The translations under genes were made by a program, and so were the position numbers. Below the pieces are notes generated by a model. The model was given only the letters and a program-made list of their open reading frames with translations, had not been told where the DNA came from and made no database searches. A DNA stretch of 64,000 bases from Eubacteriales bacterium (lineage in GTDB: Bacteria > Bacillota > Clostridia > Oscillospirales > CAG-272), in the NCBI GenBank assembly GCA_045598385.1, contig JAZLLY010000019.1, positions 1,205 through 65,204 of the forward strand, read 5' to 3'. This document shows positions 1-64,000 of this stretch, piece after piece. Each line of letters begins with the position of its first letter. Position 1 is the stretch's first letter.

Positions 1-40
1 CCGCACGAGCGGAACACATCGTTCGCCCGCAGAGCGGGCG
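1..40. repeat. Edge fragment of the hairpin/linker repeat family (CCGC-ACGA-GCGG, AACACATCGTT, CGCCCGC-AGA-GCGGGCG)
   Basis: Contains GGAACACATCGTT, the end motif also seen at 18917-18930, 19117-19130 and 58637-58650, flanked by two GC stem-loops. Confidence 0.6.
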
Positions 41-887
41 TGGCGCGTGGCGGAAGCAACAAGAGGCGCGAGGTCGTTTTTCTGTATTCTTCGTAATCCT
101 TGCGGCGGGCAAGCTGACGCTTTTCCATCAAGGGAATCGAGACGACGTTAAAAAGCACGGCAATGCCGACAAAACCGATTCCGGTGTAAAAATATGCCGG
201 CGCATAGGGGAGCATCGAGAGATAAACGCCGAGCCAGACGGTGATCTCGCCGAGATAATTCGGATGGCGCGAAAACCGCCAAAGTCCCTTGCGGCAGACG
301 GCTTTTTCCCGATCTTCCCGCAGATGGGCGTGCATCGCGCGGTCGGCGAAGAACTCAAAACCGACGCCGGTGAGTGTCACCGCCGCGCCGATCAGGGAAA
401 ACGCGCCGATCCCGGTCGTTGCGATCACGAAAAGCGGCGTCATACCGAGAAAAACGAGAAACGTCGGCATATAATGGATGCCGAAAAAATTGACGATCTG
501 CCAAAAAGGTTTCGGCGTATTTTCACGGTATTGACGGTAGCGCCAGTCCTCATAAGAAAAGTCGGTGAATACCGTAATCCAGTTCACCGTAAGGCGAAGC
601 GACCAGATAAGAAAGACCGCGAGAATGACGAGCTGAAACGGCGAAAACGCCTTTTTTTCGATGAAAAGCACGATCGCCATCACCATCGGCGTCAGCGACC
701 AATACGCGTCGTAAACGCTGGAATTCTTGAGCAGAACGGAAAAAGCAAAGACTGCGACCGTCGCCGCGCTGTCAAAAACGAAATAGCGAAGAAGCGTATC
801 CGAAATCCGAAAACCGCAAAGTCCTCCGACAAGATACGCAAGAAGATAGATCCCGCCGATCGCGAGAAGGTCTTTTGTCTTTTTCAT
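1..887 (-). CDS. DUF1295 / steroid 5-alpha-reductase-like polytopic membrane protein (3' end not reached in window, so absent from the ORF track)
   Basis: Manual reverse translation from ATG at 885-887 gives MKKTKDLLAIGGIYLLAYLVGGLCGFRISDTLLRY. In-frame CRKGLWRFSRHPNYLGEI at 243-299 is typical of this fold. No in-frame stop down to position 3. Confidence 0.65.
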   Translation of the reverse strand, partial: MKKTKDLLAIGGIYLLAYLVGGLCGFRISDTLLRYFVFDSAATVAVFAFSVLLKNSSVYDAYWSLTPMVMAIVLFIEKKAFSPFQLVILAVFLIWSLRLTVNWITVFTDFSYEDWRYRQYRENTPKPFWQIVNFFGIHYMPTFLVFLGMTPLFVIATTGIGAFSLIGAAVTLTGVGFEFFADRAMHAHLREDREKAVCRKGLWRFSRHPNYLGEITVWLGVYLSMLPYAPAYFYTGIGFVGIAVLFNVVSIPLMEKRQLARRKDYEEYRKTTSRLLLLPPRATPALRANDVFRSC

Positions 888-1036
888 ACCGTCCGTCCTT
901 TGTCCGGCGAATGCCGGCACCACTGTCATTTTTCCTCATTTTAGCATTTCCCTGCCGATCTGTCAAGACATCCGCATCCGGCTTTTCGGAAAAAGAAAAG
1001 AGGGATCGGTCGATCCCTCCAAACGATTGCGGAATA

Positions 1037-1699
1037 TTATTTTCCCGTATTTGACAAAAGCGTCAGTAGATCGGGGACGGTCTTTGCGATCGCCGTGAAT
1101 CCGGCGGCGGCGATCTCCTCGCGCGAGCCGTGACCGTAGAGAACGCCGAGCGAATCGATCCCGCAGATCGCGGCGCCCTCGGCATCGAATTTTCGGTCTC
1201 CGACGAGGATGCAGTCGGACTTCCCAACGTCGGGAAAACGGGAAAGCGCCGCCGCCAGCACTTCGCTCTTTTTGTCCGCGCGTTTATCGTCCATGGCACC
1301 GGACAGACAGTCGAAATAGCCGTCAAGTCCGAAATGCGCCATGATCTTCTCGGCAAAGATCTGCGGTTTCGAGGTCGCGAGGACAAGGATCTTTCCCTGC
1401 TCTTTCAGACCTTTCAGGACGTCTTCGATACCCTCGTACACTTCGTTTTCCGCCCAACCGCGGTTGTCGAAATATTCGTGAAAATAAGAAAGTGCGCGGT
1501 CTGCCTCGGCGTCCGAAAAGCCGAACTCGGCTTTCCACTCGGTGTAAAGGGGCGGACCGATGAAGCGCGTCATTTTTTCCTCGGGGCCGTAATCGACGCC
1601 CATCCGCGACAGGGCGTGGACGAAAGAGCGTATCAGTCCCCGTTTCGGCTCTGTCAGCGTGCCGTCAAGGTCAAATGCGATAAGTCGGTATTCTTTCAC
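1037..1699 (-). CDS. HAD-superfamily hydrolase (phosphoglycolate phosphatase-like)
   Basis: 220-aa ORF with HAD motif I (IAFDLDGTL). GTG start lies 14 nt after the mgtE stop and has a purine-rich RBS. Confidence 0.85.
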   Translation of the reverse strand: MKEYRLIAFDLDGTLTEPKRGLIRSFVHALSRMGVDYGPEEKMTRFIGPPLYTEWKAEFGFSDAEADRALSYFHEYFDNRGWAENEVYEGIEDVLKGLKEQGKILVLATSKPQIFAEKIMAHFGLDGYFDCLSGAMDDKRADKKSEVLAAALSRFPDVGKSDCILVGDRKFDAEGAAICGIDSLGVLYGHGSREEIAAAGFTAIAKTVPDLLTLLSNTGK

Positions 1700-1713
1700 G
1701 GTATTTCCTTTCC

Positions 1714-3102
1714 TTATAATCCCAGAAGACGGGAAACGCCGAAGTAAAGCAAAAGCGAGATCACGTCCACGATGGTGGTGATAAAAGGCGACGCCATCAC
1801 GGCGGGGTCGAGCCCGATGCGTTTGGCACCGAGGGGGAGAACGCCGCCGATGAACTTCGCGACCAGGATCGTGATGAACATGGCGATCGCGACGGAAAAC
1901 GCGACGGTCAGCGTGACGGCGTCGTTCTGCATCAAAAGACGGTCAACGAGCATGACCTTTCCGAACGCGACGGCGGCAAGAGTGGCGCCGCAAAGCAGGG
2001 CGACACGCAGTTCCTTGAAGATCACGGCGGGCACGTCGGAAAGTGAGATCTCCCCGGTCGAAAGTCCGCGGATCACGGTGACGGAGGTCTGTCCGCCGGA
2101 GTTTCCGCCGGTGTCCATCAGCATCGGGACGAACAGGATCAGAACGACGGGAAGCGCCGCTTCGAAGAAACTCAAAATCATACTCGAAAACGTGGCGGAG
2201 ATCATCAGGATCAAAAGCCACGGAATACGGGCGAGCCAGAGGGAACCGACGGAGGTTTTGAGATACGTCGTTTCACTCGGACGGATCGCCGCCATTTTGG
2301 CGAAGTCTTCTTCGGTCTCTTCGTGATAGACCGTCCACGCGTCATCGACGGTGATGATACCGACGAGACGGTTTTCAAAATCCACGACGGGCATGGCGAG
2401 GAAGCCGTATTTGTCGAATTTTCTCGCGACGTCCTCTTTATCGTCCGTCGTCACGACGGAAACGACGGTGTCTTCCATAATATCGGCGATCACGTCGGTC
2501 GGTGCCGAGAGCATCAGCCGTTTTCCCGTGACGATACCGATGAGCGTGCGGTCCCGCTCGGTGACATAGCAGGTATAGATCGTCTCTTTGTCGATCGCGA
2601 CAGAGCGGATATGGGAAAGTGCCTCCTCCACCGTCATATTTTTCTTGAGGCGCACGTACTCCGTCGTCATGACGGATCCGGCACAATCCTCGGGATAGCG
2701 CAACAGTTCGTTGATCGTCTCTCTGTCCTTGGGATCGGCGGCGCGCAGGATACGCTTGACGACCGAAGCCGGCATCTCTTCGATCAGGTCCACGGCGTCG
2801 TCAAGATACAGTTCCCGTATCATTTCCGAGAGTTCTTTGTCGTTGAACGCCTCGACGATCAGCTGCTGCTGTTCGGGGGAGATCTCGACGAAAACGACCG
2901 CCGCATCCTCTTTCGTCAAAAGACGGAAAAAGCGCGTGACGTACTCGGTCGGGAGTTCCTCGAGGATCTCGGCAAGGTCGATCGGCGGCATTTTTTCGGT
3001 CAGTATTTTCAGTTCGGCATAACGGCGCTGCGAAAGCAGTTCCGTCGCCTTTTCCGCGGTGAGAAGCGCCGATTCTTCACGGTCGCGTTCTTTTTCTTCC
3101 AT
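1714..3102 (-). CDS. mgtE: Magnesium transporter MgtE
   Basis: 462-aa ORF with N-domain, CBS pair and C-terminal TM domain carrying PMLMDTGGNSGGQ. GAGGAGG RBS. Confidence 0.9.
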   Translation of the reverse strand: MEEKERDREESALLTAEKATELLSQRRYAELKILTEKMPPIDLAEILEELPTEYVTRFFRLLTKEDAAVVFVEISPEQQQLIVEAFNDKELSEMIRELYLDDAVDLIEEMPASVVKRILRAADPKDRETINELLRYPEDCAGSVMTTEYVRLKKNMTVEEALSHIRSVAIDKETIYTCYVTERDRTLIGIVTGKRLMLSAPTDVIADIMEDTVVSVVTTDDKEDVARKFDKYGFLAMPVVDFENRLVGIITVDDAWTVYHEETEEDFAKMAAIRPSETTYLKTSVGSLWLARIPWLLILMISATFSSMILSFFEAALPVVLILFVPMLMDTGGNSGGQTSVTVIRGLSTGEISLSDVPAVIFKELRVALLCGATLAAVAFGKVMLVDRLLMQNDAVTLTVAFSVAIAMFITILVAKFIGGVLPLGAKRIGLDPAVMASPFITTIVDVISLLLYFGVSRLLGL

Positions 3103-3250
3103 AATTCCTCCTCTGCCATGACGAGGACCGGAATCAATGGCGGTGCGGCGTCATACGGCATTTACAATCGTTATTTTCGTGCGGGGTATCGCTACTTCGG
3201 GCTGTGGCATCGTCCATGACCGTATGACCTCCTTTTTCTTTTTTCATCTT

Positions 3251-3279
3251 ATTGTAGTCCACAAAATGGCGTTTGTCAA
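3251..3279 (-). promoter_or_regulatory. Sigma-A-type promoter for mgtE (TTGACA-17-TACAAT on minus strand)
   Basis: Reverse complement of 3274-3279 is TTGACA and of 3251-3256 is TACAAT, with exactly 17 nt between them. Leaves a leader of about 140 nt. Confidence 0.55.
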
Positions 3280-3295
3280 CCCGTTTTTCCGTTTT

Positions 3296-4654
3296 TCAAA
3301 GATAGGCGGAAAGATCACCGGCACCCATGAAAATGAGCGTTCCGACGGCGTTTTTCAGCACGTCTTTCCGGTCGCTCGGGGTGATCACGCGGGCTTTCTC
3401 TCCGATCGCCTCCGCGAGCGCCCGTGAAGTGACACCGAGGATCGGCGATTCCCGCGCGGGATAGATCTCTGTCAGATACACTTCGTCGGCTTTTCCGAGC
3501 GATGCGGCGAACCCGTCGAAAAACGCCGCCGTCCTCGTAAACGTGTGCGGCGAAAACACTACGGATACGCGCCCGCCCGTCATCTGCCGAACGGTGTCGA
3601 TCCCCGCCGCGATCTCCGTCGGATGGTGGGCGTAATCGTAAATGCACGGTCTGCCGCCGACGTTCCGCCTCTCGAGACGCCTCCCGATCCCGCGAAAGCC
3701 ACAGACGGCAGAGGAGAGGACGTCGAAAGGAACGCCGAGAAGCCAACCGCACGCCGCCGCCAAAGCGCTGTTTTCCACCTGGAAAGCGCCCGGAGCGCCG
3801 GGGGCAAGTTCCACCGTTTTTCCCCCGTGGGAAAGACGGTAACGGCAAAAACCGCCCGTGAGTGTGACGTCCCCCACGCAAAAATCGGCGTCTATTCTTC
3901 TCCCGACCGCATAAGTCTTCGTTTTGCATTTTTTCATCAGCCGCGAAAGTCTCTCGTCATCCGCGTTATAGATCACGGCGCGGCGCGTCCTGTCGGCGGC
4001 GGCGAGGAACGAACGCTCGAGCGCCGCGGGATCGGGAAAGTAATCCGCGTGATCCCACTCGAGATTCAGAAGCACAAGATACGACGGAGAAAACCGCAGA
4101 AAGGAATCGCGGTATTCGCACCCCTCGAAAACGAGAAGTTCCCTGCCGCCCGGAAGATAGTTTTCCCCGTTTTTCAGCGAAGCACCCGAGAGCACCGTCG
4201 GACGGAGTTTTGCCTCCCCGAAGATCTCCGAGAGGAGCGCGACCGTCCCGCTCTTTCCGTGCGAGCCGGATACACCGACGGAGGTTTCAAAAAGATCCGC
4301 GAAGACACCGAGCAGTTCGGCGCGGGAGACGGCGGGGATACCGGCTTCTTTCGCTTTCCGGAATTCGGGATTCTCTTCCCCGATCGCGAGCGTATAGACG
4401 ACAAGATCGGTCTTTTCGTTCAGATTCTCCGCCCGATGCCCGACCGTCAACGCCGCGCCCCGCGCCCGCAGAGAGGAAAAGGCGGGACGTTCCTCCCTGT
4501 CCGATCCGGAAACGCGGTAACCGAGCGAAAGCGAGAGCGCCGCGAGCCCGCACATCGACTCCCCGCCGATGCCGATAAAAAAGAGAGCGGCGCCCGGCTT
4601 TCCGAGGATCTTTCCGATCTCTTCTTTTCCGAGTTCCGAATGGAAAACCGACAT
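3296..4654 (-). CDS. murC: UDP-N-acetylmuramate--L-alanine ligase
   Basis: 452-aa ORF with MurC-type N-terminus FIGIGGESMCGLA and Mur ligase P-loop GSHGKSGT. AAGGAG RBS. Confidence 0.9.
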   Translation of the reverse strand: MSVFHSELGKEEIGKILGKPGAALFFIGIGGESMCGLAALSLSLGYRVSGSDREERPAFSSLRARGAALTVGHRAENLNEKTDLVVYTLAIGEENPEFRKAKEAGIPAVSRAELLGVFADLFETSVGVSGSHGKSGTVALLSEIFGEAKLRPTVLSGASLKNGENYLPGGRELLVFEGCEYRDSFLRFSPSYLVLLNLEWDHADYFPDPAALERSFLAAADRTRRAVIYNADDERLSRLMKKCKTKTYAVGRRIDADFCVGDVTLTGGFCRYRLSHGGKTVELAPGAPGAFQVENSALAAACGWLLGVPFDVLSSAVCGFRGIGRRLERRNVGGRPCIYDYAHHPTEIAAGIDTVRQMTGGRVSVVFSPHTFTRTAAFFDGFAASLGKADEVYLTEIYPARESPILGVTSRALAEAIGEKARVITPSDRKDVLKNAVGTLIFMGAGDLSAYL

Positions 4655-4812
4655 ATTACTTCTCCTTCACAATTCATTCGATTTTTTTCGTGCATTTGTT
4701 AAAAATACGGTCACGGATTGTTTATAAACCGCTCTCAAAAAAAACGAATAATTTTCATAATAGTATTATATAATATCCTCATCAATTGTTTACACCACGG
4801 AGGAAACACCTT

Positions 4813-5100
4813 ATGCAAATCACCGATATCAAGATCCGGAAGTTTTTTGACGACGGTCCCATGAAAGCCATCGTGTCCGTCACCTTCGACGATTGCCTCG
4901 CCGTCCACGACATCAAAGTCATCTGCGCCCGCGACCGCTACTTCATCGTCATGCCCTCCAGAAAGAATCCCGACGGGACTTACCGCGATATCGTACATCC
5001 CATCCACTCGGATTTCCGGAATGAACTCGAGCGCGCCGTCATCGACGCCTACCAGGTCCAGCTCGTCGCCAGCGAACACGACGATACCATGATCGTGTGA
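4813..5100 (+). CDS. spoVG: Septation/sporulation regulator SpoVG
   Basis: MQITDIKIRKFFDDGPMKAIVSVTFDDCLAVHDIKVI matches SpoVG. GGAGG lies 9 nt upstream of ATG 4813, while the track start 4786 (TTG) lies upstream of that RBS. Confidence 0.9.
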   Translation: MQITDIKIRKFFDDGPMKAIVSVTFDDCLAVHDIKVICARDRYFIVMPSRKNPDGTYRDIVHPIHSDFRNELERAVIDAYQVQLVASEHDDTMIV

Positions 5101-5202
5101 CACCGTGCGTCTTTCCGGATGCGCGATACCGTTCGCCGGTCATCGGACGAAGTGCCGAAAAAGACCGATTGCGGAATCGGTAGAGTACCCATTACGTTTC
5201 AG

Positions 5203-5250
5203 GGGCTGCCAGAAAACAGGAGTTTTCAGGGCAGCCCTATTGCTTTTTTT
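5203..5250 (+). terminator. Intrinsic terminator after spoVG
   Basis: GGGCTGCC (5203-5210) pairs with GGCAGCCC (5230-5237) and is followed by a T7 run at 5244-5250. Confidence 0.6.
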
Positions 5251-5263
5251 CAGGGAGAAAAAC

Positions 5264-6274
5264 ATGAAAAAATACTATTTACTCGGCTATTACGGACAGG
5301 GCAACATCGGCGACGACGCGATCCTCTCCTCCTTCCTGACGGCTTTTTCCTCGGAAGAGCGCGCTTTTTTCGTCCTGCCGGAACGCAAATACGAGGGGGT
5401 GATCTGTCGGTTTTTGCGTACGGTGCGAAAGATCAAAGAAGCCGACGGGCTGATCCTCGTCGGCGGCAATCTTCTGCAGAACGAAACCTCGAACCGTTCT
5501 CTTATTTTCTACCTTTCGTGTATGCGGCGTGCCGAAAGACGAAAAAAGCCCGTAACGGTTTTCGGCGGGATCGGAAGCATCGCGGGAAATATCTGGAAAT
5601 ATCTGTCGGGAGCGGTCCTGTCCCGCGCCGACGCGCTGTATCTGCGATCGCATGACGATATCAAAACGGCAAAAGAACTCACCGCCATCGCAAAGCGCCC
5701 CTGCCCGCCCGTGTCTTTCTGCCCCGACGCGGCGCTGTTTTCCCCTCCAAAGACAAAAGCCGGGCATACCCTCGGCGTCCTCGTCCTGAAAAAAGCGAAC
5801 GATCCCGCGGCGCACGAAGCATTGATCTGTCTTTTGCGTCGCTTGAAAATACCGCTTTTTCTCCTCGGCTTTTCGTCGCTTGACGCGCCCTATCTCTCTT
5901 CGCTCGGAGAACGCACGGGATTGCCCCTGCGGATGCCGAAGGACGAAAAAGAGGCAAAAACCGTCCTCGCAAAAGCCGCATTCTCGGTCTGCGAGCGGTA
6001 TCACGGCGGGATCTTTTCCCTCCTTACGGATACGCCGTGCTTTCTCGAGGTCTCGTCCGGGAAGAACCGGGGACTGGCAGAAGAAGTCAGGCGTGCGGCA
6101 AAGGATACGGGTGCGGCGGCGCCTCTTTGCGGTTTTCTTTTTTCTTCTCTAACAAAAGACGGTTCTTTCTTCCTTTCCGTACTGCGCAAAAAAATCGGAG
6201 GCATTTCTGCCTCCGATTTTGAAAAAGTCAGGCGCGGTCTTCTGACCGACCGACAAAGCATCAACCTTCCGTAG
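5264..6274 (+). CDS. Polysaccharide pyruvyl transferase family protein (CsaB-like)
   Basis: Starts MKKYYLLGYYGQGNIGDDAIL, the typical pyruvyl-transferase N-terminus. GGGAG RBS. The track start 5105 would read through the spoVG terminator. Confidence 0.7.
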   Translation: MKKYYLLGYYGQGNIGDDAILSSFLTAFSSEERAFFVLPERKYEGVICRFLRTVRKIKEADGLILVGGNLLQNETSNRSLIFYLSCMRRAERRKKPVTVFGGIGSIAGNIWKYLSGAVLSRADALYLRSHDDIKTAKELTAIAKRPCPPVSFCPDAALFSPPKTKAGHTLGVLVLKKANDPAAHEALICLLRRLKIPLFLLGFSSLDAPYLSSLGERTGLPLRMPKDEKEAKTVLAKAAFSVCERYHGGIFSLLTDTPCFLEVSSGKNRGLAEEVRRAAKDTGAAAPLCGFLFSSLTKDGSFFLSVLRKKIGGISASDFEKVRRGLLTDRQSINLP

Positions 6275-7985
6275 CGGGTGCTTCTTTCTTGTTTTTCTTG
6301 CCCAGCGTCTTTGCCAGAGAATCGGCAAGCGCCTTGGTGTTCTTCGCGACGGTCTTGAGATCCTCGTTGATCTCCGCCTGCAGATCGCCGTTGGCTTTCT
6401 GCTTTTCGGTGAGCGCTTTCTGATCGCGGAACAACTGTTTCTGACTGCCGATCACGTCTTTCTGTGCGTTCGTGATCTCGACCTGGAGCGAAGCGATCTC
6501 CTGCTGGATATCGTAGTTCTGTGCGTTCTCCTTGAGGATCTCGCGCTGATTCTTGTTGAGATTGTCCTGTTCGTCGATGATGCTCTTCATAGCGTCCTCG
6601 AGAGCGGTCTGCGCGTCGAGAACGGCTTTCTGATCGACGGTGGTGACTTTCTGAGACTCGACGATCTCTGCCTGGATGGCGGCGATGTTCTTCTGCTCTT
6701 CTGCGATGATCGCCTGGTTTTCCACGATGGCGATCTGGTCTTTACCGATGACTTTCTGATTGACCTGTACGCCCTCCTGCTCACGCAGCGTATAACGCTG
6801 AACGTCGTTGGTCTGGCGCTGCAGATCGACGATCTCTTTCTGCTTTTCGGCGATCTCCATGTGCGTAGCGGAAAGCGCCAGCATCTTTTCGTTCAGTTCC
6901 TTGACGTTTTCGAGCATACCCGTCAGTTTGTTCATGATGAAGTTTTCGTCGTCGGATACCTGCTCGGCGAGCTGGTATGCGTGACCGAACGCTTCCATGT
7001 TGGCGACGTTGGAATTCGACGCGACTTCGTCGATCTTCTCGGCGAGCAGCGCGATCTTGGCATCTACGTTCTCCGCCATGGACTGGAGCGCCTCGTTGAC
7101 GGTTTCGGTAATATCGAAATCGGGGTCAAGACCACTGACGAAAGCGGGCAGACTCGCCACATATTCGTTGATCTTCATCTCAAGCGCGGCACCGAACTTC
7201 TCCATCGCGCATTCGACGGCTTTCGTGATCTCCTTGGAAATGTCGATCGTGACGGGAGCCAGACGGTAAGAAGGTCTTTCCGGAGGATAGGGGTAACCGT
7301 AAGGCGGAACGGCAGGAGCGCCGGTGCGATCCTTGATATCGGCGACGGCGGCGGCAAGTCTTCTCACTTCATCTGCCAAAGCGTCGATCCTGAGACTGTC
7401 AGCGGTTGCCTGTTTGTTGTATGCGTTCATATCATGATCCCTTTCGTTTTCGTTTTCGTCGATTTTTTCGGGAGCGGGCTCATCCGGTTCTTCCGTGTCG
7501 TCCGCGTGCTTGAGATAATAGTCGATATCACCGATCGCCTTTTTATCCTTGACGCGTGCTTCGATATCCGCTTTCAGATTCTCGAAGTTCTGCACGACGT
7601 CGCTGCCGTTATCACGGATCTTGGTCTTCTCCGCCTCGTTCTTGGCAAAATCGGAATAGAAATAGTAACTTTCCGCAAGCTCTTTGATCTTGGCGTCGAG
7701 ATCGGTTTCCGCCGCGGCGATCTCCGATTCGATGTTCTGATACTCGAGATCGGTCTTCACCGACGCTTTGGCAAGCGCACGGTTTTTCGGCGAGATCTTC
7801 TGTTTCTCGTTGATCTCATCCAACTTGTCGGCTTTCTTCAAAAGTTTGTCCATCAGTCCGGCGTAATTCTTCAGTTTCTTTTTGATCTGAGACGTCAGAC
7901 TGCCGATCGACTTTTTGAGATCGCGTTTCGAGGGAATGAAATCTTCCATAGGTTCCGCGACGACGTCATTCGTTATGTTCGACAT
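6261..7985 (-). CDS. Coiled-coil protein of unknown function with C-terminal Gln-heptad repeat
   Basis: ORF with AGGAGG RBS before ATG 7983-7985 (MSNITNDVV). Charged helical sequence throughout, with a perfectly phased 7-aa repeat in the last ~190 aa. Confidence 0.75.
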   Translation of the reverse strand: MSNITNDVVAEPMEDFIPSKRDLKKSIGSLTSQIKKKLKNYAGLMDKLLKKADKLDEINEKQKISPKNRALAKASVKTDLEYQNIESEIAAAETDLDAKIKELAESYYFYSDFAKNEAEKTKIRDNGSDVVQNFENLKADIEARVKDKKAIGDIDYYLKHADDTEEPDEPAPEKIDENENERDHDMNAYNKQATADSLRIDALADEVRRLAAAVADIKDRTGAPAVPPYGYPYPPERPSYRLAPVTIDISKEITKAVECAMEKFGAALEMKINEYVASLPAFVSGLDPDFDITETVNEALQSMAENVDAKIALLAEKIDEVASNSNVANMEAFGHAYQLAEQVSDDENFIMNKLTGMLENVKELNEKMLALSATHMEIAEKQKEIVDLQRQTNDVQRYTLREQEGVQVNQKVIGKDQIAIVENQAIIAEEQKNIAAIQAEIVESQKVTTVDQKAVLDAQTALEDAMKSIIDEQDNLNKNQREILKENAQNYDIQQEIASLQVEITNAQKDVIGSQKQLFRDQKALTEKQKANGDLQAEINEDLKTVAKNTKALADSLAKTLGKKNKKEAPATEG

Positions 7986-8342
7986 AAAAAACCTCCTGTG
8001 TAGGGGTATATTTTTATACATTCTCATTATATCAAAGATAATTCTCTCCGTCAAGCATTTTTCTTACAATTTTTATGGAATATCAAAAAATATTTATCAA
8101 ATTGTCACGTTTGGTTAGCAATTAGAATAAAACGACGCGATTATGAAGATCAAAAAGGCGGATTTTCCGCCATTGGCTTATTAAAGCGCGTTCCACATTG
8201 CTTGCGTTTTTTCTTTTTTTCTTACCCGTCGGATCGCCGTTCGATGCGTTTTTGCTTCCCGTCAGACACCTCTTTTTTCTTTCCCCTGCGATTTTTCGTC
8301 AAAAAAAGACCGAAATCGCCTGGAAAGTACGGGTACGCGGTG

Positions 8343-8549
8343 AGTTATTTGGTGCGCGCGGCGCACAGTATAGTGTGCCAAAGGCACAGTTATGGTTTGC
8401 GGCTTTGCCGCAAAGTTATGATGCTCGCTACGCTCACAGTTATGATTTGCGCGGAGCGAAAAGTTATGATGTGCCAAAGGCACAGTTATGGTTTGCGCAA
8501 AGCGCAAATTTTTCCAAAAATAATAACTCATAGTTCATAACTCATAACT
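8343..8549 (+). repeat. Hairpin/linker array, AGTTATGRT-linker type only (copy 1)
   Basis: GTGCC-AAA-GGCAC, TTGCGGC-TTT-GCCGCAA, TTGCGC-AAA-GCGCAA and others, each followed by AGTTATGAT or AGTTATGGT. Ends with inverted CATAACT motifs. Confidence 0.8.
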
Positions 8550-8933
8550 GCGGCGCCGGGCGCATTTCGGCGATAGAAAAAGGACAAAAACTCCGTCCTT
8601 TTTCGGTCTGCGCATTTTCACCGCTCCGGGAATAGATAAAAATGCGCAGACTTGCCGAAAAGCAAACGCAAGGCGTACAACCGTACGGCAAGTTTGCTTT
8701 TCGACAAGAAAAAAGGGACGGAGTCTTTCCGTCCCTTTTGGGTCTGTGCTTTTTCGCTTTGCACTCTTTTTTCACTCTGCACTGCTTTTGAGCGAGGGAA
8801 AAATGAGGCAGAATCGTCGAAAGGCGTACCGCCCGCCGTACAACCGTACGGCAAGGGCGCATTTCGGCGATAGAAAAAGGAGGCAGATTACTCTGTCTCC
8901 TTTTCGGTCTGCACATTTTTCACCGCTCAAAAG
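8550..8933. repeat. Mosaic of terminator cassettes and GC hairpins 3' of the ABC ATPase gene
   Basis: Direct ~70-nt copies at 8560-8626 and 8857-8928. A 12-bp stem CGAAAAGCAAAC/GTTTGCTTTTCG (8655-8703) encloses a GCCGTAC-type palindrome. Confidence 0.75.
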
Positions 8934-10067
<1,134 letters not shown>

Positions 10068-10286
10068 AATGAACTCCTTTTTGTCGCCGATGCGCGCGTT
10101 TTCATCCCGAAAACCGGCAAACGGCAAAATTTTACTCTATTATTATAGCAAAAAAGGGCTCCTTTTTCAAGAGTCCTTTTTCACGAATTTGCGTCCCGTT
10201 TTTGTGCATCTTCAACAAAAATCCTTTCGTCTTTTCGTAAACCGAAGACAAAAACGGTTCTTGCTTTCTAATAAATTAGTCCGCAC

Positions 10287-11042
10287 TTAATTTGCGGCTT
10301 TGACGATGGCGGTAAACTTATCGGTTTTGAGCGAAGCGCCGCCGATGAGTCCTCCGTCCACGTTTTCTTTTGCGAGGAGGTCTTTCGCGTTGGCGTCGTT
10401 CATGGAGCCGCCGTACTGGATCGTCATATCCTCTGCGGCTTCTTTTCCGTACAGAGCGGCGACGGTCTTACGGATCACGCCGCAGGTCTCGTCCGCCTGC
10501 TCGGGCGTGGCGGTAAGTCCGGTCCCGATCGCCCAGACGGGTTCGTAAGCGATGATGACGTTTTTGAGGTCATCGGCACCGATGCCCGAAAGATCGAGTT
10601 TGGTCTGCATGGCGACGACCTCGTCGGTGATGCCGCCAAGGCGCTGTTCTTTCACTTCTCCGAGGCAGAGGATGACTTTCAGTCCTGCCGCGATCGCGGC
10701 TTTGGCACGCAGATTGACCGTTTCGTCGGTCTCTCCAAAATACTGACGGCGCTCGGAATGTCCGACGATCACGTATTCGGTGCCGATCTCCTTGAGCATC
10801 TCGGCGCTGATCTCACCGGTATAGGCGCCGCTCGGGGCGAAATGTACGTTTTCCGCGCCGATGCGGATGTTCGTGCCTTTTGCGGCTTCCACGGCAGTTG
10901 CGACGTCCACGAAAGGCACGCAGAGGACGACGTCGCATTTGTCCAAACCTTTCACCATGGGAGCGAGTTCTTCAATGAATGCGCGGGTCGCTTTGGGCGT
11001 CATGTTCATTTTCCAGTTGCCCGCGATAACTGTTTTTCTCAT
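10287..11042 (-). CDS. tpiA: Triosephosphate isomerase
   Basis: 251-aa ORF with AGNWKMN, VGHSERR and AYEPVWAIGTG motifs. Confidence 0.95.
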   Translation of the reverse strand: MRKTVIAGNWKMNMTPKATRAFIEELAPMVKGLDKCDVVLCVPFVDVATAVEAAKGTNIRIGAENVHFAPSGAYTGEISAEMLKEIGTEYVIVGHSERRQYFGETDETVNLRAKAAIAAGLKVILCLGEVKEQRLGGITDEVVAMQTKLDLSGIGADDLKNVIIAYEPVWAIGTGLTATPEQADETCGVIRKTVAALYGKEAAEDMTIQYGGSMNDANAKDLLAKENVDGGLIGGASLKTDKFTAIVKAAN

Positions 11043-11293
11043 TTTTATCTCCTATTTTGGTGGGGCTGAATAAAAAAGAGGCAGAAGCGCCGAAAGGCGG
11101 CCCGCCGACGTACGAGGGTACGGCAGGGGCGTCTTTCGACGAAGGAAATTTTCTCAAAACCGAAGAAATCCGTCAGGATTTCAACCTTTTTCACAAAAAC
11201 TTGCAGAAAAAGAACGGTGTAGCACCAGTCTTTTTTGTAACAAGAATCCTTTTCCTTTTTCGGTCTGCGCTTTTTCGGCAGTCCCCGATTTCA

Positions 11294-12610
11294 TCATTTA
11301 TTCATCAGGCAGGATACGCCGGGGAGATCCTTGCCCTCCAAAAATTCGAGCGACGCGCCGCCGCCGGTGGAAATATGGGTGATACGATCGGCAAAGCCGA
11401 GCTGCTCGCAGGCAGCGGCACTGTCACCGCCGCCGACGATGGTGACGGCAGAACTTTCGGCGAGTGCTTTCGCGACGGCGATCGTACCGACGGCAAGGGT
11501 GGGATTCTCAAACACGCCCATGGGGCCGTTCCAGACGACGGTCTTTGCGCTCAAGACGGCGTCAGCAAAGAGTTTCGCGGTCTTTTCACCGATGTCGAGT
11601 CCCTCCATATCGGCAGGGATCTTGTCGATATCCACGTTTTCGACCTCGATCGGAGCGTCGATGGGATCCGGGAAATCGGCGGCGATCTTCGTATCAATCG
11701 GAAGAAGCAGCTTCACGCCCTTTTCTTCCGCTTTCTTCATCATTTCGCGGCAGTAGTCGAGTTTGCTCTCGTCAAGCAGCGATTTTCCGACGCAGAGACC
11801 TTTTGCCGCCGCAAAAGTATAAGCCATGCCGCCGCCGATGATCAACGTATCGACTTTTGTCAGCAGATTGTCGATGACGTTCAGTTTGTCGGCGACTTTC
11901 GCACCGCCGAGAATGGCGACGAAAGGACGCTCGGGATCGGAAAGGGCCTTGCCCATCACCGAGATCTCTTTCTGAATGAGGTAACCGCAGACGGCGGGAA
12001 TATAATCGGCGATACCGGCGGTCGAAGCGTGCGCTCTGTGTGCGGCGCCGAACGCGTCGTTGACGAAAAGATCGGCGAAAGACGCGAGTTCTTTCGAGAG
12101 CGTCGGGTCGTTTTTCTCTTCTCTCGCGTCAAAACGGGTGTTCTCGAGAAGTACGGCCTCGCCGGGCTTGAGGGCGGCGATCTTCGCTTTCGCGTCGGGA
12201 CCGACGACGTCCTCGGCAAAGGTGACTTTCTTTTTGCCGAGAAGCTCGTTGATCCTGTCGGCAACGGGTTTCAGCGTGAATTTCTTTTTGTCGGCGGTCA
12301 GGGCTTTCGCGAGGAACTCCGCTTTGGCGGCTGCCTGCTCGTTCTCGGGCAAAGCGGCGACGGCGGCTTTTTCCTTTTTGTTGAGTCCGAAGCCCTCGGT
12401 GTAGATGTTGTGGGGTTTTCCCATGTGGGAAGAAAGAATGACACGGGCACCGTTGTCGAGCAGATACCGGACGGTGGGAAGTGCGCCGACAATGCGCTTA
12501 TCGGACGTGATGACGCCGTCCTTCATGGGGACGTTGAAATCGCAACGGACGAACACGGTTTTACCGGCGACGTTGACATCTTCGATGGTTTTCTTATTGT
12601 AGCTTGCCAT
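11294..12610 (-). CDS. pgk: Phosphoglycerate kinase (with ~40-aa internal insertion)
   Basis: [14 protein letters not shown] and C-terminal [14 protein letters not shown] motifs. AAGGAGAAAA RBS before ATG 12610. The track start 12742 adds 44 unsupported residues. Confidence 0.93.
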
Positions 12611-12808
12611 AATTTTCTCCTTATTTTTTTTACCAAACGTATTGTAACACACGCGCCGCGCGGTGTCAATAGCGTACAAAAATATTGTGCGCAATTTGTT
12701 TAACTTCACCGACCAAACGCGTTTTTTCTCCTTTTTTTCCAAAAAAAGAATTGAAAAGCGGCGCGGATTCCGTTATGATAATGTCGATAAAAGAAAGGAG
12801 ATACTGCT

Positions 12809-15391
12809 TTGAAAAAGTCAAGTAGAATTCTGAGTCTTGTCTTCGCCCTGCTCCTCGTGATGCAGACACTGCTGCTCACGGGCTGTCAGATCCCTTACGA
12901 AGACACGCTGGCAAAGTGGTTCCCGTTCCTCGCAAATGACGAGCCGGAACCCAAAAATCCCGATGAACCCGAAGACCCCGCGGAGCCCGAAGAGCCCGAA
13001 GAGCCCGAAGAGCCCGAGGAACCCGAGGAACCCGAACTTCCGCCCCCCGAAGATTACGACTTTGAGCACACGGAAGAAGAAGATTCCTATTACATTACGA
13101 GCGCGACGGCGCTGCCCGACGGCGTCTCCCTCGACGATCCCGAGCTCTACGAAGAGATCATTGACAAGTGGCAGGAATATCTGATCGGCTCGCTCACCGG
13201 TTATGAAGTACAATACCCCGCGATCGTCGATAAGATCAACGCCCGTTCCCGCGACGCCGAGGCGGCGTGGGCGCTCTTCAAAGCGACCTATCAGCAAGAC
13301 GTCATCAACACGATGTTCCTGAATACCGGTTATCGCACGGGCGGCGCGTGGGATGAGACGTCCCTCGGTCTCGCCAGCGAAGCTTACGGTTATATCCGCG
13401 ACATGGCGCTCGGCTATAAGACACCCGGAACGACCACTTACGGCAACGAAGAGTTGCTCGCCGATACCAAGGACGCTCTCGATTATATGTACCGTTTCTA
13501 TAACGGACAGAACGTGAGATCCCTCACCTCCGACACGCTCGGCAACTGGTGGTACTGGGATATCGGTTTCCCGCTCGATCTTTGCGATATTCTGATCGTT
13601 CTCAAGGATGAACTGACGGAAGAAGAGATCGGCAATTATCTCTACAGTTTCGATTACAGAAACCCGAAGCCCACGCAGACGGCTGCCAACAAGATCTGGA
13701 TCGGCAGTTGCGTGCTGGCGTCCGCCGCTCTTCAAAAAGACGGAAGAAGGATCCTCACCGCGAAAGAAGAGATGAGCGAAGTCTTTGAGTACGTGACCAG
13801 CGGCGACGGCTTCTACGCCGACGGCTCTTTCGTCCAGCACAGAGCACAGCCGGCGTCCGGCGCTTACGGCATCAGTCTGATCTCCACCCTCTCCGAAGTC
13901 ATGATCGTCCTTTCCGACAGCCGCTTTGCATTCCGCGGCGAAGAGATCAGCAACCAGTACGAATGGGCACTCGAAGGACTCCGTCCCCTGCTCTTCAACG
14001 GTCTGAACCTCACGGCTTCCGTGAAAGTCCGTGAAGCGTCGCGTGAGGATGCCAGCGAGTACAGAAATATGGCCAAATACGTGGCTGCCCTTATTAAAAT
14101 GGCATCTTACGCACCCGACGACGTGCTTCCGAAGCTCAAATCCGTCATCCGCACCTGTATGAAAGCCGCCGACACCGACTTCACGTCGAGCGTCTCCCTC
14201 TACTTCACGACGTTCCTCATCGGTCTTGAAGCCGACGACTCGGTGCCGCTCCAGACGGATTACTCCTGCTTCAAGGTTTACGGCAACATGGACAGAGTCG
14301 TGATGCATAACGCCAACTTCGGCGTCTGCGTCGCCATGAGTTCCACCCGTATCGCCAAATACGAGGCGCTCAACGACGAGAATATGCGCGGCTGGTACCA
14401 GGGCGACGGTATGATCTACATCTACACCGACGGTTTTGATTACAACTACGACTTCTATTCGAGAGCCGACGCCTACCGTATGCCCGGCACGACCGTCACG
14501 ACGATGGTGAGACGCGAGCAGAACCTCAGCAACCAGAACCTGATCTACGGCAACTCCGCTTTCGCCGGCGGTCTCGAATGCGGCAATTACGGCATCGCGG
14601 CGTTCCAGCTCGGTTACAAGAAAAACGACAGTTACTCTCCTCTGCCCGAAACGACCGGCAACAAGTCCTATTTCATCTTTGACGACGAGATCGTCTGCGT
14701 CGGTACCAACCTGCTCTCCGGTCTTCCTTCGAATACCACTTACAAGTTCCTGACAGTCGTTGAAAACCGGCAGATCCGCCAGGGCGATACCTTCACGATC
14801 AACGGTCAGCAGATGGAACTGAAGACGTCCGAAAAGAAAGCATCCGCCAACTTCGCACACTTCGACAACATGGGCGGTTACGTCTTCTTGCGCAGCACCG
14901 AACTCACCTACAAGAAGAGATCGACGCTCGGTTACGACAGTCTCGAGCTTTGCATCTACCATCCGACGAATGCGAAAGGCACTTACGCTTACGCTTATCT
15001 GCCCGAAGCGACCGAAGACGAGACCCGCGCTTACGCGCAGAAGTCCGGCGTCACCGTCGTACAGATGACCGATACCATCCACGTCGTCTCGGATAAATCC
15101 ACCGGCACGAAGGGCTACGTCTTCTTCGCGGCAGGAACTGCGAGCGATAATACGACGGCTTCCGCCCCCTGCATCGTCTCCCTTTACAGAGAGAACGGAC
15201 AGTACGTCATCGCGGCTTCCGACCCGACGCATAAGCTGTCGAGTTTCACCGTGACGATGTCTCTCTCCTCGACGGTACAGATCGACAAAGCGGACGCGGG
15301 TGTCACCGCCACCGCCAACAACGGTCTTGTCACCGTCAAGGTCACGCCGAATCAGAAATGCGGCGAAACTTACAAAGTTTTCCTTAAATAA
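12809..15391 (+). CDS. Polysaccharide lyase family 8-like lipoprotein (hyaluronate/chondroitin/xanthan lyase type)
   Basis: Signal peptide with lipobox LLTGC. PL8-like motifs NWWYWDIGFP, YADGSFVQH and YRMPGTTV. TTG start with AGGAG RBS. Confidence 0.8.
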   Translation: MKKSSRILSLVFALLLVMQTLLLTGCQIPYEDTLAKWFPFLANDEPEPKNPDEPEDPAEPEEPEEPEEPEEPEEPELPPPEDYDFEHTEEEDSYYITSATALPDGVSLDDPELYEEIIDKWQEYLIGSLTGYEVQYPAIVDKINARSRDAEAAWALFKATYQQDVINTMFLNTGYRTGGAWDETSLGLASEAYGYIRDMALGYKTPGTTTYGNEELLADTKDALDYMYRFYNGQNVRSLTSDTLGNWWYWDIGFPLDLCDILIVLKDELTEEEIGNYLYSFDYRNPKPTQTAANKIWIGSCVLASAALQKDGRRILTAKEEMSEVFEYVTSGDGFYADGSFVQHRAQPASGAYGISLISTLSEVMIVLSDSRFAFRGEEISNQYEWALEGLRPLLFNGLNLTASVKVREASREDASEYRNMAKYVAALIKMASYAPDDVLPKLKSVIRTCMKAADTDFTSSVSLYFTTFLIGLEADDSVPLQTDYSCFKVYGNMDRVVMHNANFGVCVAMSSTRIAKYEALNDENMRGWYQGDGMIYIYTDGFDYNYDFYSRADAYRMPGTTVTTMVRREQNLSNQNLIYGNSAFAGGLECGNYGIAAFQLGYKKNDSYSPLPETTGNKSYFIFDDEIVCVGTNLLSGLPSNTTYKFLTVVENRQIRQGDTFTINGQQMELKTSEKKASANFAHFDNMGGYVFLRSTELTYKKRSTLGYDSLELCIYHPTNAKGTYAYAYLPEATEDETRAYAQKSGVTVVQMTDTIHVVSDKSTGTKGYVFFAAGTASDNTTASAPCIVSLYRENGQYVIAASDPTHKLSSFTVTMSLSSTVQIDKADAGVTATANNGLVTVKVTPNQKCGETYKVFLK
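12983..13036 (+). repeat. 6 x 9-bp tandem repeat encoding the (EPE)n acidic linker of the PL8 lipoprotein
   Basis: GAGCCCGAA x3, then GAGCCCGAG, GAACCCGAG and GAACCCGAA. Confidence 0.85.
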
Positions 15392-15404
15392 TCTACGGCA
15401 AACG

Positions 15405-15433
15405 GCACCGCGGGAAACCGCGGTGCTTTTTTT
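15405..15433 (+). terminator. Intrinsic terminator after the PL8 gene
   Basis: GCACCGCGG-GAAA-CCGCGGTGC followed by T7. Confidence 0.85.
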
Positions 15434-15541
15434 CAGTCTTTTTTGCCACGTCATACGGTTTTGCCGACGAAATACCGCTTGATTATTTCCGTCCCGTATG
15501 CTAAAATAAAGTAAGAAAAAGTATTTTAATCGGAGATGCTT

Positions 15542-16282
15542 ATGAGTACGATCGACACGGCAAAATTCACGTCCGAACTGAACACCGTTTTCAAAAAATA
15601 CGGCTTTTCCGGGTTGCTGACGCGAGAGCGCGCCGACGCCTTTGCCGCCCTGACCGAGCGGATGCTCACGGTCAACGAGACGTTCAATCTGACCGCCGTC
15701 ACGGAGCCGGGCGCGGTTTTGCGCCTGCACTATCTCGACTGTGCTTTTCCGGCGTCGAAGATCCCGAAAGGTGCGAGCGTGCTGGACGTCGGAACCGGCG
15801 CCGGGTTTCCCGCTCTGCCCCTGGCGATCCTGCGCCCCGATCTGAAAATAACGGCGGCGGATTCCACCGAAAAACGCGTCCGTTATGTGGAAGAAACGGC
15901 AAAAATGCTCGGACTATCCAATCTGAAAACCGTCGTGATGCGCGCCGAAGACGGCGGGCGGGGCCCCGCGCTTCGGGAGTCGTTTGACGTCGTCATTTCC
16001 CGCGCGGTCGCCGAGATGCGCACACTCGCGGAACTTTCTCTGCCTTTCGTGAAGGTCGGCGGACAGTTTCTCGCCATGAAAGGCAAAAACGCGCAGTACG
16101 AGCTTCAGGACGCCAAGCGCGCGCTCGCCATGCTCGGCGGCAAAACCGTTTCGGTCGAGGACTTTTCTTTTGAAAACAACGGCGAAACCGTCCTGCACCC
16201 GCTGATCACCGTCAAAAAGATCGCGCCGACACCGGCGGCGTATCCCCGCCCCTTCGCGCAGATCTCGAAAAAACCGCTCTGA
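15542..16282 (+). CDS. rsmG: 16S rRNA (guanine527-N7)-methyltransferase RsmG
   Basis: GidB family with LDVGTGAGFPALPLAI SAM motif. ATG 15542 sits 6 nt after GGAG. ATG 15536 is an alternative start. Confidence 0.9.
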   Translation: MSTIDTAKFTSELNTVFKKYGFSGLLTRERADAFAALTERMLTVNETFNLTAVTEPGAVLRLHYLDCAFPASKIPKGASVLDVGTGAGFPALPLAILRPDLKITAADSTEKRVRYVEETAKMLGLSNLKTVVMRAEDGGRGPALRESFDVVISRAVAEMRTLAELSLPFVKVGGQFLAMKGKNAQYELQDAKRALAMLGGKTVSVEDFSFENNGETVLHPLITVKKIAPTPAAYPRPFAQISKKPL

Positions 16283-16289
16283 CGCCTGC

Positions 16290-16745
16290 GCCGCCAACGG
16301 CGGCAACGATGTGTTCCGCAAGCGGAACGTGATGCGCACTCCGTGCGTGATGTACGCCTGCGGCGAGTGATGTGCCGGCGGGCGTGGGTAGGGGTTCCCC
16401 GAAGCGAGCTTGTCGAGTTTTGGGGGTTCCCGTGGATAGGGGTTCCCCGAAGCGAGCTTGCCGAGCTTTGGGGGTTCCCGTGGATAGGGGTTCCCCGAAG
16501 CGAGTTTGCCGAGCTTTGGGGGTTCCCGTGCGTAGAACACATCTCATAACTTTGCGGTGCAACCGCAAACCATAACGGTGAGCAAAGCGAACCTCATAAC
16601 TTCGAGCGTAGCGAGAATCATAACTATGCCGCAGGCAAACCATAACTTTGCGGCAAAGCCGCAAATCATAACTTCGAGCGTAGCGAGAATCATAACTTTG
16701 CCGCAGGCAAACCATAACTTTACGGCATAACCGCAAATCATAACT
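16290..16745 (-). repeat. Hairpin/linker array, full composite with expanded CATAAC units (copy 2, reverse orientation relative to copy 5)
   Basis: GCCGCC-AAC-GGCGGC, AACGATGTGTTCC-GCAAGC-GGAAC, three hairpins linked by GTGATGY, then nine units linked by A(T/C)CATAAC(T). Confidence 0.85.
16390..16533. repeat. 3 x 48-bp tandem repeat nested inside array copy 2
   Basis: AGGGGTTCCCCGAAGCGAGCTTGYCGAGYTTTGGGGGTTCCCGTGGAT at 16390, 16438 and 16486. Each unit can form CCCCGAAGC/GCTTTGGGG. Confidence 0.85.
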
Positions 16746-16823
16746 TTCATACTCACCCGGCGAAAAGAAGTTTTACAATTTCTTTTCGCCTTTTTCTTTT
16801 TTGACATTTTTCGCGATTTTCCC

Positions 16824-17363
16824 ATGTTAAACTGTATGCGTACCGCAAAAAACGCCCGCCTTGCGGTGCGCACCGAAAAAGAAAAGAGATACGACATGGA
16901 TATGTTTGAAGAAGCCAAAGCCCTTGCCACCACGATGCAGATGTGCGATATGACGCAGGAGGCGCTCGCCGGGAAACTCGGCGTCAGTCAGTCCTATATC
17001 GCGAACAAACTCCGTCTTTTGAAATTTGAAGAAAACGAAAGACGCGCCGTCCTCGACGGCGGGCTTTCCGAACGGCACGCGCGGGCGATATTGCGGCTCT
17101 CTTCCCCGATGCTCCGGATGGAAGCGATACGCCGTGCCGTCAACGAAAAACTGACCGTCTCCATGACGGAGGACGCCGTCGAAGTATTGCTCCTTTCCGA
17201 GTGTGAGGAGGAAAAAGAACAGGTCCGCGACCTCTGCTTCCGTCGGGTGCAGGGCGTGCTCGCCGACACCGTCCGATCTTTAGCCGGGGCGGGCTTCGCG
17301 GTGCGGAAGTCCGAAGAGGAAGACGAATGTGCGTGGGTATTTTCCCTGTGCGTCAGTAAATAA
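16824..17363 (+). CDS. ParB/Noc-like HTH protein lacking the N-terminal ParB (CTPase) domain; start codon uncertain
   Basis: MTQEALAGKLGVSQSYIANKLRLLKFEENERRAVLDGGLSERHARAILRL matches the ParB/Spo0J HTH region. No GERR-type N-domain is present. The position after rsmG is where noc/parB normally lie. Confidence 0.6.
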   Translation: MLNCMRTAKNARLAVRTEKEKRYDMDMFEEAKALATTMQMCDMTQEALAGKLGVSQSYIANKLRLLKFEENERRAVLDGGLSERHARAILRLSSPMLRMEAIRRAVNEKLTVSMTEDAVEVLLLSECEEEKEQVRDLCFRRVQGVLADTVRSLAGAGFAVRKSEEEDECAWVFSLCVSK

Positions 17364-17610
17364 AAACCGAAAAGCGCGGCAAAAACCGCGCTTTTTCCTA
17401 TAGATGTTTTTTGCGTTTGATTCCGTGGCGACCGTTTTTTCGGTGTCCCGTCTGATCCCGAAAACCGTTTTTTCCGTCTCTTTCCGTCTGCGCGGGACTT
17501 TTGCAACGTCTTGCGCCTCCGGTGACGCACAGAAAAGCAAAAAGCAAGGCATATTTTTCCGCCCTGCGGGAACAATAGCCGCATAACGTTAAGAAAAAGG
17601 AGATCATCGC

Positions 17611-18870
17611 ATGAAACGCATCGTTCTTTTTGCCCTGGCACTCACTCTGCTCTTATCCTGCGCCGTCATCCCCGCTTACGCCGCCTCGATCGGTCCCGCC
17701 GCGGAAGTCATCGCCGATTCCTGTACCCTCGTCAAAACGGGACTCAAAGGTCAGAAGATGACCTTTTCCGACACCGATTTCAAGCAGGCGCTCGGGGTGT
17801 CGGATTTTCGCTCCGTGACCGTGACTTCCCTGCCTAAATCGACCGACGGAACGCTGATCTACGGGAGCCGCCGCGTCGGCGTCGGTCAAACCGTCAAGCG
17901 CAAAAATCTCGCTGCCCTCGTTTTTATTCCGGCAGGGGACGGCGTGACCGAGGCAACGTTCACCTTTACCGTCAACGACGGCAGTAACGGTGCCGAGATC
18001 AAAGCCACGCTCCGCTTTATCGACCGTGTCAATTACGCGCCGAGCGTCAAGGACGGCAGCGTCGCAACCCTTTCGACGCAGAGCGGGATCTCGCTTTTCG
18101 CAAAAATGGCGGGAGATGATCCCGAGGGGGACGCGCTGACGTTTTTCGTCCTTTCCTATCCCGAAAACGGCAAACTGACGGTGCTCGACGCATCGACGGG
18201 TGCGTACCGCTACACGCCGGATGACGGTTTCGAGGGAACGGACGTTTTCCGTTATGTGGTGCGTGACGAATACGGCAATTATTCGGCGATCGCGACGGCA
18301 AATCTCTCGGTGGAAACCCGGCTTTCCACGGTCTCTTACGCCGATATGACCGACTCGCCCGCCTATAACGCCGCCGTCACGATGGACGCCCTCGGGGTAA
18401 TGAACGGCACGCTCATCGGCGACAACCGTTATTTCAAGCCCGACGACACCGTCACCCGCGCCGAATTTACGGCAATGGCGCTCAAGACTTACGGCATCAA
18501 AGCCGATTCCACCCTGACGAAGACGTTCTTCGATGATAACGCGAAGATCCCGACGGCGCTCGTCTCCTACGTGGCGACGGCGCAGAAGATCGGCGTTGTG
18601 AACGGCTCTTTCGACGGAGAAAACCTGCTCTTCCGCCCGAACGACGCGATTACGCCCTGCGAAGCCGCGATGATCCTCTCGGCACTTCTCGGCACGGAGG
18701 CAAAAGCATCCTCCGCGCTTTCCGCGAAAGTCCCCGCCTGGGCATCGGCGAGCGTCTCGCTGATGGAGGAAAACGGGATTTTTGACGAAAACTTCTCCGG
18801 GAAACTCGAGACCGGAATGACAAGAGCCGACGTCGCCGAAGTCCTCTTCCGCCTCGCAAAGATGAGTTAA
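17611..18870 (+). CDS. Secreted cell-wall protein with Ig/cadherin-like repeats and C-terminal SLH domains
   Basis: Signal peptide ending AYAAS. DGTLIYG and YRYTPDDGFEGTDVFRYVVRD are cadherin-like. C-terminal repeats of F.P.D..TRAE are SLH type. AAGGAG RBS. Confidence 0.8.
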   Translation: MKRIVLFALALTLLLSCAVIPAYAASIGPAAEVIADSCTLVKTGLKGQKMTFSDTDFKQALGVSDFRSVTVTSLPKSTDGTLIYGSRRVGVGQTVKRKNLAALVFIPAGDGVTEATFTFTVNDGSNGAEIKATLRFIDRVNYAPSVKDGSVATLSTQSGISLFAKMAGDDPEGDALTFFVLSYPENGKLTVLDASTGAYRYTPDDGFEGTDVFRYVVRDEYGNYSAIATANLSVETRLSTVSYADMTDSPAYNAAVTMDALGVMNGTLIGDNRYFKPDDTVTRAEFTAMALKTYGIKADSTLTKTFFDDNAKIPTALVSYVATAQKIGVVNGSFDGENLLFRPNDAITPCEAAMILSALLGTEAKASSALSAKVPAWASASVSLMEENGIFDENFSGKLETGMTRADVAEVLFRLAKMS

Positions 18871-18873
18871 GAA

Positions 18874-19162
18874 ATCCGCGTGAGCGGTATGGAATCCGTC
18901 GCAGACGGCATGGCATCCGCGCGAGCGGAACACATCGTTGAAAAAACAAAATTATAAAGTGATGTTTGCCCTGACGGGCAAGTGATGTTATGGCTACGCC
19001 ATAGTGATGTTTTGCGGTTGCACCGCAAAGTGATGAGATGTGTTCCACACGCCCGCAGGCACATCACTCGCCGCAGGCGTACATCACGCACGGAGTGCGC
19101 ATCACGTTCCGCTTCCGGAACACATCGTTGAAAAAACCACTTGCAAAAGCAAGTGGTTTTTT
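18874..19162 (+). repeat. Hairpin/linker array plus terminator hairpin (copy 3), abutting tRNA-Tyr
   Basis: Four GTGATG linkers (18959, 18982, 19004, 19030), three CATCAC linkers (19061, 19081, 19099), then CCACTTGC-AAAA-GCAAGTGG and T6. Confidence 0.85.
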
Positions 19163-19163
19163 C

Positions 19164-19248
19164 TGGTGGGGGAAGGTGGATTCGGACCACCGAAGTCAGT
19201 GACAACAGATTTACAGTCTGCCCCCTTTGGCCGCTCGGGAATTCCCCC
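19164..19248 (-). tRNA. tRNA-Tyr (anticodon GTA), CCA encoded, long variable arm
   Basis: Reverse complement is GGGGGAATTCCCGAGCGGCCAAAGGGGGCAGACTGTAAATCTGTTGTCACTGACTTCGGTGGTCCGAATCCACCTTCCCCCACCA. The cloverleaf was folded by hand. Confidence 0.9.
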
Positions 19249-19579
19249 GTATAATCTTTCGAGCAGGCGTAGTATATCATATTTACGGACGCTTGTCAAG
19301 ATGATTTTGAAAAAAATAGAAAAACTTTTCCTCGCTTCCGGCGTTTTTTCGGTTTTCCCTCTCTTTCGCCTCGGATGAATGAGAAAGTCCGAAAAGGCGA
19401 GCAAAAAGACCGGAAAGCGGCGACGGCGCCGCAAAATCGCATCCCTCTCTTTTTCTTCCGTAAATCGACGAAAGGAAAAGTGCCGCACGGCTCTTTGTAC
19501 GATTTGTACAACTTTTGTTGTCAAAATGCCCAAATCAATCTTCTTTTTTTGGGTATTTTGTCGGAAAATAAAAAAAGTC

Positions 19580-19608
19580 TTGCTTTCGCGCGCGCAAGCG
19601 TTTATAAT
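19580..19608 (+). promoter_or_regulatory. Sigma-A-type promoter (TTGCTT-17-TATAAT) upstream of the membrane-protein/M20 operon
   Basis: Hexamers at 19580-19585 and 19603-19608 with a 17-nt spacer. Confidence 0.5.
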
Positions 19609-19656
19609 AATTTTATATTCAAATATGAATAAATCTTTAATCAAAGGAGAACTCTT

Positions 19657-20391
19657 ATGCCATTCAGTGTTGACGCACCGATACTGTACGTCCTCGTCAG
19701 TATCATTATCGCCGTCGTCCTTGCACAGTCGGCATTCTTCATGATCCGTGCCATCCGCCGTGCAAAGGCGATCAACATGGATCCCGCGGTCCTGAAAAAA
19801 ACCATCATTTCAGCCGCTATCTTTACCATCGCACCCGCCGTTGCCATTCTGGTCGGTGTCGTGACGCTTTCCAAATCGCTCGGCGTCGCCATCCCCTGGC
19901 TCCGTCTGTCGGTCATCGGTTCTCTGACCTATGAAACGACCGCCGCGGAACGTGCGCTTTCCCCGCTCGGACTCGATTTGAGCACCACCGTCACCGATCC
20001 CTCCGCTTTTGTGACCGTTCTTTGGGTCATGACGCTCGGTATCGCGCTCGGTCTTATTTTGATCCCGCTTCTGACCGAAAAAATTCAGAAAGGCGTCATC
20101 GACATCGAGAAAAAAGACAAAAAATGGATGGATGTCCTCAGCAACTCGCTGTTCCTCGGTATGATCTCCGCTTTCCTCGGCTTCGTGTTCTGTGACGTCA
20201 CGAGCCCCTCCCGCGGAACCTTCGAGGGCTTCGTCCCCGTCTGCGTCATGCTCGTCTCCGCCATCATCATGGTCGTCCTCGGCTCTATCGCCAAAAAGAC
20301 GAAAGCCCGCTGGATCACCGATTACGCCGTTCCGATCAGTCTGATCGCCGGCATGGCGAGCGCCATTCCTTTCACGAATTGGTTTGTCTGA
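19657..20391 (+). CDS. Polytopic membrane protein (I recall this as DUF5058-like; unverified)
   Basis: 244-aa hydrophobic ORF with AAGGAG RBS. First gene of a tightly spaced three-gene operon. Confidence 0.6.
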   Translation: MPFSVDAPILYVLVSIIIAVVLAQSAFFMIRAIRRAKAINMDPAVLKKTIISAAIFTIAPAVAILVGVVTLSKSLGVAIPWLRLSVIGSLTYETTAAERALSPLGLDLSTTVTDPSAFVTVLWVMTLGIALGLILIPLLTEKIQKGVIDIEKKDKKWMDVLSNSLFLGMISAFLGFVFCDVTSPSRGTFEGFVPVCVMLVSAIIMVVLGSIAKKTKARWITDYAVPISLIAGMASAIPFTNWFV

Positions 20392-20408
20392 TAAGGAGGT
20401 AACGGAAA

Positions 20409-21122
20409 ATGAGTGAAAATGAAATCGTAACCGAAAACGGCCGCGAAGAATATCTCGCGAACGTACATAAATACGGCAGAATCTGGGGTTGGGGACTGTT
20501 CGGCGTTCTTCTCGTTTTTCCTCTGCTCGTCTGTCTGATCTTCTCGGCGATCCCGAACTGGTCTGCTCTCGGACAAGGTCTTCTCGGCGTCCTTCCGCTC
20601 TTCTGGACGGTCGGAACGATCGAGGTCTTCACCTACGTGCCGATGCTCGGCGCCGGTGCTTCTTACCTGTCTTTCGTCACGGGTAATATCTCGAACCTCA
20701 AACTTCCCTGCGCGCTCGACGCCATGGAAAAAGCCAATGTGAAACCCACCTCGGAAGAGGGCGAACTGATCTCCACGATCTCGATCGCCGTTTCCTCTAT
20801 CGTGACGACCTTTATCCTGATTCTCGGCGTCATCATGATCGGATTCCTCCAGCCCGTTCTTGAATCTCCCGTTCTGACTCCCTGCTTCCAGCAGGTGCTT
20901 CCCGCCCTGTTCGGCGGACTCGGCGTCGTGTTCATCTCGAAGAACCCGAAGATCGCCGCCGCTCCCATGGCGTTCATGCTCCTGTTCTTCATCGTCGTTT
21001 CTCCCCTGATCTATCCCGATGACGTTTCCGCCAGAAGCGGTCTTGTCAGCGTGCTGATTCCTCTCGGCGTCGTGATCTCCGTCGTCGTCGCAAGACTCCT
21101 TTACAAGAAAGGGAAACTCTGA
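20409..21122 (+). CDS. Polytopic membrane protein, unknown family
   Basis: 237-aa ORF with about 6 hydrophobic segments and AAGGAGG RBS. Confidence 0.6.
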   Translation: MSENEIVTENGREEYLANVHKYGRIWGWGLFGVLLVFPLLVCLIFSAIPNWSALGQGLLGVLPLFWTVGTIEVFTYVPMLGAGASYLSFVTGNISNLKLPCALDAMEKANVKPTSEEGELISTISIAVSSIVTTFILILGVIMIGFLQPVLESPVLTPCFQQVLPALFGGLGVVFISKNPKIAAAPMAFMLLFFIVVSPLIYPDDVSARSGLVSVLIPLGVVISVVVARLLYKKGKL

Positions 21123-21123
21123 T

Positions 21124-22572
21124 ATGGGAACCGGTGCTATTATAGGTCTTTCGATCCTCGGGCTTTTCCTGGTCTTTATCGGCGTGATCCTCGTGAGAAC
21201 GCTTCGATTCAAGCCGAAAGCGGACGTGCCCGTCCTCGATAACGAGGAATCTTTTGATAAGGAAGCGGCAGTCCACGCCCTTTCCGAACTCATCAAGTGC
21301 CGCACCGTCTCGAACGAGGATCCCGCTCTCGAAGACGACGCGGAATTCGAGAAGCTTATCGCAAAACTCCCGAAACTGTATCCGAACGTTTTTGAAAAAT
21401 GCACCTTTACGCGGCTGGACGGGCGCGCGCTGCTCTTCCGCCTCGAGGGCAAAAAGCACGACGAACCCACCGTCCTGATGGCGCATTACGACGTCGTCGC
21501 CGTGGACGAAGACAAGTGGGAAAATCCGCCGTTCTGCGGCGAGATCATCGACGGCGTTCTCTGGGGACGCGGCGCGCTCGACACGAAAGTCACCTTCAAC
21601 GGCGCGTTGTTCTCGGTCAACCACCTGCTCGGCGAGGGCTTTGTCCCCGAAAACGACATTTATCTCGCTTTCTCGGGCGGTGAGGAGATCAACGGTCCCG
21701 GCGCCGGTTATATCGTCGATTATTTCAAGAAGAACGGCATCACGCCCGCGCTCGTCTTGGACGAAGGCGGCGCCGTCGTCACCGATATTTTCCCGGGTGT
21801 CAAAGAGTCCTGCGGTCTGATCGGTATCGCCGAAAAAGGTATGATGAACGTGGCGTACCACATGGATTCCGCCGGCGGACACGCTTCCGCGCCGAAACCG
21901 CATACCCCCGTCGGTATGCTCTCGCAGGTCTGCTGCGACGTGGAAAACCATCCGTTCCGTTTTCAGATCACGAAGCCCGCGAAAGAGATGTTCGACACGC
22001 TCGGACGCCGTTCGACCTTCGTTTTCCGCATGATCTTCGCCAATCTCTGGCTCTTCCGCCCCGTCCTCGATATGATCACGAAAAAATCGGGCGGCGAGCT
22101 GAACGCCATTATGAGAACGACCGTCGCCTTTACGCAGATGAACGGCAGTAAACAGCCGAACGTCATTCCGCCCACCGCTTCGATGGTATCGAACATCCGT
22201 CTGAACCCGCTCGACACGGTGGAAAGCGCCGAGGCATACCTCAAAAAGATCATCAAGAACAAAGACGTCCGCCTCGAAGTCCTCCTCGGCGAAAATCCGA
22301 GCCCGATCTCCGAGACCGACTGTCCCGCCTGGAACAAGGTGGCGACCGCGGTCGCATCGACCTGGCGCGGCTGTATTGTTTCTCCGTACCTGATGGTGCA
22401 ATGCTCCGATTCCCGCCATTACGGCGATATCTCGAATCACGTTTACCGCTTCTCCGCGATGGACCTGACGAAAGAAGAGCGTGCGACCATTCACGGGAAT
22501 AACGAGAGAATACGGCTGGAGACGCTTTATCACTCTGTGGAGTTCTATATCCGTCTCGTTCGCCAGTGCTGA
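21124..22572 (+). CDS. M20/M25/M40 family metallopeptidase with N-terminal membrane anchor
   Basis: LMAHYDVV, GRGALDTK, SGGEE and LDEGG motifs of the M20 family. Start lies 1 nt after the preceding stop. Confidence 0.85.
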   Translation: MGTGAIIGLSILGLFLVFIGVILVRTLRFKPKADVPVLDNEESFDKEAAVHALSELIKCRTVSNEDPALEDDAEFEKLIAKLPKLYPNVFEKCTFTRLDGRALLFRLEGKKHDEPTVLMAHYDVVAVDEDKWENPPFCGEIIDGVLWGRGALDTKVTFNGALFSVNHLLGEGFVPENDIYLAFSGGEEINGPGAGYIVDYFKKNGITPALVLDEGGAVVTDIFPGVKESCGLIGIAEKGMMNVAYHMDSAGGHASAPKPHTPVGMLSQVCCDVENHPFRFQITKPAKEMFDTLGRRSTFVFRMIFANLWLFRPVLDMITKKSGGELNAIMRTTVAFTQMNGSKQPNVIPPTASMVSNIRLNPLDTVESAEAYLKKIIKNKDVRLEVLLGENPSPISETDCPAWNKVATAVASTWRGCIVSPYLMVQCSDSRHYGDISNHVYRFSAMDLTKEERATIHGNNERIRLETLYHSVEFYIRLVRQC

Positions 22573-22581
22573 TTTAGAGAT

Positions 22582-22966
22582 GTGAAAAAAGCGCAGACCG
22601 AAAAGGGAAAGAGGGTATTTATCCTTCTTTCCCTATTTTTGTGCCTTTCTTGCGCCAATACCCCTTATCTGAGGTAGAAATCCTTGCGGATTTCCTTTAT
22701 ATTATTTTCCCTTTTCTACCGCCGAAAAGCGCTCTTGCCGTACACTTGTACGGCTCGCGGGCCGCTTTTCGACGCTTCTGCATCTCTTTTCCCTATCTCT
22801 ATTAGTCGGATAAAAACGGTCAGACCGAAAAGGGGAGAGGATATTTGTCCTTTCTCCTTTTTTCATTTTTCTTTCTTGCGCTAATACCCCTTATCTGAGG
22901 TAGAAATCCTTGCGGATTTCTTCTTTGTTTGATCCCCTTTTCTACCGCCGAAAAGCGCTCTTGCCT
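22582..22966 (+). repeat. Two ~226-bp direct repeats, each starting with a terminator cassette (CAGACCGAAAAGG + stem + T-run)
   Basis: CAGACCGAAAAGG at 22594 and 22821. TTCTTGCGCYAATACCCCTTATCTGAGGTAGAAATCCTTGCGGATTTC at 22648 and 22874. TTTTCTACCGCCGAAAAGCGCTCTTGCC at 22712 and 22938. Confidence 0.8.
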
Positions 22967-23153
22967 CGCCGCTCGCGGCGAACGATGCGTTTCACTGCGC
23001 GAAACGTGATGTGCACTTCGTGCGTGATATACACCTATGGCGAGTGATGTGCCTGCGGGCGACGGGGAACGCATCTCATAACTTTGCGGCAAAGCCGCAA
23101 ATCATAACTGTACCGTAGGTATATCATAACTTGCCGAGCGGGCAATCATAACT
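22967..23153 (-). repeat. Hairpin/linker array, diverged copy (copy 4)
   Basis: CGCCG-CTCG-CGGCG, AACGATGCGTTTC-ACTGCGC-GAAAC, GTGATG-linked hairpins, GGAACGCATC, then three ATCATAACT-linked hairpins. Confidence 0.8.
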
Positions 23154-23159
23154 GATATT

Positions 23160-23530
23160 TGTTCTGCGCAAAAAGCGCACATTTTCCCCCATTTTTCTTC
23201 CAAAACCAACCACACACCCATTCTTTTCCGAAAACGGGATGATTTTTGATGCAGATTCGCCGAGCTTCGCCCGAAGGCGTATATTCATACGTCGAGCGGC
23301 GAAGACCGACGAAAAAAGAGCCGGTGAAAGTCCGGCTCTTTGTTCTGCGCAAAAAGCGCACGTTTTCCCGAAAACGGATTGGATTTTGATGCAGATTCGC
23401 CGAGCTTCGCCCGAAGGCGTATATTCATACGTCGAGCGGCGAAGACCGACGAAAAAAGAGCCGGGGAAAGTCCGGCTCTTTGGTCTGCGCAAAAAGCGCG
23501 CGTTTTCAAGCGCAAAAGCGCACGTTTTCA
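23160..23530 (-). repeat. Tandem ~140-bp structured module (2 full copies plus a partial one) 3' of pyk, each ending in an intrinsic terminator on the minus strand
   Basis: TTGATGCAGATTCGCCGAGCTTCGCCCGAAGGCG...AGAGCCGG-loop-CCGGCTCT at 23246 and 23386. TTCTGCGCAAAAAGCGCAC at 23162 and 23343, with a GTCTGCGC variant at 23483. Confidence 0.8.
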
Positions 23531-24946
23531 CTATATAATCGTTTCGATACGCAAAGTATCCGTCGTCCCCGACTTCCCCGTCACAGTCCCGCCCGTGATA
23601 ATGATATTGTCACCGGGGCGAAGCGAGAGGCGATCTCTTGCGAGATCCTTCGCGTGCGAGAAAAGAAGATTCAGATCCGTTTCCTCTTTGGCGAGGACGG
23701 GAATGACGCCCCAGGAGAGCGCGAGCTTCCGGCAATTCTTTTCGTTGACGCAAACGCCGAGGATATCGACGGGCGGACGGAAACGCGAGACCATTCTTGC
23801 GGTCATACCCGACATGGAGCAGACGGCGATGGCTTTCGCGTTCAGGTCGATGGCGAGGGCACACGCGGAATGGGAAAGCGCGTCGAGATTGTTCCGGATC
23901 TCGTATTCGGTGGCGTAAAAACGCTTCTTGTAATGGATATTCTCTTCGGTCTTCAGGACGATCTTCGCCATCGTTTCGGCGGTCAGGACGGGATGCTCGC
24001 CCGCGGCGGTCTCGCCCGAAAGCATCACGGCACTCGTGCCGTCGTACACCGCGTTCGCCACGTCGGAGATCTCCGCACGGGTCGGGCGCGTGTTGTGGAT
24101 CATGGATTCCAGCATCTCGGTGGCGGTGATGACGCGTTTTCCGAGCATACGGCATTTCGTGATGAGTTTTTTCTGAATGCCCGGCAGTTCCTCAAACGGG
24201 ATCTCGACGCCCATATCGCCTCTGCCGATCATAATGCCGTCGCAGGCACCGCAGATCGACTCGATATTATCGACGCCGGACTGGTTCTCGATCTTGGCGA
24301 TCAGAGAGATCGACTCGCCGCCGTTTTCGTGAAGAAAATCGCGGATCTTGCAGATGTCTTCTTTCGTGGAAACGAAAGAGCAGGCGACGTAATCGACGTC
24401 CTGCGCGATACCGAAAAGCAGATCCTCTTTGTCCTTTTCGCTCAAAAACTCCTGCTTCAGGACTTTGCCGGGGAAACTCATGCTCTTACGGTTTGAGATC
24501 ACGCCGTCGGTCGTGACGGTCGTGACAACGTCGCCGCCCCGGATCTCCCTGACGGTGAACGACAAAAGCCCGTTGTTGACGAGGACGGTGTCCCCGGGAA
24601 CGAGGTCCTTCGCCAGATCCTTATAGCTGACCGAGACGCGCTCTTTCGTACCGAGGATCTCCTCCGGCGTAAAGGTGAAAGTATCTCCCGCCGTCAGCTG
24701 TGCTTTCCCGTTTTCAAACATACCGATACGGTATTCGGGACCTTTCGTGTCCAGCATGATCGCGACGGGAACGCCGAGTTTTTTCCGGACGTTCTTGACG
24801 GCGTCCATCCGCGCCTTATGTTCGTCATAGGTACCGTGCGAGAAATTGAAACGGGCGACGTTCATTCCCGCCCGCATCAGTCCTTCGAGCGTTTTTTCGT
24901 CTCCCGACGCCGGTCCGATGGTACAGATGATCTTGGTTTTACGCAT
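23531..24946 (-). CDS. pyk: Pyruvate kinase
   Basis: 471-aa ORF with MRKTKIICTIGPA, NFSHG, MLDTKGPE and MVARGDLG-like GRGDMGVEIP motifs. Confidence 0.95.
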   Translation of the reverse strand: MRKTKIICTIGPASGDEKTLEGLMRAGMNVARFNFSHGTYDEHKARMDAVKNVRKKLGVPVAIMLDTKGPEYRIGMFENGKAQLTAGDTFTFTPEEILGTKERVSVSYKDLAKDLVPGDTVLVNNGLLSFTVREIRGGDVVTTVTTDGVISNRKSMSFPGKVLKQEFLSEKDKEDLLFGIAQDVDYVACSFVSTKEDICKIRDFLHENGGESISLIAKIENQSGVDNIESICGACDGIMIGRGDMGVEIPFEELPGIQKKLITKCRMLGKRVITATEMLESMIHNTRPTRAEISDVANAVYDGTSAVMLSGETAAGEHPVLTAETMAKIVLKTEENIHYKKRFYATEYEIRNNLDALSHSACALAIDLNAKAIAVCSMSGMTARMVSRFRPPVDILGVCVNEKNCRKLALSWGVIPVLAKEETDLNLLFSHAKDLARDRLSLRPGDNIIITGGTVTGKSGTTDTLRIETII

Positions 24947-25057
24947 TTTTCTATCTCTCCGGGTGTTTTGATACGTTTTCTTACAGTATAGCAGAAAAAG
25001 CCGACGGAGTCAATCCGCAATTCCGACAAAAAACCGGATCCGCAAAAGCAATTTCGG

Positions 25058-25086
25058 TTGACTTTTCCGTCTTTTTCCCTTATAAT
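25058..25086 (+). promoter_or_regulatory. Sigma-A-type promoter (TTGACT-17-TATAAT) for the GH2 gene
   Basis: Hexamers at 25058-25063 and 25081-25086. Confidence 0.55.
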
Positions 25087-25121
25087 ATTGTATCATATAA
25101 AAGACGCACGGAGGATTTTTT

Positions 25122-27572
25122 ATGCTTCTGAACGGACAATGGACGCTTTTTGGCAAGGACCGCGGCGGTGCCGACTTTCGCGTGGCAGGAACCGTTCCCG
25201 GCTGCGTTCATACCGATCTTCTGAAAGCGGGGATGATACCCGACCCGTTTTACCGCGACAACGCCGATCTCTGTCAATGGATCGAGAACGGGGACTTCAC
25301 CTACGAGAGGACCTTTACCCTCGAAGAAGTCGAAGAAAATACCTTTATCGAATTCGACGGGCTCGATACCTACGCCGACGTTTTCGTCAACGGCGAGAAG
25401 ATCGGGCACAGCGAAAATATGTTTATCCCCTGTGCTTTTTCCGCGGGGAACACTCTGAAGACGGGCGAAAACACGCTGACGGTGAAGTTTTTTTCTCCCA
25501 TCCGTGCCGTCGCCGACAAGCCGCAGAGAAAAGCCGCTTTCACGTGGGAACGCCTCTACACCCGCCGTCTGCAATGCACCTACGGCTGGGACTGGGTGGC
25601 GCGGTTCGTCACGATGGGCATTTTCCGCGACGTGCGCCTCTCTGCGCATAAGCCGAACACCGTCCGTCATCCCTTCGTCTTCACAAAAGATCTCGTCACC
25701 GTCGGCGGCACGACCGTCGCGGCACAGGTCGGCGTCGAAATCGACTTCCGCGATTTTTCCGACTGTAACGACACCGTCAGAATCACGCTGATATCGCCGG
25801 ACGGCAAGATCCTATCGGAAAAAGTCCGCACGATCCTCGAGCCGACGATGACACAAACGCTGAACGTGAAAGATCCCGCCCTCTGGTATCCCGTCGGGTA
25901 CGGAGAGCATCCGCTCTATACCCTGGAACTCGAGACGCCGGCAGGCAAAAATACGACCGTCTTCGGCATCCGCAAACTCGTGATCTTACAGCTTCCCGAC
26001 GAAAATGGCGGGAAATATCAGAAACTCTGCCGCGAACTGCAAAAGACGGAGCATCTTTCCGACCGTGATTACAACGAGGTGACCTCCGGCTTCACCGTCT
26101 TCGTCAACGACGTGCCGATCTATTGCCGCGGCGCCGACTGGGTGCCCGCCTCGCCGTTCCCCTCCGAGGAATCGGACGAAAAGATCGAAAGACTCCTCGA
26201 CCTCGCCGTCGCCGGCAATATGAATATGCTCCGCGTCTGGGGCGGCGGACTTTTCGAGAAAGAATCCTTTTACGCCGGATGTGACAAGCGCGGCATTCTC
26301 CTTTCACAGGACTTTCTCATGGCGTGCGGAAACTACCCCGACGACGATCCCGCTTTCGTCGAAGAACAGGGAAAAGAGGCAGAAGCCGCCGCGCTCGCCC
26401 TGCGCAATCATCCGTCGATCGCCTTTTACTGCGGCGACAACGAAAACGCCGTCCACGGCGACGAGAACCGAAACGATTTTTCCGGCTACCGTGCGACGGT
26501 CAGGGGACTCGCCCCGGTCCTGCGGCGGCTGGATCCCACCCGCGATTTTTTGCCCTCTTCCCCTTACGGCGGCAAAAAATACAGCAGTGCCACGGTGGGA
26601 ACCACGCACGACACGAACTTTCTCGGCAAGATCTTCAAGCCGCTTGCGAACGGCGACGCCGACCGATACTACGATCTTTTGATGGAGTTTCTCTCCCGCT
26701 TCGAGGCGGAAGAACCGACGCTCGGTATGCCTTTTGCCTCCTCGCTTCTGAAATTTCTGACGGAAGAAGATATTTACGGCGAGGACACTTCCCTCTCCGA
26801 ATACCACACGAAGAACAATCCCGCGCTCGGTGCCGTGACGATCTACGGCTATATCGAGGGGATGGCGAAAAACCTCTTCGGTGACTTCAAAGACGGCGCC
26901 GACCGCCTGATCAAAATGCAATGGCTCCAATGTGAATGGGTACGTCTGACGCTCGAAAATCACCGCCGCCACGCCGGGTTCAATTCCGGCATCCTCTACT
27001 GGATGTACAACGACTGCTGGCCCGCCGCCAACAGCTGGTCTTTCGTCGATTACTACGCGATGCCGAAGCCGTCGTACTACGCGTTCGCCCGCGCCGCGAA
27101 GCCCATCATCGCCTCGATCGGCAAGAAAGACGGCGGCTGGGGCATCTACGTCTGCAACGCCGCGGCTTACACCGTCAAAGGAAAAATCACGGTTTCGGTC
27201 TATGACACCGTGTCGAAAAAGACCGTTAAGCTCAAGAGCGACACGTTCGTTTCCTTTGCCGCCGAGGCAAAAGAGATCCTCACGGTCGAAAGCGCCCGCG
27301 CCGACCTCGGAAATACGAAAGTTCTGATCGCCGATCTTTCCGCCTCGGACGGCAGTACCGACCGCGCGTTCTTTCTGCCCGCTTCCTACAAAACGATGGG
27401 CATTCTGCCCGCTTACCCCGCCGTTGAAAAGACAGAGGACGGCTACCGGCTCCATACCGACACGTTTCTGCCTTTCGCGCTCGCGGACACCGGAAAAGTG
27501 CTTTCCGACAACGCCGTTTTCCTGCTCCCGGGCGAAAGCGCCGTCGTAACGGAGGTTACGTCTTTTTCGTGA
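25122..27572 (+). CDS. Glycoside hydrolase family 2 beta-mannosidase
   Basis: N-terminus LNGQWTL...VPGCVHTDLLKAGMIPDPFYRDN...FDGLDTYADVFVNGEKIGHSENMF is typical of GH2 beta-mannosidases. 816 aa. GGAGG RBS. Confidence 0.85.
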   Translation: MLLNGQWTLFGKDRGGADFRVAGTVPGCVHTDLLKAGMIPDPFYRDNADLCQWIENGDFTYERTFTLEEVEENTFIEFDGLDTYADVFVNGEKIGHSENMFIPCAFSAGNTLKTGENTLTVKFFSPIRAVADKPQRKAAFTWERLYTRRLQCTYGWDWVARFVTMGIFRDVRLSAHKPNTVRHPFVFTKDLVTVGGTTVAAQVGVEIDFRDFSDCNDTVRITLISPDGKILSEKVRTILEPTMTQTLNVKDPALWYPVGYGEHPLYTLELETPAGKNTTVFGIRKLVILQLPDENGGKYQKLCRELQKTEHLSDRDYNEVTSGFTVFVNDVPIYCRGADWVPASPFPSEESDEKIERLLDLAVAGNMNMLRVWGGGLFEKESFYAGCDKRGILLSQDFLMACGNYPDDDPAFVEEQGKEAEAAALALRNHPSIAFYCGDNENAVHGDENRNDFSGYRATVRGLAPVLRRLDPTRDFLPSSPYGGKKYSSATVGTTHDTNFLGKIFKPLANGDADRYYDLLMEFLSRFEAEEPTLGMPFASSLLKFLTEEDIYGEDTSLSEYHTKNNPALGAVTIYGYIEGMAKNLFGDFKDGADRLIKMQWLQCEWVRLTLENHRRHAGFNSGILYWMYNDCWPAANSWSFVDYYAMPKPSYYAFARAAKPIIASIGKKDGGWGIYVCNAAAYTVKGKITVSVYDTVSKKTVKLKSDTFVSFAAEAKEILTVESARADLGNTKVLIADLSASDGSTDRAFFLPASYKTMGILPAYPAVEKTEDGYRLHTDTFLPFALADTGKVLSDNAVFLLPGESAVVTEVTSFS

Positions 27573-27590
27573 CGTTTTTTCGCTTTTCTC

Positions 27591-27619
27591 TTGACAAGAG
27601 TGCCGTGATCCGCTAAAAT
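27591..27619 (+). promoter_or_regulatory. Sigma-A-type promoter (TTGACA-17-TAAAAT) for prsW
   Basis: Hexamers at 27591-27596 and 27614-27619. Confidence 0.5.
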
Positions 27620-27681
27620 AAAAATAAAGTAGTATAAGGGGATTTGTGCCCGATTATCATTTTCGGGGAGGAGGTTTTCGC

Positions 27682-28659
27682 ATGACAGTTCTGAATATTT
27701 TGCTTTTCGCGCTTCTTCTGATTCTGACCATCGTTCCGACCGTCGGCGACCTCATCGCCGTCAACCACGAGGACAGGATCGAAAAAGAGCCGAAACCGTT
27801 TTTGCTCAAGCTGTTTTTCATCGGACTGATTTCCTGGATCCTCGCGGTCCTCATCGAGAACATTTTCGGTCAGGTGCTGACGGTTCTCTTCCCGGGTACC
27901 TCGCGCACTCTCGGCGGCTCTCTCACATTCCCGGATAACGGGACCGCCGTCGCCTATATTTCGGTTTATGCCTTTCTCATCGGTGCCGTCGTCGAAGAGG
28001 GCGTCAAGTTCTGCCTGCTCATTTACTTCACGAAAAAAGCAAAGTATTACGACTGCTTTTTCGACGGGATCGTTTATGCCGTGTTCCTTTCCCTCGGCTT
28101 CGCGTTCTTCGAGTGCCTCGCCGACGTGGCAAACGAACTCATCGACTGCATCACCATCGAAGGGCTTGCTTTCGATGAAGCGATCAAAAAATCGCTGATC
28201 GTCGCGCTGCTGCGCGCCGGAATGGACGTCGTCGGACACCTCGCCTACGCCGCACTGATGGGCTATTATTACAGTCTCAGCAAGGTCAACGAAAAGGCGT
28301 GGATGCTCGAGTACCAGCTCGAAGAGCGCGGTCTTCTCGTCCGTCCGAACGGAAAATCGACTTTCAGACGTGAGTTGTCCCTGCGCAAAGCGTTCCTCAT
28401 CCCTGCCCTCGTCCACGGCGCTTTCATCTTCGCACAGCTGATGACGGACAATTTCCCGCCGGCACAGACCGTCCCGAACAAGTATTTCTTCTTTGCCGGA
28501 TTTACCCTCGTGATGGGCGGCATTTACGCGCTTTACTTCGTCATTCTCAAGAAAGCACATAAAAACGACGATTATCTTCTGAACCTCGCGATGAAGAAGA
28601 TCCGCCGTAAATATCCCGCTTTCGCGGAAATGCAGAAAGCCGCCGAAGATCTCCCCTAA
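27682..28659 (+). CDS. prsW: PrsW-family intramembrane metalloprotease
   Basis: EEGVKF and GHLAYAALMG motifs in a polytopic membrane protein. GGAGGAGG RBS before ATG 27682. Confidence 0.8.
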   Translation: MTVLNILLFALLLILTIVPTVGDLIAVNHEDRIEKEPKPFLLKLFFIGLISWILAVLIENIFGQVLTVLFPGTSRTLGGSLTFPDNGTAVAYISVYAFLIGAVVEEGVKFCLLIYFTKKAKYYDCFFDGIVYAVFLSLGFAFFECLADVANELIDCITIEGLAFDEAIKKSLIVALLRAGMDVVGHLAYAALMGYYYSLSKVNEKAWMLEYQLEERGLLVRPNGKSTFRRELSLRKAFLIPALVHGAFIFAQLMTDNFPPAQTVPNKYFFFAGFTLVMGGIYALYFVILKKAHKNDDYLLNLAMKKIRRKYPAFAEMQKAAEDLP

Positions 28660-28703
28660 TCAATCCCATCGGGATTGTATCTCATCCACGCAAAGCGTGG
28701 CAT

Positions 28704-28733
28704 AAAAAAAGCGGTCTTCCGACCGCTTTTTTT
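28704..28733. terminator. Bidirectional intrinsic terminator between convergent genes
   Basis: A7, then GCGGTC-TTCC-GACCGC, then T7. Confidence 0.85.
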
Positions 28734-28735
28734 CG

Positions 28736-29566
28736 TTATCCGATCAGATCGCCGAACTGATCGAGATACTCGTTGTAATCCCGAAGAAGCACCGCGACGT
28801 CGGGATACATTCCCTTGAGCTCCGCGCGCCAGGCGTCTTCCCATTCGAGGGACAGATACCCGTCGTAACCGAGTTTTTTGAGTTCGCAAAGGCAGTCCCT
28901 GACCGGGACTTCTCCCTCTCCGAGCTTCGTATAGTAAAACGTCGCCATGTCGGGATCGTCAAACCGCTTTCCGTCCTTGATATGCACGTGGACGAGGATA
29001 TCACGCAGATACTCTGCCGTTTGTGCCGGCAACTCACCGACCTCGTAGGGGTGCATCACGTCCCAGATGAACCGCAGACCGGGGTATCCGACATCGTCGT
29101 AAAGTGCGCGGAGAGTTTTCCCGGCGGCATAGGCGTTGTGCGTCTCCACCCAGACCTCGGCACCGACTTCTTCGCCGTACGCGCAGAGTTCGCGGAGCAT
29201 ACGGACGATGCCCGCGTGATCGTGGGGACCGTAACCCGAAAACGTGCGGGAAAACGGACCGAGGAAAACACGGACGCCGCGTGCCCCGACTTTCGCCGCC
29301 AGGGCAAGACATCTTTTTCCTTTTTCCACCACTTTTTCGTCATATTCGATCAAGGTCAGCGTCGCGGCAAAATCCGAGACCGTAAGCCCGCTTTCCCGAA
29401 GATCGGCAAGGAAGGGCGCAAGCTCGTCCTCTTTCAGCCCGAATACGCCGCCGTCGTCGTCGAGACGGATCTCAATGGCGGAGAGTCCGGCTTCCTTCGC
29501 CGCTTTCAAAACCTCGGGATAGGAAAGTTTCATACAGGCGACCGTGCTGAAGGCACGTTTCATCAT
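28736..29566 (-). CDS. Sugar phosphate isomerase/epimerase (xylose isomerase-like TIM barrel)
   Basis: TIM-barrel AP-endonuclease-2 / xylose isomerase-like pattern (VWVETHN, VHVHIKD, LSLEWED). ATG 29566 lies 7 nt after GAGAGGG. Confidence 0.8.
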   Translation of the reverse strand: MMKRAFSTVACMKLSYPEVLKAAKEAGLSAIEIRLDDDGGVFGLKEDELAPFLADLRESGLTVSDFAATLTLIEYDEKVVEKGKRCLALAAKVGARGVRVFLGPFSRTFSGYGPHDHAGIVRMLRELCAYGEEVGAEVWVETHNAYAAGKTLRALYDDVGYPGLRFIWDVMHPYEVGELPAQTAEYLRDILVHVHIKDGKRFDDPDMATFYYTKLGEGEVPVRDCLCELKKLGYDGYLSLEWEDAWRAELKGMYPDVAVLLRDYNEYLDQFGDLIG

Positions 29567-29580
29567 CGTTTTTCCCTCTC

Positions 29581-30591
29581 TCACATTTTGGTCATGCGCT
29601 TTGCCATCTCGCGGGTGATCTCGAGCGTCAGATGCTCGGCACCGTTAAAATAGCGCACCATTTCGTCGATCAGGGCTTTCGTGATCTTCGGGCGGCGGTC
29701 GAACGTCGGTCCCGCCATGTGCGGCATACAGTAAACGTTCGGCAGCGTGCGAAGCGGAGATTCCGCCTTCGGCGGCTCTTCGGAATAGACGTCAAGTACG
29801 ACGCGGAAACGCTGTTTCTGTGCCTCGGCGATCAGCGCCGCTTCATCCAGCACGGCACCGCGCGACGTGTTCACGAAAAGTGCGCCGTCCTTTATTTTTT
29901 CAAACTGCTCTTTGCCGATCAGTCCGCGGTTTTCCGCATTGAGCGCGGAGTGAACGGTGATGATATCCGCCGTCTCGAAAAGTTCGTCGAGCCCGACGCG
30001 CGTCACGCCGTTCTCCCGCATAAAGACGGGATCGGGATCGTAATGGGAATAAAGCAGGATGTTGCACCGGAACGCCTTGAGCATCGGGATCAGAAACTTC
30101 GCGATCGTCCCGAGACCGACGACACCGACGGTCTTTCCGAACAGTTCTTCCCAGTTGTCGTCATCACACTTGAACCCGCCGTTTTTCATACGGAGAACGT
30201 AGTCGGGGATGCGGCGCTGTGCCATCAGAATGTAGGAAAGCGTTCCTTCTGCCACGCTCTCGGCGTAAAGCAGGTTGCCCGTGATGACCTTCACGCCGTT
30301 GTCGTACGCGTAATCCCCGCAGAGATTGCCGACCGTACCGCCGGTGTGAACGATCAGCTTCATCCTGTCGTTTCCGTCGAGCGCGGCAGCGTCGTAATAA
30401 GCACTGCCCCAGCCCGTCATCACGGCGTCGTACGCCGGCAAAATGCCGTGCAGATCGGCGGCGCTGTATCCTTTTCCCGTATCGTTATAAGTTACGTCAA
30501 ATCTTTCTTCGAGATATGCCCGGACGTCGGCGGGGAAAAACGACTCCCTCGTCGGTCCTTTTTGCATCGTGACAAGTACTTTCTTTTTCAT
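29581..30591 (-). CDS. D-isomer-specific 2-hydroxyacid dehydrogenase family, NAD-binding
   Basis: GKTVGVVGLGTIA Rossmann motif, NTSRG, and catalytic-region HMAG. Confidence 0.85.
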   Translation of the reverse strand: MKKKVLVTMQKGPTRESFFPADVRAYLEERFDVTYNDTGKGYSAADLHGILPAYDAVMTGWGSAYYDAAALDGNDRMKLIVHTGGTVGNLCGDYAYDNGVKVITGNLLYAESVAEGTLSYILMAQRRIPDYVLRMKNGGFKCDDDNWEELFGKTVGVVGLGTIAKFLIPMLKAFRCNILLYSHYDPDPVFMRENGVTRVGLDELFETADIITVHSALNAENRGLIGKEQFEKIKDGALFVNTSRGAVLDEAALIAEAQKQRFRVVLDVYSEEPPKAESPLRTLPNVYCMPHMAGPTFDRRPKITKALIDEMVRYFNGAEHLTLEITREMAKRMTKM

Positions 30592-30753
30592 AAGACCGAT
30601 CCTTTCGCTGAATCTTTATTTATTCTATCATATTCCCCGCGAAAATACAAGAGATGTCACACAACTCCCGCCCTGAAATCTTGACTTTTTCGCCAAAGAG
30701 CGTATAATAGTGTCAAAAGTTTTTTTGCGGATGCGCAAGGATGGGAGAACGCT

Positions 30754-31407
30754 ATGGATATTTCGGGGAAAAAAGTCCTTTTTCTCGGTGACAGTATCAC
30801 GGAGGGCTTCTGCGCCTCCAAACCGGAAAACAATTTCGTCAATCTCTTCGGAAAGAGGACCGGCGCCCGCGTCCGCAACTATGGCATCGGGGGCACTTCG
30901 ATCGCCCGCCAGACGACCGTCTGCAAGGATCAGATCTGGAATCTCAATTATCTCGACCGCGTCGATATGATGGAAAAGGACGCCGGTCTCGTCGTCGTTT
31001 TCGGCGGGACCAACGATTTCGGACACGGCACGAACGTGATCGGCGACGCCGACAGCCGCGACGAATATACCTTCACCGGCGCCGTACGCTCCCTCATCGA
31101 ACGGCTCAAGACCAAATACAGGGCGGCAAAGATCGTCTTTATGACCCCTTTACACCGCGAAAACGAGAACGTACTTGTCAACGCGTTCGGAGATACCCGT
31201 CCCCCTCTTTCGGCTTACGTTGACGCCTTAAAACGCGTCACAGAGGCATTCTCCCTGCCTGTCCTCGACCTCTACGAGATAAGCGGAATCTATCCCGACG
31301 ATAAAGAGAACAAAAAGACCTGGACCGTGGACGGTCTTCACCCCAACGACAAAGGGATGATAAGGATCACGGATCTTCTGATCGACTTTCTGTCAAACCT
31401 CGACTGA
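30754..31407 (+). CDS. SGNH/GDSL hydrolase family protein
   Basis: Block I LFLGDSITEG, block II GIGG, and C-terminal DGLHPN. Confidence 0.8.
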   Translation: MDISGKKVLFLGDSITEGFCASKPENNFVNLFGKRTGARVRNYGIGGTSIARQTTVCKDQIWNLNYLDRVDMMEKDAGLVVVFGGTNDFGHGTNVIGDADSRDEYTFTGAVRSLIERLKTKYRAAKIVFMTPLHRENENVLVNAFGDTRPPLSAYVDALKRVTEAFSLPVLDLYEISGIYPDDKENKKTWTVDGLHPNDKGMIRITDLLIDFLSNLD

Positions 31408-31497
31408 CCGCCTCATTCATCGCTTCCGAAGAGAGCCGGTTTTTCCGATATTCCCTGTGAAAACGCCTGCCGGAGCCGAAAAGGTTTTCCGGGCGGC

Positions 31498-31592
31498 GTT
31501 TTTCTCTTTTCAATTTCTCTTTATTGTCTTCTTCTTTTCTTTTTCTTCTTCTTTCTCTATCTCTTACTCTTCCTCTTCCCTCCTCCTTTTCA
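31498..31592 (+). repeat. ~95-nt polypyrimidine (CT) tract
   Basis: Pure pyrimidine runs at 31527-31558 (32 nt) and 31567-31591 (25 nt). Only about 7 purines in the whole tract. Confidence 0.9.
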
Positions 31593-31825
31593 TAGTGGGG
31601 TGGTAAAATGACGGAAAAACCGAAAAGTTTCGTTCGAAATCACGGTACGAACAAAAAACGATTCACCGAAGAAAAATTAAAGTGTAAATAGTTGTTGTCA
31701 TATCAAAGGCGCAAAAAAAGAAAAGCAAGCAAAAAACAGCGGTAAAAACCGCTGTTTTTTTACTTTGAAAAAACCGGTAGCAGGAAAACGAAATGAAATC
31801 AAGTGCGCAGGAAAATGAAATATTA

Positions 31826-33406
31826 TCAGGAGCGCAAGAAAGCGAGTGCAGCGCGGATGCCGTCAACGGCGGAAGAAACGATCCCGCCGGCGTAGCCCGC
31901 GCCCTCGCCGATCGGAAAAACGGCGGGGATAGAAACGCAGCGGTACGTGGAAGGATCACGCTCGACACAGACGGGAGAGGTGGAACGCGTCTCGGCACCC
32001 GTCAGGACGGCGTCGCCGTCGGCAAAACCGGGCAGCCAGCGGTCAAAATCCGCGATCGCGGCGCGTAAAGACGCCGTCACATAAGCGGGGAAAATCCGTG
32101 AAAGATCGGCGCCTTTCACGCCGAGGGGGTAGGACGGGGTGACTTTTCCGAACGATTCAGTCGCTCTTCCGTTCAGGAAATCCGAGAGCGTCTGTGCGGG
32201 AGCGCAAAAGCGTCCGCCGCCGAGAGAGAACGCGGCTTCTTCGATCCTCTTCTGATAGCAGAGTCCCGCCAAAGGATCGTCCCCGTCAAAATCGTCCGGC
32301 GTGACGCCGACGAGAAGCGCGGCGTTCGAGTTTTCGCCGTCTCTTCGATATTCGCTCATACCGTTCGTCACAAGACGTCTGTCCTCGCTCGCGGCAGGAA
32401 CGACCGTCCCGCCCGGGCACATACAGAAACTGTAAACGCCCCGCCCGTTTGGCAGATGGGTGACGAGATGATAGGACGCGCTCCCGAGTGATTCGGGAAA
32501 ACCGTCGCCGTAAACCATACGGTCGATATCTTCCCGCCTGTGTTCGATACGCACGCCGACGCCGAAAGGACGGGCGTGCATCGCGACGTTTTCTGCTTTC
32601 AGAAAATCGTAAACGTCATGCGCGCTGTGTCCCGTCGCCAAAAAGGCGGCGGCGGTCACGAGGGTCTCTTCTGCCCCGTCTTTTTCGTAAACAACGCCGA
32701 CAATGTTCGAGGAAAGCGGTTTCAAAGCTTTCACTTTCGCGTGAAATCGAGTCTCCCCGCCGAGGGCTTCCATACGCGCACGGACGCCGGATATGATACC
32801 CGAAAGACGGTCGGTGCCGAGATGCGGAAACGAATCGAAGAGGATCTCCGCCGGGGCGCCGGCACGAACGAACTCCGAAAGAACTTTTTGCTTTTCGGGA
32901 TCTTTTTTTCCGATCTTGAGTTTTCCGTCGGAAAACGTACCGGCGCCGCCCTCGCCGAACGGCACGTTGCACTCGGGATCGAGGATCCCGGTCTTTTTGA
33001 AGAAATCGACTTTTTCTTTCCGATACGCGACGTCGCCGCCGCGTTCCAGCAGGATCGGCGCCGTCCCCGCTTCCGCGAGAATGAGCGCGGCAAAAAGTCC
33101 CGCAGGACCCGCGCCGATAACGACGGGGCGATACGCCGCCTTGCGTTTCGGAACCGCAAGCGTAAGAGGCGCGTGCGGAAAAACTTTTTTCTTCATTTTC
33201 AGAAGCCCCGCCTCTTTTTCCGGCGAGGTCTTTACCCCTACCGTCAAGCGATAGGAAAAATCCGGTTTTTCCTCCGTCACGAGCGTCCGCTTCAGGATCT
33301 CAAAACCAAGGATCTCCCCTCTGCCGATCGGCAGTCTTTCGGCGATCGCCGTCAGAATATCCTCGTCCCGATATCCGACTTTCACCCGCACTTCCGTCTC
33401 AAACAT
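31826..33406 (-). CDS. FAD-dependent oxidoreductase (COG2509-like, uncharacterised dehydrogenase)
   Basis: VVIGAGPAGLFAAL dinucleotide-binding motif and FGEGGAGTFSDGKL. AAGGAGG RBS before ATG 33406. Confidence 0.8.
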   Translation of the reverse strand: MFETEVRVKVGYRDEDILTAIAERLPIGRGEILGFEILKRTLVTEEKPDFSYRLTVGVKTSPEKEAGLLKMKKKVFPHAPLTLAVPKRKAAYRPVVIGAGPAGLFAALILAEAGTAPILLERGGDVAYRKEKVDFFKKTGILDPECNVPFGEGGAGTFSDGKLKIGKKDPEKQKVLSEFVRAGAPAEILFDSFPHLGTDRLSGIISGVRARMEALGGETRFHAKVKALKPLSSNIVGVVYEKDGAEETLVTAAAFLATGHSAHDVYDFLKAENVAMHARPFGVGVRIEHRREDIDRMVYGDGFPESLGSASYHLVTHLPNGRGVYSFCMCPGGTVVPAASEDRRLVTNGMSEYRRDGENSNAALLVGVTPDDFDGDDPLAGLCYQKRIEEAAFSLGGGRFCAPAQTLSDFLNGRATESFGKVTPSYPLGVKGADLSRIFPAYVTASLRAAIADFDRWLPGFADGDAVLTGAETRSTSPVCVERDPSTYRCVSIPAVFPIGEGAGYAGGIVSSAVDGIRAALAFLRS

Positions 33407-33537
33407 ACCGCGCCTCCTTTCTTCCAAAATCAAGAGAAGTGCTATGTTGAAACATAACACTTCTCAAATACTGTTGCAATTGATAAACAATTCATTGTCT
33501 TCCTGCAACGCTTTTTGACATAATAAATAAATCACGT

Positions 33538-33766
33538 TCGCCGCCCTTGTCGAGGGAAAAACGATGCAGAAGCGGTGAGTGGACGCGCACAAGCGTACAA
33601 GCGTACGTCATGATTTCTCGGCAATCCGTTCACCCTGAAAATGCGAATCAACTTTTCCGGCTTATTGAAATACCGGGACAAAAACAATTCAACATCGCCG
33701 CCCTTGTCGAGGGAAAAACGATGCAGAAGCGGTGAGTGGACGCGCACAGGCGTACATGCGTACGTC
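33538..33766 (+). repeat. Two 72-nt direct repeats (33538-33609, 33695-33766), period 157 nt
   Basis: TCGCCGCCCTTGTCGAGGGAAAAACGATGCAGAAGCGGTGAGTGGACGCGCACARGCGTACAWGCGTACGTC, with 2 mismatches between copies. Confidence 0.85.
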
Positions 33767-33814
33767 GAAGCGTGCAGTCGCCGCTTTTATGCGCGTTTTT
33801 CACCGACAAGTAAG

Positions 33815-34855
33815 TTAGCCGACAAGACCGGAACGTTCAATCCCCTGCACCAGATATCTCTGGCAGAAGAGGTAAACGACGATCAGCGGCGCGATGATCA
33901 TCAGACCTGCCGTATTCTTGATCGCGCTGTAATAGAGCGACTGTCCGGCGTAGGTGGTACGCAGACTGATAGGCGGATCCTTATAAACATCGGGCATCAT
34001 ATAGATCTCTTTGAGCGCCGTGGAACGCAGGAACATCGAGGTGTAGAACTCGTCAGTCCACTGCCACGAGAACGAGAAGAGGAAGATCGTGATCATCATC
34101 GGCACGGAAAGCGGGATGATGATCTGCAAGAACGTGCGGAACACACCGGAACCGTCCACGTACGCGGATTCCTCGAGCTCATCGGGAACGCCCTTGAAGA
34201 ACTGCCGCATCATGTAGATATAAAGACCGTTCTTGAACGCCAGTCCGCAGATCGAAAGGATCGCGAAGGGCCAAAACGTGTTGGTCAACTCCACAGTTTT
34301 TCCGGAGAACAACTGAAGGAGTCCGGCGTAATCCCACGACAGGACGCGGAAAATATCAAAGTGCGAAAAATGCTGCAGCATTGAGATCTTCAGGGCACTG
34401 TGAGGGATAACGAGCGTGACGATCACGGCACCCATGACGAGTTTATTGCCCTTGAACTTGAACTTCGCAAGTCCGTAGCCGACAAGACAGGCGACGAACG
34501 TCTGCACAAAGGCGCAGAGCAAAGACAACAAGACGGTATGGAGCAACGCTTCCATATAGTGGTTTTCAAGGAAAATATACTTGTAGGTATCGGTCGTGAA
34601 GTTTTTGGGGATCAGAGACACCGTCGAATCGACGATATCTTCTTTGGTCATGAAAGAGTTGGCTATTCTCGAGATGAAGGGATAGATGATGACGAAAGAG
34701 ACGCCGAGCATCAGGACGAAACGGCACACGTTGATACCGATCTTGATCCAGGTATTGGACGCCTTGAACTTTCGGATCATTCTGTCCTTGAATGAGAGTT
34801 TGCCTTCGTAGTCAACGACGATCTTGTTTTTGGTATCTTTGGTTATAGTTGGCAT
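33815..34855 (-). CDS. Carbohydrate ABC transporter permease (MalG-like), second pair
   Basis: 346 aa. EAA-type loop ESAYVDGSGVFRTFLQIIIPL. 6 TM segments. Confidence 0.85.
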   Translation of the reverse strand: MPTITKDTKNKIVVDYEGKLSFKDRMIRKFKASNTWIKIGINVCRFVLMLGVSFVIIYPFISRIANSFMTKEDIVDSTVSLIPKNFTTDTYKYIFLENHYMEALLHTVLLSLLCAFVQTFVACLVGYGLAKFKFKGNKLVMGAVIVTLVIPHSALKISMLQHFSHFDIFRVLSWDYAGLLQLFSGKTVELTNTFWPFAILSICGLAFKNGLYIYMMRQFFKGVPDELEESAYVDGSGVFRTFLQIIIPLSVPMMITIFLFSFSWQWTDEFYTSMFLRSTALKEIYMMPDVYKDPPISLRTTYAGQSLYYSAIKNTAGLMIIAPLIVVYLFCQRYLVQGIERSGLVG

Positions 34856-34868
34856 ACTGTCTCACCTC

Positions 34869-36020
34869 TCAATCTCTTCTCTGGTAGAAGATGAACGTGG
34901 ACATAATGCCGCCGATCACCGCCAGAATCAGGAACACGATGAGGAAGAAGATCCAGGACATCGCGGTCTGCAAGTTGTAATCGACGACTTTCTGCGAGGT
35001 GTAGATGAAGCGCATGACGGCGCTGTTGTTTCTCGTGAAAGAGTCGATAATCGTATAGAAGGCGTTGACGAGGATCATGGGCGATATCATCGGGAAGGTG
35101 ATCTTCCAGAAGGTCTCCCATGCGGTCGCGCCCTCGATCTGACACGCTTCGTAGATCGCGGGGGAGATGGACTGCAAGCCCGCCAGGAAAATCAACATCT
35201 GCACGCCGGAGTAGTTGACGATATCGAAGACGCTGTTGATCAACCGCACGACGAACGAAACGAGTTCCGAACCGAGCGGCAGGGTATCGACGAGCGTCAT
35301 CAGATCCATCGCGGAAAGCAATTCGCTGCCGCTCGAAGAGGCAGTAGCGGAAGCACCGCCCGTGCCCTCCATCAATGCGGTCATGACGTCCTGCGCGTTG
35401 ATGGAATCCATCAGACCGGTCGCAATGATGACCGGCACGAAGTAGATCGCGCGGAACACGGCACGGCCGAGCATCTTCTGGTTCAGTACCACGGCGATAA
35501 AGAGCGAGAAAATGAGGATCGCGGGGACCTGGAACAGAAGATCCTGCAAGCTCTCCCAGAGAGCCGCGGTGAAGTCCTGATTCTGGAACGCGTCCTTATA
35601 GAACTCGATGCCGTTCCATTTCAGACTGGGCAAACTGCCCTCACGGAGATGCTGATAGTCAAAAGCATTCAAGCTGAAGAGGATCGAGTCGATCAGCATC
35701 GGAATGTAGATCGCCACGATACCGATGAGAAACGGCAGAACGAAGATATAACCGGATCTCGCCTTTCTCTTATCCAGAGAAGCGTGTTTCGTTTTTCTGA
35801 CTTCTCCGTCTTTGTGAAAGAGGGACATGATCTTTTCACTTACCGTATCGTATCCCTTTTTGATCGCGGCGCCGGCTTTCTTTGCCGCATCGCCGATTTT
35901 GTGACACAGCGGGGCGACTTTTTCTTTTACCGCATCAAATCCCTTTTTGATCGCGGCGCCGACTTTCTTTGCCGCATCGCCGATTTTGTGAAGCAGGGAG
36001 GTTATTTTTTCTTTTATCAT
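34869..36020 (-). CDS. Sugar ABC transporter permease (MalF-like), second pair, with repeated N-terminal extension
   Basis: EACQIEGATAWETFWKITFP EAA loop. N-terminus carries 2 x 28-aa repeats. GGGAGGA RBS. Confidence 0.85.
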   Translation of the reverse strand: MIKEKITSLLHKIGDAAKKVGAAIKKGFDAVKEKVAPLCHKIGDAAKKAGAAIKKGYDTVSEKIMSLFHKDGEVRKTKHASLDKRKARSGYIFVLPFLIGIVAIYIPMLIDSILFSLNAFDYQHLREGSLPSLKWNGIEFYKDAFQNQDFTAALWESLQDLLFQVPAILIFSLFIAVVLNQKMLGRAVFRAIYFVPVIIATGLMDSINAQDVMTALMEGTGGASATASSSGSELLSAMDLMTLVDTLPLGSELVSFVVRLINSVFDIVNYSGVQMLIFLAGLQSISPAIYEACQIEGATAWETFWKITFPMISPMILVNAFYTIIDSFTRNNSAVMRFIYTSQKVVDYNLQTAMSWIFFLIVFLILAVIGGIMSTFIFYQRRD

Positions 36021-36034
36021 ATTCGTATCCTCCC

Positions 36035-39000
36035 TTAATCGTCGATTCTCACGTAGGAGTATTTGCCGAGTTTGTAGATCTCATCGTCGAGTTTGACGAC
36101 GACGGAGAAAATGTTGTAGTTGAGAATGAATTTCACGACGTCGTGTGTCGTCTCGTTCTCATAGGTGACGAGCACGATGTTGCCGTTATCGCAGGTATAT
36201 TCGGTTTCCACGTAATCGTGTCCGGCAAGTGCCTCGGAATCGGTCAGGTACGAATACGGGATCTTCGTCGTATCGAAGGTGTCGATGTCGAAGGTCATCT
36301 CCGCGTCGGTGCCGGTGTAAGCGGCTTCGGTCTTGGTCTTGATCGCGGCGAGTTCGGCTTTGACATATTCGATCAGATCATCCTTAAACTTTTTATTGAG
36401 TTCATAATTGTCGTTTTCCGTCTCGTAACGGGCAAACTTCATATACTCGTAAAACGTATCGAAGATCTCTTCGTCGGTATCATCGGGATCATAGGTATCA
36501 ACGGTGACGCCGAGTTTCTGCCCCTCCGAGAGCGTGGCGTTCTCCTCGTCGATCGCGGCTTCAAGCTGGGCTTTCACCTGCTCGAGGAACGCGTCCGCAA
36601 GGAGCGTATAGAACGCCTGTCTTTCCGTTTCGGAGACGACGCGCTCACCCTTGATGACCGTGTGACCGGAGATGATATAATCCTGCAGATCGCCGATCTG
36701 TCCGTTGAGTTCGTTATAGCTCTTTACGATACTGTCGAACCAGTTGTCGTAGTCCACGGAATAATAGCTGTTCGTGGAAGACTCCTGTTTCATATACGCG
36801 ATGTTGTCGTGTTCGTAGCAAAGCGTGTAGTAGAGGGACGCACCGCTCTCGATGTCGCGGAGGATCTCATATTCCGGCGAGCCGGAGTTGTTCAGCGGCG
36901 CGCCGGCGTAGCTGACGGAGCCGTGAAGCACCATACCGACAAACGGAACGGCGTAGGAAGAATAACGGAAGTGCGAGGAGTCGGTCTCGGCATTCAGAAT
37001 ATGCGTCGCATACTTGACGGCGTAGATATTACCGGTGTCGATCATCACGGAATAATCCTCTGCCATACGGTCGAGGACTGCCATGACGTTCTGTCTCTCC
37101 TCTTCTCTGTCCACGGTATCCTTTTCGTCGAGATTGGACGAAAGGTCGGAACCGAGCGTGGAGACGGAAATGCCTTCCGCACCCGTTTTTCTGTATTTTT
37201 TCAGGAATCTCGAATAGAGTCTGTCAAGCGCCTCACCGGCGATGACGGTGCTTCCCGTTATTTCAAAACTCTGGGAAACGGAGTTGTAAACGCGCTTGGC
37301 GGCGTAACGGTTATCGAGCATTCTCGACGCGTTGTTCTTCAAGCCGATGCCGTCAAACAGACTCGTAAAATTGATATACTGGAAATCGTAATCGGGGTAA
37401 AGTCCGAGGTTCTTTCCGTCCTCTTCGGAAATGCTCTTCGCATTCTTAACGAGTTTCTTGAAAGCGGAAAGACCGCCGAGCACTTTTTCCATCTTATTGC
37501 GGACGGGGTAGGTGCTCTCGATACCGCCGTTGGCAAAGCCCGTCATCTTGAAGTTGACGCTCGAAAGACCGGCTTCGTCAAAATCTTCGTACATCTTCAG
37601 AATATCGTCAAAGGTGGTGAGCGCGATCTTCTTTCGGATCGGGAACGTCAGAAACGTATCGTCGATCTCCATCGCGCCGATGACTTCGACGTAAAGCGGA
37701 AGATTATCGCTTACCTTTTCGATCGCGGTCAGCGTGCCGTCGGCTTTCAGATACTCGCGGTAGCATTTCGCCATACCGTTGTAGTCCGAGACAAAGGACG
37801 CGCCTTTCACGTCCGGCGTCAGATCCGCGATCTTCGAATCGCAGAGCATGGTATAACGGATGGTGTAATTGCCGTTATAAGCCGACTTTCCGGTGATCGT
37901 GTAGTTACCGAGCGAAACGGTGGCGTTGGACGACGAGGACGTCGTCGTGGCGGTCGCCGTACTCGAGCCGGTGCCGATGGATTCGGAAAGGTTGACGGTA
38001 TCGGTGGGGTACGGGGTGTAAGACGTCGAGACGCTCATGAACCTGTGCTCACCGCCGCCCGAGATCAGACGGAGGTTAGCGAGAGAGGAGCCCTCCTCGA
38101 GGATCGCAAAATAGCCGTTTTTCACTTTATCCAAACCGGGATAGAGGGCATTCGTCGTTTCGCCGGCTGTCACGGTATTGACAACGCCGTAAACCGGCAT
38201 CGTCACCTGTTCTCTGTGCTTTCCGGTCACGGAAGCGTAAGCGTAATCCTGACCGAAGACGGCGGAAGAGAGATTGATGATGGGTTTCTGTGCGTCGTTG
38301 AAGAAGTCCTTGAACGCCACGATCGTGCCGCATCCGTCGGGATAAAAGACGTAGCCGTCTTCATCCGTCATATTGCCGGCGCCGAAGTAAGGCAAAAGAT
38401 CAAAGGATTTCAACGTAAAGACCGTGGTGTCGAAGCTGATGGAATTCGCCGGGACGTTGACGAGCAAGGTGCCGTCGTCGTCCAACTTGTATTCGAGGGA
38501 ACAACGGAGGACGGGCGTAGTCACGGTCTCGTACTCGTATCCGCAGATCTCCTCTTCCTCGTACATCGTCGCGTAGGTGAAATCCGTCGCGTATTTCTTG
38601 ATATTGTTGGAATACTCACGCATATCCTTTGCCGCCGTTTTCTGTGCGACAAAGACGGGAATACCCTGTTGCGTGATGGGATAATTCTGATACATTTCGT
38701 CCAGAATGACCTTGTACGACGCTTTTTCCATGTATTCGTAGGGGTTCTCAAGACTGTAGCCCGTCGTCAGAAGTTTACTGATAAACTTGGCGAGAGCGTC
38801 CGCACTTGTTTTATCCGCGGAGGACATAAGCGCACGGTAGTATTCCGTACCGTTCTGGATCAGTTTCGCGAGTTCGGTCGGATTGATATAACGGTCGCCG
38901 CCTTCGAATTTCGAATAGTCGGTGACGACGTCGTACGAAGTCTTCACGCCTTTCGGATAACCGACACAGGTGTCCTCATCCAGGAAATGAAAATCGGCGT

Positions 39001-39667
39001 CGGGATATGCGGCGAGGATCTTGCTCTCGTAATTGAGAAGCATATCACGGTAGGTATTCAGCATCGGCTCAAGGATATATTCCATGAACGAATCGTACCG
39101 GATCTGACCGGGATAGAGATAACGCGTCGTGGTATCGCCGACCGTGTAATTCACGCGCAGACCGTCTTTGATCTTCTGAACGGAGATCTGACCGTACATA
39201 GCGGCGTAAGTGTAAGTATCATAGGTATAGGAAACGTTCGAGGTAATGTCAAAGAGCGTCACCGAGATCTGGCTCATGAGTTTTGCGATAGTGCCCGATT
39301 CATAAGACGCGGTGCTGGCGTCGTTCATACCGTGCATATTCACGGGATTGGAAGTCAAAATCTGTCCCGTCGCGTTGTTTTTGTAGTACATCGCGCCGGT
39401 GTAGATATTGACGTAGATCGTGTAGCCGCCTTTCTCGAGAGAAACGAGATAGCCGAGCGCGTCTTCCGCCACGAGGGCTTCCTCTGCCGTATCGTATTGG
39501 TAGTTCTTGACGTTCTGCGCAATCTTTTTCTTATCTGCGACGGAAAGAGCGTCCTCCACGAAGGTGTACTTCGACGTCGCCGCACCCGCGGAAAGCGGAA
39601 TGACGCCGACGAACAGAGACGCCAGGATCAGGACCGAAAGGAGACCGGATATTAACTTTTTCATCAT
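36035..39667 (-). CDS. 1210-aa secreted protein of unknown function (I recall the family as DUF5696-like; unverified)
   Basis: Signal peptide MMKKLISGLLSVLILASLFVGVIPLSAGA. AAGGAGG RBS. Embedded between the two ABC permease pairs. Confidence 0.75.
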   Translation of the reverse strand: MMKKLISGLLSVLILASLFVGVIPLSAGAATSKYTFVEDALSVADKKKIAQNVKNYQYDTAEEALVAEDALGYLVSLEKGGYTIYVNIYTGAMYYKNNATGQILTSNPVNMHGMNDASTASYESGTIAKLMSQISVTLFDITSNVSYTYDTYTYAAMYGQISVQKIKDGLRVNYTVGDTTTRYLYPGQIRYDSFMEYILEPMLNTYRDMLLNYESKILAAYPDADFHFLDEDTCVGYPKGVKTSYDVVTDYSKFEGGDRYINPTELAKLIQNGTEYYRALMSSADKTSADALAKFISKLLTTGYSLENPYEYMEKASYKVILDEMYQNYPITQQGIPVFVAQKTAAKDMREYSNNIKKYATDFTYATMYEEEEICGYEYETVTTPVLRCSLEYKLDDDGTLLVNVPANSISFDTTVFTLKSFDLLPYFGAGNMTDEDGYVFYPDGCGTIVAFKDFFNDAQKPIINLSSAVFGQDYAYASVTGKHREQVTMPVYGVVNTVTAGETTNALYPGLDKVKNGYFAILEEGSSLANLRLISGGGEHRFMSVSTSYTPYPTDTVNLSESIGTGSSTATATTTSSSSNATVSLGNYTITGKSAYNGNYTIRYTMLCDSKIADLTPDVKGASFVSDYNGMAKCYREYLKADGTLTAIEKVSDNLPLYVEVIGAMEIDDTFLTFPIRKKIALTTFDDILKMYEDFDEAGLSSVNFKMTGFANGGIESTYPVRNKMEKVLGGLSAFKKLVKNAKSISEEDGKNLGLYPDYDFQYINFTSLFDGIGLKNNASRMLDNRYAAKRVYNSVSQSFEITGSTVIAGEALDRLYSRFLKKYRKTGAEGISVSTLGSDLSSNLDEKDTVDREEERQNVMAVLDRMAEDYSVMIDTGNIYAVKYATHILNAETDSSHFRYSSYAVPFVGMVLHGSVSYAGAPLNNSGSPEYEILRDIESGASLYYTLCYEHDNIAYMKQESSTNSYYSVDYDNWFDSIVKSYNELNGQIGDLQDYIISGHTVIKGERVVSETERQAFYTLLADAFLEQVKAQLEAAIDEENATLSEGQKLGVTVDTYDPDDTDEEIFDTFYEYMKFARYETENDNYELNKKFKDDLIEYVKAELAAIKTKTEAAYTGTDAEMTFDIDTFDTTKIPYSYLTDSEALAGHDYVETEYTCDNGNIVLVTYENETTHDVVKFILNYNIFSVVVKLDDEIYKLGKYSYVRIDD

Positions 39668-39676
39668 CTTACCTCC

Positions 39677-41887
39677 TTACAGTCTGTCTCCGATTTCGGA
39701 GAAGAGCGAGTAAACGAATACACCCATCTTGCTGAGCAGGGTGACGAACAGGAAGAGAACGAACAGGATGACGATCATGGCAACGATCGTACACACCGTG
39801 ATCAAAAGGTTCTTTCCGAGCGGATAGTCGTGGATCGTGAGCATACCGAAAAACAGGAGGATACCGCACCAGACGTAGCCGATACCCATCAGCAGGTTCA
39901 CGACGCCGGCGTCGGTCATAAAGTTCGTCAGGATCGTGGACACGATCAGGATGAAGGACATCGGTGCGATCGCGTAACAGGTCGTCACGAAAATATCCTT
40001 ATAACTGCCTTCGCCCTCGAAAAGACAGGTCAGACACCAGTTGGCGGTGACCCAAAGCATCACGATGACGATAAGACCGCCGAAGACGGAGAGAATGCTC
40101 GAAGACGTGCCGCGGGGATTGAAGAGGTACGCCTGCCCGATCGAGTTGTAGAAGAGCGCCACGCCCGTCACGCCGAGAAGCGTGAGAGCCGCTCTGACCG
40201 AGCCGCGTTTTTCATGCTTCAGATCCCAGAAGCCGTCGAACGGGTGGAACATGGTATGGAAAACGTAAAGCACTTCTTCCCCGTAGGTTTTTGCGCCGCG
40301 CTTGAGGGAAACGGCTTTGTTCTTTTTCTTCGCCCAACCCATGAATTTGGCGATCAGCACGACCAGCGCCACAACGAGAATGACAACGACGAGAAGCCAT
40401 TTTCCGAGGACCGAGGACTGCTGCTTCGAGAAAGCAAGCGCGTAATACTCGGTCTCGTACGCTTTGGCGAGATACTCCATCGCGTTTTCGTATTTGCCCT
40501 GGCTGTAGAGTGCTTTACCGATACCGATATAGGCAAGGTCGAAGTTGTTGTTGAATGTCAGGACCTCCTGCCAATAGTCCTGCGCGTTTGAATACTCATG
40601 ACGGTTCTGCTGTGCGAGAGCGTCAATGATCTTTTCGCAGTAATCGGAGGGGGTGTAGGGAATGATCTTGTTTCCGTTGGTGGCTTTATCGAGAAGAAGA
40701 AGAACGTAGCTCTCTTGGCCTTTATCATCCACCGTGCGCTGATAGGTGATGGCGACGACGTTTTCTCCGTTTCCGAGCTGGTCACCGCTGTCACCGAAAG
40801 CAAAAAGCAAATTACCGTTGGAATCGTAAGTGAAGATACGGGAATGCTGCCAGTCGAGAATGCTCCAGGTACCCTCTCTGCCGATGGCGATGTCCTTGAT
40901 CGCCGACACCTTCTGCATGGAGGACTGGACCACTTCTCCGCCCGGATCGAAGAAACCGTTACGTTTCATAATCTCGGCACCGGCGGTGTTGAGTTTCTTC
41001 ACGGGAGAGTTTTCCGCGCTCTTGGTCTCGATGTTGCTTCTCTGCTTCGATTCGTCAATGTTGCCGGAGACGACGTAGATGAAGCCGTCGGGATCGACCG
41101 TGATATTGGTGTAAGCGACCGTGACTTTTTTCGCGTTCGCTTTGATCTGCTCTTTGGTCTGGAATTTCCGGAGGATTCGCTCCCACGCGGAACCGCCGAC
41201 CTTCTGCGAACCGATGAAGCCCGTGAAATCACCGTCGGAAGACATCGCAATGATACCTTCGCCGCAGGCGGGAGAGATCACGAAGATCTTTCCGTATTTA
41301 TCGACGGCGATGCTTTCCGGCACGAACATGGTCTCCGTCAGAAGCGCGGTCTTTGGTCTTTTGAGGGTGTGATGATACTCAAACGAATTGCTCTCCTTGT
41401 CAAACCGGAATACGACGATCTGCTGGTTTCCGGAGTCGCAGATGAAGAGTTCCTTTTCGCCGTTGGCACTCGTATCCGCGTTGGTGATGAAGAGTCCTTT
41501 CGGCTTTTTGAGTTTCTGATCGCGGTCGTATTCATCCTTATATTCGGAGATCGCCGCGGTCACGTGGAAAGAATAGTCGAGGATCAGGATGCGTCCGTAA
41601 TCCGCGTCGGTCTCGCCGGCGTCGGCAATGTAGATATTGCCTTCATCGTCGGTCATAATGTCGCTCGCGCCTTTGAGCGAGGTCGCGCCGTATTTTCCGG
41701 AGCCGAGGCCCATCGAAATGGAATCGTAAGAGTTCGCGGCGGAATACGCGACGGGGGATTCCAGCACTTCTCCGTCAATGCTGTAGGTATATGTGTCGTA
41801 GGACTCATAAGCGAAAGCGCCGACGGAAAGAGAGGCAAACGTCAGAAGGACACAAAGGAGGAGTGTCAGTATTTTCGATGTTTTCAT
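39677..41887 (-). CDS. Fusion protein: signal peptide, NHL-like beta-propeller repeats, TPR-like segment and C-terminal Yip1-type 5-TM domain
   Basis: Repeats such as GNIYIADAG, LFICDSGN, GKIFVISP and GFIYVVSGN. GKALYSQGKYENAMEYLAKAY is TPR-like. C-terminal hydrophobic block is typical of Yip1-domain proteins. Confidence 0.75.
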   Translation of the reverse strand: MKTSKILTLLLCVLLTFASLSVGAFAYESYDTYTYSIDGEVLESPVAYSAANSYDSISMGLGSGKYGATSLKGASDIMTDDEGNIYIADAGETDADYGRILILDYSFHVTAAISEYKDEYDRDQKLKKPKGLFITNADTSANGEKELFICDSGNQQIVVFRFDKESNSFEYHHTLKRPKTALLTETMFVPESIAVDKYGKIFVISPACGEGIIAMSSDGDFTGFIGSQKVGGSAWERILRKFQTKEQIKANAKKVTVAYTNITVDPDGFIYVVSGNIDESKQRSNIETKSAENSPVKKLNTAGAEIMKRNGFFDPGGEVVQSSMQKVSAIKDIAIGREGTWSILDWQHSRIFTYDSNGNLLFAFGDSGDQLGNGENVVAITYQRTVDDKGQESYVLLLLDKATNGNKIIPYTPSDYCEKIIDALAQQNRHEYSNAQDYWQEVLTFNNNFDLAYIGIGKALYSQGKYENAMEYLAKAYETEYYALAFSKQQSSVLGKWLLVVVILVVALVVLIAKFMGWAKKKNKAVSLKRGAKTYGEEVLYVFHTMFHPFDGFWDLKHEKRGSVRAALTLLGVTGVALFYNSIGQAYLFNPRGTSSSILSVFGGLIVIVMLWVTANWCLTCLFEGEGSYKDIFVTTCYAIAPMSFILIVSTILTNFMTDAGVVNLLMGIGYVWCGILLFFGMLTIHDYPLGKNLLITVCTIVAMIVILFVLFLFVTLLSKMGVFVYSLFSEIGDRL

Positions 41888-41898
41888 GATGATCCTCC

Positions 41899-42771
41899 TT
41901 AGTCCTTCATGCCCGAAGAGCCCATCGTCTCAATGATCTGCGACTGGTTGAGGACGAAGACGATGATGGGTACGGACATCATGACCACCGTCGCGGCAGC
42001 ACCGGCACCGGAACGGGCGATACCGCCGGTGACGATCTGGTTGATCGCGTAGTGGAACGTTTTTAATTCTTCCGAATGGACGTAAATGGAAGAACCGGAG
42101 TTCCAGAGGTTCTTGAAGCACTCGATCATCAGCGTCAGCCAGGCGGGTTTGACCATCGGCATGGCGATGATGAGGAAGGTACGGAACTCGCTCGCGCCGT
42201 CGAGACGCGCCGATTCCAGAACCGTATCGGGAACGGAAGTTTCCATAAACTGTTTCATCAGGTAAAGACCCATCGTCGTCGCCATCGAGGGCACGATGAT
42301 GGAAAGATAAGTATCAATCCAGCTGAAAGCCGAAAGGATGATGAAGTGCGTGACCTGGTTGACCGTCGAGTGGAACATCAGCGACATGACGATGATCTGG
42401 AAGATCGCGTTTCTGCCGGGGAAACGGAGTTTCGCCAGGGAGTACGCCGCCATGGACGCGAAGACCAGGTTTCCGAGCGTACCGCAGATCGTGATGAACA
42501 CGGTGTTGAAGATGTAACGGGAGAACGGCACCCAGGAGTCGCTCATCAGGACGAACAGGTCGCCGAAGTTTGAGAGCGTCGGGTTGATAACGTACAGACG
42601 CGGGGGGAACATGAACAGTTCATCCAGGGGCTTCAGGGACTGTACCACGACGTAATACATCGGGAAGAACATGAAGATACCGAAGATGGAAAGCATGAAG
42701 GTGATGCCGGCGTCGCCTCCGGCGGAGCGGTTCAGTACGACGCGGTGGTTTCTGGTTCTCATTTTTGCCAT
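41899..42771 (-). CDS. Carbohydrate ABC transporter permease (MalG-like), first pair
   Basis: ESARLDGASEFRTFLIIAMP EAA loop. 290 aa. Confidence 0.9.
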   Translation of the reverse strand: MAKMRTRNHRVVLNRSAGGDAGITFMLSIFGIFMFFPMYYVVVQSLKPLDELFMFPPRLYVINPTLSNFGDLFVLMSDSWVPFSRYIFNTVFITICGTLGNLVFASMAAYSLAKLRFPGRNAIFQIIVMSLMFHSTVNQVTHFIILSAFSWIDTYLSIIVPSMATTMGLYLMKQFMETSVPDTVLESARLDGASEFRTFLIIAMPMVKPAWLTLMIECFKNLWNSGSSIYVHSEELKTFHYAINQIVTGGIARSGAGAAATVVMMSVPIIVFVLNQSQIIETMGSSGMKD

Positions 42772-42773
42772 AC

Positions 42774-43871
42774 TTACTCACCCACCTTCGAAAGCGCTTT
42801 TTTGATCAGAATGTTACTGGAGAACATTATGATAAATAGGATCACGGCGATCGCCGAAGCGTAACCGATCTCGTATCGCTGGCCGCCGTAGTCGTCCAGA
42901 TGGTGCATGATGGTATGCGCCGCGTAATCGACCGACGGGAAGCCGCAAAGGTTGGTAACAACGGCGCCGAAACCGAAGGAGTTCGTGATCGAAAGCACGG
43001 CACCGAACATCAGCTGAGGACGCATCGTCGGGAGCGTGATATACCAGAGTTCCTGCCAACGGTTCTTGATACCGTCCACGGCAGCGGCTTCGTACATCGA
43101 ACGGTCGATCGTCTGGAAGCCGGCGATGAAGGAAAGGAACGCGGTACCGAGCGACGTCCAGAGGGCGACGACGATACAAAGTCCCATGACGTAATCCGCG
43201 TCTTCAAACCACAGAATGGCCTCCGACGTGATACCGAGGTTGATGAGCGTGGCGTTGACCCAGCCGTAGGAGTCCGAGGAGAACAGCGTTTTCCAGACGA
43301 GGTAAACCTGACCGGAAATGGAGGGTGCGTAAAAGACCAGCGTGACCACCGCACGGATTTTCGGCGGCAGTTCGTTGATGAACCACGCGATCAGAAGGGA
43401 AAGAATGTAGGATACGGGACCCGTGATGCAGGCGAAGATCAGTGTGTTTTTACAAGCTAAAAGGAAGATCTCGTCGTCGAGGAACAGACGGGTGTAGTTG
43501 GAGATGCCCTTCCATCCCGGCATCTGCAACATATTGAAGTCCGTAAAACTCAAAAGGATGGAAAGGAAAACGGGGATGACCGTAAAGACAATAAAGAGAA
43601 GAAGGAAGGGAGCGACCATGAAATACGCGGTCTTGTTCTTCTTGATCTCGTTCCACGTCCACTGCCATTTCGTCATTTCGGGGCGGCGTTCGTGTTCGAC
43701 GTAAAAGGGTTCCGCACCGGCTTCTTCCGCTACGGCTTCGGCTGCGGGTGCTTCGGCGGGTTCTTCCGCTACGGCTTCGGCAACGGGTGCTTTTACCGAT
43801 TTCGTCTTTTTCTTCTTTTCCGGCGTGTCTTTGCTTTCACTCAACACGTCCGGTTTCAATTCATCAGACAT
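42774..43871 (-). CDS. Sugar ABC transporter permease (MalF-like), first pair, with Ala/Glu-rich N-terminal extension
   Basis: EAAAVDGIKNRWQELWYITLP EAA loop. About 75-aa charged N-terminal extension. Confidence 0.9.
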   Translation of the reverse strand: MSDELKPDVLSESKDTPEKKKKTKSVKAPVAEAVAEEPAEAPAAEAVAEEAGAEPFYVEHERRPEMTKWQWTWNEIKKNKTAYFMVAPFLLLFIVFTVIPVFLSILLSFTDFNMLQMPGWKGISNYTRLFLDDEIFLLACKNTLIFACITGPVSYILSLLIAWFINELPPKIRAVVTLVFYAPSISGQVYLVWKTLFSSDSYGWVNATLINLGITSEAILWFEDADYVMGLCIVVALWTSLGTAFLSFIAGFQTIDRSMYEAAAVDGIKNRWQELWYITLPTMRPQLMFGAVLSITNSFGFGAVVTNLCGFPSVDYAAHTIMHHLDDYGGQRYEIGYASAIAVILFIIMFSSNILIKKALSKVGE

Positions 43872-43891
43872 AGCTTCTCTCCTTTCCTTTC

Positions 43892-46800
43892 TTAATTACC
43901 CGCGCTCGCGTCGAGTTTCGGAGGTTCTTCATCGGGATCGAGGACCTCAAGATCGAATTCTTCGCGCTTACGCTTGATTTCTGCGTTGATGGCGTCAACG
44001 TACTGACGAAGTGCGTCAACGGGGTCGGTGCCGTTGTTCTTGGCATCGAGGAAGGCAAATTTCGTATAACGGGAAATGATGTAGGAACCGGGATAGTTGA
44101 CGACACTCGACATATGGTCGATCTGATCCATGATGGCACGCAGTTCGGACGCGCTCCAGGACAGATGCGTGATCGCCTTGATATTCGCCGATTCGTACTT
44201 CGCGGAGGGACCGATCAGGGCAACCATCTTGTTACCGTAGTTCGCCTGCGTCGATTCGCCGGTCTGCCACTGGATGAACTGCCATGCGGCGAGGGTGTCC
44301 TCACATCCGTGAAGCATGACCGTCGCGCTGACGCCCGCGAGAGAGTCGTAATTGACGGTTCCGCCTTCCTTCCAACCGGGCAGAGGACAGAACGTCCAAA
44401 GACCGTCGATCTCCGTCGCGAAGACGACGAGCTGGTTGTAGATCGTGGCGTAATCGCCGATCAGGATCGGCATTTCACCGGTACGGAAACGGTTCGCGGC
44501 GTCGTAAGATACCGGGAACGAATAGTCGGTATAGAGACGGCAGACGAAGTCAAAGGACTCGTACGCGATGTCGGTATCCAGACCGATCTTCGCGCCGGCG
44601 TACTTGGAATCGTACTCGTCTTTGTCGGTGTATTTCCACATATTGCCGCCCATCTGGTACAGCAGGAAGTCGATCGCGGAGCCGTAGGAAACGCCGATCG
44701 ACATATTGTTCGCCTGCAGGGCGGGAAGCAGAGCGAGAAGATCCGACCAGGTCTCGGGGATATGCTCACAGCCGAGCTCGTCGCTCGCAAGGACGTCGGC
44801 ACGGTAGAACATCATGGCAAAACTCATACTCATGGGAATACCGTAAGAAACGTCCATCAGCGTGACGGTATCCATCGCCGCCTGCACGAAATTCGGATCG
44901 TCGGCGGGACCGATCACCTCATCGAACGGAAGAGTCGTGAAGAGCAGTTCGCTGCCGTCGGTGCGGAGCGTCGTCTCGTTCACGTAATCGTTGCCGTCCC
45001 GGTAGGTGTAATAAGTCGTGGTGAAGACGGCGTTTTCCTCGTCGGAAAGCCGTTTGTCCGCGCCGTTGATGCCGAGGACGGCGTCACGGATCGCGTAGTT
45101 GATGACGTCGGCGGAGCCGAGTCCGAGATAGACATCGGGACCTTTGCCGGAAAGAATGGAGGGCAGAAGCGTACCGCCGGTGACAAGTTTCAGCGTGACG
45201 GCGACACCCGTGGAATCGGTAAATCCGCCCTTGGCGTCGATCATGGTACGCCAGATCTGGGACTGGTCACGGCCGGAAGCCAGCCAGACGTCGATCGTCG
45301 TGGTATCCTCATCCGGTTCTTTGGTCAGACCCATGACGTCGTAATCGACGAAGAACGAGCTGATGAAGGAGCGGATCTCAAACCAGAGAGATTTGAAGAA
45401 TCCGGCTTTCGCCCGCATATTCTCTTTGAGGAAATCCTCACCCTCGTCGGCGGAGACCACCGCGATGGAATCGACCATCATCGAGCTCTTCTTGGAATCG
45501 TTGATCCAGGTACCGAGCGTACCGAGGTTGGATTTCAGGTTGTCAAGGTTTCTCGCGATCTCATAGCCCTCGTCCTGTCCCATACGGTCGAGCAGCTCGG
45601 CGATGGTATCCAGCGTGGCGATGTGCGAACCCTTGGTGCCGCAGAGTTTCTCGAACTCGTCGGCGATGGTGGCAAGCTCGATGCCCTCGTCGAGGAGAGA
45701 GACGAGAACGTCGGGCATGATGCTGACGAAGCCGTAATCACGGTATTCGTCGGGATCCGCGCCGGTCAGCTGCAAGATGCGCAGATAATCGGCGTTGATG
45801 TTGGCAAGGGAGGTCTCCGCTCTCGCGATCAGATCTTTCAGAGAGCCGAGGGAACATTCGAGATACAGGGTATAAACGACGTCTTTCTCAAAATAGAACT
45901 CGAAGACGGTGTCGCGGTTGCCGACGAAGGAAGACTGCCATTCGTCGTCGTAGTTGAACTGTGCGTCGTACGCCTCGGCAAAGGGAACCGTGGGCGTCTC
46001 ACCGTATTCGCCGCCCGCAAGCTTGACGGTACGGCAGATGTACATACCCTGGAGGGCATCCTGCTTGTACCGCATCGCGAATTTGTACATACCGCTTTCG
46101 CTGACGGAGAAGTTATACGCCGCGAACTGACCGACGGTGCTGTAGCTGTTCTCGCCGATCACGTTGTAAAGCTGTGCGTTGGAAACGACGGGAGAGGTGC
46201 AGACCGACGTATTGTCGTTCGTGGGATAGACGGAAGTGTCCGAAACATAGTCGGGGAACTCCGCCTGGATCATCGTGAACTGTCCGGTCGTCACCGCGCT
46301 ATCTCCGGCGTGGTTTGCCTGATATTCCGCGTAAGTCGGGATCTTTGCAGAACTGTCGCCGACGGGAACAAGCTCAATGGATTTGACGAGCATCGCTTCC
46401 CTCTCCGCCTGGAGCGTCAGCTGATAGTCGCCGTTCGCGAAATAAAACTCGAAATAGCCCTGCGTATACCCGGTGGAATCCTGCAAATACGCCGTCATCC
46501 ATCTGTCCGGTTCGGTCACGATATCGGGGAGCATGGAGTTTCCGTTGATATCCTCGGAGATCGTGGAGGTCTCGAGCATTTTCTTGCCGTTCTCAAGGTA
46601 AACTCTCTTCTTGACGTAACCGTTGTCACCGAGTTCGTAGGTGATGCCGATCTCGCTGTCGGCGGGTGCCTCGGTCACGACGGAATTCGAGAGAGCGCAA
46701 CTCTTCGCAAAACGCAGAGAGTTTGCTTCCGTGAAAGGTATCGTTCCGTTGATGAGCAGTTTTCTTTCGATCGAGCTCGTGCCGCCGTTATCCGCCGACA

Positions 46801-47227
46801 TGGCAAGATATTTAACGCGGATGTAGTAGAGCCCCGCCTGTTCATCCGTAAAATTGATCTTCCAGGTGACGGAACCCGCGTCGGAAAGATACACGGAATC
46901 CGCGTCGCCGGCGTCCGCGAACATATTTTTTTCGAAGTTGTAAAGACGGTCGGCATCCGTTTTGCTGACGATATTGTCATTCTCCGTAATGGGGACCTCA
47001 ATCACGCCGTCTGTCTCCGCCGTGTAATCCACGTCACCGTGATATTGTGCGTAGTAATCGGCGTACGAAGAAGCACCGAGGTACGTCTTCATCTCATTCA
47101 GAGCTTCGTCGCGGATTTTGTTATTCACCGCGGACGTCTCTGCCGCCACGCTCACCCCCGTCATGCCGAACAGAAGCATGATGGCAAGCGCAAAGCAAAG
47201 AATTCTCCGGCATTTGTTTCCTGACAT
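43892..47227 (-). CDS. Giant (1111-aa) extracellular solute-binding protein: ~600-aa N-terminal beta-rich module plus C-terminal family-1 SBP
   Basis: Signal peptide after MSGNKCRR. C-terminal ~480 aa has a typical sugar-SBP pattern (DVWLASG...PDVYLGLG...). GGAGGAG RBS before ATG 47227. Confidence 0.8.
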   Translation of the reverse strand: MSGNKCRRILCFALAIMLLFGMTGVSVAAETSAVNNKIRDEALNEMKTYLGASSYADYYAQYHGDVDYTAETDGVIEVPITENDNIVSKTDADRLYNFEKNMFADAGDADSVYLSDAGSVTWKINFTDEQAGLYYIRVKYLAMSADNGGTSSIERKLLINGTIPFTEANSLRFAKSCALSNSVVTEAPADSEIGITYELGDNGYVKKRVYLENGKKMLETSTISEDINGNSMLPDIVTEPDRWMTAYLQDSTGYTQGYFEFYFANGDYQLTLQAEREAMLVKSIELVPVGDSSAKIPTYAEYQANHAGDSAVTTGQFTMIQAEFPDYVSDTSVYPTNDNTSVCTSPVVSNAQLYNVIGENSYSTVGQFAAYNFSVSESGMYKFAMRYKQDALQGMYICRTVKLAGGEYGETPTVPFAEAYDAQFNYDDEWQSSFVGNRDTVFEFYFEKDVVYTLYLECSLGSLKDLIARAETSLANINADYLRILQLTGADPDEYRDYGFVSIMPDVLVSLLDEGIELATIADEFEKLCGTKGSHIATLDTIAELLDRMGQDEGYEIARNLDNLKSNLGTLGTWINDSKKSSMMVDSIAVVSADEGEDFLKENMRAKAGFFKSLWFEIRSFISSFFVDYDVMGLTKEPDEDTTTIDVWLASGRDQSQIWRTMIDAKGGFTDSTGVAVTLKLVTGGTLLPSILSGKGPDVYLGLGSADVINYAIRDAVLGINGADKRLSDEENAVFTTTYYTYRDGNDYVNETTLRTDGSELLFTTLPFDEVIGPADDPNFVQAAMDTVTLMDVSYGIPMSMSFAMMFYRADVLASDELGCEHIPETWSDLLALLPALQANNMSIGVSYGSAIDFLLYQMGGNMWKYTDKDEYDSKYAGAKIGLDTDIAYESFDFVCRLYTDYSFPVSYDAANRFRTGEMPILIGDYATIYNQLVVFATEIDGLWTFCPLPGWKEGGTVNYDSLAGVSATVMLHGCEDTLAAWQFIQWQTGESTQANYGNKMVALIGPSAKYESANIKAITHLSWSASELRAIMDQIDHMSSVVNYPGSYIISRYTKFAFLDAKNNGTDPVDALRQYVDAINAEIKRKREEFDLEVLDPDEEPPKLDASAGN

Positions 47228-47404
47228 AGTATCTCCTCCCGGGATCGCTCCCGTTAATAAAATATACATATATTACTCGTGCGTAGCACACCGTGATAAA
47301 TTATATCATAAAACGGTGCTCAAAGTCAATGACGCGATGAAAAAGAAAAATGCTTTCCGTGCCAAAAACTCAAGCCCGTTTTTGTGCAAAAGTGACAAAA
47401 ACGG

Positions 47405-47450
47405 ACAAAAAAAGAGTGCGCCCGCGGCAAGCAAAACGCCGCGGGCGCAC
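47405..47450 (-). terminator. Intrinsic terminator after nifU
   Basis: 13-bp stem GTGCGCCCGCGGC/GCCGCGGGCGCAC, followed on the minus strand by a T-run. Confidence 0.85.
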
Positions 47451-47470
47451 AGACAGTCGGCATAGACGTG

Positions 47471-47896
47471 TCAGGAGTCTTCCCCCGTCTTCGTCTCGCT
47501 CTCCATCGGAAAGTCGATCGGTCTTCCTATCTTCTTATAATAATCGGCGACGGCGCTCTTCACCGCTTCCTCCGCCAGAACAGAACAATGGATCTTCACG
47601 GGAGGCAGACCGTCGAGGGCTTCGACGACCGCTTTGTTGGTCAGGGTGAGCGCCTCTTTGACGGTATGACCTTTGATCAGTTCCGTCGCCATCGAGGACG
47701 TGGCGATGGCGGCGCCGCATCCGAAGGTCTTGAACTTGCAGTCGGTGATGACGTCGTTTTCGTCGATCTCAAGATACATTTTCATGATGTCGCCGCACTT
47801 GGCGTTTCCGACGACGCCGACGCCCTGCGCGTTTTCGATCTCACCCACATTGCGCGGGTGCATGAAATGGTCCATGACTTTTTCGCTGTATTGCAT
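47471..47896 (-). CDS. nifU: Fe-S cluster assembly scaffold NifU/IscU
   Basis: GNAKCGD, FKTFGCGAAIA and IHCSVLA motifs. Confidence 0.93.
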   Translation of the reverse strand: MQYSEKVMDHFMHPRNVGEIENAQGVGVVGNAKCGDIMKMYLEIDENDVITDCKFKTFGCGAAIATSSMATELIKGHTVKEALTLTNKAVVEALDGLPPVKIHCSVLAEEAVKSAVADYYKKIGRPIDFPMESETKTGEDS

Positions 47897-47911
47897 ACTG
47901 TTTTCCTCGGA

Positions 47912-49096
47912 TTATTGATTTTTTTCGGATCGGACGACACTCTCCCAGAGCGGGCTCATGTCACGCAGACGCGCGACGACGGGCGGCACGTTTTCGAGGA
48001 TATAGTCTATGTCTTCATCCGTGGTCTCGTGAGAAATGGAAAGACGCAGGGATCCGTGCGCTTTTTCGTGCGGGACGCCGATCGCCAAAAGGACGTGCGA
48101 CGGCTCAAGCGATTCCGACGAGCAGGCAGAGCCCGTGGAGGCGCAGATGCCCGCCATGTCCAGAAGCAAAAGCATACTCTCGCCCTCGATGCACTCGAAG
48201 CCGATATTGACGTTGCCCGGCAGGCGCTTTTCGCGGTGACCGTTGAGTTTGGAATAAGGTATCTTCAGAAGCCCATCGATCAGACGGTCGCGCATGGCGG
48301 CGACGCGGGCAAGATCGGGGAGCTGTTCTTCCGCGGCCTCGAGCGCCCTCGCAAGTCCGACTATATAAGGAAGATTTTCGGTTCCGCCGCGCTTTCTTCT
48401 CTCCTGTCCGCCGCCGTCGATCAGATTGTCGATAAAGACGCCTTTGCGGATGAAGAGCATACCGATGCCTTTCGGCGCGTGGAGCTTATGTCCCGACAGG
48501 GAGAGCATATCGACTTTGAGCTTTGACAGGTCGATCTTCACGTTTCCGACCGCCTGGACCGCGTCGGTGAACATCAGAGCGCCTTTTTCGTGGGCGATCT
48601 CTGTGATCTCTTCGATGGGTTCGATCGTGCCGATCTCGTTGTTCGCAAACATGACGGCGACGATCGCGGTCTTTTCATCGACTGCCGCTCTGATCTCGTC
48701 CATATTGACGACGCCGTCGGCGTCCACACCGACGTAAGTGACGGTGAAACCCTCTTTTTCCAGCGCCTGACAGGTGTAAAGCACCGCGTGATGCTCGATC
48801 GCGGTGCTGACGATGTGCGTCCTGCCCTTGGCTTTCATACGGTGCGCCGCACCCTTGATCGCCCAGTTGTCCGACTCGCTCCCGCAGGAGGTGAAATAGA
48901 TCTCGTCGGGACGGCAGGAAAAGACGCCGGCGATACGCGCTCTGGCGTCATCGAGCAGTTTTTTCGCTTCTCTGCCCTTGCCGTGCAGACTCGAGGGATT
49001 GCCCCACGCCGTTTCAAAGCAGGGCTTCATGGCTTCTATGACTTCGGCGCTGACGGGCGTCGTCGCCGCATTATCCGCATATACGAATCTTTCCAT
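47912..49096 (-). CDS. nifS: Cysteine desulfurase NifS/IscS
   Basis: [19 protein letters not shown] (PLP lysine) and GSACSS active-site loop. ATG at 49096. Confidence 0.93.
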
Positions 49097-49207
49097 ATCG
49101 GACCTTCTTTCTTTCGTTCGGTCTATTTTATACCATTTTCGTGTAGATTGCAAGCGTAATCGAAAAAATATTTGAATTTGCGCCGACTTTTTTTCGTCTT
49201 TTCTCCC

Positions 49208-49236
49208 TTGACACCGCCGTCAAAGCGTGATAAAAT
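49208..49236 (+). promoter_or_regulatory. Sigma-A-type promoter (TTGACA-17-TAAAAT) for the ROK kinase gene
   Basis: Hexamers at 49208-49213 and 49231-49236. Confidence 0.5.
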
Positions 49237-49267
49237 GAAGCCGTTGCCGAAACGAAAGGAGCATACT

Positions 49268-50233
49268 ATGTTTACACTCGGTGTTGACCTCGGCGGTACC
49301 AATATCGCCATCGGTCTTTGCGACGACGACCTGAAGATCGTCGATAAGGATTCGGTTCCCACGTTAGCCAGAAGAGACGGCGAACTCATCGTGAAAGATA
49401 TGGCGGCGCTCGCCGCGAAGATCCTTGAGCGCAACCGCCTTACGCCCGACGACATCGCTTACGTCGGCATCGCCACGCCCGGTATGGCGAATACCGCGAC
49501 CGGCGTCGTCGAATATACCAACAATCTGCCTTTTATTGATTTCCCGATCGCGGCGCTCTTCCAAAAGTATCTGCCCGTGAAAAAAGTGCTCATCGCCAAC
49601 GACGCCAACGCGGCGGCGCTCGGTGAATCCCTCGCCGGCTCTGCCGTCGGTGTCGGAAGCTGTATCATGGTCACGCTCGGAACGGGTGTCGGCGGCGGCA
49701 TCATCCTGGACGGAAAGATCTTTGCCGGCGGGCTCAATTTCGCGGGTGCCGAACTCGGCCACACCGTCATCGTCGAGGGCGGACGCCCCTGCTCCTGCGG
49801 CAGACGCGGCTGCTGGGAAGCGTATTCCTCCGCCACCGCGCTCACCCAGATGACCAAAGAAAAGGTCGAACAGCTCCGCATCCTCGGTATCCCCTCGGCA
49901 CTCCTCACGGAAGCCGAAAAAGAGGGGAAAGTCTCCGCCAGGACCGCTTTCAACGCCATGCGCGCCGGAGACGTTTACGGAAAAGAGATCGTGGACGCCT
50001 ATATCCGCTATCTCGCAACCGGCATCGTCAATATGATCAACATTTTCCAGCCCGAGGTGCTCTGCATCGGCGGCGGTATCTGCAATGAAAAAGAATATCT
50101 GACCGAACCGCTGAAAAAGATCGTGGATACCGAACAGTATACCCGAATCAATAAAAAGAAAACCGCTATCGTTACCGCCAAACTCGGAAACGACGCCGGT
50201 ATCATCGGTGCCGCCGGTCTCGGCAGACTCTGA
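49268..50233 (+). CDS. ROK-family glucokinase
   Basis: LGVDLGGTNIAIG, GELGH and CSCGRRGCWE zinc motif. AAGGAG RBS before ATG 49268. Confidence 0.88.
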   Translation: MFTLGVDLGGTNIAIGLCDDDLKIVDKDSVPTLARRDGELIVKDMAALAAKILERNRLTPDDIAYVGIATPGMANTATGVVEYTNNLPFIDFPIAALFQKYLPVKKVLIANDANAAALGESLAGSAVGVGSCIMVTLGTGVGGGIILDGKIFAGGLNFAGAELGHTVIVEGGRPCSCGRRGCWEAYSSATALTQMTKEKVEQLRILGIPSALLTEAEKEGKVSARTAFNAMRAGDVYGKEIVDAYIRYLATGIVNMINIFQPEVLCIGGGICNEKEYLTEPLKKIVDTEQYTRINKKKTAIVTAKLGNDAGIIGAAGLGRL

Positions 50234-50364
50234 TCCCATATTTTTGATGTGAAAGCGCCGAAGCATAAACGCTTCGACGCTTTTATTTTCCGACGGCGCG
50301 AACGCCGCGTTGACTTCCCGCCGCAGTTATAGTATATTGTATAAAAACGAGAAACCCGGAGGAA

Positions 50365-51195
50365 ATGACTGCCGCCATGCCCGACACCGTGAAAAAAGAA
50401 GACTACGAAGAGCCCCGCTGTCCGCTCGATATGCACCCCGAGGTCGATCCGATCCCGCTGCGAAGAATGACCGAAAAACTCGACGCTTATCTCGCGAAAA
50501 ACGACTTTGCCGGAGCGGAGCGCCATCTCGAATATTGGAGAAAAGAGGCGCAGTCCGGGAACGATTTGCGCGGAGAACTGGCGGTACTGAACGAAATGAT
50601 CGGACTTTTCCGCAAAACGGAAAAAGAGGCGGCGTGTCTTTCGGCGATCGCCGACGCGCTCTCCCTTTCGGAGCGAGCGGGGATGAAAGAGACCGTGACT
50701 TACGGGACGACGCTCATCAACGCCGCCACCGGTTACAAGGCGTTCGGGAAAACCGCCGATGCCCTGCCCCTTTACAGAGAGGCGGCGAAGATCTACGAGA
50801 CGTATCTCGACGCCGCCGACGGCAGACGCGGCGGACTGTATAACAACATGGCGCTGACACTCGCCGAACTCGGGTTTTACGCGGAAGCGAAAGACCTTTA
50901 CGGCAAGGCGATCGGGGTGATGGAAAAGCAGGAGAACGGCGCGCTCGAAGTCGCCGTCACCCATCTCAATCTCGCCGACCTTGCCGCCGCCGAGCAGGGG
51001 CTCGAGGAAGGGGCGGAAGAAATCGAAATGCACGTCAAAAAAGCGGAAGATCTGCTCCTTTCCGGCGCGTTTCCGAACAACGGTCATACCGCTTTCATAT
51101 TTGAGAAGTGCGCACCCGTGTTCAGTTATTACGGTCACTTCTTCACCGAAAACGAACTTGGGAGGAGGATAAAAGAGATCCGTGAGAGGACTTGA
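50365..51195 (+). CDS. Tetratricopeptide-repeat protein
   Basis: Repeated A..LY..A..IYE-like helical pairs. 276 aa. Start codon choice is uncertain (50365 or 50377). Confidence 0.7.
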   Translation: MTAAMPDTVKKEDYEEPRCPLDMHPEVDPIPLRRMTEKLDAYLAKNDFAGAERHLEYWRKEAQSGNDLRGELAVLNEMIGLFRKTEKEAACLSAIADALSLSERAGMKETVTYGTTLINAATGYKAFGKTADALPLYREAAKIYETYLDAADGRRGGLYNNMALTLAELGFYAEAKDLYGKAIGVMEKQENGALEVAVTHLNLADLAAAEQGLEEGAEEIEMHVKKAEDLLLSGAFPNNGHTAFIFEKCAPVFSYYGHFFTENELGRRIKEIRERT

Positions 51196-52132
51196 ACTTT
51201 CCAGAGGATATTACGAAGCGTTCGGAAAACCGATGCTCGAAAACGACTTTCCCGACCTTTTGCCGTATCTTGCCGTCGGATTCGTCGGCAGCGGTTCGGA
51301 GCATTACGGCTTTGACGACGAAGTCTCCCGCGATCACGATTTTGAGCCGGGATTCTGCATTTTTCTGCCCGGTGAAGACATCGTGGACCGTAAGGCGGCG
51401 TTTCGCCTCGAGCGCGCCTACGCCAAACTGCCGAAAGAGTTCGGCGGCGTTTCCCGTCTTGCCGTCTCTCCCGTCGGCGGCAACCGAAACGGCGTGATCC
51501 GCACTGCGGATTTTTACCTGCGGGCGGTCGGTGAAAAAGACGGGGCACTTTCTCTGAAGGAATGGCTCACTCTGCCCGATTACGCGTTGGCGGAAGCCGT
51601 CAACGGCGACGTGTTTTACGACGGTTACGGGGAGTTCTCGAAGATCCGCGAAAATCTCGTGCTGATGCCCGAGGACGTCAGACGCAAAAGGATCGCCGGT
51701 AATCTTCTCATCATGGCACAAGCGGGACAGTATAATTTTCCCCGCTGTATTTCTCACCGGGAATACGAAGCGGCGCAGCTCGCCTCTTTGAAGTTCGTCA
51801 ACGCCGCCGTGAAAACGGCGTTCCTGCTTCAGCACCGTTACGCTCCTTATTACAAGTGGTCGTTCCGCGCACTCCGGGAACTTTACGGCATGGAGTCCTA
51901 CGCCGAAAAACTGTCCCGGCTTCTTTTCCGTGACTGTCGCGATACCGCCGCCGCGCAAGCCAACTCTGACGGCATCGAAGAGATCGCCTCCGACACGATC
52001 GCCCTCCTGCAAGAGGAAGATCTCACCGACGCGATCTGCGGCGATCTTGAAAAACACGCCTATTCCGTCAACGATAAGATCGCCGACGGATCGCTCCGTA
52101 ACATGAGCATTCTGGCAGCGGTCAGCGAGTAA
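51182..52132 (+). CDS. DUF4037-like (nucleotidyltransferase-fold) protein
   Basis: N-terminus GLELSRGYYEAFGKPMLENDFPDLLPYLAVGFVGSGSEHYGFDDEVSRDHDFEPGFC matches my recollection of DUF4037. GTG start overlaps the TPR gene by 14 nt. Confidence 0.7.
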   Translation: MRGLELSRGYYEAFGKPMLENDFPDLLPYLAVGFVGSGSEHYGFDDEVSRDHDFEPGFCIFLPGEDIVDRKAAFRLERAYAKLPKEFGGVSRLAVSPVGGNRNGVIRTADFYLRAVGEKDGALSLKEWLTLPDYALAEAVNGDVFYDGYGEFSKIRENLVLMPEDVRRKRIAGNLLIMAQAGQYNFPRCISHREYEAAQLASLKFVNAAVKTAFLLQHRYAPYYKWSFRALRELYGMESYAEKLSRLLFRDCRDTAAAQANSDGIEEIASDTIALLQEEDLTDAICGDLEKHAYSVNDKIADGSLRNMSILAAVSE

Positions 52133-52250
52133 TTCGATATACAACGTCGGCAGACGGCATAAACGCCGCATCGTGAACGCCACAGGGCACGGGGCCATTC
52201 CGGATCTCGTGAAAGCACGGCCGATCGTCAATACCGGCAACCGAAACAAA

Positions 52251-52289
52251 AGCCGCGGGAATCAACGGTTCCCGCGGCTGTCTTTTTTT
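52251..52289 (+). terminator. Intrinsic terminator
   Basis: AGCCGCGGGAA / TTCCCGCGGCT stem followed by GTC and T7. Confidence 0.8.
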
Positions 52290-52378
52290 ATTTCGGAAAA
52301 TCGGACTTTGCATACGAATGTCGTTTTTGTCGGCGGAAGACGGGGGACGCGGCGTGTTTTCACGAAAAAAACAAAGTA

Positions 52379-53059
52379 TCAGTCTCGCACGTCTTCGGCT
52401 TTGGGTTCGACGACGTCGTTTTCCGGGACGGGCTTCGGCGAAGTTTTCCCGCCCGGGAGTTTCGGTACGTGAAGTCCCGCCCACAGAAAAATAATGACCT
52501 GTGCCGGGGCACCGAGAATAAAGACGAGCCACAGATAATCAAAAGGGGCGATCTTCAAAAACGAAAGATAGACAGAGAGCAAAATCGACCATATCAGCGT
52601 GGTAATAAACACAAAATTACGGCGGCGGCGTCCCCATATCGCGTTGAAGACGAGCAGGACGACCGAGCAGGCGGGAATCGAATAGATATAGACGAGCCAG
52701 TTCGGAAACACCGACGTGGGAGATGTGATCTGCATCATAACGAAAATGAACGTGGCGATCAGCCAGACGAGGGAAGCCGCGAGCAGGGTGATGATAAAAC
52801 GGTTTCGCCGTTCCGCCGCGGAGGTGGGGGCGTCGTTTCTCTCCTCGTGGGATTCCGAAAGGAGATAATCCACGGAAACGCCGAAATAATCCGCGATCTC
52901 TTTCAGAACGAAGACGTCGGGGACGGATTCGGCGCGTTCCCATTTGGAAACGGCTTTGTCGGAATAATTCAGCACTTCCCCGAGCGCACTCTGCGACATC
53001 TTCGCGGAGACGCGAAGCGCGTTTATATTCTTGGCGACGGCGGCTTTCAGATCTTTCAT
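52379..53059 (-). CDS. XRE-family HTH regulator fused to a 4-5 TM membrane domain
   Basis: MSQSALGEVLNYSDKAVSKWERAESVPDVFVLKEIADYFGVSVDYLL is a Cro/C1 HTH. Hydrophobic C-terminal half. ATG at 53059. Confidence 0.8.
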   Translation of the reverse strand: MKDLKAAVAKNINALRVSAKMSQSALGEVLNYSDKAVSKWERAESVPDVFVLKEIADYFGVSVDYLLSESHEERNDAPTSAAERRNRFIITLLAASLVWLIATFIFVMMQITSPTSVFPNWLVYIYSIPACSVVLLVFNAIWGRRRRNFVFITTLIWSILLSVYLSFLKIAPFDYLWLVFILGAPAQVIIFLWAGLHVPKLPGGKTSPKPVPENDVVEPKAEDVRD

Positions 53060-53127
53060 TTCATGCCTCGATACCGTTTTTTCTTTATTATAGCCCCAAA
53101 GGAGACTTTTGTCAAGAGCCATTTTGC

Positions 53128-53148
53128 TATTCTACTGACAGTAGAATA
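53128..53148. promoter_or_regulatory. Perfect 21-bp palindrome, candidate operator of the XRE regulator
   Basis: TATTCTACTG-A-CAGTAGAATA, 69 nt upstream of the XRE start in the divergent intergenic region. Confidence 0.55.
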
Positions 53149-53309
53149 TGGGATACAGGCGGTAGAATCCGCTCGTTTTCTTCTCTACCGGCGAAAGAAC
53201 CGACGGTAGAGAGCAGGGAAACGAAGCGTAGAGGACCAAACCCTGACGGTAGGGTGACAATCGAACGGAGCGTGGGTAAAATAGAACCGTAAGACGAAAG
53301 GAGACGAAA

Positions 53310-53996
53310 ATGAACAAACTTCTGATCTACGGTGACTCGATCCTGCGAGGCATCACCTATTCCGAAGAACTCGGAAAACATAAACTCTGTGAGAATTATA
53401 AACTGCCGAAAATCCAAGCGATGGGCTATGACATCCGCAACCACTCCCGCATGGGGGCGACGGTCGGGCGGGGGTACGATATTCTCTGCGGGAATCTTCA
53501 AGAATGTGAAGCGGGGGACACCGTACTTTTTGAGTACGGCGGAAACGACTGCGATTACGACTGGGCGGCGATCTCCGAGGATCCCTCCGGGTCTTTTCTT
53601 CCGCACACGCCGGAGGATACTTTCATAGAGACGCTGGAAGCGGCGATCAACACGGTCAGAAAGCGCGGTGCCCGCGCGATGCTTGCCACGCTCATCCCCG
53701 TGGACAGCGAAAAATATCTTTCGTGGATCACGAAAGACCGCTCCTACGAGAATATTTACGGTTGGCTCGGCGATACGTCGATGCTCTACCGTTTTCAGGA
53801 GCATTACAACCGTCTGGTGGAGGAAACCGCGCGGTCGCTTTCCTGCCCTATCGTGGATTTTCGCGGGACGTTTCTTCTCTCCCACCGCTATCGGGATCTG
53901 ATGGCAAAAGACGGCATCCACCCGACCGAAGAGGGTCACGCGATCGTGGAGGATTTGATTCTCGACGCGCTCGGCGGTGCTGTCTATGCGGGTTGA
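53310..53996 (+). CDS. SGNH/GDSL hydrolase family protein
   Basis: LIYGDSILRG block I, GGND block III and DGIHPTEEGH block V. AAGGAG RBS. Confidence 0.8.
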   Translation: MNKLLIYGDSILRGITYSEELGKHKLCENYKLPKIQAMGYDIRNHSRMGATVGRGYDILCGNLQECEAGDTVLFEYGGNDCDYDWAAISEDPSGSFLPHTPEDTFIETLEAAINTVRKRGARAMLATLIPVDSEKYLSWITKDRSYENIYGWLGDTSMLYRFQEHYNRLVEETARSLSCPIVDFRGTFLLSHRYRDLMAKDGIHPTEEGHAIVEDLILDALGGAVYAG

Positions 53997-54117
53997 GTGA
54001 CAAAAACGGAAGATGGCAGAGCGCGGCTTTTCCTGACATAAAACACGCAGACGCGGTATGGCGCGGGCGGGCTTGGGCTCGCCCGTTTTTCTTTTTTTCG
54101 GCAAAATATCCGGCATC

Positions 54118-54146
54118 TTGACAAAACGCGCGCTTCGGTGTATAAT
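54118..54146 (+). promoter_or_regulatory. Sigma-A-type promoter (TTGACA-17-TATAAT) for the lipoprotein gene
   Basis: Hexamers at 54118-54123 and 54141-54146. Confidence 0.55.
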
Positions 54147-54176
54147 GATATGGACAATCTATAGGAGGATTTCAAT

Positions 54177-55226
54177 ATGAAAAAGACACTGACACTGGCT
54201 CTTCTTCTCCTGCTCGTTCTGGCGACGGCATTCGCGTTTTCTTCCTGCGACGAGGGTCAAGAAGAAGATGATACGACACTCTACAAGCTGAACATCAAAG
54301 TCACCGGTTACGACGCCCCCGTGACCGTCACCGGCGCGGCTTTCCCCGAGGATGAGGAAGGCGAACTCGTCGAGACCCCCTTCTCCGTTTCCGTAAACGG
54401 TAACGCGGCATACGTCGGCGAGTACCTCTATCAGACGCGCATTGACCTTTCGGCTCCGAAGATCGAGGGTTACAAGTTCATGGGCTGGTACGATGAAAAC
54501 GGACAGCTCTGCGGTCTTCCCTCCGACTTCGACTACTGGAACATGACGCAAAGAGATTGCGTCGTCGAGGCCCGCTATCAAAAATGGACCTATAACGTCA
54601 GTTTCCGCTTTTTGGAGGACGACGAAAACAACCCCAATACCGTTACGAAGTACTGCCCGATCGACGACGCCGGAGTGACGCTCCTGCCCGCGACGACGAC
54701 CAACGCGCACAAGCACTTCGAAAGATGGGAATACTGGACTGCCAAGGAAGTGAACGGCGAAAACGTTACGGAATGGGTACCCCTGACGACGCTTCCGAAA
54801 GATTTCACCGAAGATTGCATCGACGTGCAGGCGGTGTTTGTGTACGACACCTACAACATCACTTTCGCGTTTGAAGAAGAAGTAGACCCCGAAACGACGA
54901 ACGTTCTCGACTATGCGACCGCCTGTGAGAGCATCACGCTTAAAGGCAATCTGACGACAATCAACGGCGAGCCCGTACTCTGCGAGTTCGGTTCGGAACC
55001 CGTCGGCGTGACGCCCGACGACGAGATCAGAACGACCTACGGCAGTTGGATTGATATGTTCTTCGTGCCGAAAGAAGGGTATCGCTTCTTCTACTGCAAG
55101 CTCAACGGGGAAAGATTCGACTACTCGATGCCCGAAGACGGCAAAACGCATATCGCGTTTGACGGCGGTGACATAACCGAAGACACCGTGATCACGTTCG
55201 TGCTCTCGGACGCGATCCCGGAATAA
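54177..55226 (+). CDS. Lipoprotein with Listeria-Bacteroides (InlB B-repeat-like) repeats
   Basis: Lipobox AFSSC and acidic linker. GYKFMGWYDENG and HFERWEY are typical of the repeat. AGGAGG RBS. Confidence 0.75.
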   Translation: MKKTLTLALLLLLVLATAFAFSSCDEGQEEDDTTLYKLNIKVTGYDAPVTVTGAAFPEDEEGELVETPFSVSVNGNAAYVGEYLYQTRIDLSAPKIEGYKFMGWYDENGQLCGLPSDFDYWNMTQRDCVVEARYQKWTYNVSFRFLEDDENNPNTVTKYCPIDDAGVTLLPATTTNAHKHFERWEYWTAKEVNGENVTEWVPLTTLPKDFTEDCIDVQAVFVYDTYNITFAFEEEVDPETTNVLDYATACESITLKGNLTTINGEPVLCEFGSEPVGVTPDDEIRTTYGSWIDMFFVPKEGYRFFYCKLNGERFDYSMPEDGKTHIAFDGGDITEDTVITFVLSDAIPE

Positions 55227-55295
55227 TATTACCCGGAGAAATATAAAAAGCAGAAATAACAAAATCCCGCGGGGATCTTCCCCAAAAAACAAAGC

Positions 55296-55330
55296 AAGGA
55301 CAGAAAGTCGATTGGCTTTCTGTCCTTTTT
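55296..55330 (+). terminator. Intrinsic terminator
   Basis: AAGGACAGAAAG / CTTTCTGTCCTT 12-bp stem followed by a T-run. Confidence 0.8.
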
Positions 55331-55421
55331 CCGATGATGCCGTTTTTCGGGAGGCTGACGCTCCCGCGCCGTTTCAGGAAAGCACTCTTTTGCGGCTTTC
55401 CGCGAAAAATGCCGAAGTGCC

Positions 55422-55919
55422 TCAGATTTCCCCGTGGGAGAGCAAAATCTCTCCGTCACGGATCGTGAGGACGCCGAATGACGGCTCGCCGTCGCGGGGC
55501 TCGCCGATGCTCCCGGGATTGAAAAGATAAAAAGGATGATCACCGCTCTCGTAATGCAGATACGGCTCGTGGGTATGCCCGAACAATACCACATCCGCGC
55601 CGCGTTCCTCGGCAAGATAGGAAAGTCTGTCAACCGTATATTTGACGCTGTACAGGTCGCCGTGGGTGAAGACGATCTTCTTCCTTTCAAGGACGACTTC
55701 ATCGGTTTTTCCGATCGGCGTGCCGTCCATCACCGACGTGAAATCGCAGTTGCCACGCACGGCAAAATAGGTATGATCGGGAAAACTCTGTCGGATTCCC
55801 TCGATGTCACGGATGCCGTCACCGAGAAAAAAGACGACGTCGGCGTCCGGATGCATCCGCAATACCCGCGTCATTCCCTCCGTCCTGCCGTGGCTGTCCG
55901 AAAATATGATACCTTTCAT
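55422..55919 (-). CDS. YfcE/MJ0936-family metallophosphoesterase
   Basis: SDSHG, LGDG, GNCD and GHTH motifs. ATG at 55919 with GAGGTG RBS. Confidence 0.85.
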   Translation of the reverse strand: MKGIIFSDSHGRTEGMTRVLRMHPDADVVFFLGDGIRDIEGIRQSFPDHTYFAVRGNCDFTSVMDGTPIGKTDEVVLERKKIVFTHGDLYSVKYTVDRLSYLAEERGADVVLFGHTHEPYLHYESGDHPFYLFNPGSIGEPRDGEPSFGVLTIRDGEILLSHGEI

Positions 55920-55981
55920 AAACACCTCTGTCACGTCTTTTTGCCCTCTCATATACTGGCATTGAAAGGGAGTGGTCAAAA

Positions 55982-56218
55982 ATGACGTTTGATACCGAAA
56001 AATTAAAAGCATACGCAGCATTGCCCGACGATAAACTCTGGGCAGAGATCGTTTCACTCGCGCAAAACCGCGGGATCCGTCTCCCCGGCAACGTGCCGGA
56101 TCACACGGATATGGAAAGGATCCGTTCCGTCCTCTGCGGGAACGAAAAAATGCATCTTTCCGACGCGGCGCGCCTCGTCAACGAATACAAGAAGAAATAC
56201 GGAGGCGGAACCCGTTGA
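55982..56218 (+). CDS. Hypothetical 78-aa protein (first of three translationally coupled small ORFs)
   Basis: GGGAG RBS. Its stop overlaps the next start (TTGA). Confidence 0.55.
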   Translation: MTFDTEKLKAYAALPDDKLWAEIVSLAQNRGIRLPGNVPDHTDMERIRSVLCGNEKMHLSDAARLVNEYKKKYGGGTR

Positions 56219-56514
56219 GCGAGAACGAAAAGAGCGTACCCGATCTTTCCGAAGTCGTCTCGAAGATCATGGAGAAACCCGGGCTCGTTGAAAAGATCGC
56301 GGGGCTCATCTCGGAGGAAACGGAAAGCGCGCCGTCCCCCGCCGAAGCGGCGGAAGTATCCGTCCTTGCACCCGCGGACGGAGGGGAGGAGGGGAGGCGC
56401 CGGCAAAAACTGCTCGGCGCTCTTCGCCCTTACCTGTCGCCCGAGCGGGCGCGGCTGCTCGACTCCATGTCGGCGGTGCTGGATCTGATGGAAACGATGG
56501 GGAGGGGCGTCTGA
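56215..56514 (+). CDS. Hypothetical 99-aa acidic protein
   Basis: TTG start 9 nt after GGAGG. Its stop overlaps the next ATG (TGATG). Confidence 0.5.
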   Translation: MSENEKSVPDLSEVVSKIMEKPGLVEKIAGLISEETESAPSPAEAAEVSVLAPADGGEEGRRRQKLLGALRPYLSPERARLLDSMSAVLDLMETMGRGV

Positions 56515-56948
56515 TGTATTACCGTGAGCAAAGCCCCGAGGAAGTTCGCGTCCCCCACGCGTACGACGGCGTCGCGTTCCGCGACGGGGGAAACGACGAA
56601 TACATAGAAGAGATAAAACCGAACCGCAACCCCTGGGAAGCGGAACCGGAGCCGAAAGCGCCGCAGGCGCAAAGCACGGCAGAGCCGGAATCGGCAAAAA
56701 CGCCGAAAACCGAGAGCGTCTTTTCGACGATCAGAAATCTTTTTCCGATGGGGGACGCGCTCAAAGGACTGAATCTGCCCGCTTTTCTCGGGAAGTTCAT
56801 GTCCGGTTCGCCGAAGAAGAAGGGCGGGGACGATAACCGCGAAGAGGAAAACCTGATGCTTCTCCTCGTCGCCGCGATCCTCTTCTTTTCCCCGAAGGGG
56901 GATAAAAAGGCGGCACTTTTGCTTCTTCTCGTGTACGTCCTGGCGTAA
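56514..56948 (+). CDS. Hypothetical 144-aa protein with C-terminal TM hairpin
   Basis: GGGGAGGGG RBS. C-terminal LMLLLVAAILFF...AALLLLLVYVLA. Confidence 0.55.
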   Translation: MYYREQSPEEVRVPHAYDGVAFRDGGNDEYIEEIKPNRNPWEAEPEPKAPQAQSTAEPESAKTPKTESVFSTIRNLFPMGDALKGLNLPAFLGKFMSGSPKKKGGDDNREEENLMLLLVAAILFFSPKGDKKAALLLLLVYVLA

Positions 56949-57000
56949 CGCAAGCCCTTTCCTGTCAAAAGATTCTTTGGATTTACCATCATTATATAAG

Positions 57001-57030
57001 AAAACGCCCGATTCCGCAAGGGCGTTTTTT
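57001..57030 (+). terminator. Intrinsic terminator after the small-ORF operon
   Basis: AACGCCC-loop-GGGCGTT followed by T6. Confidence 0.75.
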
Positions 57031-57039
57031 GATTTCCTC

Positions 57040-57068
57040 TTGCAACGGTCGGCGGGTTGTGGTATAAT
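57040..57068 (+). promoter_or_regulatory. Sigma-A-type promoter with extended -10 (TTGCAA-17-TGgTATAAT) for the THF riboswitch and folT
   Basis: Hexamers at 57040-57045 and 57063-57068, with TG at 57060-57061. Confidence 0.6.
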
Positions 57069-57076
57069 CATGGCTA

Positions 57077-57170
57077 ACAGAGTAGGAACAGGCGCGAACA
57101 GTGTCTGCGGGACGGGGAGTTGTCCGCAGAACGAAAGGGAAACCGCGGTGCCTCTTCCGCATCCCACTGT
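57077..57170 (+). promoter_or_regulatory. THF (tetrahydrofolate) riboswitch
   Basis: ACAGAGUAGGAACAGGCGCG...GGGACGGGGAG...ACGAAAGGGAAACCGCGGUG...CCGCAUCCCACUGU aligns by eye to the folT-motif aptamer (AGAGUAG, CGCG, ACGAA, GCGGUG, GCAUCC). Lies directly upstream of a folT-like gene. Confidence 0.8.
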
Positions 57171-57205
57171 GAAAACAGCAATCTATGGATACACTCTGTC
57201 GGAGA

Positions 57206-57973
57206 ATGATGAAAAATAACGATTCCGACATCCAAACGCTTTCCGGGCGTTCTTCCTTGCGCGAGTATCTCTGCGCCTCGGTCAACGATTTTCGCGACCT
57301 CAAAAAAATCACCCTCGCGGGGTTGATGGCGGCGCTGTCCGCCGCCCTGCAAATCGTAACACTGTCCCTGACGAGCAGTTTGAAGATCCAGATCACCTTT
57401 CTCGTCAGCGCGATCAGCGGCGCGATGTTCGGCCCGTTTCTCTCGCTTTTGCGCGGTGCGGTCGCCGATATTGTGGGCTTTCTCTTGTACTCGAGCGACC
57501 CGTTTTTCTTCGGATACACCCTCTCGGCGATGCTCGGCGCCCTCGTCTATTCCTTGTTTCTCTACCGTCAGAAGATCACACTCTTTCGGATTTTCGTCTC
57601 GAAAGCGATCGTCAATTACGCTGTCAACGCGGCGCTCGGCAGCGTCTGGAACGTGATGCTTCTCGGCAAAAATACGTATCTCGGCTATCTCGCGGTGTCT
57701 CTCGCCAAAAATACGGTGCTTCTGCCGCTCGAGGTTCTCGTGATTCTTTTGCTCTTCTCTTCGCTCATCCCCGTGATGTCGCGGTACGGGCTGATCAAAA
57801 AACAGGAGACTTTCGAGGTGCGGGCGGTCACGGTCGTCTCGCTCTGCGCCCTCTTTTTTCTCATCGGCGCGGTTCTCATCCTGTATTTCGTATTTCCCGA
57901 CACCCTTTCGGCGATCTTCTCGCCGATCTATACCGCCGTCAAAGATTTCTTCAAAACCCGTCTTGTCAAATAA
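57206..57973 (+). CDS. folT: Folate-family ECF transporter S component
   Basis: Polytopic S-component pattern (FGPFLSLLRGAVADIVGFLL, FFFGYTLSAMLGALVYSLFLY). Sits behind the THF riboswitch. GGAG RBS. Confidence 0.8.
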   Translation: MMKNNDSDIQTLSGRSSLREYLCASVNDFRDLKKITLAGLMAALSAALQIVTLSLTSSLKIQITFLVSAISGAMFGPFLSLLRGAVADIVGFLLYSSDPFFFGYTLSAMLGALVYSLFLYRQKITLFRIFVSKAIVNYAVNAALGSVWNVMLLGKNTYLGYLAVSLAKNTVLLPLEVLVILLLFSSLIPVMSRYGLIKKQETFEVRAVTVVSLCALFFLIGAVLILYFVFPDTLSAIFSPIYTAVKDFFKTRLVK

Positions 57974-57982
57974 GGAGGACTT

Positions 57983-58327
57983 ATGCCTTTCATCGAAACT
58001 CTGACTTCCGTCGCGATCCCGGCGGAAAAAGAAAAGATCCTGAAAGAAAAGTTCGGAAAAGCGATCGAAGCCCTGCCCGGGAAGTCCGAAAGATGGCTGA
58101 TGCTGCATTTCGAGGACAAAGCCCGTATGGCGTTCGCGGGAGACGGAAACACCCCCGCCGCCATGCTGAAAGTGGACGTTTACGGCGAGGGAGATTACGC
58201 TTCGTTCGACAAACTGACGGGGCTTCTCACCGATATCGTTTCGGAAGAACTGGGCATCCCGAAAAACCGCGTTTACGTGCGTTTTTCCGAAACACCGTAT
58301 TGGGGCTATAACGGCGGACTGTTCTGA
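57983..58327 (+). CDS. MIF/tautomerase-superfamily protein (Pro-1 after Met)
   Basis: 114 aa starting MPF, with C-terminal WGYNGGLF resembling MIF-related tautomerases. AAGGAGG RBS. Confidence 0.6.
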   Translation: MPFIETLTSVAIPAEKEKILKEKFGKAIEALPGKSERWLMLHFEDKARMAFAGDGNTPAAMLKVDVYGEGDYASFDKLTGLLTDIVSEELGIPKNRVYVRFSETPYWGYNGGLF

Positions 58328-58371
58328 AAAAGCGAAGACGGCGCGCGCCGCATGCTATAATATCCGTTCCT

Positions 58372-58687
58372 TATACGCCTGTGGCGTATATCATCCGCGT
58401 AAGTGGATATCATTGTAAAAAACAAAATTATAAAGTGATGTTTGTCCTGACGGGCAAGTTATGGTGCGCGTAAACGCGCAGTTATGATTTGCGCAAGCGC
58501 AAAGTTATGATTCTCGCTCCGCTCGCAGTTATGATTTGCGGTTGCACCGCAAAGTTATGAGATGTGTTCCTACACGCCCGCAGGCACATCACTCGCCGCA
58601 GGCGTACATCACGCACGGAGTGCGCATCACGTTCCGCTTGCGGAACACATCGTTGAAAAAACCACTTGCAAAAGCAAGTGGTTTTTT
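58372..58687 (+). repeat. Hairpin/linker array plus terminator hairpin (copy 5), abutting tRNA-Gln
   Basis: Ten stem-loops separated by AGTGATGT or AGTTATGRT (left half) and ACATCAC or GCATCAC (right half), then CCACTTGC-AAAA-GCAAGTGG and T6. Confidence 0.85.
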
Positions 58688-58688
58688 C

Positions 58689-58763
58689 TGGCAGGGGTAG
58701 CTGGATTCGGACCAACGAGTGCAGGAGTCAAAGTCCTGTGCCTTACCGCTTGGCTATACCCCC
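58689..58763 (-). tRNA. tRNA-Gln (anticodon TTG), CCA encoded
   Basis: Reverse complement is GGGGGTATAGCCAAGCGGTAAGGCACAGGACTTTGACTCCTGCACTCGTTGGTCCGAATCCAGCTACCCCTGCCA. The cloverleaf was folded by hand. Confidence 0.9.
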
Positions 58764-58888
58764 TTATCGGTCGCTTGCTTATTGTATCAAATTATTTTCG
58801 AAAAGTCAATCGTTTGCCGAAAAAAACCTCGTTTCGCTTTCCGCGTTCCTTAATTTTACGTGAATTGCATTTTTCTCGTTTTTTTCTA

Positions 58889-58917
58889 TTGCAAAATCGG
58901 GCGGAATGCGCTATAAT
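58889..58917 (+). promoter_or_regulatory. Sigma-A-type promoter (TTGCAA-17-TATAAT) for guaB
   Basis: Hexamers at 58889-58894 and 58912-58917. Confidence 0.55.
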
Positions 58918-58954
58918 AGACAAAATTTATAAAGAACCGACAAGGGAGACGCTT

Positions 58955-60457
58955 ATGGCAACCTATTACGAAGAACCCTCTCATACTTTTAACGAGTACC
59001 TTTTGGTGCCCGGCTATTCCTCCGCGGAATGCATCCCGGCGAATGTCTCGCTGAAGACGCCGCTCGTGCGTTTCAAGAAAGGCGAAGAACCCGCGATCTC
59101 TCTGAATATTCCTCTGGTATCCGCCATCATGCAGTCGGTCTCCGGCGAAAGACTCGCCATTGCCCTGGCACAGGAAGGCGGCATTTCCTTTATTTTCGGT
59201 TCGCAATCCGTTGAGAGTGAAGCCGCCATGGTCGCCAAGGTCAAGGGATACAAGGCGGGTTTCGTCCGCAGTGACTCCAATCTCAAGCCCGACGACACAC
59301 TCGCCGACGTGCTGGCGCTCAAAGAAAAGAACGGTCACTCGACCGTCGCCATCACCGACGACGGCACCCCGGACGGCAAGCTGCTCGGTATTGTCACCGG
59401 CCGTGACTACCGCGTGAGCCGCATGGATCTGTCCGACAAGGTCGCATCCTTTATGACGCCCCTCGAAAAACTCGTCACCGCCCCCGAGGGCACAACGCTC
59501 AAAGAGGCGAACGATATTATCTGGGATCACAAGCTCAACTCCCTCCCCATCGTGGCAAAAGACGGCAGTCTTCTCTACTTCGTGTTCCGCAAGGACTACG
59601 ATCAGCACAAGAAGAACCCCCTCGAACTGCTCGACGGGCAGAAGCGGTATCTCGTCGGCGCGGGCACCAACACCCGTGACTACGCGGAGCGCGTTCCCGC
59701 GCTTGTGGACGCCGGCGTGGACGTACTCTGCATCGACTCCTCCGAGGGCTTCTCCGAATGGCAGAAGCGCACGATCGCCTGGATCCGTGAGAAATACGGA
59801 AGCGACGTGAAAGTCGGCGCCGGAAACGTCGTGGACCGCGAGGGCTTCCGCTTTCTCGCCGACTGCGGCGCCGATTTCGTCAAGGTCGGTATCGGCGGCG
59901 GGTCGATCTGCTTCACCCGTGAATCAAAGGGCATCGGCAGAGGACAGGCCACGGCGCTGATCGAGGTCTGCAAAGCCCGCGACGAATACTTCAAAGAGAC
60001 CGGCGTTTACGTCCCCGTCTGCTCCGACGGCGGTATCGTCCACGACCACCACATGACGCTTGCACTCGCCATGGGTGCCGACTTCATCATGCTTGGACGC
60101 TATTTCGCGCGCTTCGACGAAAGCCCGACGGCGAAAGTCAACGTCAACGGAACGCTCATGAAAGAGTACTGGGGCGAGGGAAGCAACCGCGCCCGCAACT
60201 GGCAGCGGTACGACCTCGGCGGAAGCGCAAAACTCTCCTTTGAGGAGGGCGTGGATTCTTACGTTCCTTACGCCGGAAAACTCTCCGACAACGTCCAGCA
60301 GAGTCTGTCGAAAGTCCGTTCCACCATGTGCAACTGCGGAGCGCTCACGATCCCGGAATTGCAGAAGAACGCGAAGCTCACGCTCGTTTCCGCCGTTTCC
60401 ATCGTGGAGGGCGGCGCGCACGACGTCACGCTCAAATCCACCGGCAAAAGCGTATAA
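58955..60457 (+). CDS. guaB: IMP dehydrogenase
   Basis: 500 aa from [20 protein letters not shown], with a CBS pair, the catalytic-loop region [12 protein letters not shown], and the C-terminal flap. GGGAG RBS. The track start 58562 runs through the tRNA and repeat array. Confidence 0.92.
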
Positions 60458-60522
60458 GCCATAATGACAGGGTGCCCTGAAACTTTTCGGTTTTTCGGCA
60501 CCCTTTTGATAAGAGGTCCGGT

Positions 60523-61755
60523 TTGAAAAACAAATCCATTCTTTTTCTTTTCGGGGCGCTCGTCTGCGGACTGCTCGCAGGATACGGGCTCTCGTTTCTT
60601 TCCCCGGATGTGCTCGCGCCCGTCACGCGTTACGTTTTCGATCTGCCCTGCACTCTTTTCGTGACGGTGCTCCGTTACGTCGCGGGACCTTTGATCTTTC
60701 TTTGCATCGTGGCGAGCATTTACAGCTGCGGGGATTTTTCGTCTTTCGGCAGGATCGGCAAAAACGCGATCTGCCGCTTTTTGATCCTCTCCTTTGCTTC
60801 GGGCTTATTTTCGGTCCTGTTTTCCTGTCTTTTCTTCGGAATGCCGCAAGGTGCCGGGACGGGAGAAAACGGCTTTCTTGAGGTGCTTCGTCTTTTCACG
60901 AATTTCATCCCGGAAAACCCGTGGGATCCGTTTCTTGATTGCAATCTTTTGCAGATCACCTTTATGTCGGTCATCACCGGTTTTTTGCTTCTTCTCCTCG
61001 AAAAGCGCGTCAAGCCGTTCGTGAAAGCCCTCAAAAAGGCGGAAAACGCGCTTTTGCTCGTTATCCGGCTTCTCGGAAAAGTCATTCCCGTTTACGTCTT
61101 TCTCTGTGCGGGCGGGATCGTGCTTTCGGGCGAAGGCGCCGCGCTTTTGCATATCTGGCAGATGTTTCTCTGCTTCGTTCTCGTCGGTCTGATCCTCGCG
61201 GCGTTCGTCCTGCTTCGCACGAAGATCGTTACGAAAACCCGGATTTTGACAACTTTACGCAACATTTTACCGCCTTTTATGATCGCGCTTTCCACGGCAA
61301 ACTCGACAATGGCGCTCGACGAGCATTTCCGGACGGCGGAAGAAAAACACGGCGTCACCAAAACGACCTCCCGCTTTGCCGTACCCCTCGCGATGAGCGT
61401 ATTCAAACCGGCGAGCGTGGCATATCTTTCCGTTATCGCCTGTTATATGGCGAAAGAGGCGGGGCTCACCGCATCTTTTTCCTTTATCTTTTCCGCTTCT
61501 GTCACCGCGACGCTTCTTACGTTTTCGATCCCGCCGATCCCCGGCGGCGGTCTCAACTGCTTCACCGTCCTCTTTTATCAGCTCGGTATTCCCGATTCTT
61601 TTCTGTCGCTGGCGCTCTCGATCGACCCGATCATGGAGTTCCCGATCACGGGGCTCAACAATTTTGCTCAACCCCCTGAGATCTATATTCTCGAAACCAA
61701 AAGAAAGCGGCGTGAGCAAAAAAACGCTGTTAATACCGTTGATGAAGGGGTATGA
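60523..61755 (+). CDS. Divergent dicarboxylate/amino acid:cation symporter (DAACS) family transporter
   Basis: VAGPLIFLCIV, ALSTANSTMAL and IPPIPGGG resemble DAACS hairpin and serine-rich motifs. TTG start 6 nt after AAGAGG. Confidence 0.7.
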   Translation: MKNKSILFLFGALVCGLLAGYGLSFLSPDVLAPVTRYVFDLPCTLFVTVLRYVAGPLIFLCIVASIYSCGDFSSFGRIGKNAICRFLILSFASGLFSVLFSCLFFGMPQGAGTGENGFLEVLRLFTNFIPENPWDPFLDCNLLQITFMSVITGFLLLLLEKRVKPFVKALKKAENALLLVIRLLGKVIPVYVFLCAGGIVLSGEGAALLHIWQMFLCFVLVGLILAAFVLLRTKIVTKTRILTTLRNILPPFMIALSTANSTMALDEHFRTAEEKHGVTKTTSRFAVPLAMSVFKPASVAYLSVIACYMAKEAGLTASFSFIFSASVTATLLTFSIPPIPGGGLNCFTVLFYQLGIPDSFLSLALSIDPIMEFPITGLNNFAQPPEIYILETKRKRREQKNAVNTVDEGV

Positions 61756-61852
61756 CGCGGTGCGTTTTCGGCAAAAATCCGCAATCATGCCGTGTTTTTC
61801 GCTTCGCATAAAAACGGTTTATCTGCCGTCCTTATCCATCCTTGATGACGTC

Positions 61853-61890
61853 AAAAACGGGAGGCGCAAGAACGGCTCCCGTTTTTCTTT
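61853..61890. terminator. Bidirectional terminator between the symporter and the SPFH/RHH operon
   Basis: A5, then ACGGGAG-loop-CTCCCGT, then T5. Confidence 0.65.
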
Positions 61891-61895
61891 TTGAT

Positions 61896-62120
61896 TCAGT
61901 TTTCGTTTTTCGTATTCTCGGGGATGACGACGTCGAGCGGCGCATCCAGATCCTCCGATACGTATTTTCCGTTCTTTTTTCTCTGCTTGCAGCACTCCGT
62001 GAGAAGATACTCGATCTGCCCGTTCACCGACCGGAAGTCGTCCTCCGCCCAGGCGGAAACGGCGGCAAACAATTTCGGCGACAGCCGCAGAGGAATCTGT
62101 TTTTTTCCTCCGTCCGACAT
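61896..62120 (-). CDS. Arc/MetJ-type ribbon-helix-helix protein
   Basis: KKQIPLRLSPKLFAAVSAWAEDDFRSVNGQIEYLL is a typical RHH (beta strand then two helices). Start overlaps the SPFH stop (TGATG). Confidence 0.7.
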   Translation of the reverse strand: MSDGGKKQIPLRLSPKLFAAVSAWAEDDFRSVNGQIEYLLTECCKQRKKNGKYVSEDLDAPLDVVIPENTKNEN

Positions 62121-63139
62121 CAGTAAAGACTTCCCGTATTGACGATGGGCTGTGCGTCATGGTTTCCGCAGAGGACGACCAAGAGATTGGAAACCATCGC
62201 CGCCTTTCTTTCTTCGTCGAGTTCCACGGTGTCTTTTTCTTTCAGACGGTCAAGCGCCATTTCGACCATGCCGACGGCGCCGTCCACAATCATTTTTCTC
62301 GCGTCAACGATCGCGGATGCCTGCTGTCTCTGGAGCATGACCGCGGCGATCTCGGGTGCGTATGCGAGATAGGTAATGCGCGCTTCGATGATCTCGAGTC
62401 CCGCGCCGTCCACTTTAGTCTGGATCTCGTCGCGGATGCGCGACGCTACGACCTCGCTCGACCCCCTGAGACTTCCCTCGTCGGCGATGCCGTCACCCGT
62501 GGTATCCACGTTCGGGGCGACGTCGTAAGGATAGATGCGGACGATGTTACGGAGCGCGGAATCGCACTGCAAAGAAAGGTATTCCTTATAGTTATCGACG
62601 GCGAAAACGGCTTTCGCGGTATCCACGACGCGCCACATGACGGCGATACCGATCTCGACGGGATTGCCGAGACAATCGTTGACTTTCTGCCGGTTGTTGT
62701 TGAGCGTCATGATTTTGAGAGAGATGCGGTTCGAGGCGGGCATTTCCGCTTTGGCGTTGTTGCCGTTTGTCTGCAAATTGACGGCGGGGCTCTGCGTCGA
62801 AACGTCGCCGCTCTGATTGAGTTTCGTCTGCGCCGCCGGGTTCACCGAGCCGCAGAACGGATTGACAAAATAGAAGCCCTCGCCCTTGAGCGTGCCGACG
62901 TATTTACCGAAAAGCGTGAGGACCAGCGCTTCCTGCGGCTTCAGGATCTTGAAACCGAGCGCCACGATCCAACCGACGACACAGTACGCGAGGCAAATAA
63001 AGAATGGCACGGGGTGCGCGACTTCTTCTCCGTCGCCGCCCGAGAGAATAAGACCGACGATCGCCGCGACGTAAAGCAGCACCGTCAGACAGAGAACGAG
63101 AAGACCGTTTTGTTTTCCCTTGAGGATCTTTTCTTCCAT
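62120..63139 (-). CDS. SPFH/Band-7 domain membrane protein
   Basis: N-terminal TM hairpin, SPFH core (ALRNIVRIYPYD...EARITYLAYAPEIAAVMLQRQQA) and a coiled C-terminus. AAGGAG RBS before ATG 63139. Confidence 0.8.
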   Translation of the reverse strand: MEEKILKGKQNGLLVLCLTVLLYVAAIVGLILSGGDGEEVAHPVPFFICLAYCVVGWIVALGFKILKPQEALVLTLFGKYVGTLKGEGFYFVNPFCGSVNPAAQTKLNQSGDVSTQSPAVNLQTNGNNAKAEMPASNRISLKIMTLNNNRQKVNDCLGNPVEIGIAVMWRVVDTAKAVFAVDNYKEYLSLQCDSALRNIVRIYPYDVAPNVDTTGDGIADEGSLRGSSEVVASRIRDEIQTKVDGAGLEIIEARITYLAYAPEIAAVMLQRQQASAIVDARKMIVDGAVGMVEMALDRLKEKDTVELDEERKAAMVSNLLVVLCGNHDAQPIVNTGSLY

Positions 63140-63301
63140 GATCAATACTCCTTTTGATATCGTTTTGATATCACTTTCATTATAATCCGAAAACGTCATA
63201 AGTCAATACTTTTTTGAGAAAAACCGAAAAACACCGCAAAAATGGCAGAATCCCCGGGGAAAAAGTCCGAAAAAACGGTGCAACGTTTTTTCGAAAAGGG
63301 G

Positions 63302-63330
63302 TTGACAAAAGGGACTTTCCGTGATAAAAT
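63302..63330 (+). promoter_or_regulatory. Sigma-A-type promoter (TTGACA-17-TAAAAT) for the tRNA-Leu/tRNA-fMet pair
   Basis: Hexamers at 63302-63307 and 63325-63330, about 25 nt upstream of the tRNA-Leu 5' end. Confidence 0.6.
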
Positions 63331-63355
63331 AAGTGCGTTCGAAGCTAAAGGATAT

Positions 63356-63443
63356 GCCGGAATGGCGGAATTGGCAGACGCCCGGGACTTAAAATCCCGT
63401 GAGATTCTTTCTCGTACCGGTTCGACCCCGGCTTCCGGCACCA
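63356..63443 (+). tRNA. tRNA-Leu (anticodon TAA), CCA encoded, long variable arm
   Basis: GCCGGAATGGCGGAATTGGCAGACGCCCGGGACTTAAAATCCCGTGAGATTCTTTCTCGTACCGGTTCGACCCCGGCTTCCGGCACCA. Confidence 0.9.
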
Positions 63444-63446
63444 TAT

Positions 63447-63502
<56 letters not shown>

Positions 63503-63524
<22 letters not shown>

Positions 63525-64000
63525 AACGAAACTCGTTTGAACTTTTGTTCAGACGAGTTTTTCTTTTGCCTGTCTGTGAGTTCCGCAAGGATCTTATCCT
63601 GTTCTTCCTGCCTCAATCGCTTCGTTTCGGTTTTATTGGTGTTGTAGAAGATCACGACGCGATCGTCGTAAAGAACGACGCGATTGATAAACGAATTGAA
63701 GAACTCATTTTTCTCCTCGTCGTTCTTATATTGCTTCCGCGCAAAATAGTTGAGGAACGCTTTGACGGTTTCCACTTCAAGCGGCTTGACTTGCCGTGAT
63801 TTTTCCACCGTGATCTTGGCGGTCAGATCGTCTTTCGTCGCTTCCAAATCAAGCAACCGCGCTTTCGTCGTCTTGGTGATGATCCCTTGCTCGATCGCTT
63901 CCATCAAAGCGGAAATGGATTTTTCCGTGTCTTTCAATTCCTTTTCATAGGAAGTGAGAAGCACGGATTTTTTGATTTCCGCGTTGAATTTCACCACCAC
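63503..64000 (-). CDS. Large serine recombinase, C-terminal ~165 aa (5' part beyond the window)
   Basis: Coiled-coil segment EKELKDTEKSISALMEAIEQGIITKTTKARLLDLEATKDDLTAKI and tail FINRVVLYDDRVVIFYN are typical of clostridial large serine recombinases. The stop lies inside the tRNA-fMet T-loop. Confidence 0.75.
63503..64000. mobile_element. Left end of an integrated element (prophage/ICE/transposon-like) abutting tRNA-fMet
   Basis: Recombinase gene reads into the tRNA 3' end. By eye (not computed), sequence right of ~63540 looks more AT-rich than the flanking chromosome. Confidence 0.55.

Follow-up and report, generated by a model that had tools for sequence, protein, structure and literature searches.

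The DNA analyzed here is a 64-kb window from a Eubacteriales bacterium (CAG-272; assembly GCA_045598385.1, contig JAZLLY010000019.1), whose genome is 1.5 Mb long and 99% complete. On its minus strand, ARAGORN calls a tRNA-Tyr gene (anticodon GTA, 19164..19248) with an encoded CCA, which the Rfam tRNA model scores at 48.8 bits. The first nucleotide after the CCA opens a terminator head (19130..19163, minus strand) that reads G-A6-CCACTTGC-TTTT-GCAAGTGG-T6-C and folds as a 15-bp perfect stem on either strand, flanked by an A-run and a T-run. With this stem, a TTTT loop, a T6 run and a position at the end of a transcription unit, the head hairpin is predicted to have the form of a bidirectional intrinsic terminator. 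Elsewhere in this genome, tRNA-Gln(ttg) and tRNA-Trp(cca) are followed by the same head stem.

The head is followed by a leader (AAC) and a closed domain, module A (19037..19129, minus strand), delimited from the sequence coordinates, the fold and a match to the Rfam motif Gut-1. Its left arm GATGTGTTCC (19117-19126) pairs with its right arm GGAACACATC (19037-19046), and GTGATG linkers lie at 19100-19105, 19082-19087 and 19062-19067. Module B (18959..19036, minus strand) consists of such units turned around, and its CATCAC linkers occupy 19030-19035, 19004-19009, 18982-18987 and 18959-18964. The tail (18927..18958, minus strand) consists of TTTATAATTTTG and a second copy of TTTTTT-CAAC-GATGTGTTCC; a 20-nt direct repeat thus brackets modules A and B, with the leader at both 18927-18939 and 19117-19129. 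A short residual array of another flavour, with TGCCATG and ATTCCATA linkers (18875..18926, minus strand), abuts the stop codon, at 18870, of a convergent 419-aa SLH-protein ORF (17611-18870, plus strand). An exact-sequence look-up of this protein matched no record.

The second locus, also on the minus strand, has the same organization. Behind tRNA-Gln (anticodon TTG, 58689..58763, called by ARAGORN) come a terminator head identical to that of the Tyr locus (58655..58688) and the leader with module A (58561..58654), whose closing arms occupy 58642-58651 and 58561-58570 and whose GTGATG linkers occupy 58625-58630, 58607-58612 and 58587-58592. Module B (58435..58560) contains six inverted units with five CATAAC linkers and one CATCAC linker, and a final stretch (58350..58434) holds the tail TTTATAATTTTG-T6 (58417-58434), a leader ACAATGATATCC and two hairpins of a TGATAT flavour.

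The sequence-only reading had held that the two tRNA genes carry a nearly identical trailer starting directly after the CCA, with a terminator followed by three GTGATG-linked hairpins, and each of these points was reproduced. A global alignment of the minus strands of 19037-19166 and 58561-58691 gives 129 identical positions out of 130/131, the only differences being one substitution (CCGGAAGC vs CCGCAAGC) and one 1-nt indel (GTGT-GGAAC in the Tyr copy vs GTGTAGGAAC in the Gln copy). Read again at both loci on the tRNA strand, the shared block runs from the CCA through the head to AACGATGTGTTCC, the three GTGATG-linked hairpins and a terminal GGAACACATC. The likeness, which is not due to chance, extends past 19037 and 58561 with 93% identity over 190 nt plus a common 47-nt tail (BLAST), so the full elements span approximately 18941-19166 at the Tyr locus, with four CATCAC/CATAAC units, and approximately 58417-58691 at the Gln locus, with six. 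The neighbouring genes are unrelated: the Tyr locus is flanked by genes for an SLH/Big_9 wall protein and DUF5058, the Gln locus by genes for a MIF-like protein and IMP dehydrogenase.

Three further members of the family lie on the plus strand of the window. One (16304..16750), with no adjoining tRNA, contains a module A 98% identical to that of the trailer, then three 48-nt GGGGTTCCCC modules and then nine CATAAC units. A diverged copy with modules A and B (22980..23145) has approximately 80-89% identity, and a module-B-type array with GTTATG linkers is found at 8353..8500. Within the genome, module A copies at many loci show 93-99% identity, and the arrays show block duplication and shuffling of units. 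Coding potential was considered for the arrays and rejected, as the units are 23-26 nt long, vary in length and are not multiples of three.

Genome-wide, we count approximately 49 intergenic array loci, only two of which are in divergent intergenic regions, the others adjoining the 3' end of a gene; at least 25 further copies resemble the trailer, and GTTATG/CATAAC is the most abundant flavour. The gene calls and array detectors used were home-made, and the detectors under-call arrays, making the counts conservative. With one automated detector, an array followed 7/17 tRNA terminators vs 7/204 protein-gene terminators in this genome (odds ratio 19.7, p = 1e-5), and by eye arrays stand behind 10 tRNAs and two duplicated tRNA 3' ends. 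Among 105 species with an identical tRNA-Tyr 3' end, an array was detected in 35 tails vs 25/2991 background windows (p = 2e-38), and of 9 metagenome copies with the same flavour, 5-6 follow a tRNA 3' end; a first metagenome scan with the species-specific tRNA-Tyr leader found nothing. The suggestion that the repeat is targeted to tRNA 3' ends is therefore borne out as far as enrichment goes but not as a restriction, since only about one quarter of the arrays in the genome lie behind tRNA 3' ends and about three quarters lie elsewhere, mostly at the 3' ends of protein genes, where they have GC-hairpin heads instead.

The arrays are strongly structured. The minimum-free-energy fold forms the 10-bp outer stem of module A (z = -7.7), and fold z-scores range from -7.7 to -8.5 on both strands. 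The stems are nearly perfect (14 mismatches in 1316 pairs) and contain almost no G.U pairs (0-7 among more than 1000). Counts of G.T vs A.C mismatches gave no strand assignment, the stems being almost perfect. The loops are asymmetric between strands (TTC 60 vs GAA 4; TGC 28 vs GCA 1): on the strand with the CATCAC-type linker they are GNA or GNRA loops closed by C-G. It is the linker (GTGATG, GTTATG and others) that is conserved, while the hairpin sequences vary and the stems, including the outer closing stem, covary across linker flavours. Of 94 tails, 43 have a perfect outer inverted repeat of 8 nt or more, vs 6/94 in the control; its sequence takes at least 10 forms, and its span stays constant at approximately 85 nt. 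These comparisons indicate that the closed domain is conserved by covariation.

The 419-aa SLH gene has orthologues in 12 congeneric genomes, none of them with a tRNA within 1.5 kb. As this locus is not syntenic, we compared the tRNA flanks instead. The flanks of tRNA-Tyr and tRNA-Gln(ttg) in relatives differ in the presence or absence of the array and in its flavour, and do not share duplicated flanking genes. At least one third of the 105 species carry the cassette behind tRNA-Tyr, with differing linker flavours, and others have a bare terminator there, so the site is polymorphic; bare terminators were seen in genomes G009, G001 and G003 for Tyr and in G015, G025, G026 and G028 for Gln. Many related species thus have this architecture behind these tRNAs, with other linker flavours, and others lack it, and at a given tRNA the flavour is specific to the genome.

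Two types of head, T1 and T2 (GCACTTGC...GCAAGTGC and TTTGTC-TACC-GACAAA), recur behind differing tRNAs from species to species, nearly always with an array next. In this genome, T1 stands behind Tyr, Gln and Trp and T2 behind Lys, Gln, Leu, Arg, Gly and Thr. Arrays follow these heads in 22/27 cases vs 30/78 for other terminators (p = 1e-4), and in 27/27 by eye. Because two terminator types travel with arrays behind different tRNAs, the cassette appears to supply the terminator, and of the two options first raised for the trailer, a mobile element that brings the terminator with it is the one favoured. As a separate observation, at least four kinds of small element collect after the tRNA CCA in this clade, namely hairpin-array cassettes, tRNA-tail modules, TCTTCACT elements and a group II intron.

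The usual signatures of an insertion were sought around the two copies. The 20-nt T6-leader is directly repeated at the Tyr locus and at C8, only the T-run is repeated at the Gln locus, and no clean target-site duplication could be established at either tRNA. A perfect 10-bp inverted repeat, which could be compared with the ends of a MITE, bounds module A rather than the whole element, and its covariation is that of a structural helix. A search for a mobilising enzyme, whether a transposase or another, identified none.

The trailer also has a catalogued relative. The Tyr module A gives a full-length match (1-77) to Rfam Gut-1 (RF01706) at 19056-19130 on the minus strand, with all three helices formed (38.5 bits), and the Tyr module B also matches over the full model, on the plus strand at 18957-19041 (35.1 bits); both scores fall below the gathering score of 50 bits. 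The only copy in the genome above this cutoff is the tRNA-Trp trailer (53.7 bits). Gut-1 matches exceed the cutoff in 17/31 related genomes, in which canonical copies occupy the same position; the best of these (90 bits) is the tRNA-Tyr trailer of G025. Gut-1 was described from human gut metagenomes only, as a likely ncRNA (Weinberg et al. 2010, Genome Biol 11:R31, PMC2864571). Like it, the trailer has three short tandem hairpins with a constant heptamer between them of the GUGAnnU type (GUGAAAU in Gut-1, GUGAUG(U) here, i.e., GUGAUG for GUGAAA) and CAAYGA before them; it differs in its sub-threshold score and its linker. The terminator head, the outer closing stem, the inverted second module, the high copy number and the linkage to tRNAs and to PF05635 are all absent from the published description. 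On sequence and predicted structure, then, the trailer repeat represents a diverged flavour within the Gut-1 motif family, which has been catalogued but not explained; our literature search found no later functional work on Gut-1. A scan of viral contigs for GTGAAAT arrays was set aside, as it returned mostly chance matches, with true arrays at 11/120 loci.

The linkage to PF05635 comes from gene order. Both PF05635 genes in the genome stand in the order tRNA, terminator, ATGATG array, gene. The array-adjoining gene is a clear member of the PF05635/TIGR02436 family (TIGR02436, 105.7 bits; PDB 2RLD, 1e-30), and the associated protein is a four-helix bundle of 115-130 aa without nuclease motifs. 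Among 31 genomes, 19 have both PF05635 and Gut-1-type arrays, 8 have neither and 4 are discordant, and at approximately 37 PF05635 loci an array lies directly upstream in approximately 30 and a tRNA upstream in approximately 19. Mapping the linker flavour on the PF05635 protein tree requires 12 changes for 11 flavours (minimum 25 and mean 29.6 in 300 shuffles), and mapping the genome label requires 30. On this tree, the protein from the present genome groups with the [A/G]TGATGT clade, whose flavour is that of the linker in the trailer's module A. For the GTTATG/CATAAC flavour, no PF05635 gene of matching clade was found in this genome, which has one intact PF05635 gene, at 218210-218521 of contig C16, vs its approximately 49 arrays of at least five flavours, and the correlation of protein with flavour could reflect linkage within cassette lineages rather than binding. 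A PADLOC search returned no defence-system match for the protein, and we found no literature on PF05635 beyond its likeness to Avd. A partnership with a diversity-generating retroelement was considered and rejected, the single reverse transcriptase of the genome being a group II intron protein.

Taken together, these results make it probable that the trailer behind both tRNAs is a copy of a dispersed, non-coding cassette, a terminator-anchored hairpin array of divergent Gut-1 flavour. As read from its sequence, the cassette is composed of a hairpin of bidirectional-terminator form at CCA+1, a closed domain of approximately 95 nt and a variable number of inverted units, the closed domain being a 10-bp outer stem around 3-4 short perfect hairpins joined by a 6-7-nt linker that is constant, GTGATG in this case. 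Together with its terminator, the cassette would recently have been copied as a whole between tRNA 3' flanks, by gene conversion or by transposition-like insertion, at Tyr and Gln loci that would have no common ancestry. With the terminator copied as part of the cassette, the tRNA genes would thereby use its head hairpin as their own terminator. Of the earlier proposal of recent spread or gene conversion, the recent copying, by either route, is thus retained as likely.

How such a cassette might act is a more tentative matter. The array may be active in single-stranded form, as a cognate binding platform for the Avd-like PF05635/TIGR02436 protein; PF05635 genes directly downstream of arrays, with clades tracking the flavour, would amount to a pairing like that of REP and RAYT but without a nuclease. 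Also tentative is the wider proposal that Gut-1-superfamily arrays and PF05635 proteins form cognate pairs, one clade per flavour, in an undescribed system that docks at tRNA terminators and supplies the terminator, the protein reading the linker beside extruded mini-hairpins of single-stranded nucleic acid and either propagating the cassette or marking and insulating the 3' ends of stable-RNA genes.

The alternative that survives best, although we regard it as somewhat unlikely, is the original reading of Gut-1, by which the arrays are structured ncRNAs acting at the RNA level, for instance by forming a stabilising 3' structure or by serving the PF05635 protein as a sponge or platform. Gut-1 was graded as certainly RNA ('Y') from covariation (Weinberg et al. 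2010, PMC2864571). The covarying stems and outer closing stem described above agree with that grade, but their virtual lack of G.U pairs is unusual in RNA helices under selection. Likewise, the GNRA/GNA-type loops on the CATCAC-linker strand suit an RNA, yet C-G-closed GNA triloops are known as well from single-stranded DNA, where they are the classic ultra-stable mini-hairpins. Transcription could come by read-through from the tRNA, relative to which the array lies past a strong predicted terminator, or from the convergent gene, with the array in a 3' UTR ending at the shared bidirectional terminator. The second route is in keeping with the convergent protein gene ending approximately 90 nt from the array at both loci and with the CATCAC-linker strand running through module A and then the terminator, an order that resembles an sRNA or 3' UTR end. 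Against an RNA role, however, stand the presence of units in both orientations in every composite, the up to 45 matches (E <= 0.01) per genome and the lack of any promoter of their own seen upstream of the arrays.

An unlikely explanation dispenses with mobility, the arrays being old acquisitions and the Tyr and Gln copies having been kept nearly identical by concerted evolution through gene conversion. Genome-specific flavours at the same tRNA, highly similar module A copies throughout the genome and the shuffling and block duplication of units are what such homogenization would leave. Nevertheless, the bare terminators at the same tRNAs in relatives mean that gain or loss occurs, and the identity of the two trailers reaches through the head to the CCA, beyond which only partly similar tRNA ends (22/28 nt) would be there to guide conversion.

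Less probable again is that what remains in the cassettes is the arms of small integrative elements that enter tRNA 3' ends by site-specific recombination, the linkers being arm-type recombinase sites. The precise junction at the CCA would fit, and an element of this kind would bring its own copy of the tRNA end and terminator; some viral and metagenome contigs do carry a cassette after a mere tRNA 3' fragment (Asn-like in L211, L277 and L291; Met in L214), and other small modules in the genome duplicate tRNA 3' ends, two of which precede cassettes. In the 64-kb window, however, a second copy of the 19-nt Tyr or Gln 3' end is absent at up to 3 mismatches, and no integrase gene adjoins either locus. 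Other elements also collect at tRNA 3' flanks in the clade, yet many different tRNAs precede the same cassette, which a single att specificity fails to explain, and approximately 75% of the arrays, with their GC-hairpin heads, lie away from tRNAs. Finally, an ancestral segmental duplication including flanking genes, for which nothing was found in favour, is refuted by the unrelated neighbours, by a likeness that reaches only from the tRNA to the array tail, and by the other copies in the genome.

Since 2010, Gut-1 has been an orphan in Rfam, recorded from 'gut metagenome only' with no organism, context or function. It and a superfamily of linker flavours can now be placed in identifiable uncultured Clostridia of the gut and rumen, as a high-copy cassette rather than a single-copy sRNA gene, statistically tied to tRNA terminators and linked to a candidate partner, a specific protein with clades that correspond to the sequence of the linker. 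The hot spot in the few bases past the tRNA CCA matters for the annotation of metagenome-assembled genomes and for the origin of tRNA terminators. If true, the cognate pairing would be the first functional handle on PF05635 outside diversity-generating retroelements, and would bear on why members of this family reside in rRNA intervening sequences.

The candidate partner protein belongs to the same family as Avd and the proteins of 23S rRNA intervening sequences (PF05635, TIGR02436, cd16375; PDB 2RLD), whose other members lie in or next to stable-RNA genes, as in those intervening sequences, or work with structured nucleic acid, as in the Avd-RT-RNA complex of diversity-generating retroelements (PMC10053308). 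Unlike in the Avd systems, there is no diversity-generating-retroelement reverse transcriptase nearby, and the context is tRNA 3' flanks rather than rRNA.

The build of the cassette recalls that of Firmicute intergenic mosaic repeats, among them the BOX elements of Streptococcus pneumoniae with the structure boxA-boxB(n)-boxC. Both are strongly folded, intergenic and non-coding, and both have a modular plan with a variable middle, here module A, 0-3 of the 48-nt modules and module B(n). The likeness is one of build, with no sequence relationship expected. BOX elements, for their part, are not arrays of linkers and variable hairpins, and we know of no report tying BOX elements to tRNA terminators or to a cognate protein.

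A closer parallel in behaviour is offered by the REP/BIME repeats of Proteobacteria and their RAYT (Y1 transposase) genes, reportedly described by Nunvar (2010), Bertels and Rainey (2011) and Ton-Hoang (2012). As with REP/BIME, short palindromic units with a conserved flanking oligonucleotide alternate in orientation and are scattered over the 3' ends of genes, numbering tens to hundreds (47/49 loci here, with composites oriented -> <-), and as with RAYTs, a gene present in few copies has beside it its own cognate type of repeat, which co-varies with the protein clade. A RAYT/Y1 transposase partner was itself rejected, as PF01797 had 0 matches in the 99%-complete genome and did match in control genomes. 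REPs have a conserved palindrome with a 5' GTAG tetranucleotide; in the arrays there is no GTAG motif, and it is the linker that is conserved and the hairpins that vary. What sets the cassette apart from the REP/RAYT system is its terminator head, its preference for tRNAs and a protein that lacks nuclease motifs.

Global alignment of the trailers behind tRNA-Tyr (19037-19166) and tRNA-Gln(ttg) (58561-58691) gave 129 identities over 130/131 nt, with one substitution and one 1-nt indel between them, exactly as counted in the earlier sequence-only reading. The likeness runs on to 190 nt at 93% by BLAST, followed by a common 47-nt tail. ARAGORN places the two tRNA genes on the minus strand, at 19164-19248 (gta) and 58689-58763 (ttg). 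An SLH/Big_9 wall protein and a DUF5058 protein neighbor the Tyr locus, and a MIF-like protein and IMP dehydrogenase the Gln locus; since these flanking genes are unrelated, a segmental duplication that carried its neighbors along, which that reading had named as a refuting case, is ruled out as the source of the two copies. Further copies within the window lie at 16304-16750, 22980-23145, and 8353-8500. The diverged array copy at 22980-23145 has further repeats beside it (23224-23503 and 22602-22965; repeat families D2 and D3): two 140-nt repeats in tandem that share 94% identity, and two 138-nt repeats, 226 nt apart, that share 82%.

Read on the tRNA strand, the trailer is a composite cassette. 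Its terminator head starts 1 nt past the CCA and reads G-A6-CCACTTGC-TTTT-GCAAGTGG-T6-C, a perfect 15-bp hairpin that is flanked by an A-run and a T-run and is thus shaped like a bidirectional intrinsic terminator. After a leader, AAC, comes module A, whose arm GATGTGTTCC pairs with GGAACACATC some 80 nt on, with GTGATG-separated hairpins inside. Module B consists of inverted units like those of module A with the linkers CATCAC or CATAAC, four units at the Tyr locus and six at the Gln locus, and the tail reads TTTATAATTTTG-T6. Past the tail, the Tyr locus repeats the 20-mer TTTTTTCAACGATGTGTTCC (18927-18946 vs. 19117-19135), and the Gln locus has the leader of another flavor, i.e., another linker type, ACAATGATATCC. 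Some arrays also hold zero to three tandem copies of a 48-nt module, GGGTAGGGGTTCCCCGAAGCGAGCTTGTCGAGTTTTGGGGGTTCCCGTG, exactly between modules A and B (window 16383-16535; in the genome under study also contig C8:44300-44500, C15, and C43).

Either strand of the trailer folds much more stably than shuffled sequence (z = -7.7 to -8.5), and the outer 10-bp stem of module A is closed in the RNA minimum-free-energy structures of both strands and left open in the DNA ones. This closed outer domain is conserved across tRNA-Tyr tails: 43/94 of them, versus 6/94 in the control, have an inverted repeat, perfect over 8 nt or more, whose first arm begins just past the terminator and whose partner arm lies about 83-86 nt further along. 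The outer arms take at least ten different sequences, including GATGTTTGCC, TAAATCCACCC, TAAGTGTTCCGC, GAAGTCGCCCC, and CAAGCCGCAGG.

In the genome under study, terminator and array stand 0-2 nt past the CCA of ten of 43 tRNA genes (Tyr, Gln-ttg, Trp, Asn, Thr-tgt, Lys-ctt, Gln-ctg, Leu-tag, Arg-cct, and Gly-ccc), and two further cassettes follow duplicated tRNA 3' ends (Val-cac and Leu-gag). With one automated detector, an array follows 7/17 tRNA terminators versus 7/204 protein-gene terminators in this genome (odds ratio 19.7, p = 1e-5; p = 6e-8 with all genes counted), which bears out the proposed enrichment of the trailer at tRNAs. Across species, we scanned for exact matches to the last 25 nt of tRNA-Tyr, a 3' end that is common to at least 119 genomes, each representing one species; 105 of the 119 loci had tails long enough to be scored. 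A linker-hairpin array lies within 220 nt in 35/105 tails versus 25/2991 background windows (odds ratio 59, p = 2e-38), and about 15 more tails were judged by eye to hold arrays. The GTGATG flavor was found on nine metagenome contigs, five or six times directly behind a tRNA 3' end (Leu, Met, His, an Asn-like end, and a Met fragment). The link to tRNAs therefore exceeds a general terminator preference, yet it is not exclusive, as about three quarters of the arrays in the genome under study lie away from tRNAs; nearly all of these adjoin a gene 3' end, and divergent intergenic regions hold only 2 of the 49 array loci.

The idea of a mobile trailer that supplies the terminator, one of two options in the sequence-only reading, is favored by the terminators themselves. 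Two head types recur. In the genome under study, T1, (G)A6-(G/C)CACTTGC-loop-GCAAGTG(G/C)-T6, is found behind Tyr, Gln-ttg, and Trp, and T2, AC-A6-N5-TTTGTC-TACC-GACAAA-N5-T6-G, behind a further six tRNAs and the two duplicated 3' ends. Elsewhere, T1 stands behind tRNA-Trp in G021 and tRNA-Gln in G030 (two relatives), behind tRNA-Tyr in several MAGs, and behind Asn-like ends in viral contigs. In the set of 105 scored tRNA-Tyr tails, an array follows 22/27 T1/T2 heads by the detector (27/27 by eye) versus 30/78 other terminators (p = 1e-4), and the array-free tRNAs of the genome under study carry unrelated terminators. The terminator is thus part of the cassette.

Orthologous loci vary in whether they carry an array. 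Among 19 relatives, the tRNA-Tyr flank holds arrays of other flavors in four (G011, G022, G012, and G025, the last with the best Gut-1 match of the search in relatives, 90 bits), a bare terminator in three (G009, G001, and G003), and other small elements in the remainder; the tRNA-Gln(ttg) flank varies in the same way. The site is therefore polymorphic. The array flavor is genome-specific, and the identity of the Tyr and Gln trailers in the genome under study is recent.

An origin from integrase att sites is not supported at the Tyr and Gln loci, where neither tRNA end recurs within the 64-kb window. It is possible elsewhere: some cassettes on metagenome (L211 and L214) and IMG/VR viral contigs (L277, L291, L352, and L367) are preceded by what seem to be mere tRNA 3' fragments, either Asn-like, ending in GGGGGAGCCA, or a tRNA-Met 3' half, with no tRNA gene detected there by ARAGORN, and such fragments could be att-like remnants.

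Other elements share these flanks. Behind approximately nine tRNA genes of the genome under study, the tRNA's own terminator is followed by a conserved GC-rich module of about 100 nt (GAAGGGGAGCGGTACTGAATGAC...GCCGCGGAAGACCGAGCGCG...) that finishes in a second copy of the last ~20 nt of its tRNA, CCA included, to which its 5' arm is complementary, and that has no Rfam match (outside the window: L017, C33, Gly-gcc; L018, C43, Val-cac; L019 and L020, C16, Leu-gag and Leu-cag; L021, C27, Ser-cga; L022, C4, Met; L023, C30, Val-gac). Other tail-duplicating modules follow tRNA-Tyr and tRNA-Gln in relatives. A third small element, found at tRNA terminators, is bounded by (T)CTTCACT runs and, at its opposite side, by AGTGAATAGTGAAGA; between these, the 3' half of the terminator is partly repeated, and the element looks as if inserted into the terminator (L024, C21, after tRNA-Cys; L047, L049, L191, L195, L202, and L205 in relatives; L062, L108, L112, L150, and L178 in MAGs). 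Yet another mobile element in such a flank is a group II intron (L223, C18:~6340-7980), which lies on the opposite strand to a second tRNA-Trp(cca) gene and matches RF01998 (D1-D4) and RF00029 (D5/D6). Its 421-aa RT/maturase lacks an endonuclease domain, and some 5 nt separate the 3' end of the intron from that of the tRNA. As for the tRNAs themselves, those for Tyr, Gln(ttg), and Cys have TCCGAAT or TCCGATT as the T-loop (19177-19183, 58702-58708, and in L024), so position 55, nearly universally the U that becomes pseudouridine 55, is C in these three.

The array stems are almost perfectly Watson-Crick, with 14 mismatches in 1316 pairs (G.T 7 vs. A.C 2; 0-2 vs. 2-3 in an unbiased recount), which is atypical for RNA helices under selection and indicates no strand. 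The loops are asymmetric in the linker-first orientation (TTC 60 vs. GAA 4, TGC 28 vs. GCA 1, TAC 16 vs. GTA 2, and TTGC 12 vs. GCAA 1), so the strand with CATCAC-type linkers carries GNA triloops or GNRA-like tetraloops closed by C-G. Loops of this kind have exceptional stability in RNA and in single-stranded DNA alike, and the asymmetry points to a putative single-stranded functional form, either RNA or DNA.

A candidate partner is the Avd-like four-helix-bundle family PF05635/TIGR02436 (PMC10053308), which has two genes in the genome under study (PDB 2RLD match at 1e-30). At both, a tRNA or duplicated tRNA end comes first, followed by a T2 terminator, an ATGATG array of four forward and four inverted units, and then the gene. 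One (L218, C11:1060-1371) is a probable pseudogene, with a TAA in frame; by eye, its terminator-array-gene unit closely copies the intact one at C16:218210-218830. Between array and gene, a clear -35/-10 promoter is present at L207, L209, L215, and L217, and only weak promoter-like sequence at these two loci. Across 31 genomes, 19 have both Gut-1 matches and PF05635, eight have neither, and four are discordant, two of them incomplete. Of ~37 PF05635 loci whose upstream sequence is long enough, ~30 have an array directly upstream and ~19 a same-strand tRNA upstream. In a maximum-likelihood tree of 46 proteins from 20 genomes, the proteins group by the linker flavor of the adjoining array, not by genome: flavor needs 12 changes for 11 flavors (minimum possible 10; 300 shuffles, minimum 25, mean 29.6) and genome 30. 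Eight of the flavor clades extend over two or more GTDB families, or over one family together with metagenome contigs, individual genomes carry several of the clades, and the protein of the genome under study falls in the [A/G]TGATGT clade, matching the module A linker. Protein and array thus appear to form cognate pairs, a pairing that may reflect binding or only co-inheritance within a cassette lineage. That the genome under study pairs ~49 arrays with a single intact gene, and has no gene of the GTTATG clade, speaks against a strictly one-to-one requirement.

Taken together, we suggest that the whole cassette would be copied between tRNA 3' flanks by insertion or gene conversion, that the tRNA would use the head hairpin as its terminator, and that the array may act single-stranded, perhaps providing the PF05635 protein with a platform. 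The sequence-only interpretation is largely supported, with the function of the cassette putative.

Among known motifs, the Rfam Gut-1 model (RF01706) can be aligned from end to end with module A, read on the tRNA strand, at 38.5 bits, and with module B, read on the other strand, at 35.1 bits; neither alignment reaches the gathering score of 50. Gut-1 has three hairpins joined by GUGAAAU, where the trailer has GUGAUG, and its Rfam model does not include the outer helix found in tRNA-Tyr tails. Gut-1 was described from human-gut metagenome sequence only, as a probable non-coding RNA (Weinberg 2010, PMC2864571), and our literature search found no later functional work. With 30 related genomes of the same order included, 17/31 genomes have matches over the cutoff, with up to 45 per genome (E <= 0.01), so Gut-1 is a high-copy repeat rather than a single gene; judged by record titles, the organisms are animal-gut MAGs of uncultured Clostridia, Eubacteriales, and Oscillospiraceae. 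The genome under study (1.50 Mb, 99% complete) has 35 matches, sub-threshold or threshold, 49 intergenic array loci by our own linker-chain detector (flavors GTGATG/GTTATG, ATGATG, TGATAT, ATTCCAT, and ATGAAG), and, in a generic search, 98 tandem-hairpin arrays versus 7 in shuffled sequence. Membership in the REP/RAYT system fails, as this genome has no PF01797 gene and the arrays have variable palindromes and no GTAG motif; the relation of array to PF05635 would be REP/RAYT-like but nuclease-free. The 48-nt module copies between modules A and B give a build similar to the pneumococcal boxA-boxB(n)-boxC. The trailer is thus a new flavor of Gut-1, a known but unexplained motif whose description it greatly enlarges, with a REP/BIME-like lifestyle, a strong preference for tRNA terminators, a plausible cognate protein, and a putative function.

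Follow-up and report, generated by a model that had tools for sequence, protein, structure and literature searches.

Compensatory change in two alternative helices of a modular intergenic element related to Gut-1

The copy of a repeat element at 22967-23153 of the window (the whole 64,000-nucleotide stretch of Eubacteriales DNA that was analysed) contains a first arm, arm A, which can pair with a local partner or with a distal arm, arm C. An initial annotation had proposed these two alternative helices from the copies in the window, and comparison across genomes bore the proposal out. On this comparative evidence, three sets of pairings were shown to be kept by compensatory change: each mini-hairpin, a long-range helix of 10-13 bp, and the complementarity of the left and right linkers. 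Judging from the alignments, the compensatory pattern is genuine, and what it reflects is a constraint on single-strand pairing throughout the family. Our best explanation as a whole, to which we give moderate confidence, is that the stretch carrying the annotated segments represents the 5′ half of one solo copy, by now slightly decayed, of an intergenic element that is modular and belongs to the Gut-1 family. The element would probably be mobile, would adopt competing single-strand folds, more likely in DNA than in RNA, and would provide a predicted protein docking site.

Gut-1 has been an orphan motif since 2010, with a three-hairpin model only and no context, and PF05635 is a protein family without a known role outside retroelement accessory proteins. 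The three-hairpin motif was already known. The long-range helix and the link to a PF05635 gene appear to be new; a literature search on Gut-1 and PF05635 found no paper that links both or describes the helix. Because the conserved long-range helix competes with hairpin 1, and because the link to tRNA ends and to PF05635 is fixed, both Gut-1 and PF05635 become testable by ordinary assays of binding, probing and reporter type.

The diverged copy and its repeat family

The segments read from the window were the first arm GATGCGTTTC at 22984-22993, GAAAC at 23001-23005 and the distal arm GGAACGCATC at 23066-23075, exactly where the initial annotation had placed them. The reference copies contain exact GATGTGTTCC/GGAACACATC pairs (at 16308, 19037/19117 and 58561/58642), and AGAACACATC at 16534-16543 is the distal arm of copy 2. 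Relative to the reference copies, the local hairpin of the 22967-23153 copy has changed from C:G to T:A (GTTCC/GGAAC to GTTTC/GAAAC), and pair 5 of the long-range helix has changed from T:A to C:G. Both double changes had been reported and were confirmed; the remaining difference is a T:G at pair 9. The features of this copy are listed in Table 1.

Table 1. Features of the element copy at 22967-23153 of the window
Feature	Position	Strand	Remark
Leading hairpin P0 (CGCCGC-TCGC-GGCG) and conserved AAC	22967-22983	+	every copy opens with a hairpin, then AAC or AAT
5′ arm A, GATGCGTTTC: first linker GATG and 5′ half of hairpin 1	22984-22993	+	pairs with 23001-23006 (local) or 23066-23075 (distal)
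Local partner B (GAAACG), closes hairpin P1 with 22988-22993	23001-23006	+	equals P1 in the Gut-1 model alignment
Three more linker and mini-hairpin units: GTGATG-GCAC/GTGC, GTGATA-CACC/GGCG, GTGATG-GCC/GGC	23006-23061	+	
Spacer ACGG	23062-23065	+	in other copies holds 1-3 inserted 48-nt units
Distal arm C, GGAACGCATC	23066-23075	+	complements arm A with one T:G pair
3′ array: linker TCATAACT four times, three mini-hairpins	23076-23153	+	loops AAA, GTA, GAGC

The linker of the 3′ array is the inverted type of the GTTATGA/TCATAAC subfamily, and the right array has a different linker type from the left (TCATAAC versus GTGATG). Two changes in this copy are uncompensated: one is the linker GTGATA at 23024-23029 and the other is an A:C mismatch in hairpin 3 (23033/23041), where the sister copies have G:C. 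Because of these two changes, the copy may no longer function. The copy sits between the 3′ ends of convergent genes for an M20 peptidase and pyruvate kinase. We rejected a riboswitch or attenuator, because of this position and because no T-run follows either helix. Just downstream of the copy, a 140-bp unit is present twice with 94% identity (window 23224-23507), and parts of this unit (GATTTTTGATGCAGATTCGCCG...) recur beside element copies in contigs C6, C10, C33 and C42. Upstream, a duplicated module (22590-22700 and 22820-22930) consists of a terminator-like hairpin with GAAATCCTTGCGGATTTC behind it; CCCTTTTCTACCGCCGAAAAGCGCTCTTGCC is a word that is also found ahead of copies in C10 and C43. 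Elsewhere in the window, a THF riboswitch (76 bits) is located at 57076-57171, upstream of a + strand gene.

In the source genome (1.5 Mb, 43 contigs, 53% G+C), motif clustering found about 37 loci of one modular repeat; several are at contig ends and some are nested or duplicated. The diverged copy had been described as an array copy. The bases given for it stand, but the element is a dispersed modular repeat and not a tandem array. On the canonical strand, a copy begins with the leading hairpin, AAC, arm A and the rest of hairpin 1. Three more units of GTGATG and a mini-hairpin, a short spacer and arm C follow, and then 3-12 units joined by TCATAACT or ACATCACT. In the simple form of the element, arm A meets arm C directly over a loop of 3-6 nt, and the whole is a plain 10-bp hairpin. 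There was no orientation bias relative to neighbouring ORFs, as far as a crude ORF calling can tell, and the replication-strand bias by GC skew (17 versus 11) was uninformative. In copy 2, the spacer from hairpin 4 to the distal arm (window 16383-16530) holds three tandem 48-nt units, GGATAGGGGTTCCCCGAAGCGAGCTTGCCGAGCTTTGGGGGTTCCCGTG, and one or two copies of this unit are present in other elements (C8, C15 and C43). A further linker family was seen at window 18873-18940, where CATGGAATCC-type units with CCGC/GCGG hairpins abut a truncated extra arm; arrays of the ATATCATCC type occur elsewhere in the genome (C2, C3 and C38).

The genome contains two arm types, namely the T type (GATGTGTTCC/GGAACACATC) and the C type (GATGCGTT[TC]C/G[GA]AACGCATC). 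In the C-type copy at C13:25411, pair 9 is fully compensated to T:A and there are 12 perfect pairs. Chimeric arms are also present: those with T:G at C16:74727 and at two places in C2, and those with C:A in C11, C17:30793, C6:27229 and C42. Over 14 copies of this genome, 98.6% of the cells of the long-range helix are paired, and two pairs are changed on both sides. The C-type complex copies share other substitutions and form one lineage or subfamily. Because the C-type arms form one subfamily, the two double changes of the 22967-23153 copy represent few independent events; they would have been inherited from the founder of this subfamily and not made in place. The statistical weight for pairing comes from other genomes, not from the C-type changes in this genome.

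Covariation and architecture across genomes

A covariance model built solely from the local hairpins matched 25 of 41 related genomes. The copies in these relatives have quite different arms, each with its own matching complement, for example GATATAAATCC, GAAATAAATCC, TAAGTGTGCC, TAAGTGCGCC, GATGTTTGCC, TATATTCGCC, GAAATTCGTT, TAAATCCACC and TATGATTGCC. From about 40 genomes, 29 distinct arm sequences were collected. In this set, all 10 pairs of the long-range helix are changed on both sides and 95.5% of the cells are paired, a percentage that is somewhat inflated because the register of the distal arm was picked by best complementarity. The covariation score of the helix was 0.914, versus 0.258 ± 0.027 when shuffled and at most 0.163 when the partner was slid. 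In a swap test with the same best-register search, an arm formed 9.0-9.15 of 10 Watson-Crick pairs with its own partner versus about 6.1 with arms of other types, and 0 of 20,000 permutations reached the observed arm-match total; these swap and slide controls answer the register inflation only in part. The initial annotation had suggested such a covariation check on diverged copies, and its view that the structure and not merely the sequence is maintained holds for the family, because both helices covary.

To judge from its bases, arm C is the specific complement of the first linker and half of hairpin 1, not simply a copy of the local partner and linker. At the base that faces the junction T, arm C has an A and the local partner a G, and TAAG-type first linkers face CTTA in arm C, while the generic inverted linker is CTTCAC.

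The layout of the element is also conserved: four units, a central arm, and about four units with the inverted linker. In 105 of 107 elements, the recurring linker of the left array is the exact reverse complement of that of the right array; at least nine linker types occur. Among 100 triloops of the left arrays, read on the canonical strand, TNC occurred 65 times and GNA once; in the right arrays, GNA occurred 34 times and TNC not at all. Because the loops flip from TNC to GNA at the centre, the two arrays consist of the same oriented unit, pointing outward, and either strand reads alike. The loop survey found no TTCG (UUCG) tetraloop; a GNRA tetraloop occurred once in the left arrays and 12 times in the right. 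It is in mini-hairpins of DNA, rather than of RNA, that C-GNA-G triloops are known to be stable. In addition, right-array hairpins of the form GAGC-NNN-GCGA (for example, at 16565-16600 and 16600-16625) would form tandem G:A pairs, and would do so on the canonical strand alone (GGTGAGCAAAGCGAACC, TTCGAGCGTAGCGAGAA).

These results bear on the explanation that pairing is not under selection at all and that complementarity arises by copying at the DNA level, that is, by quasi-palindrome template switching, by conversion of inverted repeats or by inheritance from a few master copies. Template switching that corrects imperfect palindromes is an established source of mutation (Ripley; Lovett) and counts for this explanation. 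Furthermore, the C-type arms, as one subfamily with linked differences elsewhere, need few events, and the chimeric T:G and C:A arms look like exchange between subfamilies. However, the 29 arm types differ at all 10 positions, and they stay paired over distances of 70-230 nt and across bacterial families. The conserved layout also speaks against copying, and the strong bias in loop type is not explained by copying alone. We consider copying without selection very unlikely.

Genomic context of complete elements

Loci with close relatives of the PF05635 protein of the source genome were collected from 80 species of Acutalibacteraceae, Oscillospiraceae and other gut or rumen Clostridia. The upstream flank was complete at 56 loci, and at every one of these the PF05635 gene is directly downstream of the element on the same strand. 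According to a tally of the locus listing, about 44 of these 56 linked loci have a tRNA gene (once the tmRNA gene) directly before the element, and the tRNA identities are many. Counted by element, a co-oriented tRNA gene was found 35-45 nt upstream at 19 of 60 loci in relatives (co-oriented in 19 of 19) and at 6 or more of 28 in the source genome. Among 41 genomes, 22 possess both the element and the PF05635 gene and 11 possess neither; three have the element only and five the gene only. PF05635 is a four-helix-bundle family, Avd/IVS-like. The linker type differs between PF05635 variants. No recombinase or transposase was linked to the element, and the PF05635 gene is the only linked gene.

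At one locus (L096), the array occupies the whole interval from a 19-pair terminator to a sigma-70 promoter that matches at 12 of 12 positions (TTGACA-17-TATAAT). The last linker abuts the -35 box, and the leading hairpin is a terminator when it lies behind a tRNA gene. In the source genome, the intact cassette order is present at C16:218210-218754, with an intact PF05635 gene of 131 aa at C16:218210-218521; its protein carries the motif RxxxSxxxNxxE. A second PF05635 gene (C11:1060-1371), which stands in the cassette order as well, has an in-frame TAA and is probably a pseudogene. The order of tRNA or tmRNA gene, own terminator, opposed linker arrays, promoter and PF05635 gene was not found at the 22967-23153 copy. 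Because this copy is without tRNA, promoter or gene, we regard it as a solo derivative.

An identical 37-nt terminator hairpin is present behind tRNA-Tyr and tRNA-Gln (19127-19163 and 58652-58688), starting right after the CCA end. Because the terminator is identical at both tRNAs, it seems to travel with the element and not to be part of the tRNA gene. At C32:10697-11049 and C7:12067-12169, no more than about eight initial codons of PF05635 (MKENKLAE...) stand behind the element, and then comes a new element copy or unrelated sequence. This cut after about eight codons suggests that the copied unit ends just inside the gene. From the copy number and the different tRNA partners, we infer that the element is mobile. 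No empty site was recovered at the tRNA-Gln locus, where the orthologues of the flanking gene are 33-47% identical and synteny is lost.

The context also bears on the nucleic acid in which the fold would form. The element might be a structured non-coding RNA of the + strand, either a Gut-1 small RNA or a trailer of a tRNA operon, with the two helices as an RNA switch or processing signal. Gut-1 is classed as an RNA, on covariation, by Rfam and by Weinberg et al. 2010 (PMC2864571), and the authors rated it as certainly an RNA (PMC2864571, Table 1). The strict co-orientation with the upstream tRNA fits this possibility. Predicted energies under RNA parameters, which put the long-range state 7.6-13.4 kcal/mol below the local one, fit as well. 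Mismatches in left arrays (9:2) and in the long helix (15:8) lean weakly to G:U on the canonical strand. However, a terminator is directly 5′ and a consensus promoter directly 3′ of the array, which places the array in the gap between transcription units. The left loops are mostly TNC, with the stable GNA form on the other strand, and the lack of UUCG and the GNRA counts given above also argue against RNA. Moreover, the element is repeated about 37-49 times per 1.5 Mb; its copies vary in module number, may be nested and show no orientation bias to neighbouring genes, and C:A mismatches occur besides U:G. Covariation alone does not show RNA, because a DNA element with a single-strand fold should give the same signal. 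In our judgement, the RNA possibility is somewhat unlikely.

The initial annotation had read the U:G wobble of the diverged copy as a hint of an RNA-level fold. This part was not supported. The G:T versus A:C counts (39:27, 9:2 in left arrays, 33:25, and 15:8 in the long helix) are none of them significant alone and give no clear strand bias, and the strand test is confounded because the arrays are inverted. In addition, C:A chimeras are present beside T:G in the genome, and the position of the array between terminator and promoter in complete elements is a poor place for a transcribed RNA. G:T is the most tolerated mismatch in DNA too. Three points, namely the array standing between terminator and promoter, the way the loops are oriented and the repeat-like genomics, lead us to favour, with low confidence, a single-strand fold that is read at the DNA level over RNA.

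The same layout allows another explanation, in which the arms never pair. A protein would bind double-stranded DNA at a site that is present as two inverted copies, comparable to the terminal or subterminal repeats of transposons, and the arms would change together because this one protein has to bind both. The linkers are indeed inverted copies in nearly all elements and differ with the linked protein, and the abutment of the last linker on the -35 box is operator-like. In contrast, the distal arm is internal and not terminal, and it matches the first linker specifically (TAAG/CTTA) rather than a generic site. The simple form is a plain 10-bp hairpin, and the mini-hairpins vary freely yet stay paired, with GNA loops that favour hairpins. 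An unpaired duplex site is unlikely on this evidence. MITEs were also rejected as an identity of the element: the distal arm lies inside the element, with 3-12 more units behind it, and no transposase is linked.

Predicted folds and comparison with known systems

In isolated cores, the minimum-energy fold contains the helix of arm A and arm C whether RNA or DNA parameters are used. RNA parameters favour the closed state over the local state by the margin given above, and with DNA parameters the difference is no more than about 5 kcal/mol. For full elements with perfectly complementary linkers, a ladder is predicted, in which the first left linker pairs with the last right one and the hairpins protrude. 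The minimum-energy folds of whole elements are sometimes closed and sometimes ladder-like, and give no decision between the two forms. These predictions suggest that two global folds compete and that the two helices are what can be seen of them. In the closed one, arm A and arm C would pair and enclose the left array. In the alternative, hairpin 1 would form locally and the linkers would be free to zip into a ladder of four-way junctions. The fold would arise in single-stranded nucleic acid, more likely DNA than RNA, and may be a putative docking or operator site for the PF05635 protein of the cassette itself. As a speculation that we consider distinctly unlikely in its full form, the element might toggle between the closed form and the open ladder, and a multimeric Avd/IVS-like protein might read the units; the cassette would in this way regulate the promoter that it carries, and would need no conventional recombinase to spread to tRNA and tmRNA 3′ ends.

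The relation to Gut-1 (RF01706) was evaluated with the Rfam model. The 22967-23153 copy scored 30.4 bits and the other copies in the window 35.1-38.5 bits, versus a gathering score of 50, and the homologues from relatives that the local-hairpin model had found scored 52.2-78.1 bits. Because the window copies are below 50 bits and the homologues of relatives above, the window copies are divergent relatives of Gut-1 and not members by the rule of Rfam. Nevertheless, the model aligned to them over its full length (1-77) with the hairpins in register and the linker GUGAUG; like Gut-1, they have three successive hairpins with a constant linker of the GUGAAAU type. Both consist of short consecutive hairpins on a constant linker (the heptamer GUGAAAU in the model, GUGAUG here), and both start alike (CAAUGAAAU in the model, AACGAUG here). 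The flanks of the published Gut-1 seed sequences have the same order of tRNA, terminator, array, distal complement and inverted array. In contrast, the Gut-1 model comprises three hairpins and ends inside the fourth, before the long-range helix; the fourth hairpin, the long-range helix, the inverted 3′ array, the leading hairpin and the genomic context are outside it. The text of the Gut-1 paper gives its occurrence as human-gut sequences only (PMC2864571).

The element resembles REP/BIME repeats (RAYT) as a high-copy intergenic mosaic of short GC-rich imperfect palindromes with a conserved flanking word, in both orientations and often near gene ends. However, its units are joined by linkers of 6-8 nt and form two opposed arrays of fixed number, and it has a long-range helix and a preference for tRNA flanks. 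Mobilisation by RAYT/IS200 was rejected: the Y1 transposase (PF01797) was absent from the source genome and, among 41 genomes searched, from 13 other element-bearing ones, and Y1 transposases do not track the element. No reverse transcriptase is near the element. With the intervening sequences of 23S rRNA that carry a PF05635 (S23p) ORF, and with the Avd of diversity-generating retroelements, the element shares a gene of the same small four-helix-bundle family beside a helix-forming insertion at a stable-RNA gene. The 22967-23153 copy differs from these systems in being without any gene. Complete elements differ from rRNA intervening sequences in that they are located behind tRNA or tmRNA genes and not inside rRNA, and from both intervening-sequence and Avd systems in that the hairpin array stands upstream of the PF05635 gene's own promoter.

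Follow-up and report, generated by a model that had tools for sequence, protein, structure and literature searches.

Those intervening sequences (IVSs) of 23S rRNA genes that carry an ORF for the protein S23p are considered selfish, and how they might move is not known (PMC4990558). The 23S IVS of Coxiella has been described as such a selfish element: its terminal inverted repeats form a stem that is cut by RNase III, and it carries an S23p ORF, upstream of which lie tandem repeats of a heptamer, GACAGAT, in strain-variable number (PMC4990558). S23p was reported to be a homopentameric toroid (PMC4990558). Another described system, the Gut-1 RNA motif (RF01706), was rated as certainly RNA on the basis of covariation (Weinberg et al. 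2010, Genome Biol 11:R31; PMC2864571). As for the REP palindromes, Firmicutes and Clostridia are absent from the text of the survey that defines them (PMC3733652).

In this study, we followed up a first-pass annotation of a 64,000-nt stretch of DNA (hereafter, the window), in which hairpin arrays punctuated by a short linker had been described at six sites. Our analysis led us to propose that the arrays are gene-less IVS-like selfish or neutral elements that reside in UTRs and spacers and evolve by unit slippage, and we put the probability of this reading at roughly 0.5. The window copies would then represent the gene-less form of elements whose gene-bearing relatives have a gene of the PF05635 family, either between these same arms or next to them.

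The arrays in the window and the Gut-1 RNA motif

The basic unit consists of a 7-nt linker (GTTATGA or GTGATGT; in complement, TCATAAC or ACATCAC) and a GC-rich mini-palindrome of 13-19 nt. Units stand head to tail within an arm, and the usual layout is (GTTATGA + hairpin)n followed by (hairpin + TCATAAC)m, the two arms being mutually inverted. On the gene map prepared in this study, six linker clusters of the window are intergenic. GTTATGR matched 31 times as compared with 7.2 +/- 2.9 in shuffles, none of which attained 31, and GTGATGT matched 14 times as compared with 4.1 +/- 2.2; nearly all of these matches lay inside arrays, clustered at the six sites named in the first-pass annotation. 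Of 373 inter-linker units (217 distinct), drawn from about 100 related loci in addition to the window, 80% were palindromic, as defined by at least four Watson-Crick pairs from the ends, while only 0.6% of shuffled units were. The linker enrichment, this palindromy and the further loci described below bore out the idea of an intergenic repeat that is modular, present in multiple copies and built on a short linker of constant sequence. The accompanying description of the units as variable palindromes applies to that 80% but not to every unit, TTCTCGCTCCGCTCGCA at 58511-58527 being one that is not a palindrome. As had also been stated, the arrays are not CRISPR-like: the constant part is 7 nt, the palindromic variable parts are common to several loci, and the flanks are housekeeping genes.

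Re-reading of the letters confirmed that 58372-58687 is a train of hairpins. On the + strand, this copy starts with left-flank modules (58355-58427) comprising the hairpins TATACGCC-TGT-GGCGTATA and ATCCGC-GTAA-GTGGAT with TCA- and TATCAT-type joints; an AT-rich module read from the sequence, AAAAAACAAAATTATAAA, lies 3' of both hairpins within the same interval. A sigma-70 promoter in this module was considered and rejected, since the hexamer spacing is wrong and a consensus scan made no call. The left arm (58428-58560, + strand) has six linkers, GTGATGT at 58435 and GTTATGR at 58458, 58481, 58504, 58528 and 58554, each followed by a unit of 15-19 nt; of the five units that these linkers delimit, four are palindromes, perfect or nearly so. 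The right arm (58561-58649, + strand) opens with GATGTGTTCC, continues with the hairpins GCC-CGCA-GGC, CGCC-GCA-GGCG, GCAC-GGA-GTGC and GTTCCGC-TT-GCGGAAC, in this order and alternating with ACATCAC, ACATCAC and GCATCAC, and ends with ACATCGTTG. Its loops are of the GNA type on the + strand, and its - strand reads as a Gut-1-like hairpin triplet. At 58650-58687 stands a bidirectional terminator-type hairpin, A6-CCACTTGC-AAAA-GCAAGTGG-T6, with a predicted 15-bp stem; its T6 ends at 58687, where the 3' end of a tRNA-Gln gene (58689-58763, - strand) abuts.

The left-flank module has a homologue at 18874-18958 and the terminator-type hairpin recurs with the same sequence at 19125-19162, both belonging to a second copy in the same orientation (18874-19162, + strand) that abuts a tRNA-Tyr gene (19164-19248, - strand). 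This copy consists of a partial right-arm-like module (18874-18940) and then the AT-rich module, a left arm with GTGATGT and GTGATGA linkers (18959-19040), a right arm with ACATCAC, ACATCAC and GCATCAC (19041-19130), and the terminator. Like the 58-kb copy, it is placed between a stop codon and a terminator. As a separate observation, UCAUAAC matches the loop of a tRNA-Met at 63480. A mimic of, or sponge for, the anticodon loops of tRNA-Met or tRNA-Ile was rejected, as the linkers lie between hairpins, their variants break the register and the idea found no other support.

The other copies that had been claimed were real as well. Two of them are inverted, the first at 16290-16745. Its right arm (16290-16382, - strand; GTGATGC, GTGATGT and GTGATGT as read on the + strand) begins 8 nt past the stop codon (16282) of rsmG, which was identified by Pfam, and its left arm (16531-16747, - strand) has ten CATAAC linkers. 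The two arms are split by a 48-nt x 3.1 tandem repeat, CGTGGATAGGGGTTCCCCGAAGCGAGCTTGCCGAGCTTTGGGGGTTCC, at 16383-16530 (Tandem Repeats Finder, 96% matches, score 268), which is unrelated to the linker-hairpin units, and a 72-nt, three-unit tandem duplication (2.6 copies, 89% identity) lies within 16565-16746. Because a strong + strand terminator hairpin with a T-run follows the array at 16759-16800, the whole array falls within the rsmG 3' UTR; in all, three of the window copies have a stop codon on one side and its terminator on the other. The second inverted copy (22967-23153, - strand) is sited between convergent M20 peptidase and pyruvate kinase genes and comprises a right arm (22967-23060) that reads GTGATGT, GTGATAT and GTGATGT on the + strand and a left arm (23061-23153) with four TCATAAC linkers. 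Its long-range pair GATGCGTTCC / GAAACGCATC represents a compensatory change with respect to GATGTGTTCC / GGAACACATC in other copies.

A mainly one-armed array (8343-8549, + strand) lies between two - strand genes, at 6261-8054 and, MalK-like, at 8934-10127. It had been called left-half-only, which needs correction: degenerate units with five GTTATGR linkers (8389-8491) are followed at its end by two inverted linkers, TCATAAC TCATAAC (8535-8548). Finally, positions 1-40 (+ strand) hold a fragment of a right-arm end, CCGCACGAGCGGAACACATCGTTC with the hairpin GCCCGCAGAGCGGGC, which is truncated by the edge of the window and overlaps the last ~23 codons of a DUF1295 open frame (3-929, - strand) whose Pfam domain stops near position 71.

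The first-pass annotation had recognised no described family in these arrays. This did not hold, as RF01706 matched full-length on all four large arrays. A permissive Rfam scan gave 30-40 bits for these arrays (E about 2e-6 to 7e-3) relative to a gathering score of 50, and the scan of the window at that gathering threshold (50 bits) returned no RF01706 match. The individual matches, each covering positions 1-77 of 77, scored 39.6 bits (58581-58655, - strand; E 1.8e-6), 38.5 bits (19056-19130, - strand), 37.7 bits (16304-16378, + strand), 35.1 bits (18957-19041, + strand), 30.4 bits (22980-23055, + strand) and, weakly, 22.8 bits (58355-58415, - strand). A positive control, locus L208, carried Gut-1 at 63.6 bits (747-822) about 50 nt from a GTTATGA element. 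In the consensus alignment, each of the three stems found its counterpart, as did the linker positions, which have GUGAUGC or GUGAUGU where Gut-1 has GUGAAAU. Furthermore, the Gut-1 seed alignment turned out to contain two-armed linker-hairpin elements of the same design with GUGAAAU and GUGAUAU linkers; in one example, a GUGAUAU arm is followed by GUUUGA... and an AUAUCAC arm, and one seed comes after a tRNA and its terminator. Judged from these alignments, the window arrays are divergent relatives of the Gut-1 RNA motif, one arm of an array corresponding to Gut-1. The literature that we searched contained no mention of two-arm modularity, REP-like distribution or PF05635 linkage for Gut-1, and no paper joining GTTATGA/TCATAAC arrays, Gut-1 and PF05635.

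Folding z-scores were about -6 on both strands, and 594 of 893 linker nucleotides were paired across the arms in minimum-free-energy folds. The predicted cross-arm pairing was not conserved: T/G linker variants were uncompensated in five loci (L147, L162, L169, L161 and L205), and in three window copies the left arms have GTTATG but the right arms CATCAC, so that every rung contains a mismatch. The uncompensated variants weaken a strict IVS-like continuous stem as a candidate structure in the window copies, and together with the GTTATG/CATCAC mixing they render it doubtful for the three mixed ones.

Distribution and dynamics of the family

Further copies elsewhere, which the first-pass annotation had called for, were readily found. 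The family was present at 97 metagenome loci, and a scan of a genome collection with the pattern AGTTATGR N13-20 x3 revealed at least four Clostridia MAG members (L015, L086, L094 and L101) among the matches listed, which were mostly plain heptamer tandem repeats from cyanobacteria and Bacteroidota. Some of these plain-heptamer loci later became informative in their own right, since PF05635 genes stand beside their heptamer arrays. It is a widespread family among Oscillospiraceae-type bacteria of the gut and rumen. Searches of viral contigs gave 0 pattern matches and those of plasmids no similarity, while a phage collection yielded one unverified faecal contig resembling a tRNA-side junction; the element is thus not obviously phage- or plasmid-borne. 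Exact-protein look-ups for two window genes returned no match.

Contigs often break inside such arrays, L219 for instance ending within one, and for many PF05635 genes the only known sources are very short contigs, as would be expected if the arrays were an assembly artefact or a local duplication with no wider family. Their wide occurrence outside the window excludes this, however, and we give it next to no credence: the six copies sit in differing gene contexts, independent assemblies from many studies and sources share the architecture, and the seed alignment published in 2010 contains it too.

The expectation that arrays change by unit duplication was also substantiated. Besides the 72-nt duplication in 16290-16745, a block of ~75 nt and four units is present in three copies in L238 and in two copies in L236 at the same locus, and the orthologous loci L162 and L167 contain different units. 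At a larger scale, a syntenic relative (L216/L217; RsmG 74% identical) has an rsmG-parB spacer of 145 nt with a terminator and no array, as compared with 542 nt in the window, and it is likewise without an array at the site of the 8343-8549 copy; a 100%-identical RsmG was found only on a 996-nt contig that ends inside the array. Under our preferred reading of IVS-like elements, growth and shrinkage would result from slippage during replication or from unequal recombination between the identical heptamers, and the palindromy of the hairpins may be kept by compensatory change or template-switch correction. One subfamily displayed positional homology across species and a 14-bp terminal inverted repeat, GTTTAGAGTTATGA / TCATAACTCTAAAC. 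Apart from this MITE-like feature, no target-site duplication was seen at the element borders and no transposase was found.

With regard to genomic context, 126 of 135 arms were intergenic, the flanking genes being oriented ++ in 23 cases, -- in 21, convergently in 18 and divergently in 2; the arms are biased to spacers holding a gene 3' end. For three of seven sampled tRNA genes, an array lay no more than 60 nt from the 3' end. Such placement would suit host-selected 3'-end elements, that is, terminators, pause sites or 3'-exonuclease barriers for mRNAs or tRNA precursors that were spread by ordinary duplication. In line with this, arrays lie between stop codons and terminators or just past terminators, divergent (promoter-only) spacers are avoided (2/64), and the GTTATGA-orientation unit combines a GC hairpin with a U-rich GUUAUGAUUU, which a consensus scan flags as terminator-like. 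We nevertheless consider host selection of this kind quite unlikely, because both orientations are equally common downstream of genes, proper terminators are present besides the arrays, some copies occupy 5' UTR or intra-operon sites right before a ribosome-binding site (L101 and L086), and ordinary duplication does not account for the recurrence of one heptamer and of the positional modules at unrelated loci in many genera. As IVS-like elements, by comparison, the arrays would be transcribed as parts of 3' UTRs and operon spacers, probably folding into branched stem structures, and would mostly be neutral passengers. They may still influence the processing of mRNA 3' ends or mRNA stability, for which the RNase III cleavage of rRNA IVSs provides a precedent.

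The loops of the hairpins were strikingly asymmetric. In the GTTATGA orientation, 98 were of the T..C type and none of the G..A type, so that the TCATAAC strand carries GNA or GNNA loops, which are hallmarks of stable single-stranded DNA mini-hairpins of the d(GCGAAGC) type. A mechanism acting on DNA would account for this asymmetry no less well than one acting on RNA. Mismatches in the stems (AC 9 vs GT 5) were too few and without an RNA-type G-U strand bias, and the assignment of an RNA strand by G-U wobble was dropped for this reason. Both features would be accounted for if the arrays were of the REP/BIME type, in which a hairpin with an unpaired tag is the single-stranded DNA substrate of an HUH Y1 transposase (RAYT-like) encoded once elsewhere; the enzyme would copy units and thereby build tandem and inverted clusters. 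The conserved unpaired tag beside a short palindrome agrees with this, as does the prevalence of inverted pairs with the tag outside, comparable to head-to-head REP dimers: 89 linker clusters included 39 convergent two-arm, 6 divergent and 39 one-armed cases. The analogy with BIMEs drawn in the first-pass annotation accordingly stands for the genomic distribution, with high copy number (six copies in 64 kb), extragenic location and a preference for co-directional and convergent spacers matching the REPs of PMC3733652. It fails for the defining tag and the unit orientation. The tag is a heptamer (TCATAAC/GTTATGA or ACATCAC/GTGATGT) and not the GTAG or CGTC of the REP definition (PMC3733652), and units within an arm are in direct tandem rather than regularly alternating as in BIMEs, only the two arms being mutually inverted. 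Moreover, RAYTs recognise specific REP hairpins, whereas the hairpins here are hypervariable even within one genome, the 217 distinct units attesting to this, and the gene seen beside arrays is of the PF05635 family, not a transposase. No transposase was found among the genes between neighbouring arrays that were examined, and a crude Y1-motif regex on 626 kb of carrier DNA returned nothing, which is a weak test given that RAYTs are single-copy. Taken together, these properties make an origin of the REP/BIME type improbable.

PF05635 genes beside the arrays in relatives

In relatives, the arrays were found to contain or adjoin genes of the PF05635 family, the 23S-rRNA intervening-sequence protein (S23p, an Avd-like four-helix bundle). 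A PF05635 ORF occurs alongside the same linkers as in the window in six loci (L086, L142, L182, L220, L230 and L236), with the genes of L086 and L142 matching the family at E ~1e-26. In L086 and L236, the order is left arm, PF05635 gene, right arm, while in L220 and L230 a complete two-arm element is followed by a Shine-Dalgarno sequence and then the gene. A 26-nt direct repeat flanks the PF05635 cassette of L142. When six PF05635 proteins (three Clostridial, three from Bacteroidales) were picked by homology alone, heptamer arrays turned out to flank every one of their genes, and five further cases from Chloroflexota, Deltaproteobacteria, Victivallales and Bacteroidales lay within about 110 nt of such arrays. 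A profile search of the 64-kb window, on the other hand, found no PF05635 gene, and no window copy contains or adjoins one; the PF05635 link thus rests on relatives. The seeding of new copies may involve the PF05635 protein, but none of the window copies has the gene.

Since a complete element stands upstream of the gene in L220 and L230, the arrays could be targets or regulatory sites rather than termini. An alternative explanation is that of protein-binding arrays, in which the heptamers would be multivalent RNA or DNA sites for a pentameric PF05635 (Avd-like) protein or another factor, autoregulatory before the PF05635 gene and acting elsewhere as a sponge or as trans targets, with Gut-1 being a true structured RNA. 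In L220, L230 and L236, the PF05635 start codon lies 20-40 nt beyond the end of the array, and the heptamer differs between PF05635 lineages, being GTTATGA in Clostridia, GAGNGRT in Bacteroidales, GCAAAAT in L163 and GACAGAT in Coxiella. Furthermore, the closest solved homologue, 2RLD, has five chains, in keeping with the homopentameric S23p (PMC4990558), and the conservation of linker identity where cross-arm pairing is not conserved fits recognition of the linker itself; the covariation by which Gut-1 was rated as certainly RNA (PMC2864571) is likewise in favour. Against binding as the role of the arrays, arm orientation relative to the flanking mRNA was unbiased (43 vs 34), contrary to a strand-specific RNA role, orthologous sites without arrays in the relative indicate that individual copies are dispensable, and the window copies neighbour unrelated housekeeping genes with no functional theme. 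We therefore regard this explanation as unlikely.

A broader proposal, which we advance only tentatively and hold to be rather doubtful, is that heptamer arrays are the cognate nucleic-acid partner of PF05635, and that the two together make up a widespread, unrecognised class of selfish or IVS-like elements in which gene-less arrays are non-autonomous. Such a class would span spacers of Clostridia, Bacteroidota, Chloroflexota, Deltaproteobacteria and PVC bacteria as well as rRNA genes, and the PF05635 protein would recognise the heptamers as termini, an autoregulatory site or a mobilisation signal.

If true, the PF05635 linkage would unite the Gut-1 RNA motif, the PF05635 proteins and the heptamer arrays of many phyla. 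Gut-1 was catalogued in 2010 with no function and has had no follow-up in the literature searched, while PF05635 proteins have thousands of homologues (over 7,700 matches per search) and a solved pentameric structure, with no known role outside DGR Avd. The linkage would also offer a handle on the origin of rRNA intervening sequences. From a practical standpoint, the arrays disrupt metagenome assemblies, mark fast-evolving, strain-discriminating loci in abundant gut and rumen Oscillospiraceae, and may be misannotated as sRNA genes or terminators. Were they only REP-like passengers, they would still add a new family of repeats to a phylum for which there are few descriptions of REP-type elements, a useful and unsurprising outcome.

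Comparison with known repeat classes

Several classes of repeats could be set aside on general grounds, as type III toxin-antitoxin (ToxI-like) repeats, integron attC, dif/Xer sites and iterons are unfit in unit size, orientation pattern or partner genes. Pneumococcal BOX elements (boxA-boxB(n)-boxC) are modular intergenic repeats with variable internal units and complementary ends that give a long stem-loop; we know of no transposase and no protein gene associated with them. The arrays resemble BOX in being modular and intergenic with a variable number of internal units, but BOX modules are 45-59 nt long and do not form linker-hairpin trains, and a relation in sequence is not expected.

With REP, BIME and REPIN elements (PMC3733652, PMC3116915), the arrays share extragenic palindromes, an unpaired tag, tandem and inverted clusters and a location in spacers downstream of genes, whereas the stems of the window family are just 5-7 bp and hypervariable. 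The resemblance to Gut-1, which came from human-gut metagenomes of uncultured Clostridia-like bacteria (PMC2864571), extends to at least three short GC hairpins split by a conserved heptamer linker and to two arms with a GUUUGA-type centre. The window linkers are nonetheless GUGAUGU and GUUAUGA rather than GUGAAAU or GUGAUAU, with scores below the gathering value of 50, and the Rfam model of Gut-1 spans one arm, its entry being typed as an sRNA gene of unknown function.

As regards the 23S rRNA IVSs, the window arrays differ in lying in protein-gene and tRNA spacers and UTRs instead of 23S rRNA helices, most copies, including all six of the window, are without an ORF, and the heptamers are interleaved with GC mini-hairpins. 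The family as a whole nevertheless has in common with the S23p-encoding IVSs of Leptospira, Coxiella and Xanthomonas the physical tie between PF05635 and repeats, the inverted terminal repeats, which in the arrays may form a stem, and the heptamers placed before the ORF in strain-variable number (PMC4990558).

Layout and surroundings of the window arrays

Re-reading of the sequence reproduced the layout given in the first-pass annotation for the train at 58372-58687 (+ strand), in which two flank hairpins are followed by an AT-rich module, a left arm, a right arm, ACATCGTTG, and an A6-hairpin-T6 terminator abutting the 3' end of tRNA-Gln. Its arms are modular linker-hairpin rows; in the left one, a 15-19 nt unit follows each of six linkers (one GTGATGT, five GTTATGR), and the right one has three hairpins with the linkers ACATCAC, ACATCAC, and GCATCAC. 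The copies at 18874-19162, 16290-16745 and 22967-23153 (both inverted), 8343-8549, and 1-40, the last overlapping the end of a reading frame for a DUF1295 protein, were also confirmed. The description of the units as palindromic hairpins held for most of them but not for a few non-palindromic ones, and the 8-kb copy (8343-8549) turned out not to be a left-half-only array, since two inverted linkers close its end. The window has 31 GTTATGR sites where 7.2 were expected and 14 GTGATGT sites where 4.1 were; neither count was attained in any shuffle. The 16-kb copy (16290-16745) has a 72-nt three-unit duplication inside one arm, and exactly between its arms lies an unrelated 48-nt tandem repeat (CGTGGATAGGGGTTCCCCGAAGCGAGCTTGCCGAGCTTTGGGGGTTCC; 16383-16530, 3.1 copies, 96% identity). 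A GGGGAACC-rich stretch resembling this insert precedes the array in the related locus L101, and the insert may represent a second small repeat family.

The neighbouring genes are housekeeping ones, encoding RsmG, a ParB-HTH protein, an SLH protein, an M20 peptidase, pyruvate kinase, an MIF-like protein, IMPDH, and a MalK-like ATPase. The 16-kb copy has the rsmG stop codon on one side and a strong terminator on the other, and the 58-kb and 19-kb copies sit between a stop codon and a shared bidirectional terminator beside a tRNA 3' end. For the 23-kb copy the flanking genes are convergent, and it lies past their terminator-like hairpins. Crude gene calling placed 126 of the 135 arms in intergenic DNA, and the flanking genes were oriented ++ in 23 cases, -- in 21, convergently in 18, and divergently in just 2; spacers with promoters only are thus avoided. 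An array lay within 60 nt of the 3' end in three of the seven tRNA genes of the sample. Relative to the neighbouring mRNA, neither arm orientation was favoured (43 versus 34). The arms are thus biased to 3'-end spacers, and copies are present or absent in a site-specific way; that the arrays are host 3'-end elements is kept as a live alternative.

Elsewhere in the window, a THF (tetrahydrofolate) riboswitch (57076-57171, +, 76 bits) immediately precedes a gene (57185-57973, +) whose ECF-transporter S-component match stays below threshold (27.8 bits versus a cut-off of 30.7); this gene probably encodes a folate-family transporter controlled by the riboswitch. Positions 12809-15391 (+) encode an 860-aa protein of polysaccharide lyase family 8 with N-terminal, central, and C-terminal domains. 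Its gene sits among rsmG and glycolysis genes (in the relative, those for PGK and TIM), and the syntenic relative has retained it.

Related elements and the Gut-1 RNA

When one genome per species was scanned with a pattern, most matches were plain heptamer tandem repeats, and true family members were found in at least four Clostridia MAGs among the matches listed. A more specific pattern matched 97 loci in rumen- and gut-type metagenomes and none in viral contigs. Further copies in relatives, which the first-pass annotation had left to be checked, are thus present; RsmG homologues came from sources named as Ruminococcaceae and Oscillospiraceae bacteria. The repeat occurs in high copy number, and among 89 linker clusters from the related loci and the window, inverted arm pairing of the convergent form (GTTATGA + hairpin)n then (hairpin + TCATAAC)m was observed in 39, with 6 divergent elements and 39 one-armed arrays. 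These loci held 373 inter-linker units (217 distinct), 80% of which had at least four Watson-Crick pairs counted from the unit ends, as against 0.6% of shuffles. One subfamily kept positional homology across species and loci, with TTGCC..GGCAA as first unit, GTKRAAG..GGCAATCATA at its centre, and a 14-bp terminal inverted repeat, GTTTAGAGTTATGA / TCATAACTCTAAAC. The heptamer-hairpin repeat is real, widespread, and unusual in architecture.

At gathering thresholds, Rfam detected only the THF riboswitch and tRNAs in the window. At permissive thresholds, Gut-1 (RF01706) gave a full-length match on every large array, namely 58581-58655 (-, 39.6 bits), 19056-19130 (-, 38.5 bits), 16304-16378 (+, 37.7 bits), 18957-19041 (+, 35.1 bits), and 22980-23055 (+, 30.4 bits), against a gathering score of 50 bits; the earlier statement that no described family could be recognised is not supported by these matches. 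The Gut-1 consensus has GUGAAAU between three hairpins, and its published seed alignment includes complete two-armed elements, one running from a GUGAUAU arm through GUUUGACC... to an AUAUCAC arm and another following a tRNA and its terminator. Given these seeds and the full-length matches, the window arrays are a sister or variant of the described, uncharacterised Gut-1, lying below Rfam's own membership cut-off. In L208, a bona fide Gut-1 copy (63.6 bits) and a GTTATGA element are about 50 nt apart. The original paper drew Gut-1 from human-gut sequences and rated it an RNA by covariation, with no more said (Weinberg et al., 2010; PMC2864571), and no mention was found in the later papers searched.

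GTTATGA arrays were not present in the syntenic relative L216/L217 (GCA_002315715.1 / Ga0207380_10225168; RsmG 74% identical), being absent both from its rsmG-parB spacer (145 nt, versus 542 nt in the window) and from the site of the 8-kb copy. L216 has at 12960-13190, directly after tRNA-Tyr, a hairpin train with other linkers, TATCTCAT and ATATCATCAC; this tRNA gene and its counterpart in the window point in opposite directions, and the segment holding tRNA and array thus seems inverted between the two genomes. Units expand and contract as well, the orthologous loci L162 and L167 differing in unit content and L236 and L238 in block number. Individual copies have thus come, gone, and been reshaped over short evolutionary spans. 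A contig with a 100%-identical RsmG (L219) ends within an array. In a human-faecal contig labelled 'UNVERIFIED: Bacteriophage sp.' (L246, MT835887.1), positions 190-330 hold the end of a right arm (ACATCAC GTTCCGTGCAACGGAAC ACATCGTTG) together with an A6-hairpin-T6 terminator and an apparent tRNA 3' part on the opposite strand, arranged as at 58630-58763 of the window; this could be explained by a prophage-tRNA attachment junction, or by the wrong labelling of a bacterial contig as phage.

Linkage to PF05635 genes

In relatives, small ORFs between neighbouring arrays encode PF05635 (23S_rRNA_IVP) proteins (E ~1e-26), an S23p/Avd-like four-helix-bundle family. The nearest homologue of known structure, 2RLD, has five chains. 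In L086 and L236 a left arm is followed by a Shine-Dalgarno sequence, the gene, and a right arm; in L220 and L230 a whole two-arm element ends 20-40 nt ahead of the start codon, and in L142 a 26-nt direct repeat brackets the cassette inside an array. A profile search of all ORFs of the gathered loci found PF05635 genes only beside heptamer arrays. Five such loci, among the matches listed from the one-genome-per-species scan (Chloroflexaceae, a deltaproteobacterium, Victivallales, and two Bacteroidales), had the gene flanked by upstream (GTNRTGA)n or downstream inverted (TCAYNAC)n, mostly both. As an independent test set, PF05635 proteins were picked by homology alone, and arrays flanked all six genes (Clostridial P0171, P0147, and P0123; Bacteroidales P0283, P0316, and P0342). 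Since arrays make up about 2% of the window sequence, chance adjacency is very unlikely.

PF05635/bAvd-type genes bracketed by plain heptamer tandem arrays, e.g. (GAGAGGT)n upstream and (CTCACCN)n downstream, each side sometimes with its own long hairpin, were seen in Bacteroidales, Chloroflexaceae, Deltaproteobacteria, and Victivallales (L014, L034, L054, L068, L083, L243, L244, L245). In L163 (4200-5000) and L139, a homologue 40% identical to the Clostridial ones lies between inverted GCAAAAT / ATTTTGC arrays, and the heptamer seems to shift with the protein lineage. As a comparison of L230 with L231 (1-1500) shows, the same array-plus-gene cassette follows a GMP-synthase-like gene in one sample and a TIR/SEFIR-domain gene in the other, where only the last few GMP-synthase-like codons are left, pointing to a recent rearrangement or insertion of the defence-like gene. 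Many PF05635 clusters are known only on 500-2000 nt contigs, which fits assembly breaks in the flanking repeats.

Proposed origin of the arrays and the IVS precedent

Our main reading is that the window copies are gene-less derivatives of elements like the 23S rRNA intervening sequence (IVS). Such arrays would be co-transcribed with neighbouring genes, would fold into branched stems, and may be processed by analogy with rRNA IVSs, and their identical heptamers would promote slippage or unequal recombination. In minimum-free-energy folds (z ~ -6), 594 of 893 linker nucleotides were paired across arms. Linker variants were nevertheless uncompensated between arms, and GTTATG was mixed with CATCAC in three window copies; selection may therefore act on the heptamer itself, through recognition by a protein, and not on pairing between the arms. 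Protein-binding or sponge arrays were kept as a live alternative.

The loops were also asymmetric. With units oriented to the GTTATGA linker, 3-4 nt loops were T...C in 98 distinct units and G...A in none, giving GNA/GNNA loops (GAA, GCA, GTA, GGA, GCAA, GTCA, and others) on the TCATAAC strand; the rule holds for each arm in its own orientation, which makes the element symmetric under reverse complementation. C:G-closed GNA triloops are classic hyper-stable DNA mini-hairpins, and GNNA is wider than the GNRA rule of RNA. Stem mismatches were rare, with no G-U-type strand bias (AC 9, GT 5). The asymmetry hints at, without proving, a single-stranded DNA form; a single-stranded DNA mechanism would fit it, and REP/RAYT-like mobilisation likewise stays under consideration. 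Because of the uncompensated linkers, this loop asymmetry, and the lack of a PF05635 gene in all window copies, we put derivation from IVS-like elements at about 0.5.

The arrays are a variant of known, uncharacterised Gut-1 / IVS-associated heptamer repeats. The general linkage of PF05635 gene, heptamer array, and Gut-1 motif is apparently unreported, and is the most interesting outcome in that the function of all three becomes experimentally approachable. A literature search found no paper generalising the Coxiella heptamer/S23p arrangement or tying it to Gut-1. The Coxiella 23S rRNA IVS, described as a selfish element, has a 28-bp terminal inverted-repeat stem that RNase III cleaves and holds an S23p ORF of the PF05635 family, whose Xanthomonas member is a pentameric four-helix-bundle toroid, with tandem heptamer repeats of strain-variable number 5' of the ORF (PMC4990558). 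This IVS constitutes a direct precedent for the linkage of PF05635 genes with heptamer arrays.
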